From NCBI GenBank assembly GCA_002189035.1, contig NEEC01000017.1, positions 1,364,001 through 1,428,000 of the forward strand: a stretch of DNA of 64,000 bases, in the 5' to 3' direction. Every line of letters begins with the position of its first letter. Within the stretch, counting starts at the first letter, position 1. The notes beneath the pieces were generated by a model. The model was not told the DNA's origin. It saw only the letters and a list, made by a program, of their open reading frames with translations, and ran no database searches. The DNA is from Utricularia gibba. Its lineage: Eukaryota; Plantae; Magnoliophyta. Below are positions 1-64,000 of the stretch, one piece after another. Both the position numbers and the translations under genes were made by a program.

Positions 1-90
1 GAAACGTGTAGAAGCCAGGACGAAGCTCTCCAATGTGCAAATCGCGTGGTTAGGGTTGATGTACATCTCTTTGTAAAAAGACAACGAGAA

Positions 91-1496
91 ATGGCAGTGA
101 TTGAAGAAGCCCCGGCTGACAACGATCGCAAGTCTCCGGAGGCTGCGACGGCTCGTGCGAGTTACAATTCTGACGGTTATGAGACCGCCAGCGATACAGA
201 GCTGCAGGAGGATGTTTCGGAGGCTGAAAACCATTCTAAACATCCTCGCAGTAATGAGACAGATACTTGTTGTGTCAGCAGTGTTGGACATGGAGAGGAT
301 TCGGCGAGCGGTGAGAGTAAGGTAAAAGCATCACTGGAGAAAGCTGAAAGTATCGGAGCTGAAGCTATCGAGGTTGTAAACAATTTTATTGGATCATGAG
401 ATAAAGTTTATGTTACCGGATTTTTTCGGTTGATTCTAGTTTATGAAGATGGCTGGTTTTCATGAATTGATTTTCATTGCTGAAATTGCGTTGGTTGGAG
501 TCGTATCATTTTGACTTTATTTCTATGTTTTTGAGAAGCAGAAAGCTTTGGTGGAAGCAAATGATGCAAAAGCTGAGGGAAATGCCTTGTTTAAATCAGG
601 ACTTTATGTAGAGGCATTGTCCAAGTATGAGTTTGCGATACAGATTGCCCCTGAATGTTCTTCATCTAGTGAAGTTCGTTCAATGTGCTTTGCAAACAGA
701 GCTGTGTGTTTCTTTAAACTGGTATTTTACTAATATCGCCTGTGTTTTTTTCAATGCAATGGTGATGATCATTGACACATATAACATTATATGGGATTCA
801 GGGGAAGTATGAGGAGACAATCAAGGAGTGTACGAAGGCACTAGAACTGAACCCTGGCTACGTGAAAGCTATTTTAAGAAGAGCGGAGGCCCATGAAAAG
901 CTTGAACATTTTGAAGAGTCCATTACAGGTAAGATTAACACCTAGGGATCTACATTGTAATGTCTTTTTTGTTTGGTTTTTATGCATTTCTCCACACAGA
1001 TATGAACAAGATCCTGGAACTGGATCCTTCGAATGACCAAGCTAGGAAATCTATCATACGCTTGAAGCCATTGGCTGATGAAAAGCGAGAAAAAATGAAA
1101 GAAGAGATGATAGGTTAGTGAATTTGTGTTGGTAACCCTTTTTACCTATTCAAGCCGTACTTGGCAATCTGAACCACATTTCTCTTTTACCCTTGATCTA
1201 TTTGGCTTTCCCTGAACTCAGCATGGTTTCTATGCCGCAAATATCATTTCATGCGCTGCACTCTTGTAAAGAATAGGAATGTCTTCCTTTCTTTTGTGCA
1301 ACCTCAGCATGGGGCATCCGCCTCTGTTAGATGATGTCTGGCTCAATGCCTGTACTTGATGACCTTGTTCTTGATTGCAGGAAAACTTAAGGAAATGGGG
1401 AACTCCATCCTTGGTCGCTTTGGAATGAGTGTTGAAAATTTTAAGGCTGTCAAAGACCCAAACACAGGCTCCTATTCCATTTCATTCCAGCGCTAA
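91..1496 (+). CDS. TPR1: TPR-domain protein, TTC1/AtTPR1-like (5 exons)
   Basis: Exons about 91-321, 542-721, 802-929, 1000-1113, 1381-1496 splice in frame with GT-AG ends. The product has ANDAKAEGNALFKSGLY...KECTKALELNP...RRAEAHEKLEHF and the family C-terminus KLKEMGNSILGRFGMSVENFKAVKDPNTGSYSISFQ. Confidence 0.93.
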
Positions 1497-1762
1497 GATG
1501 ATGCTCAAGTAAAACTCTTTCACAGTGACTGTGACTTGATTGTGGAATTCATCCCGCATAGTGTGAATTTGGCATGTGTTTGCGTTAATGGTATAATATT
1601 GAATGATAAACGAAATCGGGGAATGTGGCACGTGTTGATTGCTGCCTGATTCGATAATTTAGTAATTTAATTGGGGGCCAAGTCACTGAAAAGTGGCAAT
1701 GCAGAAGGGGAATTTATGAAACTTTCCCAGGGAAAGGAAGTGAAGGGCAGGGGCGGAGGAAG

Positions 1763-3606
1763 ATGGTGAAGATCACGGCGTTGCTCGCATTGAAATGCCT
1801 CTCAGAGGGAGGCGATCCGATCATCTTTGCTAACGCTTCCGATCTAAGCAATTTCGGCTTCTTTCAACGTCCCAGCGTTAAGGAGTTTATCGTGTTCTTC
1901 GGTCGCGCGGTAGCGAAGCGGACGCCTTTGAACCAACGCCAGTCGGTGCAGCATGAAGGTGTGTATCAATCATACCTTATTCCCCCAGGCCACCTCTTTT
2001 CTGGAGTGTTATTGTTGGTGTCCGGATTTGAGGTCGTTTCTTGTTTCTCTTGGTATATTTCAAGGGCTTTTACGTTCCCGTGGGTTGAAATCTGATATTG
2101 TTCTTGGTGTGAGTATTTTCTTGTATCATGAAATTTGTGAACTGTCTACATTGATTTATTTATCATGATTCCTATCAGATTACCATTCTCTTGTTTTCGA
2201 TTTGGATATCGTATTTGATTACGTACTTGCTTCCCAGTTGATAGGAAAAAGCAGTATTGTTATTATAGAATGGTGACATCTAATCGACAAACAAGTTACT
2301 ACTACAAAGCTTCGAATGCCACAAATAGTTCGTACTAATGAATTCCTTAGGAATTGTATGAATTTCGATGACTTTATCTGATGTAATTTTGTTGTTATCC
2401 TGATTAAGATAATAAAGATCATCCTATGTCAAACCATGATATATGAGTTTCATTTGTGGAATTGCTCATCTTCCGTCCGATCAGAACTGCCGTCTACTCC
2501 ACCGAAAATGTGAACTTGCTTGTAAGCCTTGCATGTATGAAGAGTTTGAGTAAGCCCATGATGATTACCAGTGATTTACTATCCTGTTTCACCTGTCAGT
2601 TTAAAAATCCTTTCTTTGAAGCCCGTGATTACTGTGCCTTGAATATGTTGTTGAATCTAGAAAATCAATCTGCTATTTTGACCAATAGCTGATGATTACC
2701 ATGCTTCACTCGCAACATCAGAATATAAGGTTCACTCATACAACCGAAACAGATTGTGTGCTTTGGCTTTCATGGATGATCATTATCCTGTAAGGAGTGC
2801 CTTTTCATTGCTGAATCAGGTAAATGGCCTATGGTGCTCTATTACATGCGTTATGGACATGCATTCTTTATTAATATCTTCTAATGCGCTTTCAAATTTT
2901 AATTCATGGCATGATCTGTCAGGTCTTAGACGATATCAAAAGAGCTTTCGTGACTCCTGGAAAACTGTTGAGGCAGATGTCACACGGCAGTGGCCTTACC
3001 TCACTGAGTCCCTGACCAAGTTTCAGGTAATTCACGTTCACACACTCTATTTTTTCGTGAGCATTCTTATAATTCTTATTTAAAACCTCAAAGGACCCCG
3101 CCGAAGCTGACAAGCTGTTGAAGATTCAAAGGGAGTTGGATGAAACTAAAATTATACTTTAAAGTACTCCTGAGAACATCATTATGCGTCCCTTCACTAT
3201 GAAAATTCGTAAGAATCTATGTTGTAGCTGTAAACAGGAAGATGATTTCAAGGAATTAGTCTCACATGGAACTTTTTTTGCTATACATATTAGTTTTCTC
3301 CTCGAGCGGGCAGCAGTGTGGTTGGATTTATCCATGCGATGGTAAGATTTTTGTGGGCTTCATTGCAGCACAAGACAATTGACAGCGTACTAGCACGAGG
3401 TGAGAAGCTAGACAGCTTGGTTGAGAAGAGCTCCGACCTCAGCGCAGCTTCACAGGTATGTATTTCAATCTTCCACCTGATCTTCCAGCAACCCATCATC
3501 TATCTGCTAGCTATAGACAGAAGGTAACAGCAGCTTCCATGGAATTTTGGAACAGATATTCTACAAACAAGCGAAGAAGACGAATCAGTGTTGCACTGTG
3601 CTGTGA
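1763..3606 (+). CDS. YKT6: Longin R-SNARE YKT6 (YKT61/62-like); disrupted as written by a -1 frameshift near 2933 and a missing GT donor at 3160
   Basis: Exons 1763-1958, 2722-2819, 2923-3026, 3094-3159, 3369-3455, 3556-3606. Motifs KITALL..KC, FMDDHYPVRSAFSLLNQ, DPAEADKLLKIQRELDETKIIL, HKTIDSVLARGEKLDSLVEKSSDLS and the prenylation end KKTNQCCTVL*. Confidence 0.93.
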
Positions 3607-3802
3607 ATATATTTTTTCTCAAAGGAAGGTATTCATCATAAGTTTCAAAAGGGTGTTGCTGTTTGCGATCTTCTCATTTCTCTGTATCATAATGTTGCTG
3701 CTATGAAAACATATTGTGACGGTTTCACTTCCTTCTGTATGCAATGTTTGCTTCCGGATTAATGGCGAGTGCAAACAGGGCAAGAAGGCGAAGCATCGAG
3801 GC

Positions 3803-3991
3803 TCAGATCTGTAAATAATCATCGGGCAACGGAACCCATGACCGCGCCATGGCTGCGAAACCGGGTGCCGGCGGCGGCGGCGCCAATCGGAGCGCCACGC
3901 CAAGATACGGGCCGGTTTCCGTCGCCGATGAAGCCCAGACAACAAATAGAAGAATCATCACTGCCCCGAATGAATCCTCCCCCTTTTCCAT
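3803..3991 (-). CDS. Candidate 62-aa small, possibly secreted, proline-rich peptide
   Basis: The ATG follows an AG-rich leader. A hydrophobic stretch AVMILLFVVWASSA precedes GPYLGVALRLAPPPPAPGF...WVPLPDDYLQI. The segment is a GC-rich island. No family recognised. Confidence 0.3.
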   Translation of the reverse strand: MEKGEDSFGAVMILLFVVWASSATETGPYLGVALRLAPPPPAPGFAAMARSWVPLPDDYLQI

Positions 3992-4666
3992 CTCTCTATC
4001 TGCTGCTTCTCTGAATGGTTTTTGTGTTTGTTCAGTTGTCTGCGTTGCCGCTCGGCATCCACGACGCAGGAAGCGTCAAAGGTTGTTGAATTCCGGCGTC
4101 CCGGAAATCACCGGCGACGAGGGGGAGGGCAACAACCTTCACAAAAACTCCCTCCATTTCCCCCTCGAGCCTCATTCTTCCTTCTGGGCTTCATCTGAGA
4201 CACTCGAGTTCTGTCTGCTTAATGCACCGGAGTAATTACACCATCACAATTCAAGGAATAATACTTTTAATAAATTCTTAAAAATAAAAATCGTTGTTTA
4301 TATTAAATTCCTTAAATGAAAATGCATCATATTTAATAATAAAATTACGAAAAAGGGATTTTTTTTCAAAAATAGAAATATTCCAAACATATCTATAAAA
4401 AATTAATACGAAAAATAATCATTTATTTTATCTCTAGGCAGGCCCGCCATGTCTGGACAGCCCAGTATTTATTTCTTCAAATTGTAAAAAAAATATGTTA
4501 GATTTTGACGCAAAAAAATTAAAAAAATGGAGGTGACGAGACTTGCTAAAAAAAGGAGAAAAAAAAAACAGGATATCTAATTTTAGGACAACTTAGGTTT
4601 GGTGTTGGAGTATATCCTCTCATCTTTATCCAATCCAGGCCGTACTGCTTCTGACACTGCACCAAA

Positions 4667-4794
4667 TCCAACGGTCAATGTTTGCCCTAGACAGGCCGCA
4701 TCTGTAACCGTCGAATCCTAATCCCACGACACGAACGGAAAGTTGCAACATCGCCGGCCGTTAAATCCTGATCCAACGGCTGGACGCGCCGAAA
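4667..4794. promoter_or_regulatory. Cluster of MSA (MYB3R, AACGG core) elements plus an E2F site
   Basis: TCCAACGGTC 4667-76, GAACGGAA 4733-40, GGCCGTTAAA (reverse complement TTTAACGGCC) 4756-65, TCCAACGGCT 4772-81, and GCGCCGAAA (reverse complement TTTCGGCGC) 4786-94. Confidence 0.6.
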
Positions 4795-4859
4795 GTATCA
4801 CGACAGACGTTACAAGACAACGCCAAGTCTAATCAGGGAGCGACAACTTGTAAACTCAC

Positions 4860-6060
4860 CAGCTTCGGTGTTCGCGTTAAGAAATGAACTATTAGTAGAG
4901 CCTCAAGTATTCGGGAGCGGAGACAGCAAACTGGGGGTTCTTTTTTTTTCCATTTTTTTTAGTTTTGGGAGAATAGTCCTATTTGGACCTTCGGGGTTTC
5001 TGCTGCGCGGGCACTGTTCGACGAATTGCACGAACCAAGTTTGTGAAACTGGGAAAAGAACCGTTTTTTTTTTTCCTCGTTTCTTTGCGAAAGTCTTCCA
5101 CTTCTTGAAGCTGTGATTTGAACTGAAGCGGGTTGTTCTGCCCGGGTAAGTTTGGGGAAAACTGAGGGCTGTTGTCCTGTTATATTCGATTTTCTGTTTC
5201 ACAGTTCTGCCATTTGCGGTGATTTAAAAGTGGTTTGGTGGTAATGACAGAGCTTGTTGCTCTTTGTCATCTATCAGAAGTTGTTACTTAATTGTTTGCT
5301 AATTAGTCATTCCTATTCTATCTGTTTTACGGAGGATGCATTTTAGTTGCTTCTGAAATTTTTTATCGCACATTGTTCTGTGGGAGAGCTTGATAGTGAT
5401 GGGAGGAGTACAAGCTTGTGTACTCCTTTCCTGTTGCCCTTTTAGTGGCGCCTGGTGCTTACAGGTTTGTCCTTTAACTTGGGAGCGACTATGTCTTTCC
5501 TTGATGCGTTTCTTATTGCTACTCGATCAGCTTATGAGCATGGATACTACTTGGGGTCCTCTTGATGGCAATGTCTAAACTCATTCTATTAACTTAGTGT
5601 AGTTGCAACGTGAGTGATGGTGTCCTTTTGGATTCCACCTTTCCGTTTTTCTACTAGTTGCATTTCCATACCAAACCTGTGAACTTCAAGTGATGCAAGT
5701 TACCAAAGCGGCAGCCTATCTTCTCGGCCTAATTAATACCCTTTCTTGTTGAGTACATGCTCTAGGAATCTTACTACGGCAGGATGTGAATAGAAGGGGT
5801 AACACAGTTGCAAAAAGCAAACTCACTTTGAGGATCCTCATATTATGTGTCATTTGGAAGAGGTGTTGTCTTTGTTTCTTGCTTCTCTTTTACTAGAAGC
5901 AATTAGAATTACCTCAGCCTTCTGCCATCACCCGCCCGGTATGCAAGCATGCATAGTGGTTGGGAGATGAGAAAAGCCTACCACAAAGGTGCTGAAGATG
6001 CTGTGCTTCAACAACTTTATTGGATCGAAGTTCCATTCCACTGTTTTTTTTAATGGGGTG
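4860..6060 (+). ncRNA. Putative spliced non-coding transcript with several hairpins (lncRNA or snoRNA-host-like); ends approximate
   Basis: Intron-like segment GTAAGT (about 5146) to TTCACAG (about 5204). Only short ORFs. Stem-loops at about 5232-5279, 5297-5347, 5392-5437 and 5736-5800, the last followed by ACA. Confidence 0.3.
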
Positions 6061-6796
6061 GATCTAACCCTAGGAAATACATCACTTGGTACAAGCAATC
6101 AAAGGAATTCACTTGCTTTTTAGTACACTACAGTTACTCCTATGACCCTAAGGACACATCATTATTGAATTGTAAGGACACATCTTGTCAGGTCAGTAAC
6201 TGTTGTTCTGCGATTAGGTCAATCCATCTACAGGCTGATGTGTTTGAGCTCTGGGACGAAGATGAATCAGATCTTGAACTTCATTGTCTACTGCCCAGGA
6301 ACCTTGACTGCATCCCACCTGAAAGCAAGAGGCGCATGTCATTTCTTGCTGAGCAAAAAAAAAGTACCCAAAGATCATCTGAACAAATCTCAGGCAGCCA
6401 CTTTTGTAGTGCAGAAAGCCATGTGAGAACAAGGTCGGTCCGGGCAAGAAGCACTCTCAAAACCCAGATCTGCAATGCAGTAGGGACGGATTATGTTAGA
6501 ACGAGATGATAACGGCAAGGAGGCAAGACGGCGCCGCCGCCGGAGATCCATTCTGTAGAGAAGTGACGTTAGTTTCGTGTAGAAGGAGCAGAATGAATGA
6601 TCGCAGTAAACAGATGAATAACTTTCAGCGATCACTAACGACACACCAGAACCCAACATAAAAAGGAGAATCGACATCGCCCCATGAGATCAACGTAAAG
6701 TAAATAAAGGGGTGTGTGTTTTGTAAGGATCTGGAGAACAAAATTCGATCTTGCAGAACAAGAAAAAGAGATTAGTGAAAATTTAGTAAGAAAAAC

Positions 6797-6883
6797 CTGA
6801 CAGAAAGAGGAGCGAGCACACGACGAAGGCAAAGGTAAGAACTTGTTACAAATGCCGTGCGAGTGCTCGCTCTCTTCTGTCAG
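6797..6883 (-). ncRNA. MIR156: MIR156 precursor hairpin; mature 5p UGACAGAAGAGAGCGAGCAC at 6863-6882
   Basis: The reverse complement of 6863-6882 is the canonical miR156 with one substitution (C at position 14). The opposite arm 6797-6819 (GUGCUCGCUCCUCUUUCUGUCAG on minus) is a typical miR156* with the compensating G. Loop about 43 nt. A TAAATA box lies at about 7060 on minus. Confidence 0.95.
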
Positions 6884-9855
6884 ATCTCTGAACCCCCATT
6901 TCAGCCCGAAGCTTCGTTGCCAAAAATGGTCAGATCTGGAGATCTATTTTGGGGAAGAAACCCTAGAACAATGGCAGTACAGTACAATCCCTTCTTTCTT
7001 TCTTCCGGGCGGAGGAAAATGAATGGGCGAGCCCTGTGGAAAGCACTTCCCCTGTTGATCCCCCTATTTATTGACTTTTTCACAATCACATGGTCTCCCC
7101 CACCAGTACATGTTCTTCAGTACAGAGTACAAGTTTGTACATTGTTTCCCTTACCCTCATAAATTCTAATAAAACAAATCTTCCCTTGCCCAAAACCCCA
7201 TTTAAGCAGACTAAATTCAAGTTGCCCATCTGCTGTTTTGTATGAACACTGAAGTTTTTCTGATACCCGGAAGATGGCCGGCGGAGAACCGAAGAAGATG
7301 AAGGTCGTCGGACCAGGCACGCGTCCGCATATGATTGGCGCTTGCCTACAAAGATAACAACCCCACGGTGGGGCTGCCCCCAGAGTTGGCAAATGTGCCT
7401 GCCAACGTCGCCTTCCCGGTGGCTGCTTCGTCCAAGTATTTATTCCTACGTTGAATTTAGGGTTCTTCTTCTTCTTCTTAATAGTATTCCTACGATAGCC
7501 ATAACCCGCTTTGTCCTTATCACTCTTTCGACATTTTCATACCATTGTCGTTGATTCTTATGACTTTTCAAAAGGCGTCGCCATTACAGTACTTTCACTT
7601 TACTCTTTATCCTCCAGCACACGCCCTCGTCAAAGGAACAGATCGCTTGTATTGTAACTCCAATTCAGCCCAGAATCCAACCCCGGAGAGTCTCGAGATG
7701 TAACCCCGGAACAAATAAAACGAATACAAACAGAGTTTGGGAAGCAGAAACTTGAATAAAAGCTTGGTTTTGGGTTGGATCACAGGCCAAGTGACAGAAG
7801 CTATTGCACTCATCCGGACAGATCGAGTGCCAGTTGCACTTGCAAGCAGCTAATTCAATGTGTTGGTAAATCCAGTTGACTGCGACATGGGAGGTGTCAG
7901 GAATGGAAGAAACACTCCTGCAGTACTCTCGCAGCCTTTTGCACTTGACTTCAATTTCCAGTTCTTCATCTCCTTCATCTTGTGGTCCTCTTTAGAGCTT
8001 GTCAAAACAACAAACGCTCCCTTGAAACCTGTTGCAAAGAAAGAAAAAGTCTTGTACCTTCACTCAATGCTATGTTATAAGGTTTTGAATTCAGATGCAA
8101 ACAAAGATGGGGAATACAACCATTTTGAGCATAAGATCGGGCTCAACATCACCCGAATGATTAATATGTCAAAATTATGATGACACTAGACATCCAAATA
8201 TCCAAATGTTGAAAAAAGCTTCGATTAACTTCGTACATTGCAACGGCAAAAAAATGTTTCCTTGGGACAACATGACTTCATCGCAGATAATCCTTCGTAA
8301 CAAAGATCAAGGTCGAGTCTTAGGAGAGACCGATTTTCAGATTATGGAAACAGTCCGGTGAATTGTACCCGATTAAGATTCAGGTGTAATGCGCGATGTG
8401 ATGCTATTAATAGAAATAAAAGAAGATAGGAATTTTTAAATGAAAATGTCGGAGAACGGAAAAATCATGAACAAGTCGGAGCTCATTAGAAAAGGGTTTT
8501 CATTAGACGGGGATGGAGAAGATGTACAAGTTAGAAGGCTTGGAGTTGAACTTTTTATTCTTTGAAGTTTCTTATATTTATAGAAGAGTTTGGTATGATC
8601 GAATTCTGAACTTTGTAAGTATCGGCTCCTTTCTGTGCCTACAATATGTATTGTGGTTCTACTCTTATATAACTGTCAACTATTCTGTCATTACCGTAAT
8701 TCGGCTATTTTTAAAACTATTCAAAATGATACAATCTTCTGACAATTATCAATCTGTCAACCTATGACAATTTGTCAGTACACTTTTTTGTTACTTTTCA
8801 GTGGTTGATTACCTCACTTAGATTTATCCCCCATCAGATAGTTTTCATTATTTAACATAAATTACATATTTCGTTTCAAAATTTGATGTATCGTACATTA
8901 TTAGTGCATAACTACTTTTTAACATTTTATATTTTACATATTTTTTATGCCTATTATTGAAACATTGAAGATCAATATTTTACATTATTTAAAAACTAGA
9001 CATGATTAATTAAGAAATTTTTTTATCATATTTTTAAATAATGAGTAACTATTAGTACTGCAATTATTTCAAATAATATAGTTTTATTGTCTCAAACTAT
9101 TTTTATAAATAATAGATTTTTTATCATTGTTTTGAAACAACGAGACTAATTACGTCAAATTTTTATACATTGGATATGGACAGTAAAACACTAGAAACTA
9201 TGTTTGAAATTAATTTTCATAAATAATAGGGATTAATAATGTCATGACTCAAATAAAAGGGTATGATATCTCAGCTTAGGACATGATATCCAGCCTGCAT
9301 GCTTAAAATAGGGTGGTCTGGGCTTGCATGTAGGCCCATTTAGTTTATTGGACAATGGGCTTGACAGGCTCATGTGGTTTGCAGTTGCGGCATTTTTGCT
9401 CGGGGTAACTCACAGATCGCGTTCTTGGGATCATCGCCTCTACAGTTCTGCGGGCTTTTTTCGAATTCACCGGAACTTCTGTCGCTGGGAGTTCGGATTT
9501 CGTTCGCGAGGTTAGATGTCGTTTGCTCTGTGAATCTGATTAATGTTTCAGGGGTATTTCTTTTATGGTAGGGTACATTGAAGCGATATACGTCATCTGA
9601 TTACTGAAATGTGTGTAGTTCTTGTTGATACGTAATTTTGGATTTTTTTATCTGCTTGATCATCTGATTATTGATCTGTTTCTTCTTTGGTTGTTCCTTG
9701 AATCGTATGAAGCGGTGGATGTTATCTCCGTGGTTCTAGTCAGGGAGATTTTAGTTCGTGGTCCTTTGCGTTTCCCCTGAATAATTTGCTCACATAGAAA
9801 TGTGGTTCTTTTTTGAAGGCATGCTTAGCTTGTGCATCACTTCATTTTATCTCCG

Positions 9856-10630
9856 ATGTCAATGCCAAAAGATGATGAGGTGAACTCTGAGGTATTGCAT
9901 CTCAGCAGATTTTGATGTTTTTTTGGGGTCATTCAACTTTTTTTGTTTCTAAGTCACAACACCATGGAAGATTATCTGATGTGTTGGGTGATCATTCTCT
10001 TCTCCGTCCGATGTATGATGTGAACCTGGGGTGATCTGTTATGACACATTGCTTATTAATGGATCATTTTTGCAGCTCTCTTCAAATGTTTTCAGAGAAC
10101 TTCTAGACTCTATCATTGTTGATGTTGCATCAGAGTCCCACCGCATTGCAAGACTAGGGCTCGATCAGTATCTCGACAACGAGGAGGAGGAGCTGAGGTT
10201 ATCCGCTGAAGCCAGAGCGCGGGGTGATCAGAGCCACAGTGGCGAAGCCAATGGAAAGTACGTGATGGACATCTTTGGCCAAACCCACCCACCAGTTGCA
10301 AGTGAAATATTTGAATGCATGAACTGTGGCCGATCTATAATGGCCGGACGGTTCGCACCTCACCTGGAGAAGTGCATGGGCAAGGTAACCACCCTTCTTC
10401 CTTCCCTTTCCCCATGTCGAAGTTCCTCTTGCAAACATGGCTGAAGTTGGCCCTTTCCCCTAACGTTTCAATGGAAACAGGGCAGGAAAGCTCGACTGAA
10501 ATCAAACAACACAGCCACCGCACGGAGCCGGAGCTCCGGCGGCAGCCCTCATTTGAGCCAGCTTCACTACTCAAATTCCACAGGAGCTTCAATCCATGAG
10601 TATTCAAATGGCACATTTGAGGAGCCATGA
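9856..10630 (+). CDS. SGF11: SAGA-associated factor 11 (deubiquitination module)
   Basis: Exons 9856-9891, 10076-10384, 10481-10630. Motifs ELLDSIIVDVASESHRIARLGLD, DIFGQTHPPVASEIFECMNCGR..AGRFAPHLEKCMGKGRKAR (Sgf11 zinc finger). Confidence 0.95.
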
Positions 10631-10904
10631 ACGTATCGTCATTCACAAACCTGTTCTTGACTTGTAATAAATTTGAACACGTCCTAAAAGTAGCAAAATG
10701 TTATATAAATTGAAATGAAATGTAATGAAACGAAGGCTGCATCGATTTTTATTATTTAATTCCTGTTGGAATTTGGGGGAGGAGAAGGACCGTAATAGCC
10801 CTAATAAATGTGTATCCACTGGTCTACATTGTTGTCTAAATCCATTCAATCCCTTCCTCGTCCGTGCTCTGTCTGAGTTCTCAGTACGACGCCGTTTCAG
10901 AGCT

Positions 10905-12336
10905 ATGGCGAACCAGGGAGCGAAGAAGCGGAAGGAGGAAAACGCTCGCCACATGCAGAGGCTTCTCCTCATTATCGTCGCTTGCAACGTAATTTCACCT
11001 GATTTTATATATTGTGTTTCGAATTCTTCCGGATTGTGTTGGTTTCGATTGTTCGATTGGATTCTGTAGGCTGTGTATGCTGTCGTAAGGCTTGGGTTCT
11101 TCTTCTCGAGTTTCACGTGGAAGCACTGCCTGGGCTTGATTTTGACTTCGCTAGCCTACGTGATTCCCTATCAGCAGCTGGCTACAATGTCCAAGCCGTC
11201 TTATTCCGACTCCGGGGAACTTATCGACGGTGGCTTCGATATGACTACTGGGGGATTTGCGGGTAGGCTATTTGAATGTTAATTGTTTCTTTGCATCGCA
11301 TACTCTGGTTCATGTTTGATAATGGTTTTTGCAGAGCACTTGAGGGATTCCATATTCGTAGCAATTGCTTTAAAGTATAATCAGTGTCTGAATTTCAGAA
11401 GCATTTCTGATTTTATATGAATATTTGTCATTACTTAACAGTCGTTATTGGGGAGATCTACCTTCCGGAATCATCTGCTATCCATACATTGTCTATGATT
11501 TCTATGGTCAAATGTGCTATTTTTCGTGTTTTGCAGATACTTGCATGATGTTATCTACATCACCTGCTTCGTCCAAATGAGTTCGATAATTTCTGATAAG
11601 TTCTGGTACACATACTTGGTGGTACGTTATGCTCCCCCCTTAGTGATCTATTTAAAAGAAGAGGACGAAAGAGCTTTGGATTGTATTGTGAAAGTCAGAA
11701 TTTTGTATCAGTGGCATTGTGCTGTTAACCAAAAGTTGCTTTTGTGAAGGGGCGGTTAAGTGTGTTATATACTGAGATCTATCATTTTCCCCATGATCCA
11801 GTGTGGATGACTGATTCCTTTTCAATGTCTTCTCCTGTAAACTTTTAACCCTACGATGCAATCTTCCATCCATCTCCTCTGATGGATGGTCTTTTGTTTC
11901 TCCTTACTCTGCAGCCACCATCCGTGCAATTGACTTTAAGCTACTAGCAGATGATTGTGGCCAGCGGCTCTCTTTATGTGTGTCGTTGTGAACTGAGTTT
12001 TTTCAGGTCCAATAGGTTTTTGTGTAGGCTTTGTAGAAATACCCTTGTGTACAGGGGTTACTAGCGAGTCCACGATACTAAAATATTCATGAACATTCAG
12101 ATTCCAGGTTTTGCAGCGTATCAACTCTTCGGATTTGTCAAAGGTTTTCTTTCTCATGGGCAAGAGGTACGTAGACATGTTCCTTCCCAGCCCACTATCC
12201 CTTATCTCATGGGATGTGTTTTTTCCAATCACTTCCGGTGCAGGGTGCCGAGGAAGACGAAAAGACCCGCAAGAAGAGAGAAAAGATGGAAAAGAGAGCT
12301 TCCAGACCAAAATTTGTCAAGAGCAGGGCACGATGA
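10905..12336 (+). CDS. TMEM208: TMEM208/SND2 (DUF788) ER membrane protein; -1 frameshift in G-run 11250-11254 as written
   Basis: Exons 10905-10988, 11070-11262, 11537-11621, 12101-12166, 12244-12336. MANQGAKKRKEEN..., GELIDGGFDM, YLHDVIYITCFVQ, and a basic tail EKTRKKREKMEKRASRPKFVKSRAR. One extra G restores the conserved GGICG|Y. Confidence 0.92.
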
Positions 12337-12449
12337 TGATGCCACCAACCACTCATCTCTCTCAATGATGGATCATCTCCTTCCAATCCCCTTTTTTTCC
12401 CATTCGCGTTCGTTCCCTCCACACTGACTGCATAGAGTTTGCCCCATCT

Positions 12450-13560
12450 TTGTAAAAGAGTCTTTTTGGCAACTCATACAAGTTTGTGATCATTTCTGGC
12501 AATAGGTGAATATCTGAGCGATTTCGAAAGGTGACTACTGACTTGTGGTTGCCATTAACATTCGGGAATTGCTGCATCTTCACGATATGCTCATCATGTT
12601 GCATGTTTTAGGTGAATCTGGAGAATTGCCGAGTCCCCTCCACGTTTACGTCATGGTGGTAGGCTGCCTGTGGTCTCGCCTTCTTCTGGCTTCGATTGTA
12701 ATGTCCTGCCATGGACCCGAGTACAAGACCATCTGAAAACGCTTGGACCAGACCCAATAACGGAAGACTTATTGTCTGTAACATAGGATTTTAGTCATAA
12801 AAACAAGAAATTAGCTGAATGGTTGTCCCTTTTTTCTTTTTCTGTCCTGGATATTGTTTCAACAAAAATATTAATACTGATAAGAAGCACACAAGCAGCT
12901 GGAGGCGAAGAATTCAAGTACAATAATATATTTGTAAACAAATGCTGAGATTTCAGACAACCGGAGAAGAGCAACGAAACCGATGCTGCAGCAAGCAACA
13001 CACAACGAAGACCACAGGTTCGGATAAAGAAGACAGAAGATTGAGCCACCCCGCCAATATCACCACCACCACCGCCGCCGCCGCCGCGGGAGAACAATGA
13101 GAAAGAAAGAAAGAAGCGAAGCCCACCTCATCCGAGTAGCAGAAGAAGAAGCAAAGAAAAAAAGAAAACCCTTATACCTCCCAGTTAACCCTCAACCGCC
13201 GCCGTCTCCGGCAGGGGAACCCAGCCGAGCATAACCAACGGAACCCCATTCGGGCCAAACTTCAAGCCACCGCACAATCCACTTCCAGTATGAGAAGCCC
13301 CATTGCAATGCAAACAAGAAAAGGAAAAGAGAGAGGTGTGCGTTGTCTTGTATTGGCGTCCAACAGAGGTTGTTAGAGAAAGAAGGGGTCGGAAGAATGA
13401 ATGAATGCTGCGTGTGTGTTCCTTCTTGTTGCAGAAACGTCTGCAGTTTTGCTGTCCTTCTGGAGTCTGGAGTGTAAGAGAAGGCAGGTAAGTAACCCAC
13501 TCAACAAATTTTGCTTCCTCCCCCAGACTGAGACACCACCACCATACATTTATAATAAAT
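12450..13560 (-). ncRNA. Putative lncRNA containing a miR171 target-mimic-like site; boundaries approximate
   Basis: TATA-like TATATA/TATAAA at about 13550-13595 on minus. Splice-like signals include GAG|GTATAAG at 13177 and TTTTCAG| at about 12733. Only short, unrecognisable ORFs. Convergent with TMEM208. Confidence 0.45.
13039..13063 (-). other. miR171-complementary site with a 3-nt central bulge (endogenous target mimic motif)
   Basis: Minus strand 5'-GUGAUAUUGGC GGGGU GGCUCAAUC-3' versus the SCL6/HAM site GAUAUUGGCGCGGCUCAAUC. Both flanks pair perfectly; the centre has one G:U plus three extra nucleotides. No partner arm for a MIR171 hairpin was found nearby. Confidence 0.7.
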
Positions 13561-14605
13561 AAATAATACACTGCACCTCCTCACACCATATAATACCCTT
13601 ATAATAATATTAATATTAATAATCATTTTTATTATTTCACCATTACTAGGGCATGTCCTATTATGGGCCTAGATCCTTTCCAAAAAAAAAAGAACCCCCA
13701 CGTGTGTTGGAATGCAAACCAAGTTTAGTAATCTAACCCAGAGAGATTCCCCTTTTTGCCCTCCACGGATTGATGAAATCCCAGTTATGCCCTTTTCATG
13801 TACTGCTCTAGTGTTTGAGGGTACGGCTTTTGCTGCAGCCACCTTGTAATAAGCAAAGAATAATATTAAATTCAGCTCCATCCCATTTAAAACTAGGGTA
13901 AAATTAAATTAAGTTAAAAAAAGTAAAAAGAAAATAACATGGGAAACATGGGATGGCCCCGCGCCCTACGCCTTTAGAATCCTTCAATTCCCCAACCAAC
14001 TTATGCTCTTGGTGGATGGATGAGAAGGGAAGTCAGTCCAATTCCGAACATCAATCAAATTCGATCTATTAGAAATTTGATCATTTGCGAGAAAATTAGA
14101 CATAACTTATTGTATAAGAGAAGTTGTACGAGTGATCATTTTTCTAAATAAATCGGATGAAATTAATTAAAATAAATAAAATTAAATAAAGGGATGTGCT
14201 AAATTAAATAACAAAATTATCGAGGTATCTAATTTATGATATTAAATATCAAAGTTGATGATTAGCATATGTTCTTTAATATAAAGTAACTTTTATTTGG
14301 AATAATAGAATAAAAAGGGTCAAAGGCGTGGGGCTTTACTATTTTTACCTACCGGATGAGGTGCACAATTTGGTCCATTATTGTTTTTGGAAAGTATTAC
14401 GAAAGGGTGACGTCGTTTTCACGCACGTCCACCATTCAATTCAATAATTCCGTACTTTAAATGTTCCACCTCCGGCACTAAATAGCAGACGCGTCCTCCA
14501 AGTTTCTCCTATTTGCAATTAAGACACCAGATCTATTACAAATTTGATAATCTACTCCTACATGAGAAAATTGTACATCGATAATGCAAAAATTTTAATT
14601 CATTG

Positions 14606-14979
14606 TATGAAATAGATTGTATGAGTAATCACTTTTCTAAATGAACTTTCGACGTTCCCCAAGTCCACTTCTCCATGCAGGGCTATTATAGTAAAATAAT
14701 ATTCGAATTTCGAATTTTTAATATTTGTGAGCTACATTATATTTTTATTTCATTATAATATATAGTATTACTCTTATATCAAATTTTAACTTATTATATG
14801 AAATAGATTGTACGATTCACTACTTTTCTACATGAAATTATGTCGCCCCCAAGTCCATTTCTCCAGTCAGGGCTATTATTGTAAATAATATTCAAATTTT
14901 GAAACAAAACCAAATTTTGAATTTTTAATATTTTTATTAAAAATTCAAAATTTATATTATATATTATTACTCTTATATC
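14606..14979. repeat. Diverged tandem duplication, period about 191 bp
   Basis: TATGAAATAGATTGTA...CCCCAAGTCCA.TTCTCCA..CAGGGCTATTAT...TATTACTCTTATATC starts at 14606 and again at 14797. A related motif occurs near 14115. Confidence 0.8.
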
Positions 14980-15915
14980 GTTATAAATCTTCATCTATCA
15001 CTACCGTTTTGTCGTTCCCAACATCCTTATTGATTTTCTCTATGGGTGTGTTTCAGTGTTTGGTTGGGAGAAATTAATATATTGAAAAATATTTAATAAA
15101 AATATTAGATAGAAAACGAATATATTTAAATAGGCAAATGATAACTAAAAAGTATTTTAAATTGATAATACATATTTTTTAAATGCATATCTAATATCGA
15201 TTTAATTGAACAAATCGAACAAAAAAGGTTGTAAAAGACAAAATTGTTTAGAAGAATAAGAATGATCGGGGATGATTAAAAAAATATTTTAATATATTAT
15301 TCAAAAAAAGATAAAATTATTTTATATGACTTCTAATATTCAAATTACACCTTTATTAATTTCATTTTATTTTGAAATTTTAAGTATTTCAAAATAAAAA
15401 ATCATTTTTTTAAATTACAATATTTGATCTATTTTTATCTTACAGTTGAACAATTTAACTTATATAAAATCTAATAAAAAAAGTTTATCAATGAATTGAT
15501 TTTATGTCATTCCAACAAAAAAATTTACTTGAACTAACTATCATAACTAATATTGGTACACATATTTCAATGCAATTATTAAAAATTGCGAAATATTATT
15601 ACAAGTGATACTTTGGACAAGTTTTGGTGGAAATGTCATGAAATGAATCATTGGTAAATTTCTTGATTGAATTTTGCACAAATTAAAATATTAAACTGTA
15701 AAATAAAAATGGATTAAACAGTCTAAATTAAAAAACATTTTTTCTCTATTTCAAATATCAAATTTATAATTTCGATTTTTTAATAATCACTTTGAATGGT
15801 AGGTGAAATTTCTGTGTATCTATCTCTTCAAGCATTCTGTTGTTTGTAGAAGCAAAAGTATTGCAACCCATGTGGAAAATACACACCAGTTTCAGAAGGA
15901 ACAACCGGCGATGCA

Positions 15916-18900
15916 TCAGCAGTTGATCCCGCATTGCTTTGTGTCAGGCCCCTTGGTTTTGAGTATAAAGGGATCGATTCTCACCCAAAGCAAGGAGAAG
16001 ATGGAAGCCAGGAGTATCGACCAGATGACGACGATAGTGGGTGTTCTGTTCTGCCTGCCCATCAGGCCTTTGAGGAAGGGATAGAGATGAACGATGACCC
16101 AGAATGCGAAGAAGAGCTTTCCGAAAAGGGGACCCCAAGTTTGGTATCCATTGTTGATTGCATCGGATATGCCAGCAACAACACCCACCATGTTGATTAT
16201 GAGAATCGTGGTTGGGGGTATGAGGAGTGTTGTCCATTTGAAGGTGTATAGCTCTCCAAACTCTTCGTCATCCGATGCCTTGGATGTGACTGTGAAGTTT
16301 GTGTCTATGCCTGCTAGGATTTTCAGAAGGCCTTGCACAACCGCAAAGAGGTGAGCTGATATTCCTCCTATTACCCAGAACTGCTCGTTCCTCCACCATT
16401 CCTCAATGCTGACGCCACTCCACCTTAGCTCCAGGATGCCCGTGGCGAATATCGAGAGGAAGAGTCCTATGAATACGAGGCTTGCCAGGGTGCTTATCTG
16501 GATCAAGGGAGAAACATATCTTTAGCTCGCATGGCAGTGTGTGAATTTAGTGTCAAGTGAGTGGCTGCTTCTCCTAGTGAGTTGAGTACCTCTGGCATTA
16601 TGAACTTTCCTGTGAGCAGGCAAACTGCTGGAAGGGTGCAGTAGGCAAGAAGTGGTATAGAAGTAAAGGGGTAGATTGTTGTGTTAACGTATGCAAATCG
16701 TTCCAACCATTTGAGGTTTCCTTCCTTGTAGCCATAGATCAGAGGACTATGGCGACTGAAGAAGATTTCAACAGATCCTAGAGCCCATCGGAGCACTTGA
16801 TTCAGACGGTCGGACAAGTTGATCGGAGCAGACCCTTTGAAGGCCGCCCTTTTGGGGTTACAGTAAATAGATCTCCAACCACGGCAGTGCATTTTAAAGC
16901 CTGTTAAGATGTCTTCTGTGATGGAGCCATATATCCATCCTAGCTGCATCAGCAGAGTTAGATTAAGAATGTCTAGTATCTGATGTGCAGGATTTAAATC
17001 ATACCTCTGTACCCCAGTCTGTCTTGTCTTCATAGCCACAGCTTATGACATGTATGGCCTCTTTAAGCAAAGCTGCTGGACTTGAGGAAGGGGGAACTCC
17101 ACCATCCACCATCAAAGTTGAAGTCACAAATACTGGTGATTGCCCGAATTTACTTTCAAAGTTCATTTGAGACTTTAGTAACTCCTTGTCATCATCAAAT
17201 CCTGGATTGCAGAAAAGTTTTAATGTATTTTCCATTCTTATTGTATTAGGTAGAGAGATTGATGGAAACCTTGAGCTCCATCTTGGTCGCCAAATGCATC
17301 CTGTAAAGTGATTTTCTTGCGCCGTCCAAAACATGGGCAGCAATCACAACTTACCATTTTTGGACGCTTGGGGCCCTTGGGAGGCTCATAGCCATATAGC
17401 GCTTGCCTTCTGAAGATGCATCCTGTTCCAACATAGACTGGACCCTGGATCCCATCCAGGCCTTTCATGTTGATCTGTGTGAAAATGAGCAAAAGAAGGT
17501 GTTATTAGCATAACTTGACTGCTTTCTGTATGGCTTCAGGCACGAGTGTCAAAACAGTTTCTCAGGAACTTACATCGAAGAACACTGTATTTCTGTTGGC
17601 GTATCTGTCATGCCGGTCAATGCCATCAAATCTTTGAGGAAACTGGACATAACACACTTTCCTCCCTGATTGAGGATCCATTAAGAAGCACATTGCTTCC
17701 CGCACAGCCTTGCTGTTGTTTATATAATGATCACAGTCCAAGTTCAGCATGAATGGAGCATTTGTGAGAACCCCAGAAACCCGGACCTGAAAATTTCCAA
17801 GTTATGTGGTTGGACTGCTGTAAACTTGCTACCGTGAAGAGCCATTGATCATACCAGGGCGTTTATTGCACCTGCTTTCTTGTGATGCTGGAAAGCTGGC
17901 CTCTTTTCTCGAGAAACGTAAACTAGGCGAGGAAGTTCATGACCTTCTGCATCAAAACCTCCATTCTGACCTAAAAAGACTTGGATCATACCAGGATGAT
18001 CTTTGGTATTGTTTCCAGGCCATGGTGTGCCATCTTGCATGATCCATCCTCCAGGTGAACCCTTTGTGGCTTTGGCAACCATTGCATTTATTCTAACTTT
18101 GAACTCCTCGTATTCTCTCTGTCACAAAGCATTCTTGCATCAAACCATGATACTCATATTTCTTCCAAAAAAAACTTCATGGTGTACCTTCATAGCTCTT
18201 CTCTCCTTGACAAAAGTGGGCTGCACTTTGTCCTTCAGGTAGTCCACCTTCTCTGCAAAGTACATCTCTGGTGCTCGAGGCTCTATCGAAAATTTCTTGC
18301 AGAAAGGAACCCATTTTCGAGAAAACTCTGCTGTTTCTGATAGTGCTTCAAAGGTGCACATGGAGGCGCCATCATCAGAGAGGTAACATGATATTTTATC
18401 AACAGGGTAGTCCATCGCCAAAATTGAGAGAACAGTGTTGGCTGTAACAAGGGGTGGTTCCTTCAAGGGGTCAACTGTGCTAACAAAAACATCTACTGGT
18501 GAAAGCATGTTTGGTTCGCCTTCCTTCTCGTATCTGCAAGAAAAACAAGTGTGATCGAGCTGCACTTGGCTATCCTTGTTTCTGGTGTTCAGGTTACAGT
18601 TGATTCATTTACCTGTGAGAGAGGCGATCAAGATAAGTCTCACGGTCGATGGGGAACCACTTTGGGAACTGATCAAGGATCCAGGAAAAGGCGAACCAGA
18701 CTTCACAGATAATGGAAGTCAGCCAAAGGCCAATGGCATCGTGGACGGGGTTCAAGATCCTGTACCGCAGGAAAATGGCTAAAACCAGCAACCGAGCTGC
18801 GATCACCATGCGGTAAGGATTCACTTTGCTTGATGCTATGGGAACTTTTCTTGAAAGTGGTTGTCTTGATTCATCATTACTGCAGTTTGACACAACGAAA

Positions 18901-19877
18901 CTCTACTAAGTCAAATCTAACATCTACCTGTTTCAGTAGGAAAAATAGTTGTAAGTATAGGGGGATATGAATCAAGAGAAGATACATCATTGCATCCATG
19001 TCCTCGTAATCATCCATCCTCTCTTTCCATCCCATTTCCTTCTGATCATCCCATCTTGCACTTGTTGCATCACTAGGCTCGTCTGAGAATGAATATGGAT
19101 GAATTCGCTTGTGCAGCGTGGAGACAGGCGCTTGCTCTCTGTATGCAGTATTTGACAGAGTGATTTCTCCACTCACCTGCAAGTAAGTCAAGTTTAGTAT
19201 CATTTGATGTTGTATGTGGTACCGGTAAGTATCTCTTGTTTGCTGTTTACAGGAACGGATCTTCCTCCTGCGATAACGGGTGGGTACTGTTGGCTGCTGT
19301 CATCGTCTTCAGGTCCTCTTCCATAACTCATTTTCCCATGGAGCATATCAACTACTTCCGTGTGCCTTTTCTGATCTTCAATGTTGAACTCATGCTCAAT
19401 GTCGTCAATGTCTTCCTCATCATCGTCTCCTTCAACCCTTGGACTACCTTCACGCCAAGTGAAAAGAAAACATTGGAAATTGATTGCAAATAGACAGGAA
19501 AAGAGCATCAATTCTACATCATGTAGGAGCACCTTTGAGGCGCTTGTATCTGGTATTGCACTGTGGGCAAAGCTGGCTTCCTTCCCGTCTCTCGTACTCG
19601 TAGCACGGCCTGCATACGGGGAAGCCGCACTCGTTGCAGGCGACGAACAGCTCGCCGTCAACTGTGAGGCCAACGGCGTCCCCACAGATCTCACAAACTT
19701 GCCCACTTAGATTCTTCATTTGCTTCGGCTGCAACAGCCACCAACAACACGACAATGTCACAAGGAACAGGAAGCAGCTCTCTTGGGGACCATGAAACTC
19801 ACCTCCTCATGTCCGTGAATGACGACGAGCTCGTTCCGGTTGTGTGATCCGGCCACAAGCCCTGCACTTGCCTCCAT
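15916..19877 (-). CDS. CESA7: Cellulose synthase A7 (IRX3-type, secondary wall)
   Basis: Starts [29 protein letters not shown] zinc finger CEICGD...CPQC. Catalytic motifs DDG, DCD, TED and QVLRW are intact. Ends [14 protein letters not shown]. All exons splice in frame. Confidence 0.97.
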
Positions 19878-20998
19878 TTCCGGAGCCTGCAGGAGATGAT
19901 GGATGCAGAGTGAAAACTGGGGATGAAGTTAACAACCTTCCTTTTTAATAAAGTCTTGAGCAGAAGTTCAGTAGTAGCTTTTCGTTTTTTAGTTGCTGGG
20001 TCTACATTGCCTTCAAGCTAAGCTTCTTCTGTTGCAACCACCATCTCTCTTCAGTCTCCAGCCACCTTTACGTAAAAATAAATCTTGCATTACAAATGTT
20101 ATACTTTTTCTTGTAATATAATTTCTTTCTCAACGTGACACAACTGTTCCGCGGGCAAGAACATTCTTTGTCCTTTTTCTTGTTCTCAGGTGCCATGCCG
20201 GTCTGGCTTTGGACAGGGGGAGACCAGATTTGGTGCCCAAGGTGTCAATTTTCCTTCGATATCTGTAGACGGGGGGACAACAAACAGCAACGCGTCGTAC
20301 CAGGAGTCCAGATTTGATGTGCAGTGAAGGCATGATATCAAGAAAAAGTAATGAAGTGCTTGTGAACAAGAAGCAAGATGAGTGTTCCATTGACTGTAAT
20401 GGCATTGAAATCCTCATGATAATCTTCGCAGTCTTCGCTGGTTATTCTCCGGCCATTCTTTGCACGCAACCGGTATTCGTGTGTTGGCATTACTATTATT
20501 TCTTGTTTTGATGGTCTTTCAATGGCGGAAAAGGGTATTCTTGTTTTTGTTTTTTTGTTGATTGGTTCGCTGAGATTCATTTCTTTTAATCACCTTCTTT
20601 TCTCGTTGTCAGATTGAAGCCAGGTACTGTCCGGTCGTGTTGATCCTCGTCTCCGGTGTTCGCTGGTTTCATCAGAACTTGAAAAAAAACTTCACACGAA
20701 ACTGAGCCTTGGGCCACGTTGGGCTCGACCCACTACAAGATAGAGTCCAGGCGTGACTTCAATTTCTGGAAACTGAATTCCTGATCCAGTTCTTCCCTAT
20801 TTTCGTCTTGGTTGCCGGTTATTCCAATATCCAACGTCATTGATTCTTTTTGTTTTGCGGATTGAAACAGCAGTTGTTGTATCCATCTGTTTCCCATTTT
20901 TGAGATTGAGTTGGTGTTGCCATGATTTGCTGTTCCATGAAGCTTCTTTTTTGAGGTTTTTGTGTGCTGGTTTAGATGAATGTTTTGTCACAATTTCA

Positions 20999-23362
20999 AT
21001 GGTTCCTAGAGCAGTTTCTGCTCAAAGGGATCGAAGCTTCCTCTTGGGTTTGATCAATGCAGCCACCTCAGTTTCCCACCTCCATCAATCCCATGCCCAA
21101 ATCATTCATAGAAATCTCATCAACGATCGTAGTATCGTAACCAAGCTCATTCAGAAGCTTCTCGACTTCAAAGCCGTCGACCATGCGAAACGCATCTTTG
21201 GTAGCTTGGTTTCTCCTGACCTATTCCTGTACAATGTCCTCATTAAAGGACTCAAAGACGACCCATTTGCCTCCTTGCGTGTTTACAGGACTCTGTTGCA
21301 GGGGACTGCTTTTAAGCCCGATAATTTTACTTACTCGTTCATCGTTGGTGCGTTTTCTGGATTTTCTTCAGCTGGGTTGGAGAGAGTCGCAGTTTTGGTC
21401 CATGGGCATGCGATAGTTTCTGGGTTTGGCTCAGACGTGTATGTGGGCTCGGCGTTGATTGAAATGTACATGAGTTTCTCAAGGATTAGCGTTGCACATA
21501 AGGTGTTTGATATCGTGTCTGAGCCGGATACGGTGCTTTGGAACACAATCTTCTCTGGTTTGGTGAAAAATGGTTGCTTTGATGATGTGCCTCGGATTTT
21601 TCGTAATATGGTTAACAGTGGTGTGCGATTTGATTCGACGTCGCTGGCGGTGGTGCTCTCTGGTTTTGCTGAACTGCAAGATGAGAGGGCAGGTTTGATG
21701 GTTCAGGCGTTGGCTTTGAAGGTGGGTTGCCATTTCCATGATCATGTTCTTACATGTTTGGTCTCCTTGTATTCTAAATGTGGAGACATTGCCATGGCAA
21801 AGTTGTTGTTTGGGTTGATATCAACTCCAGATCTGGTCGCATACAATGCAATGATTTCTGGGTTTTCTTCAAATAATGACATGGAATCAGCCCTTCATAT
21901 TTTCCATGAATTGCTTTCATCAGGTTTCAAGGTAAGCTCCAGTACGATAGTTGCTTTGGTTCCTGCATTCTACCCATTTGGTCGATTACATCTTACATTG
22001 GCAATTCAGAGCTTTTGTGTCAAGTGCTGTTTCATTTTACATGCCTCAGTTTCAACTGCGTTAGTGACAGTTTATAGTCGACTGAACGAGCTGCATCTAG
22101 CTAGGCGGCTATTTGATGAATCATCTGACAAAAGTGTGGCATCATGGAATGCCATGATATCAGGATATGCTCAGAATGGGCAGACTGAAATGGCAATATC
22201 TCTCTTCCATGAAATGCAGAAGCTTAATCTTTGTCCAAATCCAGTGACAATTACAAGCATTCTCTCAGCATGTGCTCAACTGGGTGCCTTATCTCTGGGA
22301 AAATGGGTACACAACTTGATAAAAAATGCAGGTTTTGAGTCCAACATCTATGTGTCAACTGCCTTGATCGACATGTATTCAAAATGTGGAAGTATAGAGG
22401 AGGCCAGGAGACTGTTTGATTGTATGAAGGAAAAGAATGCTGTCACTTGGAATGCCATGATATCCGGGTATGGACTTCATGGCCATGGCAATGAAGCACT
22501 AAATCTGTACCAAAAAATGCAACTCTCAGGAATTTCTCCTACAAGAGTTACATTTTTATCGATTTTGCATGCTTGTAGCCATGCGGGTCTGGTGGAAGAA
22601 GGAGAAAAAATGTTCTCCTCTATGATCCATGATCATGGCCTGAAGCCAATCTCCGAGCATTACGCGGCCATGGTCGACATCTACGGCCGAGCCGGGAAAC
22701 TACATGGTGCTCTGGAGTTCATAAACAAGATGCCTATTGAACCTGGCCCTGCTGAGTGGGGCTCCCTGCTTGGTGCTTGTATGATTCACAAGAACATAGA
22801 TCTTGCCCATTTTGCTTCTCGCAAACTGTTCGCTTTGGAACCGGAGAATGTCGGATACCATGTTCTACTCTCTAACATATACTCCATCAGCCAGAATTTC
22901 CCACAGGCTGCTACATTGCGAAGAATGGTGAAGACAAAGCATCTGATGAAGACTCCAGGCTGCACTCTGATTGAGGTTAAAGGAAATGCCCATGTCTTCA
23001 CCTCCAATGATCGATCCCACCCTCAGTCCAGAGATATATACGCTGCCCTGGAAGATATAATGCTGAGAATGAAGCACTCAGGGTACACTGTGGAAACACT
23101 TACAGCATTGCATGATGTGGAAGAAGAAGAGAAGGAGATGATAGTGAAGGTTCACAGTGAGAAACTGGCGATTGCCTTTGGGATTCTCATGTCTGGAGAA
23201 GGTGAAGAGATCAGGATAATCAAGAACCTGAGGGTGTGCTTGGATTGCCATAACTTCACCAAGTTTGTTTCTAGGATTAGTGGGAGAGTGATCATTGTTA
23301 GGGATGCTAACAGGTTTCACCATTTTGCAAATGGAGTTTGTTCATGTGGAGACTACTGGTAG
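20999..23362 (+). CDS. MEF29: PLS-DYW pentatricopeptide repeat RNA-editing factor, MEF29/PPR2263-like (intronless)
   Basis: PLS repeats (WNAMISGY, TITSILSACAQLGALSLGKWVH), E/E+ domains, and a DYW domain with HSEKLAIAF, LRVCLDCH and terminal CSCGDYW. First ATG at 20999. Ortholog assignment is from recalled similarity to At4g30700. Confidence 0.9.
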   Translation: MVPRAVSAQRDRSFLLGLINAATSVSHLHQSHAQIIHRNLINDRSIVTKLIQKLLDFKAVDHAKRIFGSLVSPDLFLYNVLIKGLKDDPFASLRVYRTLLQGTAFKPDNFTYSFIVGAFSGFSSAGLERVAVLVHGHAIVSGFGSDVYVGSALIEMYMSFSRISVAHKVFDIVSEPDTVLWNTIFSGLVKNGCFDDVPRIFRNMVNSGVRFDSTSLAVVLSGFAELQDERAGLMVQALALKVGCHFHDHVLTCLVSLYSKCGDIAMAKLLFGLISTPDLVAYNAMISGFSSNNDMESALHIFHELLSSGFKVSSSTIVALVPAFYPFGRLHLTLAIQSFCVKCCFILHASVSTALVTVYSRLNELHLARRLFDESSDKSVASWNAMISGYAQNGQTEMAISLFHEMQKLNLCPNPVTITSILSACAQLGALSLGKWVHNLIKNAGFESNIYVSTALIDMYSKCGSIEEARRLFDCMKEKNAVTWNAMISGYGLHGHGNEALNLYQKMQLSGISPTRVTFLSILHACSHAGLVEEGEKMFSSMIHDHGLKPISEHYAAMVDIYGRAGKLHGALEFINKMPIEPGPAEWGSLLGACMIHKNIDLAHFASRKLFALEPENVGYHVLLSNIYSISQNFPQAATLRRMVKTKHLMKTPGCTLIEVKGNAHVFTSNDRSHPQSRDIYAALEDIMLRMKHSGYTVETLTALHDVEEEEKEMIVKVHSEKLAIAFGILMSGEGEEIRIIKNLRVCLDCHNFTKFVSRISGRVIIVRDANRFHHFANGVCSCGDYW

Positions 23363-23824
23363 CTGGTGGTCTTCCCCTTTTTGTTTTTTATTTTCGATTA
23401 TTTTTTTCTAATTTAAAAATTGAATTTGGGTTTGGGTTGGGGTTTGATGGGCCCAAGCCTTTTTACTGTGGGCTTCAGATTCAGCTCTGGGCCTCGTGTT
23501 GGTTGCTTGCTTCGCTGTTGTGCTCCGCCGTCGGCGTTTTTTCGGCGGTGGTTCTACGGATTGTTCTTGTTGGATCCTGTTTGATTGCAAATTGGGCTCG
23601 TGATACTTTGCTGCAGCCAGAATCTTGATAGAATCTTCCGACGATGTATGTAACTGTTTCTAGTGTGTTGAGCTTCTATTTCTGGATTCGTAGGGTTTGA
23701 TGGTGTCGTGCTTTTCTGGGAATTATGTCATTTTGAAATTTCAGGAAAAACGTGTAACCAGATCAAAAGCCTTGTAGCAGTTTTAGTACGGTAGTCCCCC
23801 ATCGTTTTTCTACTGATATCAAGG

Positions 23825-25288
23825 ATGGAGAGTTCGGCTGAACAAGGAAGTGAACCGAGGGAAATGATTACTGGAATATATTCTGAATTTATGCTGAGGT
23901 TAGGCCTCAAAGTTTATGATGTTTGCTGCCGAGTCCCAAATTAACTGTGTGATAAATTATGTTTTCCAGTCGCATATTTTATGTAAATTTTGAATCTTTA
24001 GGACTAAGCAGTTCAGTATCTAACCACAGGATCACAAAATTTGAAGAGTTAGTGTCCGAGGGAAGCAAGTTCCTGACTGCCTTCCGAGAAGCGCTAGGTG
24101 AGTACTGAGTCTTCACTTGTATATTGTGATTTGGATTGCCTGTGAATGTTACGCGTTAGCTTTTTAGTTTGAGGAAGCGTTTGTGCTGTGTTCTCCTGCT
24201 CAGTTGGCTTGTAACCTAGATCAGTTGAGTGTTGATCAAGCCGAACTCTCCTTGGCTCTATAATATTATTAATTATTGACTCTTACCCAGGAATTATAGG
24301 TCGATCACCTATTGATACATCTTCGAGTCTGATCGAGAATATTCTTGATAGTTGTGGTACAAGGCAAGTTTTATCCTATATAGCTTCTGGATCCGTGAAA
24401 GCCGATGATGGTGCCCAGAGTGTGAGCAAGTGTAAGTTAAAACAGGATATTTTTTCCTTATTTGCAGAAGGTTTGATGAACTTTGAACTGGAAAATTGTG
24501 ATGCATGACCTTATCACTCATAGATTTTATTCTTCTAATTTTGGGGGAGGTGCATGAATGCTTTAAATCTTAAGCCTTTGATTGTTCCTAACCCTTAGAC
24601 TTATGGCAGAAGTGAGCACTTGTTATTGTGGTCTTCAGAATTGTATCAGTAAAGGTACTATGCCAAATTATGAAGTTCATCCTGCTGTTCCCTAGTATGA
24701 TTATATCAATATTGCAGGTAAAATTTTGGTTGGAGAACTTGAGAGTTTTGTGAATGAGGCAACATCCCTCATGGATGCCATGATAGCCAACTGTGAGGAT
24801 GCCCACAGTTTCTTGGATTCTTCGAGCAACACAAATGAAGTATCTATCTCCACCAACTCTTTTCCGTGCATGTTATATGTTGCATACTCCGCTCTGCTAG
24901 AATACTGCTTATACCCATTTTTACCAGGAACCATCATCATCAGGGGACCTCTTAAAGCAAGAAGTCACTCATTATGCCAGCATTTTGGCAACAGTGTATA
25001 ATATGGTGAAGCTGGATTATACAATGCAGGTATTTACTCAAATGTATGTACGATTTGTTTGAACCCTGTGCCTTTTTTGTATCTCATTTTGTGCTACCAC
25101 ATTTTTCTTTTTTGTTTACTCCCACTAAAAAGTTTATGGTGTTCCACACACGTTAGGCTCGAATTGTCTGTTCCCTTGGTTTCAAGTCCTCACAGGGAGA
25201 ACTAGAGACGTATTGCGAAATGTGGTCTCTTCGCCCTTACGTCGACGACGAAACAATGCAGAAAGCATGGAGCTTGCTCCCACCTTGA
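23825..25288 (+). CDS. Conserved uncharacterised plant protein (7 exons)
   Basis: Seven GT-AG exons join in one frame: MESSAEQG..IYSEFMLR|ITKFEELVSEGSKFL...YNMVKLDYTMQ|ARIVCSLGFKSSQGELETYCEMWSLRPYVDDETMQKAWSLLPP*. The C-terminus matches a plant DUF-type motif I recall but cannot name. Confidence 0.85.
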
Positions 25289-25467
25289 TCCGGATGTTCT
25301 TTGTGAGTTTTTTCGTGGTATGCTTTGTGAAGCTTTTAGTACATGAGCATATGCACTTTCTGAGGATGCATTACTTAGGAAACCATACTTCCATGGATCA
25401 TTAGCTTATTGATATACTACTAAAAGCCATCCAGGATAACAAGCAAGGAAGCAGACTTTCATCCCTG

Positions 25468-25833
25468 TCATGGGAAGCCCAGTGACCGAGTTCCGGGTCC
25501 CGAGCCTGCATGCGAACCAGCATATGATCCTGCCTCTGAACCAGCACCAGCACCAGTACCACCACCGCTTGAGCTTGAACTAGAACTAGAGCTAGAGCTT
25601 GAGCTGCTGCTCGAGCCAGCCCCTGATCCGGACCCGGACCCGGACCCAGACCCAGAGCCGCTACCCCCTGCACCCAGTCCAATCCCAACTCCAGCTCCAA
25701 TGCCCAGCCCCAAGCCACCCAAGTCCAAGCCAAGATCCATCCTGGCCACGCGGGCATCACAACCCGGCGCAAGCCCTGCACCCAAAACCAACCCCAAAAG
25801 AAACCAACCCATCAACTTCGCCATTGTGCTCAT
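25468..25833 (-). CDS. Secreted glycine/serine-rich cell-wall protein
   Basis: Signal peptide, DLGLDLGGLGLGIGAGVGIGLG, GS repeats, poly-S, and the family motif GSEAGSYAGS. Confidence 0.88.
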   Translation of the reverse strand: MSTMAKLMGWFLLGLVLGAGLAPGCDARVARMDLGLDLGGLGLGIGAGVGIGLGAGGSGSGSGSGSGSGSGAGSSSSSSSSSSSSSSSSGGGTGAGAGSEAGSYAGSHAGSGPGTRSLGFP

Positions 25834-26552
25834 TCATCCTCTTCGCCCATAGCCTTGCTTGCTATTTATTTGCAACTGTGAATGGAACAGAATCGCGAAG
25901 TGGGGCGTGCCTAGATTGCAATAATTCTGCGCACTAACATGGAAGATCAGGCATGCTCTTAGTGGACATGGCTCTTTCTACCGTCCATCCAATAGCAGAC
26001 CTGGTGCTGTTCCATCCAAAAACACAAACCCAGATCACATCCCGTTAAAATCCCTCCAGATGGCTGATTTAACTGCGCTGGAACCAAACCAAATCTTTGG
26101 CGATTCCCCATTGTCCATTCTCCATCAACATGGGAGAGCATCGATGTGACAAGGTACGCCTACTCTTTCTTGCGCAATCTGTTATCCGATTTATCCAGGC
26201 TCAACGGTAACTGTCGTGATTACAATCTCTCGACTCCATTAGGACATTCAACAGCTAAACATTGGCTGGAGATTCCGCAAACAAACGACCCATTTGCTGG
26301 ATGTAAATCCGCCATAGAATCCACGCCTCCATCTCAACGATGCCGATGTAACATGTAGCAGATACGGTAGGATACTGCATGTTGAAAAAATACTATGCAA
26401 AATTTCCTTTTGCATTCTTTTTTTTTTTTTTTGAAAAAAAGCCGTCATTCCCAAGAAAAGAATCAATCAAAGCAACACGAGTAGTTAAGACATCTTGGTC
26501 CAACCTGCAAGCCTCATGGGTACTCACTACTAGTAGTAGTCGTTAATGCCTG

Positions 26553-26820
26553 CCCCGAAATATGCAAGAACGCCTTCCCAAGACTAGGTTTTTGTTACCA
26601 AGGTTTGAAATTTAATCTAAATTTCGATTTTTCGACACAATTTCAACCCAAAATATGCAAAAACGCTTCCCAAGACTAGGTTTTTATTACCAAGGTTTGA
26701 AATTTAATCTAAATTTCGAGTTTTCGACACAATCTCAACCCAAAATACGCAAAAACGCCTTCCCAAGACTAGGTTTTTATTACCAAGATTTTAAATTTCG
26801 AGTTTCGACACAATTTCAAC
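26553..26820. repeat. Minisatellite, about 3 copies of a 92-94 bp unit
   Basis: CCC.AAATA.GCAA.AACGC(C)TTCCCAAGACTAGGTTTT...TTCGACACAAT.TCAA starts at about 26553, 26647 and 26739. The third copy has an internal deletion. Confidence 0.9.
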
Positions 26821-27782
26821 TCATCCCTGAAACAAAGACAACAATTTCAGCCTATTTTTAATCTTTAGGTCAATATAGCTCTATTGTTACTCCGCAATTA
26901 AGGACACGTGGTTCTTTTTTTTATTATTATTTTAAAATATTCCGGAAATTGGGCATTGATTTGCATAATTGCATGTGATTTGGTTTTCCAAACAATATGA
27001 AAAAAAACATACATTTTTAGGTAGATAATTAATAAACGAACGTGCATTTTGTCCTTGTTCTTTGTTCGGTTGCTCCATCATCTTTCAAAAACGGCTCATT
27101 TTCTTCCTCAATCCCTATCGAATACACGAAAAATAATCAAATCGATTCGATTCCGTAAACTCGAATCGATTAATTTTCAGATCCCATCTCTATGCTCTCA
27201 AGAAATACACATGAGATGTCACATATATATGTGTGTGTTATAAAACGTAAAATTATTGCTATTATTATGATGATTGTGTTTTAGGGTTTTGGTAATGTAA
27301 CATGGGAGTGGGCCCGCAGCCTGCATGTGCGCCCATGTGGGGTGTCGTTGCAACTTGCCATCGACCCCCCCACCCTACTACTACGGCGGCGCCCCTCCCC
27401 CGCCGAGCCACAATAAAACAATCCAAAAAACAATAAATAAATCCACTTTCCAGTGATTCCTTCTTTCTTTCTACGCCTCCGCTGCATATGTTCTTTGTCT
27501 GACTTTCCCCAGTTCTTGTCTGAACTCTGAGTCATGAAACGAGGGTAGGTGAAGTGAATGGATTCTGTAGGTCAAGTTCTCTGCTGATTTTCATTCCTCG
27601 TATGATGTTCCCTAGTTGCATCGTCAAGGAATGATCATTGTTCATTAGGGTTTTGTTTTTATTTACTTTGCTGTGGTAAACATTCTTGAATCTTGAACTG
27701 CGATCATGGTTTTTGGGGAGCAGTTCTGGCTCAAGAAACGGATGGCCATCTTCTTCATGTTGTGGGTTTTAAATGGTGCAGG

Positions 27783-28304
27783 ATGCGAGGCTCTTCGGCG
27801 CTGCAAAGGCAGGAATTTACGAGAAAATGGATGAAGAGTCTGAGACTGTACGCCAACCTGAAGAGGGGGATGCCCGTGTCTGAGCGCAGAACGGCCATAA
27901 AACTGTCCTCCGATGTGGCCATCGCCTCCACCAGGTCATCGTCCACCCGCTGGGGCCGGGCCGTGATATCAACCGCAGCCGAGAACCCGGATGACGCTGC
28001 CCAGATAATCGTTCGAAGCCTATCCGGCCAAAAGGCACATTCCAACCCCAAATACCGTAAGAAGATTCTGCGGAAGAGCCACCGGAGGGTGACCAAGAAA
28101 AGGTCCGCAAAATGTTTACACTGTATCAGGCCCCTGGACAGCCGCATCCGTGCGCTCAAGAGGCTTGTTCCCGGCGGGAAGGGGATCGCCGGCGAGGCCC
28201 GCCTGATCAGAGAGACCATGGATTACATTGCTTCTCTTCGGGTTCAAGTGGATGTGATGAATGGCCTTGCTTCCTTGTTTGGCGTGAGGGGTCCTGATCT
28301 TTAA
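27783..28304 (+). CDS. IBL1: Atypical non-DNA-binding bHLH, IBH1-like
   Basis: QEFTRKWMKSL, ERRTAIKLSSDVAIAS...TRWGRAVI, and HLH RIRALKRLVPGG...LIRETMDYIASLRVQVDVM. Single coding exon. Confidence 0.88.
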   Translation: MRGSSALQRQEFTRKWMKSLRLYANLKRGMPVSERRTAIKLSSDVAIASTRSSSTRWGRAVISTAAENPDDAAQIIVRSLSGQKAHSNPKYRKKILRKSHRRVTKKRSAKCLHCIRPLDSRIRALKRLVPGGKGIAGEARLIRETMDYIASLRVQVDVMNGLASLFGVRGPDL

Positions 28305-28538
28305 TTCTTACATGTGTTTGTTACAGCCGATGTTTTTACTCCATAGTTCCTTATTGGATTTGTTCTTAACATTCTTCCTTCTGTATGCCGTCTCTCTTGG
28401 TCACCGCTCACTCGCATCTGGTACGCGTACCAATACTGTTAGAAAGTTCACTGGGCCGATTCTCAGCCCATAAAAGGATCTAAATGGGCTGCAATTCAAA
28501 ACCATCCATCATTTCAAACACCTTTGGTTTAGATTTCA

Positions 28539-28889
28539 TTTGATAATAGAATATTAATATATTTAAATATAATGTAATTGAGTATGTATATACTCAATTG
28601 TAAGATATATAAAAAATTATATGTTTAATATTCAGAAATACAAATTTGAAGTATAATATTTGAAAAGACATAAATAAGAAAACATATGTTAGTATAGATA
28701 TAATTCACTCTTCTCCTTTCTTCTCCTCCCCTCCTCTCCCTTTCCTCCATTTGTATATACTACATATATGCTTAAAAAATGAGTATGTGAATGATACCGC
28801 TATACAAAGCTGAAATATATATGTTAATTAAAAAAATGTCAATTTAAATATAAATTTAGATATAAATTTTCTATATGATACTATCAAAC
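28539..28889. mobile_element. MITE-like non-autonomous element, copy 1
   Basis: Terminal inverted repeats TTTGATAATAG / ATACTATCAAA, AT-rich interior. Left, middle and right segments are homologous to 47520-47774. Confidence 0.6.
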
Positions 28890-30760
28890 ATCTTGTTATA
28901 TTGGATATATTAGTTTTGGTAAATATGCAGAGTGTGCTAAACTCCTTTAAAACTTCTGTCTACTACTTTACATGAACTTGTCCCCTAATTGATAAACCTT
29001 CATTAATATACATTTTTATCGAACACATATTTCTCATAAAAAATAACCACATTATATCTTCCAACCATACAATCACGAATAAATATTTGTTTTACGATTT
29101 ATCTCATTTAAAACATATTAATTGAAAAAAAACATGATATTTTCATTTCTTCTCTAATACAATGAGGCAAAAAAACTAATATTACAAATGTTTTATTGAT
29201 AAAAAAATATCAAGAATATTCAATTTTATCACATACATATCATAAGATTAACACTTATTTTCAAGCTGGGGTTATCCTAGCTGGCTTTGCCTTTAAACAC
29301 AATGATTATTATTCAATGATATTGACTTGTTTTGTCAACCACCCATTGAGAGTAATTTTCATAAAATAATATTTTTTAAAAAAGTCAAACTTTTCAAGAA
29401 ACCAAAACGTTGACTTGTAATTGAGAGGCCAGGGGCCAAGTTGGAAATTCTTCCTTAGTTTTTTTTCACCCTCCTAACATTTTCTGTTTGAAAAGCACGC
29501 GTATCTTTGTATATTGCATTAATTCCGGCTAAAATTGTAACCTAACCTGACCTAATTCCACAAAATTCAAACTTTAAAGGACCCGAGAAAAAAACAATGA
29601 GAACGGGTTTGATAGTATAGTTTAATTAATAATATATTTGATACTTTATATGATTATAATTGAAAGTATCTTAGATAGATGGGTTATACAAATATGTGTT
29701 TAAAATATTATTGTGTGTTGATAAATAAGTAAAAAAAAAAAAAAACGAACCAAAATCATAAGAGAGAAGAGATAACCATGATAGGAGGAATTATACGAAT
29801 GTTTTACAAATCATTTATATATTAGAAATCATGTTTATCAAAGAAATGTAATTTTTAATGATTGAGTGTAAATGAATCTTTAAGAGAAAGAGATAACTTG
29901 ATGAAAAGATACAAACCTATAAAATTAGGATTATAACCAAATAGAGTGAATTAAACAAATGTGACAATTAAACCAACAATGATGTACAATCAAAGTATTT
30001 AATTGTGAACAATTCGAATATACATGTTATAAGAGAATTTGTCCGTATTTGGAAATGTAAACAAGCAAACCAACCTAATAAAAAATGAGAATGACACAGG
30101 GTAAGAGTCTATTTTATTTTATTAATTTTTTGAATTGATTTTATTCAATTTTTAAAATTCTAATATTAAAATTAGAAGTTTAGACTTATGATTAACTTCA
30201 GAAATTATAGAATTTCTTAAATCTTTCTTTTAGAAATTAATTAAAAATATATATTATTCAATTTTTATCTATTTTAAAATATATATTTATAACATAATAT
30301 AAAATTATTGAATAATTTAATATATTACATTTTAAAATAGATAATTTATTTTATTAAATTTTATAATACAATTTTATATCATCTCACTTAATATTTTATT
30401 CATATAATTTTAAAGTTAATTTTATTCTATATAATATGAAGTACAATTTTAAATTACAGAATATGAGTTAAATTTGAAAATAAAGTTCAGACTTTCTAAT
30501 AAAGAAGTAATTTCCAATTTTTAAAGAGTGATTGCTTGTGAAATGCATAGGAGTTGCTGACCTAAGAAAAACCTTGTGTAGCGAGTTCAACTAGTTTTGG
30601 TGTTGACATGCTTTTGTCCCTAGCTCCTATTTGTCAACCATTCACCTTTCCATTGCCTTCCAGAGCTCCAATTTCCAAGTCAATATCCCATCTGCCATTT
30701 TGTGATTTTGTATAAAGTTCTCATCTTGCGCACATTCATTTTCAGCATCTTCCAAGGGAT

Positions 30761-31938
30761 ATGGAGAGGGCTCCTCCGCAGAGAAATCTTCCCTCACCTT
30801 CGGAGTTCAAAGGCCGTGGCTTCTCCATGAGTGGTAACAGCCCATTTGTAGTCATTGCGATCGTAGTCCTCGCCGCGGTTTTCTTCGTTTCCGGTGTTGT
30901 ATTCCTAGTGATTCGGTATCTACGGCGCCCCACGAGTGAAAACCCTGATGATATGGAGAGTATAAGTGCTCTTCATGGTCAGCTGAGGCGGCTTTTTCAG
31001 TTGCATGATTCTGGGGTGGATCAGTTATTCCTTGATGCATTTCCTGTTTTCAGATACAAGTCTGTTTTAGGGTCGAAAGCTCCCTTCGACTGCGCTGTTT
31101 GCTTGTGTGAGTTTGTGGCTGAAGATAAGCTGAGGTTGCTACCTAAATGTAGCCATGCTTTTCACTTGAATTGCATTGATACTTGGCTTCTGTCACATTC
31201 GTCTTGTCCTCTGTGTAGAGCGAGTTTGGTTCATGATCTATCCAGTGATGGGTGCTGCAGTTCTCCCAAAGTCATGCTTCTTGAATCTGAAAGTGGGAGT
31301 TCAAGGGGAACTTTTGTGATGCATCATTCTCTAGAATTGATTCCTTCCATGAAAACGATGATTGTTTCCATACAACTTCTCCATGTCCACTTCTTAGTTC
31401 GGGTGGATTGGATCAGGATGAAGAAAAAAGCAGGAGCACTAGGGAGAAACTTGTTCATATCAAGCTTGGGAAATGCAGAAGTAGTCATGTTGCAGTTGAG
31501 GAGACTAGTGATGCACAAACAGAAAGGTGCTTTTCAATGGGGTCATTTGCTTACATATTGGATGAGAGTGAAATCCTAAGAGTTCCTATTCAAATCTCGA
31601 ATACCAAACAATGTTGTGGCAAGAAGCCCTGCTCATGTGATAGTTCAAATATCTGGTTAAATGGGAAGAGGGAAAGGCTTGCTGTATCTGAGATGGAGTC
31701 ATTGAGGCGGGCCTATTCGACTCGATTGCTGATCAACCGGAATCAAGTTACCCCAACCATGCTCCCGGACCTGAAAATTCAAGAGAAAGGAATGGTTTAT
31801 GATGAGGAGGAAATGAGAAAATGCAGAAGCTTGGGTTCTCAGGTAAATTTCCCTTATGTGGGAACAAGAACTCTCCTGTGGCTTATGGGAAGGCATAGTA
31901 AGAATGCCCATGATTCACCTGCTTCAACTAGTGTATAG
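30761..31938 (+). CDS. ATL: ATL-family RING-H2 E3 ligase (ATL13/46-like); -1 frameshift near 31305-31315 as written
   Basis: TM segment, GLD motif HDSGVDQLFLDAFPVFRY, RING-H2 CAVCLCEF...CSHAFHLNCIDTWLLSHSSCPLCR. The conserved IKLGK...RCFSMGSFAYILDE tail lies in another frame; one extra base joins the two. Confidence 0.92.
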
Positions 31939-32054
31939 ACTAAGACTTTTTGGCTTTGAATTCTTTTTTTCATATACATCACAGTGAGTCCTTGCTTTTT
32001 TCCATGTCAAAATAGACGAGTTAAACAGCGTGAAAGCCAAACAAACCTGCAAAA

Positions 32055-33915
32055 TCATGCCACCATGGCAACATTCTCAACAAACACATTAGCACTCTCA
32101 TCGATTCTGTAGGAAATGTCAAAGCATTCAAGCACAAGGTGATACAAAATATCACTAGAAGTTAGCGAAGAGACTATGGTGTCCTCTTCACAATTATCAT
32201 CCTCGTGACAATCTGCCAAGCCTGGACCATCTCCAGTTTTGGCGTTCATATTGTATTGACTAGCATGCTCATGAGGTTGGTTACGGTTACGTTGAGACAC
32301 TGATCTTATGTCCCACGAGAGGACCTGCTTTATGAGGGACTGAAATTCCTCAGGGGAAGCATAAAGGGACTTCTGTTCCTAAAAGAAGCATTCATAAATC
32401 AGGGAAAAGGAGAAAGAAAAAGGAGTATGCAGTTTGATGAATGAAATGAGGTATTGAAGTGCAGTATCAGACCGCCTGAGACCAGCAACTTGCTAAACTA
32501 GACGAAAAACCATCTTGGAAATTGACAGAGGCTATAGCTAGTGCGTTATCCTCCTGCACAAGTACTAGATTCTTAAGTTACTGGTATGGAGTTCTACGTG
32601 AAAACAGCTGGACATAATCATAATTTAAGTGGCATGCCAAAAATTATCATTGAGTCAGAGCATACTTTCACCCAGGCAGGAACTTCAGCTCCTGGAATGC
32701 TGTCACAGTATGGTAAATAAGGCTTTATATCAAGTATGGGCTGCAAAAAGTATATAATGAAGAAAATTATATAATGAGGAAAATTGAATTCACAGTCACA
32801 TAGGGATTATGGTCACATAGGGATTATGGCAATCTTCTAGCAGTGAAGAGAACTTACAGTTCCATCAACAAGATCAACATCTGACACTAACAATGTAGAG
32901 CCATGTCTTGCCTCCAGCTGAAATTTCATACACAGATAAATGGGAATTTCTTATTTCAACGATTGAAAAAAAAAAAAAAAAAACAAAGATGAGGGATTTT
33001 GCTGTAAGAAAACCTTGGCAACTGTTAGTCCAATTGGGCAGGGGCGATGAGGGGACCTTGTTGCGAAAACCCCAACTCTTTTTCCCTTGAGTCTTGGCAC
33101 TCTGACCTACAAAACCAACGTCACTTACTACTATGAATCGCCATTCACAAAAAAGAAAGAAAAGTAACACCAACCTTTGCCTTAAATCCGGACTGGGATG
33201 GATTTTTCCATAGTTTTTCAATATCAGTGTTGAGATGAAAAACAAATATAATCCAGCAATGACTGAAACCTTCAAGATCCACTAGAGAAGCTTCTGGGAC
33301 ACGAGAAGGGTCAAACTTCAGGGATGCCCTAGCAAGAGGTACAAGCAAAGGCTGTCTTGGTGTTCCATTTCTGTACAAAATCCAATGAGTCGTAAACAAA
33401 AGCAAAATGAATTCTCAAAGTACATAGCGTGTCTATAGACTACCTCATAGAGAAGCATGAATGTACCACACCAATAGGCGCCATGGGGTACGAAAAAGAT
33501 TCACAATCTTCACCATTCGTCCTGGTCAATGCTTTTCTCAGAGCCTTCACCATTCAGAATAAGGAACTCAACCAACACTCCATGACCCTGGTCTCTAATG
33601 CCAACAACATTTAAAAGCCAACACTATGCAGACCTGCTGAGCCCTAATTCGTCCTTGTCGTTCAGCAGCGCATTTCTCCAAAGAACCCTTCAACGCCACT
33701 TCCAGTTCCTGAACTCTATTCCTACTCGGGAAAAACAAATTGGATTTCCTCCTCCACCAATAATCTGCACAAAACAAAACCCATTAGAACCAACTACAAA
33801 AACAGCAGACTAGAAAACAACTCATTAGGTACTGAGCGGGAAACTTACAGGAAACGGCAGCAGAACCCACCGCCACAGCGGCGGCGATCAGCAACTCCCT
33901 GCTGCCCCTTCCCAT
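32055..33915 (-). CDS. TRMO: TsaA/TrmO tRNA-Thr m6t6A37 methyltransferase homolog (9 exons)
   Basis: YPMAPIGVVHSCFSMRNGTPRQP, LEGFSHCWIIFVFH, VRVPRLKG..GVFATRSPHRPCPIGLT, DVDLVDGTPILDIKPY. Exons join in frame. Confidence 0.92.
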
Positions 33916-34446
33916 TAAACATGAAAACGGAAATTAAATTACAAAAACAAAATAAAAAAATGTTGGATTTATTAAGCCCAAATCGTACAAGCCCATTAGA
34001 AAAGCCTATAACCTGAGCCCAATCTTCGCGCCGCCTTATTGAAAAAAAAAATTTTTGATTTTTTTTTGTCTTAAAAGTCTTCTTTGTAGAGTAAATGATT
34101 AATCATTAGTCATTTTCATAAAGAAAATGATTAATTGATTTGGTCAAACCTTTTCTCATCAGTACATTCTTGAAAACTTAAATTAATTTTTAAAAAATTG
34201 AATAAAAAAAATACATCAATTTTTTAAAAAAAAAATATTTTGGGATTAGGGTTTTAAAAAAGTAGAGGCTGATTTTAATGAATTTTATTAATAAAATAAT
34301 GAGCTAAATTCCACTTGCACAGGTATGTAGAAAAGTACTCCAGCGAGTGGCGCAAAAACCCAATCTTTCAACCGAACGTCGCCGGACAGGATTCGCTGGC
34401 CTGGCCATTCTCGTTGTCGGTGGTTGATCTCCAGAGCTGTCCGAGT

Positions 34447-37322
34447 ATGAGCCCTCCGGTGACGCCGACAAATCCCTCTGGTTCTGGTCGCACCTCTGTC
34501 ATCGATTCCTTAAGGGGCTGCGCAATTACCAGCGTTAAGATCTCCAAGGAGGAGTTGAAGAAAAAGACAACTTTCCCGGAGTATTTGAGGCTCGCAGTGA
34601 AGGAGGCGATTCAGGCCAATGACGTCGACGCCCCAGCCGTATTGCAGCTGTACGAGGCGGCTCACGCGGAGGGAGCTCAGCCGGCAGAGGCGCCTGAGGC
34701 CCCTTTGATTGTGTTTATCAATTCAAGGAGTGGAGGGCGCCACGGACCGGAGCTCAGAATTCGCCTTCAGGAACTCATTGGAGAAGAACAGGTAAGAGTG
34801 ACGCAGCTCATTACGTTAGTATGATCAGCATTTGTTGAAGTGACGATTTTTATGATATAAGACTTCGACGGAAATTGGGTGCAGATCTACATCTTTCACG
34901 TTTTAGAATCTAAGGGAACATGACGTTGTTGGTGGAAAGCCTTTAGTATATTCTCAAATTCATCAACTTTTTCAGGAGAACATGAAATAGTTGGTCTTAC
35001 AAAAGTTTTACCTTTTTTTGAACATACAAAGATGAAATGTTCTTATTTCAGTTTATATACATTGTCTCTTGCTAGAATGCTTATTAGGTTGTAAGCTCGC
35101 CTGTTTCCGTGTACAAACTTTCAGGTTTTTGACCTTTCGATTGTGAAACCTAATGTATTTGTTGAGCTGGGGTTGGGTTGCCTGGAGAAGTTCGCTAGCC
35201 GTGGAGATGGATGTGCAAAAGAGATCCGTGAAAAACTTAGAGTCGTGGTACGCTTCATGCCTTGAACCCTTCATTTTTTAAAGAGTTGGTGCTTTTTCAG
35301 AAGAAAATTCCACGGAAGTGGATTTTTTTTATTTCCTTCAACACGAAAAACTTACAGCAGTAGGAGTCTTAGGTGGCGGGAGGTGATGGTACTGTGGGCT
35401 GGATCCTCGGATGTCTTGGAGATTTGATCAGCCAGGACCGTCTTCCCATACCACCAACTGGGATCATACCACTTGGCACAGGAAATGATTTGTCACGAAG
35501 TTTTGGTTGGGTAATCTTTGACCTTTGTCACCATTCACTTTAATTTGATGTAGACTTCATTTACATCTTGCAAAGAATTATCTCAGGGTGGTTCATTTCC
35601 TTTTAACTGGAAGGCAGCTGTTAAAAGAACCTTGCACAAGATTTCTAGTGGGCCTATTTCTCAGCTTGATAGGTGAGGTTTTAGCTGCACTAGCTACAAT
35701 GATTTGTGCATTATGCTCAGGGCATATTGTTTTCCTTTTTTTTCGTTCATGCGTAATGCATTTGTAGGTATATTTTCTTACAGTGCTTTCATACATCATA
35801 GTTCTGAATTTCGTTGTGTTCAAACTTTAAGATGTTCCCCACCTTCACGATACATCTGTGGTGGTGCAGTTGGCGTGTTTTGATATCAATGCCTGCTGGT
35901 GAAGAGTTGAACATTCCTTATTCTCTTAAAGCAACCGAAGTAACTCCTCTTGACCCGGTTGGTAGCTAGATTATGTTTTCTAATCTTTGGCACATTTTAA
36001 ACTCAAGGCATCCACGCTCTTCTATACTTGATGTAGCTAAATCCCACCTACCCTCATTAAATCCCTTTTTTAAAAATTCTAATATCAGGAACTGGAAGTT
36101 GAAGCAGAGTTGCCTGAGCAGGTTTTATGCTATCAAGGAGTCTACTACAATTACTTCAGCATAGGTCTATAACGCAAATCTAGTGTGCATTTGGAGTTTT
36201 TGAAGTGCTATTTTGTTGTGGAATCATTGCCATCTTACATTTATGCAGGAATGGATGCCCAGGTAGCGTACGGATTTCATTCTTTGCGCAATGAGAAGCC
36301 ACACCTTGCTCAGGGTCCTATATCAAACAAGGTGCAGATCTCATAATGCCTGTGCTGCTACATCAGTCCTCTTAGAAAATGTGAAATATGTAGTTGTGAA
36401 AGGCTGTATATGACTGCATTCTTAAGGGTATTCAGTTGTCTGTGACTGCAGTTGATTTACTCCGGATACAGTTGCACGCAAGGATGGTTCTTCACACCAT
36501 GTAGCAGTGATCCAGGTTTAAGGTCTAGTCAGCTTGTATAACCCAAATTCCTTTTCGTCTCTGTCGATATTTCAGCTAGTTTTCTTCAAAACAGCTCTTC
36601 AGCTGACTATGAACTCTATTTTTCAGGAGTTTAAAGAATATTCTTAGGATATATGCTAAAAAGGTCAATTCTTCAAAGTGGGAGCAAGTTCCTGTACCTT
36701 CAAAGTTGGCAAATTAAAAGGATCCTATCTTTTTCTGAATCCATCTTTTTTCCCCCATTAACTCCTGCCAATATCTACTGCTTGCAGCGTGAGGTCTATT
36801 GTCGCTCTCAATCTTCCCAGCTATGGAAGTGGTAGAAATCCATGGGGCAACTTGAAGCCTGAATATCTAGAGAAGGTATGCATGCAACTTTCCAGTAATC
36901 ATCCTCATCTCACTTGAACTTTATTGCCAAGTCTCATCTCTGTGCGATTATATTTGCTTGATGCCTATACATATAGAGGGGATTTGTTGAAGCTCAAGCC
37001 GATGATGGCATTCTTGAGGTATTTGGCTTCAAAGAAGGGTGGCATGCTTCTATGGTTATGGTGGAACTCATCAATGCCAAACACATAACACAGGTACACA
37101 CACTCATCATCACAGTGCACATCTTGTTTGCAAGTGCCATATGCAGAACGGTATCTGGTGCAGGCTTCTGCAATTCGTTTTGAGCTAAGAGGCGGTGAAT
37201 GGAATCAAGCATTCATGCAGATGGATGGGGAGCCATGGAAGCAGCCCATAAACAACAACTTTTCTACATTTGTGGAGATCAAACGAGTCGATCATCATTC
37301 CCTAATGGTAAAGGGAGAATAG
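34447..37322 (+). CDS. DGK: Diacylglycerol kinase (DGK3/4/7 clade)
   Basis: [68 protein letters not shown]. All exons checked in frame. Confidence 0.95.
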
Positions 37323-37736
37323 CCAGCCGCTCTGTCTCCAGTTATCTATCTTGATAGTGCTCAGGCATCCGCCATTGTTGTATAACACATTTCTTTGTAT
37401 TCAAGCTGATTCTGTTACTTGCCTTGTTGCTTAGGGCATGATGTTCACAATCTAGCAGATTGACAAGTCTAAGCTTCTGTGTTCTGTAACCTTCATCCCT
37501 TGCTCTGAGAACGGTTTCTATGGTTAATGTGCAGTTTTTTAGTACAGTTTATGCAAGATGTTATCTTCCTTATTCAGATTTCGGACAACTTGAACTCCAG
37601 AATACAACGACAGAGGAAGGAGGTTCTGTACCAGGGGCCATCCACGCTCGCCATATCCTCGACGTTCTTCAACTGAATAACGAAGACGTCCTTGATCTGT
37701 GCGTTTCAGTCGGCCATGGATCCCGGCCACCCAAAT

Positions 37737-39958
37737 CTACGGCACTCCGGCGGACGGTTTCCCCTCGAGAAAGAAACAAACCCCGATGACCATGTAGCAG
37801 AGAAGGAGAACCAGTCCCTTGATGTAGTGAGAGGTCCCATCCTGCATTCAATTCAAGTCAGTCAAGTCTCCCTGCTATCCATCTCTGCTAAAAAGAATAG
37901 AAAATGGCGAAGTTGACTTTTGTAAGGATGTACGGGCACCCACTTGCAGAGTCAGCGCAGTTACGAGGATTGACAGTGCGAGAACCGCCGTCTCCAGGAG
38001 GCTGAACCCAAGGTCCATGTTGCCGCCCAAGATCCAGGAAGTTATTACACTGAGCGGCACCTGGGAATTTGCAGTAACGTGCCATGAGCACTTGAAAACG
38101 AAGGAAGAGAACGCCACTATGCCACACAATACGACTGTACAGGGAGGTGGGTTGCTCACCACGAACATGGCGATCTGCGTTGCGGATCCTAGAGCCACCC
38201 CTAGAGTGATATCCTGTAAGGCAAACCCGGAAGTTTAGGAGGGAGGATCACTAACACCCTGGTCGTGGAAAGCAAATGCAAAAGAAGGGAGACGAACCAG
38301 CTTGTCTTTGTAGGCGAAAATTATGGCACCGGCGTGTTCGGCGGCGTTTCCGACGATGGGTAGGAGGATCACGCTGATGAAGCTGACGGACAGCCCCCAG
38401 GAAGCGGACGCATCCTGAACAAAGCAATGTTATCAGGTTATGTTTCTGGGTGGTCTGTTGATCAAGGTAGAGCAATGTGGCTGCCGTACTTCAATGGTGG
38501 CAACGACATATTGAGAAAGCAGAGCAACCAAGGCGGTCATGATGACCAACCAAACGACCCCGCTCCAAAATCCGATCACCGGAGATTCATCCTCCGATAC
38601 GACATCACCATCCTCTTCGGTCTGATCAAGGTAGAGCATAATTTGAGCTTGATGAAGCGTATGTTTGAGTGGAGCTTATACTGACCTCCTCTTCTTGGAA
38701 CAACTGGCGATGAGTCCACAGTTGGCAGACAAGGTAAGCGGCATAGGCTATCAGCATTACGATGCAGCTGGCTCGTGACAAGTGCAGGATTCCGGCAGCT
38801 GTGAATCCCGATGATTTCCCGGCTAAGTTGAACATCAGAGGCGTAACATGGCACAACAAGCCGAGCACCAGCAGCAGCACATTGACATCTGCTTGTCTCT
38901 GTAATCCATCAACTATGAAGTAAAACAAAACAAAACAAGAGGGGACAATGTTGATCATGGTTGTATCCATTCATCATACCCGATCGAACTTTTGTTCCCT
39001 GAAGACGTTCACGAGACCTCCACACAAGAGAGAAGAGCCAAGAACTAGGAGGAGATTCGAGAGAATTGAACCTAAAAGAGAGAACTTCACCACTTGCTCC
39101 TTTCCATGAACCAGTGCCAAAATTGCAATTATCAGCTCAGTGGCATTCCCACAAGTTGCATTCAGTAGCCCCCCAACTGCAACCATCATAGATTTGCTAT
39201 TCAAATTCATATTCAGAAATAAAAAAACACCAGCTAAACATCTCGAGTAAGGCAAAGCAGAGAGGATCTCACCTGTTGGTCCTGTGTAGAAGGCAAGTTG
39301 CCTGTAGATGAAACAAAGCAGTCAATCACTGGTCTGAAAATGCAACTGATACATGTTGAAATATAGCATCCAAGGAATCACATACATGTAAATGTACCTC
39401 AACCCCAGTTTAAGCTTTTTTGTTTTCTTTTTACTTCTTTTGAAACCAATGGTACGAGGTAAATACCTTGTTGAAATTCTGGTGATTTGATTTTTCTTGT
39501 GTATGTTTTAACAATGTAATGGGTCGGGTGGGGTTGAACCTTACTCCGTGAGGAAGCTCACTCGTTCGGCAAGGGGAATGAGTCCGACCAAGCTCAATCC
39601 GAACACCGAGGGCTGCATTGCAGTCAGATGAAGAAAACGCATGAGGTAAGTCCAGATGAGAAATTAGAGTCATGGGAAATGTGCATACGGAGGGGCAACG
39701 GAAGAGTCGGGCGGCGATGGCTAAGGGGATGGCGATGAAGAGAAGGGAGAGCTTCGTCCCAAGCAACACCTCCTGCAGATTGGCAAGAAAATGACGAAGG
39801 AATGCAACTCGCACTTTCGAAACCAGCGTCAGGTCTGATTTCTTGCGAAGAGAGGAGGAGGACATGCTGTGCGCCGTACGGCGGTGGCGCATCTCTTTGC
39901 TCAGTAACTTGATCCCCTGCCCGTTTTCGAGCAACCATGCTTCCTGCGCGTTGGCCAT
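37737..39958 (-). CDS. CAX: Vacuolar cation/H+ exchanger, CAX1/CAX3 type
   Basis: N-terminal regulatory [17 protein letters not shown], alpha-1 [16 protein letters not shown], alpha-2 [10 protein letters not shown], and C-terminal [16 protein letters not shown]. Exons in frame. Confidence 0.96.
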
Positions 39959-40428
39959 TGCTTTGTTTTCAGTTCAGTTCTTCTGCAACAAAGACACAAA
40001 CGCAGAGCGATTGCGATGAAGAGCAGTGGGTTTCGATGGCAGCGACACGTGCTCCTCTGTGCAGTGTAGCAGTAGGAATCCATCTGTTAAATAACAACAG
40101 TAACATCATGAAGGTGTCTTTCCTCGAAACTTCGTACATTTTATGTAATTGCGATTAATTGTTTTAATACTCAAATAGAAATCCGATTAAAACTTGTTTT
40201 TTTGTATGATTAGATCATACAAATTTAATTTTTATCATCTAAACTCAATTCATTTATTTGTTTTTTTGCTAACATGAAATCAAACTATCACGAAACTCAT
40301 CTTGATTATTCAAGTTTAATCAAATGCTTTTATAACATGTTGAAATTTAGGATTCGATGGTTTGATCAATTACACGTCAAACTCAAATATACAATAAAAA
40401 TTAATCAAATTAAAAAGAATTGGTTCAA

Positions 40429-41157
40429 CTAATTATTATTAACTGTGACTGGTTTTAGATTAGGGTTTGTGTGGGGAAACTTAATTGCAACGCCGGAATC
40501 CGTGAAATTGGTGAATCCAGCAGCTTGTTGCGATCCGTGATCGTGATGCAGTAGTAATCCCGGGGTGAGGGGATCTGGGTGCGATCTCCTTGATGACGAC
40601 GACGATGTGGAGCGTACGATGACAGTGAATTTATCCAGCCAACTCCGACGCTGTGTACGGATGGATTCATGGCCGCAAGTAGAGAATGGATGAGTACGAT
40701 TCGAACTTGTCCTGGAAAAAGACTCAGAGGCACGAGAATCCCAATGGCCGTTTTGTCGCGAGAGAGACGGACAAGCGAGTACGATCACCGCGAAGCTTCC
40801 CGGAAATTTCCACCCTCGTCGGGTTTCAATTGCTATCCTCGTGGCCTGAGGCGTGAGCCCCGAAAGCGGGTATGAACCCACCGGAGGGAGACCTCGCCCA
40901 TGTGACTTCGCCATCGGACAATAAGCAACTCTTGCGTGCACTGTTGCGGCAGTAGTCGCCATCGCGACGCCGGCCAACCCCTCCCCTCCGCTGGTATAAA
41001 GATTGTTCGTGTCCATAGCTTTCAAAAAGTGGCAGGCAGGCTTCTTTTTCCTTCCGCCATCGCAATTCCAGATCCAAATCATGAGCTGTTTGTGAAGGAA
41101 ACGAATTTCGCCTCCTTGATGATGATAGCCTTCATAATGATTTAGCTTTGGAACCAT
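40429..41157 (-). CDS. Uncharacterised 242-aa single-exon ORF
   Basis: Uninterrupted ATG-started ORF in a GC-elevated island between AT-rich flanks. No family motif recognised. Confidence 0.4.
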   Translation of the reverse strand: MVPKLNHYEGYHHQGGEIRFLHKQLMIWIWNCDGGRKKKPACHFLKAMDTNNLYTSGGEGLAGVAMATTAATVHARVAYCPMAKSHGRGLPPVGSYPLSGLTPQATRIAIETRRGWKFPGSFAVIVLACPSLSRQNGHWDSRASESFSRTSSNRTHPFSTCGHESIRTQRRSWLDKFTVIVRSTSSSSSRRSHPDPLTPGLLLHHDHGSQQAAGFTNFTDSGVAIKFPHTNPNLKPVTVNNN

Positions 41158-42378
41158 GCGAACGCTACATAAAAATAAATTAAATGATTTCTAGGTCGTT
41201 ATTCCATAAACATTGTTTTATAATAATAAAATTTCTAGAATTAGAATTCATAGATATGTTATGTGTATATTTTTCTATCTAATTCTTATTTTAAAAAAGT
41301 AAATAAAACACATGTATTTTCATTATAATTAGTATCCATAATTTACATTATTATTCCTCGGATAGTTTTATTCTAGTCGAAATCCAAATATCATGCGACA
41401 CGAATGTAATATAACATTATCATGAATATCATTTTATTCATCGAACTCTAAACACAAATACAAAAAGTCTTAGTACAAAATTTTGTTAGGTTTTCAATTA
41501 CAAGTAATTCACAAAATTTTATTAGGTTTAACATTAGAGTTGATTCACAATATCATAAATCAATTCAATTTTTAAAAATTTTAAAAATTATTTATATTTT
41601 AGTTATATGATTTTGATAATTTAAATTATTTTTTTATAATTTTAAAAATTAAGATTAAACTATTTATACTGAATAATAATTAATTAATTTTTTTTGTAAT
41701 TTCTATTAGGTATAGTCTGTACAAATTATTTTTCAACTTATGATTTTAAGTGGAATTTAAAATTACTTATTATAGAACTACCTAACTTTTACTTATTTAT
41801 GACTTCTACTCAAACTTATACTTAATTTCTACTTATATTAAATTTGCCTACATTTCTACTTAAAACTCAACTTATTTAATAAATTACATTTACCTTATCA
41901 AAATAAGTCACCAACTTATTCCAACAAATGCATTCGCTTCCAATAAATCAAATTTGAACAAAATCGAAATACATTTGTTTCTTCATAAATAAATAATAAA
42001 TTGTATAGATCACAACTATTTATTTGGGTTCTACTTATCAAATAACTTCTATTTATGAATTAAATATAAGTTACAAAATAAATGGTACAAACTGTACAAA
42101 TTAAACATTAATATTAATTAAAACATTCCCAAAGACAACTAAAGCCCAATAGCTACAGAATGGATCCTTGAGACAAATGGGCCAGGAAGTTGGAGATACC
42201 CACAATGCTTACCACATTCATAGGATCAATGCACACCTGGTGTGTCTTTGTAGTAACAAAGCAAACATAACACAATCTTCCACAACTGGATGCCAAGGAT
42301 TGTTTTCCTGTGGTGAGTTAGCATCCTTCTGTGTGGTCTTGAGAGAACACACAGTGATGGGAGGAGTACACACGAGTC

Positions 42379-43013
42379 TCATCTTCCATTTGCTTCTGAA
42401 GCAACTCCTCTGCACCCCATTTGCTCCATGAACAGCATTAGCCGAGCGTGCTTTGCTGTCCACTGCTCCGCCAGCTTCTGCTCCTTGGCCTCCGCCTCCC
42501 GCCTCAGCCCCATCAGCTGTTCTCGGTACTCGGCTTCAATCCGATCTAATGCAGCTTTCTGCTCCTCCCTCAAGGCGTTTATCTTAGCGTCTATGTCCTC
42601 TATCTTCTCCCTTCTTTTGCTTGCTTTCTCTGATTCCAACTGGAGCTCCACACGCTTCAGTCTCCAGGCTGCTTCTTTCCGATGCGCCGTCCATGCTCGA
42701 TGCCCTTCCTCCAATTCGCGGCAGCATTCGATGATCTCTGTGATTAAAGGTGTGCTCTCCATGGACAAAGAGCTGCTGGCTATACCAGTTGAAGGGAGGT
42801 TGGTGGTCAGTGTTTGGGGTGCGGTCGGCCATGGGGTTGCAGATGGCTGTGGCACTGTTAGAGGGGAGAGGCTGAGAGTCACCGAAGGTGATGGCGGTTT
42901 AACCATAGCTGCCGTGGATCCGGAGCTGGAGCTAGCAAGCCATGGAGGAAGAACTGAAGAAGCTAGTGGGATGGGTGATCAGATTGAAGAAATCTACTGT
43001 TTGAAGACGGCAT
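42379..43013 (-). CDS. AS1/PHANTASTICA/RS2-like protein lacking the R2R3-MYB domain; -1 frameshift near 42967-42975 as written
   Basis: Has the AS1-type segments [23 protein letters not shown] and the C-terminal coil [33 protein letters not shown]...[24 protein letters not shown]. In-frame stops lie upstream of ATG 43013, and a 5'UTR intron spans about 43086-43405. Confidence 0.85.
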
Positions 43014-44243
43014 TGTATTTGCACTCAGCTTCCGCTAGTGAGTTCAGCTTCACTTCCCTTGCGATCCCAGGGTCAAAAATCTGACCTGCAAATCCCATCG
43101 ATCTTAATACAGTAGCATCAACAGGTTCATCTCATCCAACTTACGAACAAAGAAAGAAGCCACACAAAATACAAAGGAGTCACAACTTCCAATGCCGTGA
43201 AGAGTGGAAAATCCTCCAGCAAGTGAAATCCCCACGACCCAGTGATGGAAATGTCAGAAAAAAAGCATCTTTAACAGGGAAATTAAGCAAACACAAGAGA
43301 AGCAAACACGAATGTAGAACTCAAGACGTAAACGGAGAGAAATTAATGGTTCCTTAACCGTGAATTTCGTAACACAGTGCCGGGAACGAAGTTCACTAAC
43401 TCACCAGCGCGTTCAACAGAGGGAGCATCTTCCTTTCGCAGCCCATTCCATTCCCCCGCTTAGAATCATCACTCACCACAGGAGAAATTGACAAAAGAAA
43501 TCAATGCAGAATTGAAGATCTGAATTTGGGGGGGTCACAGAGGCTACTCCAGTCGAGTAGCTCCGTAGAAAAAGGAATTTTATGACGCTCCCTCCCTCCC
43601 TCTCTCACACACACACACTCAACGAAAGGGCGAGAGAGCAGACCTCGAAGCCCTCATTACCAACAAGACGCTAATCAAGCCCTGAAATCTTGAAGCTGAT
43701 ACCCCCTGTAAACCCCCTCTAAAGACGACGACGAAAATCATTTTAAATTCCACTAAAATTTTCATTTTTAAACATAATCAATTTCAAAATAATGAAAAAA
43801 ACATCATTTGAATTTTAAAAAATCGAATTTAATAAGAAAAACATCCAAATTTTAAAATAATTAAATGGAAAAAAACCCCCGAAATTCAATCATAAATTTA
43901 AAAATTCGATAAAAATAGTAGCAACATGGTAACTAATGATGTGTTCTAGACAAATTGTAAAGTCCATTTTTATTTCTTAATTGTGTAAAAAGTATTTTAA
44001 AATTTATATTTCTCAAAAAAATATATTTTTAAAAAATAATCTTTATTTTTACTTTAATCCGGTAAAAAAAAGTAAAAAACATGGTAGGAGTACTAGGGTC
44101 ATCATGATGGCTATCTGGGGGACGACGGAATTGATTCCATTTCCATTTATGCCCCCACCTTTTTACCCAGTTTCTGCAAAAAGCCTGCCCTTTCATTTTT
44201 CTTAAATTTTCTTTTTATTTTATTCTTTTTTTTTCAGAAAAAA

Positions 44244-44339
44244 AAGTAACCGTGTCCGTCCGAACGTCCTCAAGGGGGACTCGTCGATCCACGTTTTAGA
44301 CCAAGAAGTAACCGTGTCCGTCCGTCCTCAAGGGGGGAC
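44244..44339. repeat. Short direct repeat (two copies of about 35 bp) upstream of the PLL gene
   Basis: AAGTAACCGTGTCCGTCCG(AACG)TCCTCAAGGGGG(G)AC at 44244-44280 and 44306-44339. Confidence 0.85.
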
Positions 44340-45154
44340 GCGTTTTAATAATGTGGATTTTTTATATTTATTATATTATATTTTTCAAATGAACTCTGCA
44401 AACAGTTGTATTTCTGTTGTGGGATAAATATAATTAAATTAAAAACCCAAAATTCGTCCGGGTTTCGCGGAATGTGCAGACGGAAGTGAAAGCGACTGCT
44501 CCTACTGAGCGCGCCCAGCGTCGTTTCAGTCTCTCCAGTGATGCGTAGCCCCTTTTCTGAGCTGCAGAAGCCGCTGTCTTCTTCTGGGGCAGCCCTTGGC
44601 CCATGAGCCCGTGAGCCCAGAGCGTATTTTAGCGGTTACGGCGGGGAACTGGCGACTCTGGAGCTGCTAATTCCTGGTTTAGTGTGAACTCCGATTGACC
44701 CTGTGTGGCATGTGCACTTGACTAGGGATGAAGTCCACGCATAGAGGGGGTTCCTTCTTCTGTATAAGGTGGATAGGGATGGAGATGGGCGTCCCCACTT
44801 GAGGGGATGGATGGGTGTGCAACAATTTTGACTTTTTTTTTATTTGTCTGGTTCACATTGCTGGAGACAGGTTGGGTGGGGAAGAAGGAATGGAATGACG
44901 AGTTGACTCCACCATTCCAGCCGGAAAAAGCCGTACGCAGTTCATACGCGGTTGGTTTAGGATGATGTAGTTTGCGGTCAACGGCTCGTGAGGTTTCTTG
45001 TTTCCACTGAAATCTGAAACCGGAAAAGTCATTAAAAGCATTCTCTTTTCCCCGGGCAACGACCCCATATGGTCAACCTCTACCCTCACGTTATATTGAA
45101 TAGGAACAATCCTTTGAGAAAAGGGTATCGATTTGGGTCTGCAACACAACCGCC

Positions 45155-47210
45155 ATGGGAAACGGGGCTGGGAAGCTCCTCAAACACTGCTTCAACGGGG
45201 CTGCCGGAGAAACTTTCCCGGGGAGAAGCGCCGCTGGGGTTTGTCCACTCGATGAGGGTTTAGGCCACTCTTTCTGCTACGTGCGCCCCGACCCTATTCA
45301 GTTTCCGGGGGATCCCCTTGCGGCCGTTCCTTTCAGAGCCATCTCTGGCGCCGCCATCTCTGCCAACGCCTCCACCCCTCTCTCCACCGACCCTTTTGCC
45401 TGCTACGCTTCTACTTGCTTAGACAAGGCTTCGGCCTTCGAAAGCTCCAATCTTTTCTCTTCGATTCCCCTGCAACCAATTCCCAGGGGCTCTAACTCCG
45501 GTCCGATTCTCCACACCGGATCTGGTCCGATTGAGCGCGGTTTTTTATCGGGTCCACTCGAACGAAGCTTCTTTTCCGAGCCACTGGAGAATCATATATC
45601 CAAGCCTGAATCCCAAACCAAAGCTCCCGTGAAAACTCTCACAAATTTGAAAAGGGTGTTAGCGAAATCTTTGTGGGGTTTTTCCGGTGAGCAGAGAAGA
45701 TCAGAGAACGATGTTTCCTTAAGTGGAACAACTTCTACTGGAACCTGCAGCACAGTTAATAGTCACAATTTGAGCAGTGATCTGAGTTTTGCTGAAGAAT
45801 ATTGTGATTTGAAAAACGAATCCTTGAATTTGCAATGGGCGCAGGGGAAAGCAGGCGAAGATAGAGTCCATGTTGTGGTCTCTGAAGATCAAGGATGGGT
45901 TTTTGTAGGAATTTACGATGGTTTCAATGGCCCTGATGCAACCGATTTCCTGCTAAGCAATCTTTATTTGAACGTTTCTAAAGAACTCAAAGGGCTGTTC
46001 TGGTCTGATGATAAGCATGAATTGTTTTCTGGGATGCCAGCTGATAGTTCAAGGAGTTTGGATAGCAAAGAAAGATTAGAACTTGACAAGAGGCTGAAGA
46101 ACAAACTGATCAAGCTAGGGCATGAACCATCAACCATCAACCATTTAGGTGTTCTGAAGGCTTTGTCCGAAGCTCTTAAGAAGGCAGAGTCTTCCTTCTT
46201 GCGGATTACAGACATGATGCAAACTGAAAATCCAGAATTAGCGTTGATGGGATCCTGTGTCCTGGTCATGGTGATGAAGGGTGATGATATCTATTTGATG
46301 AATGTTGGTGACAGCAGAGCTGTTCTAGCTCAGAAAGAAGACAAGAATTCTCACATTTCTAAGGTGATGAGGAAGGATCTGGAAGTTTCCACTTATGGAT
46401 ACCATTACGACGAAACTGCACATCATCTGAGCTGCTATCAGCTCACCATGGATCATACCACCGATGCGAAAGAGGTATACATCAGCTACTCTTGAAGATG
46501 GGGCGTTGCTGCTGCATTTCTCTAACTCAAAATGACATCCTTTTGTCTTCTGCATTGTATCAGGAAGTCAGAAGGATTAGACACGAACACCCTGATGATC
46601 CTTGTGCCATTTACAACGACAGAGTGAAGGGATCACTCAAAGTCACCCGTGCATTCGGAGCCGCTTTCCTCAAACAGGTATTCCTTTTGCAGCAAAGATT
46701 CAACTTTCCTGAGCATCTTGGTAATCGAATCCTGCAAATCTCAGCCAAAATGGAACGAGGGATTGCTCAACATGTTCAGAGTGGACTACATCGGAACCTC
46801 TCCATACATAACATGCTCTCCCTCCCTATGCCACCACCGCGTAGACTCCAACGACAAGTTCCTGATCCTGTCATCAGACGGACTGTACCAGTACTTCACC
46901 AACGAGGAGGCCGTCTCGGAAGTCGAATCCTTCATGAAAACGTTCCCGGAAGGCGACCCGGCTCAGCATCTCGTCGAAGAAGTCCTGTTCCGAGCAGCCA
47001 AGAAAGCTGGTATGATAAAACAATCCGATCGCAGAAATCAATCTTCAGACATGAACACAGAGCCTGTCTCTAACATCTTGGCGTTCACTTTCAGGCATGG
47101 ATTTCCACGAGTTGCTCGGAATCTCGCAAGGCGACCGACGGAAATACCACGACGATGTATCCATAATCATCATCTCCTTTCAAGGAAGGATATGGCGGTC
47201 TTCACTATAG
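45155..47210 (+). CDS. PLL: POLTERGEIST-like PP2C (PLL4/5 type)
   Basis: N-terminal MGNG..C (myristoylation/palmitoylation type), [73 protein letters not shown]. Four exons. Confidence 0.95.
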
Positions 47211-47519
47211 AGCAAAGGCTTCCCCCAACCTCCCACCAGACCAGACGCCTCTCTGTAAATGTTGAAGCTCAATTTTGTCATTTTTCTTTATATGTAAATT
47301 TTAACAATAAATATAATCAATAACATTTTTTTTATATATAGAATGAAGACAGCGGTAATTTTCTGTCTTGTAAATATTAAATTTAATCTCAAAAGCAAAA
47401 TTTAAAAAAAAGATTAAAATTTCAAGAAAATTTATGAAATGTAAAAAATTCATATAATATTTACAAAAAGTTATCAGAAAAATTACAATTTATGAATTAT
47501 CAAATTAATTTAAAGCTCA

Positions 47520-47774
47520 TTTGATAATAGGGCATTAGTGTTTAAGTATAATGTAATTGATTATATATAACATTTGACATTCAATAATAGAAATTTGAAT
47601 ATATAAATGATATAAATAGAATTGATCCTCCTATATTTGTATATATGATTCACATATTTAAAAAATGAATACGTAATTGATATAACCATATAAGATTATT
47701 ATACATATACTAATTAATCAATCAATGATTTATATGTAAACTTAGATATAAATTTTATATACTATACTATCAAA
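47520..47774. mobile_element. MITE-like non-autonomous element, copy 2
   Basis: Same TIR pair (TTTGATAATAG / ATACTATCAAA) and internal homology to 28539-28889. Confidence 0.6.
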
Positions 47775-48251
47775 TATTATTTTGATTTTTTATATAATTT
47801 TATAGAATAATTATATATATACATAGCTAATTTATTTTTTAAAATAAAAAATACAATACATGGTAATTAATACAATGATGCATTATTACAATAATAAGAG
47901 TATCTTTAATGATTTCCGGAAATACTTATATGGTTTTCTGGAAATCAATTTTATTTTTACGGAAATGATGAATTTGAATAAATTCTATGCTATGTAAATC
48001 ATTTTGAAAAAGTTACGTTTCCTCATGAAAAAAGGAAAACTCAATAACGTAAACCATGTAATCATTTTCGTAAATCAATAAAGATACTTTAATATTTTAA
48101 TAAAATATTAAAAACTAATATACGATAATAAAAAAAATTTCAATACTCAATTGAAATCGTTTTCTTTCAGAGTAAGTTAATTGTGTTGAAAACCCGAAAT
48201 TTCAATGAAATTTATGCAACTACCAATGATATGGTATGAGGGAAAGGCGAA

Positions 48252-50721
48252 TCACCAGTTGAGACCTCTGTGAACGCAGGTAGGGTTGAAGGGGTAGGGA
48301 GGGTCGATATGCCGGGCGGGGGCGCGGTTGAAGTACCAGTCGCCGACGGATTCTGCGATCGTCTGCCGGAGAAGAAGGAGAAAGAATGTGCTGTAATGCA
48401 GCAGCAGATGGAGAGAGCAGATGATGCAGGAAAAGGAATTCGGTATTCAGCTTACTTTGTTGTTGATCCGGGGAGAGGAGGCAGAGTGCCATGTCTCTGT
48501 TCCCCATGTCTGGCAATGGGCGAAGCATGAGTTCACGAAGACGCCCGCGCCTGGTTTTCTCTGGAACTCGCTCATTCTTCTGAGCAGCGACCGTCTGTAG
48601 TCTACTTGAAAGAGTTTTGAAGAAAGAGGGGAAAAAGTAGGACTGTGGGAATGAGGAGAGAGAATCAGGTAATTACCATGGAGGACTTGTAGCTGATCGG
48701 TGTTGCAGTTCAGAATGTACAGCCTACAACTGCTCCAGCTGCTATCGGAGGAAGAAGGTGGCACGAGGATATTCTCTATCTGGAGAAAGGAACAGAGTCT
48801 AAGAAACAGAAACGAAGGAAAGGTGTGGGATTCAAAACTACCTGCCAAAAATCATAAGCTGGTTGAACGATGAACACGGGAGTTTGGATGTTCTGAATGA
48901 ATTCTTCAGGGAAGAAGCACTTTTGCAGAAATGAACAGCAAACACAACAGTTAGGAAGAGACTAGCCAGAGATAGGATCATTTGTGCAATGTGTATTATC
49001 ATCTGCTCATCTGGTCTATGGAAATCATGATTGAAATGTTTTTAAAATAACTTCTTTAAAACTGTTTCTTGGAGCTGTACCAAACAAATCTGAAGTGTTT
49101 CCTAATCTCAGAACAGGAGAGAATTTCACCTTATGAGGCTCAGTTCTAGCAACACATTCACGGTCCAAGCTTTTGGAAATACCCTGCACCAGATTAGTGA
49201 TGCTGGTCACACAAAAACATAACATTTCTTGAAGAAACATGTAGCCATGCTTTAGAATTTACATGGATGCGCACAACATCACGATAAAAGGATTCTATTG
49301 AGCCATTTCCTGCAATATCTTTCCTGAAAGTCATACAAATCCTCATCTCAGTGTGAGTTCATGAGAGAGAATGATTATTCAAGCAGCCAGGGAAGTGGAA
49401 GTGCATACTCGTTAATGAAAAAGCTTGCATCTGCAAGACACTTGACAGTTGTCGTTTTCGGCAGAAGATCCCGAAAACTATCACAATGTATGAGGGCAGC
49501 CAAACCACCAGCAGAGCATCCTGTAAGAAGGGCCTGTGAAGAAGTATTGGAATGGATATCTGAGTCATAAGAAACGAACACACAAAACAGGGGATGAATT
49601 CCATTGGTGATTGGGATGATATGGATTTATTTACCTGTGTAGCTGTAGACATGCCAATTGACCAGAGCTCTTCCATAACTGCATCCCAGATAAGCTTGCC
49701 TCTGAAGGCTAGTTGTGATCCATACTGAAGAGATACGAAAGAAATAGAATTTATACCAAGTCATTTTACTCCAATCCACTGGGAAGAACTTAAAAAGCTT
49801 CAAGGGGGCTTACTTTCAACTCATTATCAGGATTACTCGAAAACGAGGATCCATCACAATACCGTATTTTGACCTTGTTCCAGTTGAAAAAGTCTGTCAT
49901 AGGCCACAACAGGAAAACCAACTGATAATGGTAGTTTTAGGTGTGTATGAAACATCCTATAGATCTGATCAGCAACACATGCAATGCTATACAGTATACA
50001 CAAAAAAACAGAAGATTTGATCATGTGTAGCATTAAAAATGGATTTATTTTCATACTGAAGCGTGTTAAGTAACAACTGAGAAAAAAAAAAACAATGAAA
50101 GCATCTAAACATATACCTGGATTTTGTTCTGGGTCATGGCTCAAGATTCCGAGAAACCGAAGCTGATGCTCCATGTGGCTTGATGATCCCAGCTTTGTTG
50201 TCTTACGAGCAGAACAAGAAGATATATCACTACACCATCCTCCACCCTATCCAGAATGAAAGCAGGAATTACAGCGAAGGAGACAACAAGAGTTTCCAAT
50301 CTGGATGACAAGCAATGTAGAAAAAAAAGAAGAAAACCTCTACGTGAAGAAGCCACCTATGAGAACCAGAACCAAAGCCACGTTGTAAATGGTAAACAGG
50401 GACGCTTCCATCCAAACAAGCTGCAATGTTTTCCGAATAGAATCAACAAAAGTACGATTACGCCTACGTCGACGGATAGAAAGGATGGTTACCGGCTGAT
50501 TTTTGGCGGGCATTTCCTAAAGGTGAGAAATTTACCCACTGATCGTCATATCCAGAACCAGGGTCCGAATCCCCGGAACTCCTAAATGCACGGAGTGAAA
50601 CCCAGTCTGGAGAGAAGATGAAAAGAAGTGCGAAAACAGTCGCAGCGGCGGCGATAACGACCTGTTGGCGGTTAGATGACCGGCGCCCAACTATCGCGCC
50701 GGAGCAAGGAAGCCTCTGCAT
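48252..50721 (-). CDS. PAE: Pectin acetylesterase (PAE4/5-like, N-terminal membrane anchor; 12 exons)
   Basis: [25 protein letters not shown], catalytic [33 protein letters not shown]. Exons in frame. Confidence 0.95.
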
Positions 50722-51454
50722 TATTGAACTGAAGGTACTGGCTTGTGCAAGTGCATTTGCCAAACTACCTCGAATTCACAGGCAAAGTCAACACCATCCC
50801 AGAATCAAAGTCAACTGAAAGATAACACAAATTGAGGTCACCAGTGGGTTCGATCAAGGAATCGAACCAATACATGGAAAAATCCTTTCAAACAGCAAGT
50901 CCAAGGATACATCCGACGGAGGAATCAACCCAGTGGATTCCTAGTTATTACAGAGAAAATATTTTAGTTTATTATGAAAAAATATATTTTTTTTATCTTC
51001 GAAAGCCACCAACGGTCTAACCAGTCAGAATTCACCACCTCGAAGTGGCATGCAGCCTCCTCAAGCTCCGCCCTTCTTCAGGGCTTCCGTCTTCCCTTCA
51101 TTTAGCTTCTCTGGTATTTTGGTGACTTTCTGGTATTTGGGAGCTTAGTTCACCAAGCAGGTTAATGGCTGATTTCTTCTTATTCTCCTTCTCATGATTC
51201 GTAAGCTGTGTTGTGCTGTGCAGCTCAGTTTCATACATGCTTAGTTTCTCTTACTAAGAAGGATGCTTGCTCTGGCGTGAGTAAAAGGTAAGGAGAATGT
51301 GTAAGCTGCTGCCTTGGGCGCTGTAAGCTTGTAAGTATCGATTGAAAAGTAATTCATTTCTCAACTAAAAACTACAGCCACAGTGCCTTCATGAAGTACA
51401 TCAAAGTTTCCTTGAGAACAAGAAGGCAGAACTCTTTAAGGAAAATCCTTTAAA

Positions 51455-53014
51455 CTACCCAAACAGATCATCATCATCTTCATTGCTGTTGTTGTCTGGA
51501 CGCCTCGGGGATTTATCATGTTCACTCCCAGAAGCAGCAGTATTTGGTGCAGGAGCTACTTCACTGTAAGCCCAAGATGACCCCACATTGAAAGTTTCTC
51601 CATAAAGGTCATCGTAGATTCCCCCTCCTCCCCCACTACTCTTAGCTCCAGATTTCACTTGGTTTAAAACCTGTCGGAGTTTCTCTGTAACACCTCCTGT
51701 CTTGGGACTGCCACGTTCCCCGGCTGAATCTGATGGATCCTTCCCTTTTGGAATCACTGTAATCTGAACAAGGGACTCATATTTTCCAACAAGACTTCCT
51801 TCTTTCACTCCAACAGGACCTGGTTCTGTCCCAACATCGGCTCCATCAGAGAACCCAACAACCTCGACCAGCTCTCCTCCAAACTGATCTTTAAATGACA
51901 CTCTTCCTTTCCTCACTCTCTTTGATGCTCTTGACGTGGTATCCACCTTTGTAGCATCCGATAGTTGGTTTGGTCTTTTATGTCCATTGAGAACTCGGTT
52001 GATATAGGTATTGTAAGCCACAACTGCTTCTTCATCAGAGGGATCTGGAGGAGGTGGCAGACTGATATCAGTAGGCTGGAGTGATGGTCGGAATGGATCT
52101 ACGTTGTTCTTCCTCAAAATATAAGTTCTAGTAGAGGCAGCAAATTTCAATGATTGTCCAACTTCTAGCTCTACAGGCGTATCCTTGGTCATTCGTTCAT
52201 TTGCAACAAATGTTCCATGTACAGACCCTAAATCGATCACGTATATGCTGTAAGAAAACACCCCCAGTTAGATCTGTTTTGCAATGCACGTCCGCTGAAC
52301 TAAAATCCAGTAAGCATGATGCAGCATCAAGAAAGCAAGCACATTTGATCATCAGCCAATGCTGGAGAAGGGGAGTGAGTAAATGAAAACACAGCAATCT
52401 CTCCCGCTGTATCGGCAAAGAAATGATCTTTTGAAAGAAATACAAAGCATTTACTAGTAACTCAATGCATATGAAATCAGCAAGAGGCACACAGAAATAT
52501 AGAAATCTTGAGAAGGAGGAATTTGTGTAAAGGAAGTTCAAGTTGTACCCTCCATTCTTGTGAGGAACAACAGCAGCGTGTTGGCGTGAGACAGACTGAT
52601 GCTCAAGAACAAAATCACAAGTCTGCAATTGCCTTCCAAATATATGTCTACGTTTATCCAAATTAATGCGGCCAAGAACTTCGCCTTCCTTCATAACATC
52701 AAGATAATAAAAACCAGGTAGGGGCTCAATAGCCCAATCAGGAGCCTGCCAAGTAGACTGCCCCCACCGACCTGGCTTACCTGCTGAGCTGATGCAACGG
52801 TTGCTGTATCCAGCTCTAAAGCATTTTGTAACTTGCTCTGGTGCTCCAAATGCTGGTTCTGAGGATAACTTACACGGTTTTGACTGACCAAAGAAGTATC
52901 AGACTCTGAGATTGTAGGGTGGCTGGTTGATCTAGCAGATGATTTAGTTGTGACCGCAAAAGGCTCTGAAGACTGAGCCTTTTTGAAACGATCAAGCCCC
53001 GCTCTTCCATACAT
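51455..53014 (-). CDS. FHA/SMAD-domain protein (NIPP1/PPP1R8-like); -1 frameshift in run 52761-52765 as written
   Basis: MYGRAGLDRFKKAQ start, FHA motifs FGRQ, HQSVSRQHAAV, YVIDLGSVHGTFV, RVSF PP1-docking motif, and end EDDDDLFG. One extra G restores GGGQSTWQAPDWAIEP. Confidence 0.9.
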
Positions 53015-53513
53015 TGCTAAACCCCAATACTTCTCAAATCCCAGTGAGACACATACGCTAAAATTCACCACTCATACACGTGATTTAGCTGAAGACAGAA
53101 AGATCTGCTAAAAGGCCTGGAACAATGCCCAACTCATACATTACATACTACGCGACATCTCCAGCAAACAGAAGAAAACAAACGAAAGTGAAGTATTTGA
53201 ACTCATGGGCCAACTCAGACACCAAAGAGCATGAGCTGGGTGGGCGTCTCCAATATATCTCTACTTAAACACAAACATTTCGAAATAAAAATTAATCACT
53301 TAACTACAGACAAAAGAATCCGACACGATTCTGTACAGCAACCAGGAGCAAAATCCAGCGAATCATATACAAGCGAATAACCCAGACAACGGATCTTAAT
53401 CAAGCTAACGAAGCCGCAAAAAACTCCTCCAAAAACCAGAAAAGGCGACCTTAGGGGTCACTGATTTGCTCGGAAAACCAGAAGACGACGAACGGGATCC
53501 CCTTACGAAAAAA

Positions 53514-53594
53514 AGCCCAACTCTATTGGGCTGTAATTATAATTATTGAGCCTATAGTGTTATTTTATCAGCCCAACAATCACATCCAGCCCAA
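53514..53594. promoter_or_regulatory. Site II (TGGGCY/RGCCCA) cluster in a divergent promoter
   Basis: AGCCCAA at 53514, 53570 and 53588, and TTGGGCT at 53526. Confidence 0.6.
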
Positions 53595-54471
53595 CACAAT
53601 TTGCTTTTTATTTTTGAGAAAAAGAATAATATTTCATTTTCATTAAGCATTTTAAATAATTTTATGGTAAACAAATTAAAATTGGTCGGAGCAAAGATAT
53701 GGTTATCGTCGTCTCCTCTCCCCGCAACTCCCCGACGACCTCATGAACGACACATTCCTCTGACAACTCGATGGAAAACACACTGCTCTATATGTTTTCC
53801 TCCTTTGTCGCCTACAGAAAGGAGTACTGACTGTCCGTACTCGTATCCTTCTCTTCAGATTTCGGGTTCATCGCTCCAATCCGGGACGCCGTCGAAGGGG
53901 GGTAAAGAGAACAAGAAATGAAAATCCTGAACTGGGTGATGGTCGGAGAACCCATCTTCACACACAATCCGCTACTAATGCATTCGGCTTTCGCTTTCAT
54001 TATTCGAGACAATGCTCATGACCCCAACTCGATTTACCAGTACAAGAACGAATCTTTATTGTGCCGGGGACTTATCATTTTTGGAAATCGAAGGTTGGGG
54101 ACCTTCTCCCGCATCTGATGCCTTTTTCCATCGTTTCCTATCCGTTCTTCATCTGGTCCCTTGGATTACTATTTCCTACGAACTGATTGTATGGCATGGT
54201 TTGGATTGTGAACCACTTTAAGAAGCAGAGGATTACAGCACCAACTTGTGTAAAGTATTGGACTCGGAGGATCCAATTTCCTACAAGAAAGCAACCGTCG
54301 TTTGCTTTTTTTGCAGAAATCCGCGCATGTGTTATGAAGAGCTGATGCAATACGCAGCTACTATCGTACATGTTTCTTGCCTGGATATAAGCTCCAAATT
54401 ACCACACCGACCAATTTCTCCCTTAAAACTTTGGTTTGAACTGAAAACCCAATAGCCCATCTCTTAGTCTG

Positions 54472-56652
54472 ATGCTGTCCTTGAGATATTTTTCTCGATT
54501 GTGCTCACTGCGTTTCAATTGTTCAGACCCACTTTTGTTCGGTCGCAAGAAACCAACTTTGGAAGCTACGAGGTCACCAAAAGGTTCGCATTTTTGTTAT
54601 TTTTTTTAAGGAATTTCAAGTTATTGGGAAAGGTTGATTTCTTGGAGATTTCAGGGGGGTTGAGACAAGGTAAGGTTAGGTTTTTGTCAAGCATCGGAGC
54701 GTCAATGAGTTCTTCTACGTCGCCGGTCTTGTCGGAAAATCAAATTGATCAGGTTGACTGGATTTTGGAAGGCAGAAACGACGACCATGAAGGGGTTATA
54801 GTGGAACTGAGCCCCGAGTCAATGGATCCTCAAGTTTTTTCTTCGTTGCTGAAAGCCTCCATCTCTCAATGGCGACAACAGGTTTTCGTTTTACGGAATT
54901 GGGTTTTTAGCTTGGGCAGTATCTGTGTTTCCCTTCTTCTTAATCTGCAAAAAGAAAGGGCCAACTTTTTCTTCTTGCGAGTAATCTTTAAGGCATATGT
55001 TCTAAGCCTGAATCGAGACAACAAATCTTTAATGTCTCCATTCTGCTGAATCAATTGTTCCAAACAGAAGCCGATGATGCGTATATTTTCTCAAAATGTT
55101 AGGTAAACAAAGACATATCCATCTGATATTTTTAGAGAAACAAAGTGTGTTTGGAATCAAATTGGATGGAAACTGAACTGGGGTCATCTGTGAAAAGTTT
55201 GTGGATATTGTTGCAGGGAAAGAGAGGGATATGGATTAAAATCCCAATCGAGTCAGTGAATCTTGTTGAGCCTGCAGTCAAGGTTACTATCATCCCTTTC
55301 GTCCTTTTGATGACCAAACGCCTTCTGTTTTTACTTGCCACTTATGATAATGAAGAACAACGCATGTTTCAGGAAGGATTTTATTTTCACCATGCAGAGC
55401 CTAAGTATTTGATGCTTGTACATTGGCTTTGTACATCAGAAAATACCCTCCCAGCCAATGCCTCTCATCGAGTTGGTGTTGGTGCATTTGTCTTGAATGA
55501 CAAGAATGAAGTATACTCTCTCATCTTGAAAATATGGAAATTTCTAAGCAACCATGTTACCATTTTTTTTTTTTTTTTGATAACTGTCTGCTATTACTTG
55601 AAAAACAAAGAACAATTATGAGGATACTGCTTTGGTCAGCTGATTTAGAGACAAGCTATTGTGGCTCAATTGTAGACGTTTGTTGCCTATAGATGCAACC
55701 TAAAGTTATATATTGTTTTTATGCATATCACAATGTTGCAGGTGCTGGTCGTGCAGGAAAAAAATGGTAGACTCCGTGGATCTGGTGTATGGAAATTCCC
55801 CACAGGAGTTGCAGAAGAGGTTGGAGAAACTACTTCTCAAAACTTTTCAACGATTTACTTTAGAAAGAATCCATTTCTTTGTGAAATAATAGTTTTCAGC
55901 CAAGGAACTTTGCATTTGTTAATGAAATCTGCCGTTTTAGGGTGAAGACATTTGCAATGCTGCAGTCAGAGAAGTGAAAGAAGAAACCGGGGTAAGAATA
56001 AGTGTTCTGCATTTTGTTGTGTGTGTCAGTTGTCCAGCTAACCAACTGTTTTCATCATCCGTTTTACACCTTGGTTGCAGATTGATTCAAAGTTCTTGGA
56101 AATACTAGCGTTCAGGTAATCCCTCCTAAATCATGCCATAATGATTCACAAGCCACAAGGCCATTATCTTTTCTTCTCTAACTGATAAGTTATTGCATGC
56201 ATATTGTTTCATGAAATCTGCTAAAATGGGGTGATTTGCAGACAAAGTCACAAGGCATTCTTCGAGAAGTCTGATTTATTCTTCGTCTGCCTGCTGGAAC
56301 CCCTCTCCTATGACATTCAGCCTCAGGAAAATGAAATAGAGGCAGCCCAGGTTTCTTTCTGTATTCCTTGTCTCTTTGTCTCCCATGGCACAAATGCTTT
56401 TGCTGACATCTTGGTGTTGCTTTTGCTTCTTGTGGCGTTATGCAGTGGATGCCGTATGAAGTATATGCAGCCCAACCATTCATACAAAACAGCCAACTTC
56501 TCAAACAGATTTCTCACATCTGTGAAGCAAAGAAAAACAACAGGTACTCAGGCTTCACACCAGTTTCAACTTACTCTGCTTTTGAGAAAAAGAAAGGTTA
56601 TTTGTACATGTCCAGTAAAACAGTCGAGCAGTTGCAGTCATCTGACTCCTGA
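54472..56652 (+). CDS. NUDT: Nudix hydrolase, NUDT2/10 (ADP-ribose/NADH pyrophosphatase) type, with a probable transit-peptide exon
   Basis: DDHEGVIVEL, GKRGIWIKIP, FHHAEPKYLML, LPANASHRVGVGAFV and Nudix box GVAEEGEDICNAAVREVKEETG. An upstream ATG at 54472 splices in frame; a second ATG is at 54705. Confidence 0.92.
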
Positions 56653-58249
56653 ACTCGAACTGAAAAATCTGAACTTAAAAGTCATTTGAACTGGAACTGC
56701 CGTGCTATCCTATCAGTTCCAACATTTTCTGTACACCCTTGCATTTAAATCAAGCATAGAGGACCATCCAAATAGAGTGTAATGGCAGCTTATCTTGTCT
56801 TAAGGAAACACCCAAAGCATTTATTTCTTCTAGACACCATTTTAGAAGGTATATTACAGCTTGAGGAGGTTCTTTGTTCCCCTGCATTCATCATTAACAA
56901 AATGTCAGAATGAAGTTCCTGCAAGAATCCTGGTTCATATGGAGTTTCTGAATAAGATTCTCTTGCCATTACTTGTCTTGATCATCCTCAAAGATCCTGC
57001 AGCAAAATGATATGATCCTTGGGAGGTCACACCACCAGGGAGGAGATGGTGAAATGGAGAATGCATAAGCTCTCACACTGCAGAGTTCATTGAGCATGCT
57101 TCTCCACGTACAACCATTTTTGTCACGTGTTTTTGATGCATGCTGTTTTTTTTTTACCACGGTAAAAAAATATATATCTTGCCAAAGTGTTTATGATGCG
57201 TCAAAATAAAGGAAAAAATCCCAATGATGAGCTACCACAGTTTCATGGTAAAAAGCGTCCATTTCAATAAATACCATTAAATGATATTTGGAGGGGGCCG
57301 CTCCCCCACCCCCACCACCCCCACTTTCAATTTAATATTTTTTTTATTGGAACCTTTTTTTATAAAATTAATGTGTGTCACGGATTCTATCCCCCCCCCC
57401 CTCACATAATGATATTACAAAATCAATTCTTATTTTAATAATTTATTATAGTATGTAAATGTATAATTATACCTATATTTTTTTAAACGGTTACAATCCT
57501 TCTTCTTTTCAAAATACTTTTTTGGATTAAAAAAAACTTATACACCTCCAATTTTTATTTTATAAAAAACATTGTTTAATTTTTTGTTTCAAATTATCCT
57601 TATAATAAAATTTAATATCAAATTGGATTACCGTCACAACAAGTCATTATTCACAATACCAAATTTCGGACCTATGTGATGTAGTTGGATGGAATAGCGA
57701 CGAATTAGTGTGCATGTTTGTTGATCAATTGTCTTTTTCATGTAATCCTAATTGTCATTGTTGAAAGAATCTTTTCATTTTCAAACCTCAAATAATGTAT
57801 GAGACTTACATTCTCATTATACAATATTGTTCGTTTCAAACATCAAATTTTTACGATTTTATTTTTTTAGAAAAATATTTTATACAAAATTAAAAATATA
57901 TTTCTATTTAAAACCATACTTTCTTTGTTGATAACTTCCTATGTATAATCAATATGAGATATTGTCAAGATATTTAATTTTACATTTTATCTTTCTTAGA
58001 TATTCAACATCCTAATTGAGTTCCCTTATACCATCATTAATATATATTCAATTTTGATAGTTTGGTTATGATACCAAATATCATGATTTATATTTTTCTT
58101 GTACGATATTATTTGGTTAGAATACTTAATTTTGATAGTTTTAGGTTTTTACTTTATAGGAAAAAATGCTCGGATGAAATTATGAGGTTTCATCTATTTA
58201 AGTAAGTTTAATCATTTTACTTTTTCATCTGTAGATTGTAATCAATATC

Positions 58250-58275
58250 TATATATATATATATATATATATATA
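58250..58275. repeat. (TA)n microsatellite
   Basis: Direct reading. Confidence 0.95.
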
Positions 58276-58648
58276 ATGTAACCTAAGTAACTTAATAACA
58301 TTTCTTTTCTTCAAACAATGATATTTATTTTTTCAAATAATTTAAAATAACTTAAAATTTTGAATACTATTTAATTTAAATCTATAATGAAAAAGTTGGT
58401 ATGGATGGCATGTCCCACGCCTAGTAAAGTTGTGACACGACTAATAATTTCTATGCCGACTTTTCTTCTGATCTTGGTAGGATGAGTACATCCGTAAAAT
58501 AAAATAATATTAATCAAATCGGGGGAGGAAAAAAAAGGGGGGCTCAAATTCAATTGACAGGTGGATATAGATATGGGGGAAGTTTCTGGATTACACACGC
58601 ATCTCCCTGTTGTTTTCTTTCTGATTTCAGCTACTCCTTTAGCCTTCA

Positions 58649-59527
58649 ATGGCGGTCGAGAAAGTAGGTTTTATGTTTTTTTTTTTTTTCCTTGAGTTCC
58701 TTTTTGGAATTTTGATTTGTGGTTTGATGATTTGAATATGTTTTCCCAGGTGACGCCTATGCTGCTGACTGTGGATCTGCAGTGCCCTGCTTGCTACAGG
58801 AAGATCAAGAAGACGCTCTGCAAACTTCCCGGTGAGTGAGTTGCGCCGTCTGTTGTGTTTTCCGGTTTGCTGGGTGGAGGAGTTTGGTTAAGCTGGTGAT
58901 GTTCCTTGTCTTCCTTCCTGTGGGGACAGAGGTTCGAGATCAGGTCTACAATGAGAAGACCAACACTGTGGCGATCACGGTGATCACTTGCTGCCCGGAG
59001 AGAGTGCGGGATCGATTGTATGGGAAGGCCGGGAAGGTGATCAAGGAAATTAAAATTGTGGAGCACAAGAAGCCGGAGAAGGGGAAGCCGGGGGCGGAGC
59101 AGGAGAAGAAGGAGAAGGAGAAGGATTCCGGGGCGGAGAAACCCAAGGAAGACAAACCCAAAGAAGATAAACCCAAGGAAGGCAAACCCAAAGAAGAGAA
59201 ACCCAAGGAAAAGGAGAAGGATAAAGAGGAAAGTGAGAAACCGAAGGATGCACCAGCGGACGGAGTGCCGTCGGTGCTGCCGTACATGGCCCCCACCTAC
59301 GACGGCTACCGCGGCATGCCGTCTTATCTCGGATACGGGTTTCCCCGCCGCCGCCGCAGCCGATTTACGAAGGCTACTCGTATTACCCCGCGCCGGAGAC
59401 AGGATACTATCATGCTCCGGGTCCGAACATGTACGGCTACAGACCCGTTTATAACAACGGGTTTGCCCCGTTCGACAGAAACTTTAGTGAAGAAGAGAAT
59501 TCCGGCGGCGGTTGCTCCATCATGTAA
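58649..59527 (+). CDS. HIPP: Heavy-metal-associated isoprenylated protein, Pi21-like; -1 frameshift in C-run 59343-59346 as written
   Basis: MAVEK|VTPMLLTVDLQCPACYRKIKKTLCKLP|EVRDQVYNEKTNTV..TCCPE, then KPKE repeats. One extra C gives a PPPPQPIYEGY...NFSEEENSGGGCSIM* CaaX end. Confidence 0.9.
59139..59213 (+). repeat. Coding minisatellite, 5 x 15 bp (KPKE[D/G/E/K])
   Basis: AAACCCAA(G/A)GAA+3 nt repeated five times. Confidence 0.9.
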
Positions 59528-59749
59528 AAAATGGCTGCGAGCTCAAATCCCCATCATCAATAATCAGTCGCCGGATCGCGACTTATTCCCTTCTTGCCTT
59601 ATCATTATCGTTTCCGTATCTCCCGGGTCCGCCCGCCCCGCCCCGAAGCACGTTTCCCCGTGTCGGAATCTGACACAACTCTTGTGCTCCGGAGCAGTGT
59701 CCAGGAATCGGATTCGCCTAATAACATACTACTGCTGACCCCCAAATTC

Positions 59750-59752
<3 letters not shown>

Positions 59753-59787
<35 letters not shown>
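59753..59787. repeat. (TA)n microsatellite
   Basis: Direct reading. Confidence 0.95.
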
Positions 59788-59793
<6 letters not shown>

Positions 59794-60306
59794 TACACAT
59801 ATACGAGTTAATTCGAAGCCAATTCAAGTAAAAAAATATTTGATTCGACTCGTACTCGTTACGTATGAGTCAACCCACAAGTTATTCGTGTTAACTTGTA
59901 ATCTTGTCGAGGGTTATCTATAATTTAGGGTTTAGGGTTTAGATTCATCTATAGTTTATAAATACATATAATAATTTTGATTTGGAATGCCAATACTTTT
60001 AATTATTTATTCAAAAATTATATTTATTGTAAAAGTTAATACATTATTGGGCTGGTGATGGTGATGGGCTGGGTATGCAGCCCAATCTTTGAGGGTGTTA
60101 CTGGTCCAGTTCCCAGGTGGGATTCAATTTGATGGGCTCGGCAGGAGGAAATGATGCGAACCGCGACGGGGAAAGAAATCGATGGATGACTGGAGCTTCA
60201 CCTTTTGGAATGGTCACATTCTGCAAGCTCTGTGAATTTAGTTTACAGCACATATTGCTAGGGAGCCGTCCTTGTTTCCTATATCGGAGCTTCGTCGCCG
60301 GTGAAA

Positions 60307-63130
60307 ATGGATTCGTCGGTAGGGAGCCAGGTAACGCTTTTGGGGTGTAACTTGGGGTTTAGGGTTAGTTTGTTGTTCAGTCTTTGGAAGTGATTTTAGA
60401 AGAATTGCTTCCTCAGAATCATTTTAACGACAGGAAAGCATGTTAGTGTTACTGGGGTTAAGCGTTTTTTACTTTGTTGTGTGGTTTTTAGGAAGTGAGT
60501 AGAGTGGATGAAGGGGAATCGGCGACTGCGTTGAAGAATGGGGCGATTTTAGCGTCAAATGAGAGCGCATTCGACAATCCACTTCCTCTTGCTTCTTATG
60601 ATGACGATGACGAAGATGAAGAAGATATTAGGAGAGGAAGAAATGGGTTTCGTTTCAATGAAGAGGAAGTTGATGAGGATGAGGAGGAAGAAAGTGAAAA
60701 ATTGGGAAAACGGAAACGCTCTCGCACCGTTGAAATTAGAAGAGATTGCCCCTATCTCGACACAGTCAATAGACAGGTAGTGATAAGCTTCTGATTTTCG
60801 AGCCTGAAAGGATGGCATTGCCTTTTGCACAGCGCAAACATTGTACTGTAGGAATATTGACGTATTAAGTGTAGAATCTAATAGTTTAATTTGATGATGT
60901 TTCTCAAAAATAATAAACCCGGGCAGCTGGAAATTCATCTAAGAATTGTAGTTTCATTCTTATCTTATGCATTTGGTGAACTGAGGCATGACAAACCTTG
61001 GCGCGGCTATAAGCACCTTTTTTGTGTATTTCTACAGGTTTTAGATTTTGACTTTGAGAAATTCTGTTCAGTTTCGCTATCCAACCTGAATGTTTATGCA
61101 TGCTTGGTTTGTGGGAAGTATTACCAAGGGAGGGGCAACAAATCTCTTGCATATACTCACAGTCTTGAAGCAGGCCACCATGTGTACATAAACCTGCGAA
61201 CAGAAAAGGTTTACTGTCTTCCCGATGGATATGAAGTTGTTGACCCATCGCTTGATGACATTCGTCATGTCCTCTACCCCAGGTAATTTCCTTATCTTCG
61301 TTACTGACAGTTGGGTCAATTTTATTTGTTTTCTATACCTGGACTGTGGAGATGAGTGTGGCATTTGTACTTTCAATTTTTTTTTCTGTTTCTTTTATTT
61401 ATGTTTTTTATCATGTTTTTTTTTTTCTTGATCACAAGTGCATTTCCAGGTTTACAAGGGAGCAAGTTGAACAGCTCGACAAAAATAGGCAGTGGTCTAG
61501 GGCACTTGATGGCTCTGATTATCTTCCTGGAATGGTTTGATTTTTTTATGTATTTTTGTTCAGGTTGGAATTTGTCTTGTTATTCAAATTTTTTATTTTC
61601 TTTTTGTGATAGGTGGGCTTAAATAACATCCAAGAGACCGACTTCGTAAACGTCACAATACAATCTTTAATGCGTGTTACACCATTGAGGAACTTTTTTC
61701 TAATTCCAGAGAACTATCAGCACTGCAAATCTCAACTTGTTCATTCTTTTGGCGAACTGACTCGAAAGATATGGCATGCTAGGAATTTCAAAGGACAAGT
61801 TAGTGTTTGCAATCATTGAGTTCATTTTGCTATTTTCATTCTTTCTCTTGTCGATGAATTTAGTGTATTCTATTTTAACTTCTCAGTTCTTATGCAGGTG
61901 AGCCCGCATGAGTTTCTGCAAGCTGTCATGAAAGCAAGTAAAAAGAGATTTCAGATAGGCAAACAGTCTGATCCTGTCGAGTTTATGTCATGGCTACTCA
62001 ATACACTTCACGAGCAAATTAAAAGTTCGAAGAAAGGCCGTAGTGTTATTCACCAGTGTTTTCAGGTTTCTTTCTGTTTTTTTTTTCTGACACCATAAAG
62101 TGTCTTCATTTTTTTTTTTTTTTACGTTTCCTCTGTACTTGATGCAAATTGCTGTATCAGGGTGAACTGGAGGTTATGAAGGAGATCCAGATGGGAGGAG
62201 CTACTGATGGGCAAGATGGTGATTCAGTGAGAGGTGTATCTATTGAGACGAGCAAAATGCCTTTCTTGATGCTTGGTCTAGACTTGCCGCCCCCACCTCT
62301 ATTTAAGGACATCATGGAGAAAAACATCATTCCACAGGTTCTGCTTCAGTATGTCAGATGTTCTAATATTAGCACTAACAGAGACCTCATTCCTACAGCA
62401 TTAATATTTTCTCATTGCAATCTTAGACTACATTTGTTCAGAAATTTGCTTTATTGTGTTGTTTTATCAACCCTACAACTCTTTCAGGTTCCACTTTTGA
62501 ACATTTTGAAAAAGTTTGATGGTGAAACCGTCACAGAAGTCGTGAGGCCCCGTGTTGCAAGAATGAGGTATCTTGTGAAAAGGCTACCCCCATATCTGAT
62601 TCTCCACATGCGCCGATTTACAAAAAACAATTTCTTTATGGAGAAGAACCCCACTCTTGGTGAGCACCACTTCTCTGAATGGCTAAGCTGAGCCTACAAA
62701 AGAAACAGTGTGATTATACCATTTACTTGATTTTTGTTGCCTTTTTTCCCAAGTTAATTTCCCGGTGAAGAATCTCGAACTAAAGGACTACATCCCCCTT
62801 CCTGCACCGACCGGTAGTGACAAGCTGCGGACCAAGTATGATTTGATTGCCAATATAGTCCATGATGGGAAGGCAGGTGAAGGCTGCTACCGAGCCTTTG
62901 TGCAGAGAAAGTCAGAAGAGCTTTGGTAAAACTTCGCAATCTCCTTATCCCCAAAATCTCCAAGATTCAACTCTCTGTTCTCCTACTTGCTAATCAACCC
63001 AATCTTCTGTATGAAAATTATCATCTGCAGGTACGAGATGCAGGATCTTCATGTTTCTGAAACACTACCTCAGATGGTTGCGCTTTCTGAGGCCTACATC
63101 CAGATATACGAGCAGCAACAGCAGCAATGA
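60307..63130 (+). CDS. USP39: U4/U6.U5 tri-snRNP-associated protein 2 (USP39/Sad1)
   Basis: RRDCPYLDTVNRQ|VLDFDFEKFCSVSLSNLNVYACLVCGKYYQGRG (ZnF-UBP), VGLNNIQETDFVNVTIQ (Asp in place of the catalytic Cys, as is typical), and end LSEAYIQIYEQQ. ATG 60307 splices in frame. Confidence 0.95.
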
Positions 63131-63827
63131 GGTTCGTTTACGGTTCTAAGAAGTTGTCATCCGTAAGCAATGTTTGTGGATCAATTACAGATTGTGTTTT
63201 AGGCTATGAATTTTGGTACGTGTTGTAGAGCTCAGCCAGCTCTTTAGATGGCTGGGCTTGTAACCTGTGAAACGTTTGACGCCCACCGGGGGTGCTCGGA
63301 CACGGCGCTTCCGTGCGGCTGACTCGGGGACACTCCTACAATTGTTTTTCACCTTAGCATGCCTCCTGGTTCATACACTTTCGTCTTTGACAGCTAATAA
63401 TTTTTTTTCTTTATTTGAACTTTTATTATTCATATAATTCAATTAATTATGTATTTTAGTTATTTGTAACTAGATAAATATAATTAAAGTTGAAATTTGA
63501 TGTATAATTTTTAAATGTATTTAAAATAATATCATATTTGATTATTAGATTTAAATTAATAAAATAAAATAATAATTTGTGTAGGATAGGTCTCTTTTAC
63601 TAAGCATGCAATTCATATATGTTTTGAAAGAAAAATGTAGGTTTTGATAAAATATTTATGTATTATTCACAAAATATACTTAAAACATTCCTATAAATTA
63701 TAAAATATGCCTTAAATGATTTCATTATGCACGTGCTTTTAAAGGAAATATTTTGTTGCCACGTGCGTCATCACTTGCGCCTCAAAATGAATCTAGTCTT
63801 GTATTGAGGCAAGATGCAGACCTATAC

Positions 63828-63836
63828 GCGGCGAAA
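63828..63836. promoter_or_regulatory. E2F-type site, probably for a gene beyond the window end
   Basis: GCGGCGAAA (reverse complement TTTCGCCGC), near a G-box-like GCCACGTG and a short inverted repeat at 63774-63813. Confidence 0.4.
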
Positions 63837-64000
63837 CGTTCGCGACTTCCGTGTGCTTGTAAATCAGCGATGAGCCATAATAAATTGGATAGGGTTTTTA
63901 TAGTAATTGATTAATTTGGTAATCATGCCAAATAATTAGGGTGTCAATCAAATTACAATTTTGCCCATACTTCTCAAGCGAAAGGGTTGGGTTAATGACG

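What the first reader, a model, noticed from the sequence alone, without database searches (positions are those of the whole stretch)
13039..13063. Candidate endogenous target mimic of miR171 in an apparently non-coding transcript
Seen: the minus strand reads GUGAUAUUGGC-GGGGU-GGCUCAAUC. Against UGAUUGAGCCGCGCCAAUAUC, positions 2-10 and 12-21 pair perfectly, 11 is G:U, and 3 nt bulge out next to the cleavage site. Against the 3-nt-shifted isoform UUGAGCCG(C/U)GCCAAUAUCAC, positions 1-7 and 10-20 pair and the bulge falls at 9/10. There is no partner arm, so it is not a MIR171 hairpin. The flanking translation does not resemble a GRAS gene, so it is not an SCL6 relic. The host has TATA and splice signals but no real ORF. 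Established: IPS1/miR399 defines this non-cleavable 3-nt-bulge architecture, and miR171 targets SCL6/HAM/LOM GRAS factors, which interact with miR156-targeted SPLs. Inference: an IPS1-like decoy tuning meristem/branching control, about 6 kb from a MIR156 on the same strand. Caveat: if the donor at 13177 is used with a distal acceptor the site is intronic, so intron retention could act as a switch.
Basis: partly seen in the sequence, partly recalled or inferred. Interest (0 to 1): 0.78.

Follow-up and report, generated by a model that had tools for sequence, protein, structure and literature searches.

The report
Probable microRNA-171 decoy RNA
A short, weakly expressed stretch with no protein-coding potential, lying between two ordinary plant genes, carries a near-perfect binding site for microRNA 171 interrupted by a small bulge that should stop it being cut; it is probably one more natural "decoy" RNA of a known kind, not a new mechanism.

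Summary
The minus strand at 13061-13039 reads GATATTGGCG-GGGT-GGCTCAATC. That is a miR171 complement with perfect pairing at miRNA positions 2-10 and 12-21, and either a G:U at 11 plus a 3-nt bulge or a 4x1 internal loop.

- **Chance:** none of 100 shuffles of the window gives such a site. At most about 0.2 as good are expected per Gb.
- **Not a hairpin or gene relic:** there is no MIR171 partner arm and no GRAS relic.
- **Transcription:** spliced TMEM208 contigs show the runs are RNA, and they have no cover from 13573 to 15400. In them a separate low-depth unit covers about 12898-13478. Only one contig (one run) spans the site, and it is unspliced. The strand is not shown; a TATAAAT at 13555-13549 favours minus.
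- **Coding:** no credible ORF.
- **Relatives:** plant-like non-coding contigs from metagenomes carry the same split site, with only about 30 nt alike. Conservation at the orthologous locus could not be tested because local synteny is rearranged.

miR171 decoys are already known (Lilium eTM171a/b, rice MIKKI). This scan had already noted two others on other DNA of this genome. Verdict: a new member of a known kind. The link to the MIR156 6 kb away and the intron-retention switch are unsupported.

The parts
13039..13063 (-). miR171 target-mimic site. Core is GATATTGGCG-GGGT-GGCTCAATC at 13061..13039. The two extra 5' bases GT (13063-13062) pair with the 3-nt-shifted miR171 isoform.
13064..13098 (-). 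(GGC)n(GGT)n simple repeat directly 5' of the site. The RNA contigs of runs X1 and X2 break inside it.
12898..13478 (-). Transcribed non-coding unit, given as the union of the RNA contigs: 12898-13418 unspliced in X5, 13099-13457 in X1, 13099-13438 in X2, 13246-13478 in X7. The strand is inferred, not shown.
   Evidence: no ORF with a family match
13549..13555 (-). TATAAAT box about 70 nt upstream of the furthest contig end. Candidate core promoter of the minus-strand RNA.
   Evidence: sequence reading; inference
13176..13177 (-). It is not used in any contig laid here.

Best explanation
An independent, lowly expressed long non-coding RNA of at least about 0.58 kb is transcribed, most likely from the minus strand. 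It would start about 30-70 nt downstream of the TATAAAT at 13555-13549 and end near 12898, tail to tail with TMEM208.

It carries one miR171 binding site whose central 3-4 unpaired nucleotides, opposite miRNA positions 11-12, should prevent AGO1 slicing. The RNA would then hold or destabilise miR171 instead of being cut (target mimicry, as in IPS1/miR399). That would modestly relieve the HAM/SCL6-type GRAS targets where it is expressed.

Shown: the site and its pairing; transcription of the interval; absence of coding potential, of a hairpin and of a GRAS relic; the same site design in other plants' non-coding DNA. Inferred: strand, non-cleavability, sequestration, and any phenotype.
For: - **Site quality:** unique in the window, 0 of 100 shuffles. 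It passes the usual mimic rules with penalty 1.5. At most about 0.2 such sites are expected per Gb. The duplex keeps 80% of the perfect-target energy.
- **Transcription:** the runs are RNA, because TMEM208 contigs are spliced GT..AG and cover is zero from 13573 to 15400. Separate contigs cover 12898-13478, and one 521-nt contig crosses the site unspliced.
- **Independence from TMEM208:** the depth ratio to TMEM208 varies from 0.035 to 0.67 between runs. In X5 the unit is covered while TMEM208's last exon is not.
- **Promoter:** TATAAAT lies upstream on the minus strand.
- **Non-coding:** no family match in any ORF and only very short ATG ORFs.
- **Relatives:** metagenome-borne plant-like non-coding contigs L101, L122 and L056 have the same split site, with similarity confined to 28-35 nt.
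- **Precedent:** miR171 decoys work in Lilium and rice (PMC9171120, PMC5599236).
- **Scan notes, not tested here:** two further miR171 decoy candidates were reported in this genome.
Against: - The strand of the RNA is not shown.
- In 3 of 4 runs no contig covers 12905-13071. The X1 and X2 contigs stop in the GGC/GGT repeat 10-20 nt before the site, so presence of the site in the RNA rests on one contig of one run.
- Depth is low (about 3-7, against 10-156 for TMEM208 contigs). Decoys need favourable stoichiometry, a point discussed in PMC5599236.
- The site is no more accessible than an average 23-nt window of the RNA: opening cost 10.9 kcal/mol, which is the median.
- Positions 10 and 11 can still pair (C:G and G:U), so the bulge sits one step 3' of the IPS1 position.
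- No orthologous locus could be examined, so conservation of this copy is unknown.
- Over a whole-genome scan of many miRNA families, a few chance sites of this quality are expected.
Confidence: 0.5

Rival explanations
1. The site is real and transcribed on the right strand but has no functional effect. It would be a neutral or decaying copy, or a chance match, in a low-abundance intergenic transcript that cannot titrate miR171.
For: Contig depth is low relative to the neighbouring gene. Accessibility is only average. There is no evidence of conservation at this locus. Chance sites of slightly lower quality are expected at about 1-15 per Gb per isoform.
Against: A site of this quality is expected at most 0.2 times per Gb, yet it falls inside one of the few transcribed non-coding units. 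It has the same loop start (G) and the same GT 5' extension as the sites in L101 and L122. The scan reports three miR171 sites of this kind in one genome.
Confidence: 0.25
2. The transcript is made from the plus strand, either as an extended or read-through 3' end of TMEM208 or as an independent plus-strand RNA. The RNA would then contain the miR171-like sense sequence, not a binding site, and there would be no decoy.
For: Contigs carry no strand information. The unit begins only 15 nt beyond the end of the TMEM208 contig (12883 against 12898). TMEM208 is on the plus strand.
Against: In X5 the unit is assembled while TMEM208's last exon (12610-12883) has no cover, and the depth ratio varies about 20-fold between runs. 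The contigs stop at 13418-13478, just inside a minus-strand TATAAAT and short of the AT-rich tract a plus-strand poly(A) site would need. The sense strand is CT-rich, as in the other mimic loci.
Confidence: 0.2
3. The site is a fossil: either the star arm of a decayed MIR171 hairpin or a fragment of a HAM/SCL6 GRAS gene that acquired a 3-nt insertion.
For: One reading frame gives ILAGWLN, which resembles the ILARLN encoded by canonical targets (sequence reading of the ORF). GT precedes the site, as in many GRAS targets.
Against: No miR171-like arm lies within 3 mismatches in 64 kb. The fold is no better than shuffles. No ORF has a GRAS (PF03514) match even at E up to 10. Flank identity to 89 GRAS contexts averages 8.6 of 30 with a maximum of 12, which is random level.
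Confidence: 0.03
4. The site is intronic and removed from the mature RNA (donor at 13177, acceptor near 12986 or further downstream). It would act, if at all, only on intron retention.
For: GT at 13177 and a polypyrimidine tract followed by CAG at about 12986 are present.
Against: The X1, X2 and X5 contigs run through 13177 unspliced. The 521-nt X5 contig is colinear from 13418 to 12898. No joint is listed in this interval, whereas all TMEM208 joints were detected.
Confidence: 0.02

Closest known systems
IPS1/At4 family, the miR399 target mimic (Franco-Zorrilla et al. 2007; cited from PMC8910752 and PMC5599236)
   Same: A non-coding RNA with one miRNA site, near-perfect arms, and a 3-nt central bulge that blocks slicing. 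Only the site region is conserved between family members, while the flanks differ.
   Different: A different miRNA (miR171, not miR399). The bulge can be drawn after position 11 or 12 rather than 10/11. No inducing condition is known. Expression appears low.
Lilium pumilum lpu-eTM171a/b (PMC9171120)
   Same: Endogenous transcripts that bind miR171. In Lilium, overexpression lowered miR171 by about 50% and raised SCL6, and site mutants did not.
   Different: They are 1.4-1.9 kb monocot transcripts. The window's RNA has not been tested.
Rice MIKKI, a retrotransposon-derived miR171 sponge (PMC5599236)
   Same: A non-coding RNA that decoys miR171 and protects HAM/SCL mRNAs.
   Different: MIKKI is TE-derived, spliced, very abundant in roots, and blocks cleavage through mismatches at positions 11 and 14 rather than a bulge. 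The window unit is single-copy within the window, unspliced, and of low depth.
Computationally predicted plant eTMs (Wu et al. 2013, Plant Physiol.; recalled from memory, paper not held)
   Same: The rule set used here is theirs as I recall it: seed 2-8 perfect, 3-nt bulge at positions 9-12, at most 3 other mismatches.
   Different: I could not check whether a miR171 eTM of this lineage is listed there.
Two other miR171 decoy candidates noted by this scan in the same genome (s1-243406 beside GER1; s1-267398 between INTS3 and HDDC2)
   Same: The same miRNA, the same 3-nt-bulge design, and a short expressed non-coding host.
   Different: They lie on other DNA pieces with other neighbours.

Membership tests
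Endogenous miRNA target mimic (IPS1-type eTM) | Perfect pairing to miRNA positions 2-8 | tested here: met
   Met for the miR171a type. For the 3-nt-shifted isoform, position 8 is a G:U, so it is not met for that isoform.
Endogenous miRNA target mimic (IPS1-type eTM) | A 3-nt bulge in the target opposite miRNA positions 9-12, with no other bulge | tested here: met
   A GGG bulge after position 11 or 12, or a GGGT loop opposite G11.
Endogenous miRNA target mimic (IPS1-type eTM) | At most 3 mismatches or G:U pairs outside the bulge | tested here: met
   One mismatch (position 1) and one G:U (position 11).
Endogenous miRNA target mimic (IPS1-type eTM) | The site lies in a mature, non-coding transcript of the site-bearing strand | tested here: inconclusive
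   The interval is transcribed and one unspliced contig spans the site. No ORF has a family match. The strand is not shown, and 3 of 4 runs lack cover over the site.
Endogenous miRNA target mimic (IPS1-type eTM) | The site is conserved between species while the flanks diverge | tested here: inconclusive
   Ten loci around PPR or SGF11 orthologues in Paulownia, Sesamum, Buddleja, Olea, Handroanthus, Andrographis, Erythranthe and Solanum hold no site, but none contains TMEM208, so none is the orthologous interval. Unplaced plant-like contigs L101, L122 and L056 share only the site.
Endogenous miRNA target mimic (IPS1-type eTM) | Not sliced by the miRNA; lowers miRNA activity and raises target mRNAs | not testable with these tools
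   Needs degradome or 5' RACE data and transgenic or deletion lines.
MIR171 precursor hairpin | A complementary miR171 arm within about 50-150 nt, forming a stable stem-loop | tested here: not met
   No arm within 3 mismatches. Fold z-score is -0.14. Rfam finds no MIR171 match in 1-30000 at E up to 5.
HAM/SCL6 GRAS gene or pseudogene (a true miR171 target) | GRAS-domain coding sequence around the site | tested here: not met
   No Pfam GRAS match at E up to 10. Flank identity to 89 GRAS contexts is at random level.

The most novel reading that the evidence does not exclude
The window locus, the two other loci this scan noted in the genome, and the unplaced contigs L101, L122 and L056 would all descend from one ancient eTM171 gene. 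That gene would predate the monocot-eudicot split and persist as a small multi-copy family that sets the miR171 threshold in meristems. The hint is the shared G-rich 5' flank (GGCGGTG...GT(A/G)GT) before the site and the loop beginning with G in the three eudicot-like copies.
Probability: 0.12. Interest if true: 0.55.

Novelty: new member of a known kind. Interest (0 to 1): 0.3.

Why it matters
miR171 and its HAM/SCL6 targets control shoot meristem maintenance, branching, chlorophyll synthesis and somatic embryogenesis (review PMC8910752). A natural decoy adds a layer that tunes this module and could be a breeding or editing handle, as shown for Lilium embryogenesis and rice root growth (PMC9171120, PMC5599236).

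This copy on its own adds little that is new. Its value is as the third such locus in one genome. That makes it possible to test whether plants keep small families of miR171 decoys and whether low-abundance copies matter.

Tried and rejected
1. **Synteny via the PPR (At4g30700-type) gene.** In Paulownia and Sesamum the PPR and the CESA orthologue converge (CESA C-terminus 95% identical). In the window they diverge, so the interval is rearranged and not comparable.
2. **Synteny via SGF11.** Seven loci were fetched and none has TMEM208 next door.
3. **Reaching TMEM208 orthologues.** The protein is spliced and cannot be given by reference. Intron 1 ends in an in-frame stop. The exon-2 piece found nothing within the length limits. 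I did not type the protein by hand.
4. **Rfam at gathering thresholds.** Nothing was found. The MIR156 match appears only in the E-value scan.
5. **GRAS-relic and hairpin-relic readings.** Both rejected.
6. **Most metagenome hits with 2-6 nt gaps.** These lie on GC-rich, coding-dense contigs and are taken as bacterial chance matches.
7. **Wu et al. 2013.** The paper could not be read.
8. **Scan index.** A look-up by sequence returned nothing.

Full report
**1. The observation**

The minus strand at 13063..13039 reads GT-GATATTGGCG-GGGT-GGCTCAATC. The split pattern occurs once in the window and in none of 100 dinucleotide-preserving shuffles.

I scanned both strands of the window with the usual target-mimic rules: perfect pairing at miRNA positions 2-8, a 3-nt bulge between positions 9 and 12, and at most 3 penalty points elsewhere. 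This is the only hit.
- For the UGAUUGAGCCGCGCCAAUAUC type the penalty is 1.5: a mismatch at position 1 and a G:U at position 11.
- Because of the G run, the unpaired bases can be drawn as GGG after position 11 or 12, or as a GGGT loop opposite G11.

The miR171 sequences came from the finding and from memory, so I checked them against data. Ninety-three canonical plant target sites recovered from metagenome contigs give the consensus GATATTGGCG-C-GGCTCAATC-A.

The predicted duplex keeps 80% of the energy of a perfect target, -31.1 against -39.0 kcal/mol.

With the window's base composition, a site this good is expected about 1e-5 times per window and at most about 0.2 times per Gb per isoform. 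Sites at the rule limit are expected about 15 times per Gb. The match is therefore well beyond chance for the window. Over a whole-genome scan of many miRNA families it is not proof on its own.

**2. What it is not**

- **Not a MIR171 hairpin.** No miR171-like arm lies within 3 mismatches anywhere in the 64 kb. The 303 nt around the site fold no better than shuffles, z -0.14. Rfam shows no MIR171 match at E up to 5 in 1-30000.
- **Not a GRAS gene relic.** None of six ORFs on either strand has a GRAS match or any significant Pfam match at E up to 10. The 30-nt flanks match 89 real GRAS target contexts at random level, mean 8.6 of 30 and maximum 12.
- **Not repeated within the window**.

**3. 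Surroundings**

- **Plus strand, upstream:** an SGF11 gene (first exon 10070-10384; 89% identical to Paulownia) and a TMEM208 gene. Its exons were mapped from RNA joints to about 10890-10988, 11070-11262, 11537-11621, 12101-12166, 12244-12530 and 12612-12883. Five of the six reported joints are GT..AG on plus; the exon 2-3 joint is irregular.
- **Minus strand, above the site:** an AT-rich spacer and a cellulose synthase gene at 15916-19761.
- **Plus strand, further on:** a DYW-type PPR gene at 20999-23359, an orthologue of At4g30700. Its best hits are Lamiales at 67-74% identity.
- **MIR156:** a hairpin lies at 6797-6883 on the minus strand, 61.8 bits against a gathering score of 62. It is 6.2 kb from the site, but SGF11 and TMEM208 on the other strand lie between them. 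They are separate units, and nothing links them functionally.

**4. Transcription**

Nine public runs from three studies hold the stretch. I laid contigs of four runs on 10400-15400. The runs are RNA in practice, because the TMEM208 contigs are spliced and there is no cover at all from 13573 to 15400.

Separate low-depth contigs cover the following intervals.

| Run | Interval | Depth | Note |
|---|---|---|---|
| X1 | 13099-13457 | 6 | record extends 20 letters into the repeat |
| X2 | 13099-13438 | 5.7 | record extends 27 letters into the repeat |
| X7 | 13246-13478 | 3.4 | |
| X5 | 12898-13418 | 7 | colinear, 521 nt |

The X5 contig crosses the site and the proposed donor at 13177 without a joint. 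The X1 and X2 contigs also run through 13177, and no joint is listed in this interval.

**Weaknesses.** Contigs show no strand. In X1, X2 and X7 the bin 12905-13071 is empty, and the X1 and X2 contigs stop inside the GGC/GGT repeat at about 13072-13079. Presence of the site in RNA thus rests on one contig of one run. The break inside a simple repeat looks like an assembly break rather than an RNA end, but that is inference.

**Independence from TMEM208.** Two things suggest it: a roughly 20-fold variation of the depth ratio (0.035 to 0.67), and X5, where this unit is covered while TMEM208's last exon is not.

**Strand.** The minus strand is favoured for three reasons, all inference.
- A TATAAAT lies at 13555-13549, about 70 nt beyond the furthest contig end.
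- The contigs stop short of the AT-rich tract that a plus-strand poly(A) site would need.
- The minus-strand sequence is CT-rich, like the sense strand of the other mimic loci.

I put the minus strand at roughly 75-80%. The only ATG ORFs inside the unit are very short.

**5. Relatives**

The orthologous interval could not be reached.
- In Paulownia and Sesamum the PPR gene and the CESA orthologue (C-terminal exon 95% identical) converge. In the window they diverge, so the neighbourhood is rearranged.
- Seven SGF11 loci were fetched from Paulownia, Olea, Handroanthus (two), Andrographis, Erythranthe and potato. None has TMEM208 next door.
- None of the ten fetched loci holds a miR171 mimic site. 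This says nothing about conservation, because none is the right interval.
- TMEM208 itself could not be used as a query. It is spliced, an in-frame stop closes intron 1, and the exon-2 piece found nothing within the length limits.

A pattern scan of metagenome contigs gave 95 canonical target sites with a one-base gap and a mix of sites with longer gaps. Most of the latter lie on GC-rich contigs and are probably bacterial chance matches. Three are AT-rich or plant-like contigs without long ORFs:
- L101, loop GAAA
- L122, loop GGAC
- L056, loop CAATA

BLAST among these and the window finds similarity only over the 28-35 nt around the site. Two of them share the GT extension and a GT(A/G)GT motif before it. 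This is the "conserved site in divergent flanks" pattern expected for target mimics. It shows that the design recurs in other plants, not that this copy is conserved.

The scan's own notes list two other miR171 decoy candidates on other pieces of this genome, one said to be conserved beside GER1 in asterids and poplar. I could not see their sequences, so I treat this as a lead.

**6. Mechanism**

The best reading (confidence 0.5) is an IPS1-type decoy. The RNA binds miR171-loaded AGO1. The unpaired bases next to the scissile position prevent slicing. The complex is unproductive, or leads to miRNA decay, so HAM/SCL6 mRNAs are spared where the RNA is expressed.

Points against a strong effect:
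- Contig depth is low.
- Site accessibility is only average, with an opening cost of 10.9 kcal/mol equal to the transcript median.
- Positions 10 and 11 can still pair, so non-cleavability is probable but unproven.

**7. Comparison and novelty**

Target mimicry was defined by IPS1/miR399. For miR171 specifically, Lilium eTM171a/b lowered miR171 and raised SCL6 in a site-dependent way (PMC9171120). The rice retrotransposon transcript MIKKI acts as a miR171 sponge (PMC5599236). Both are summarised in the review PMC8910752.

The window locus meets the three sequence criteria for an eTM. The transcript and strand criterion and the conservation criterion are inconclusive, and the functional criteria cannot be tested here. 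It is a new member of a known kind, and the third such candidate this scan has reported in this genome.

Noticed in passing
window 6797-6883 (-): A MIR156 hairpin scoring 61.8 bits, just under Rfam's gathering score of 62. Its mature arm reads TGACAGAAGAGAGCGAGCAC, with C instead of the usual T at position 14; the opposite arm compensates.
   Followed up: partly
window 11250-11262 and 11528-11540 (+), TMEM208 exon 2/3 junction: RNA contigs of three runs join 11254 to 11530 with two extra letters (GA) and non-canonical ends. Splicing the window sequence at the nearest GT..AG (11263/11536) gives a frameshift and a 106-aa product, whereas the contig sequence keeps the conserved frame. This could be a homopolymer error in the assembly, an allele, or an unusual splice.
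   Followed up: partly
window 15916-23359, compared with L001 and L002: The CESA and PPR (At4g30700-type) genes diverge in the window but converge in Paulownia and Sesamum. SGF11 is followed by TMEM208 here, but by other genes in the seven SGF11 loci examined from other species. The TMEM208-decoy block therefore sits in a rearranged neighbourhood.
   Followed up: partly
L101:1048-1070 (+), L122:269-291 (-), L056:605-628 (-): Three metagenome contigs that look like plant non-coding DNA carry miR171 mimic sites with loops GAAA, GGAC and CAATA. Only about 30 nt are similar to the window. Their source plants and neighbouring genes are unknown.
   Followed up: partly
window 13131-13060 (-): A 23-codon ATG ORF (MRWASLL...RRRRRWWW) ends with a TGA that is part of the GTGATATT start of the miR171 site, so a ribosome would stop exactly at the site. 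Probably coincidence.
   Followed up: no
window 12531-12611 (+): TMEM208 has an 81-nt intron in its 3' UTR. It is spliced in runs X1 and X2, but a contig in X5 reads through the donor.
   Followed up: no
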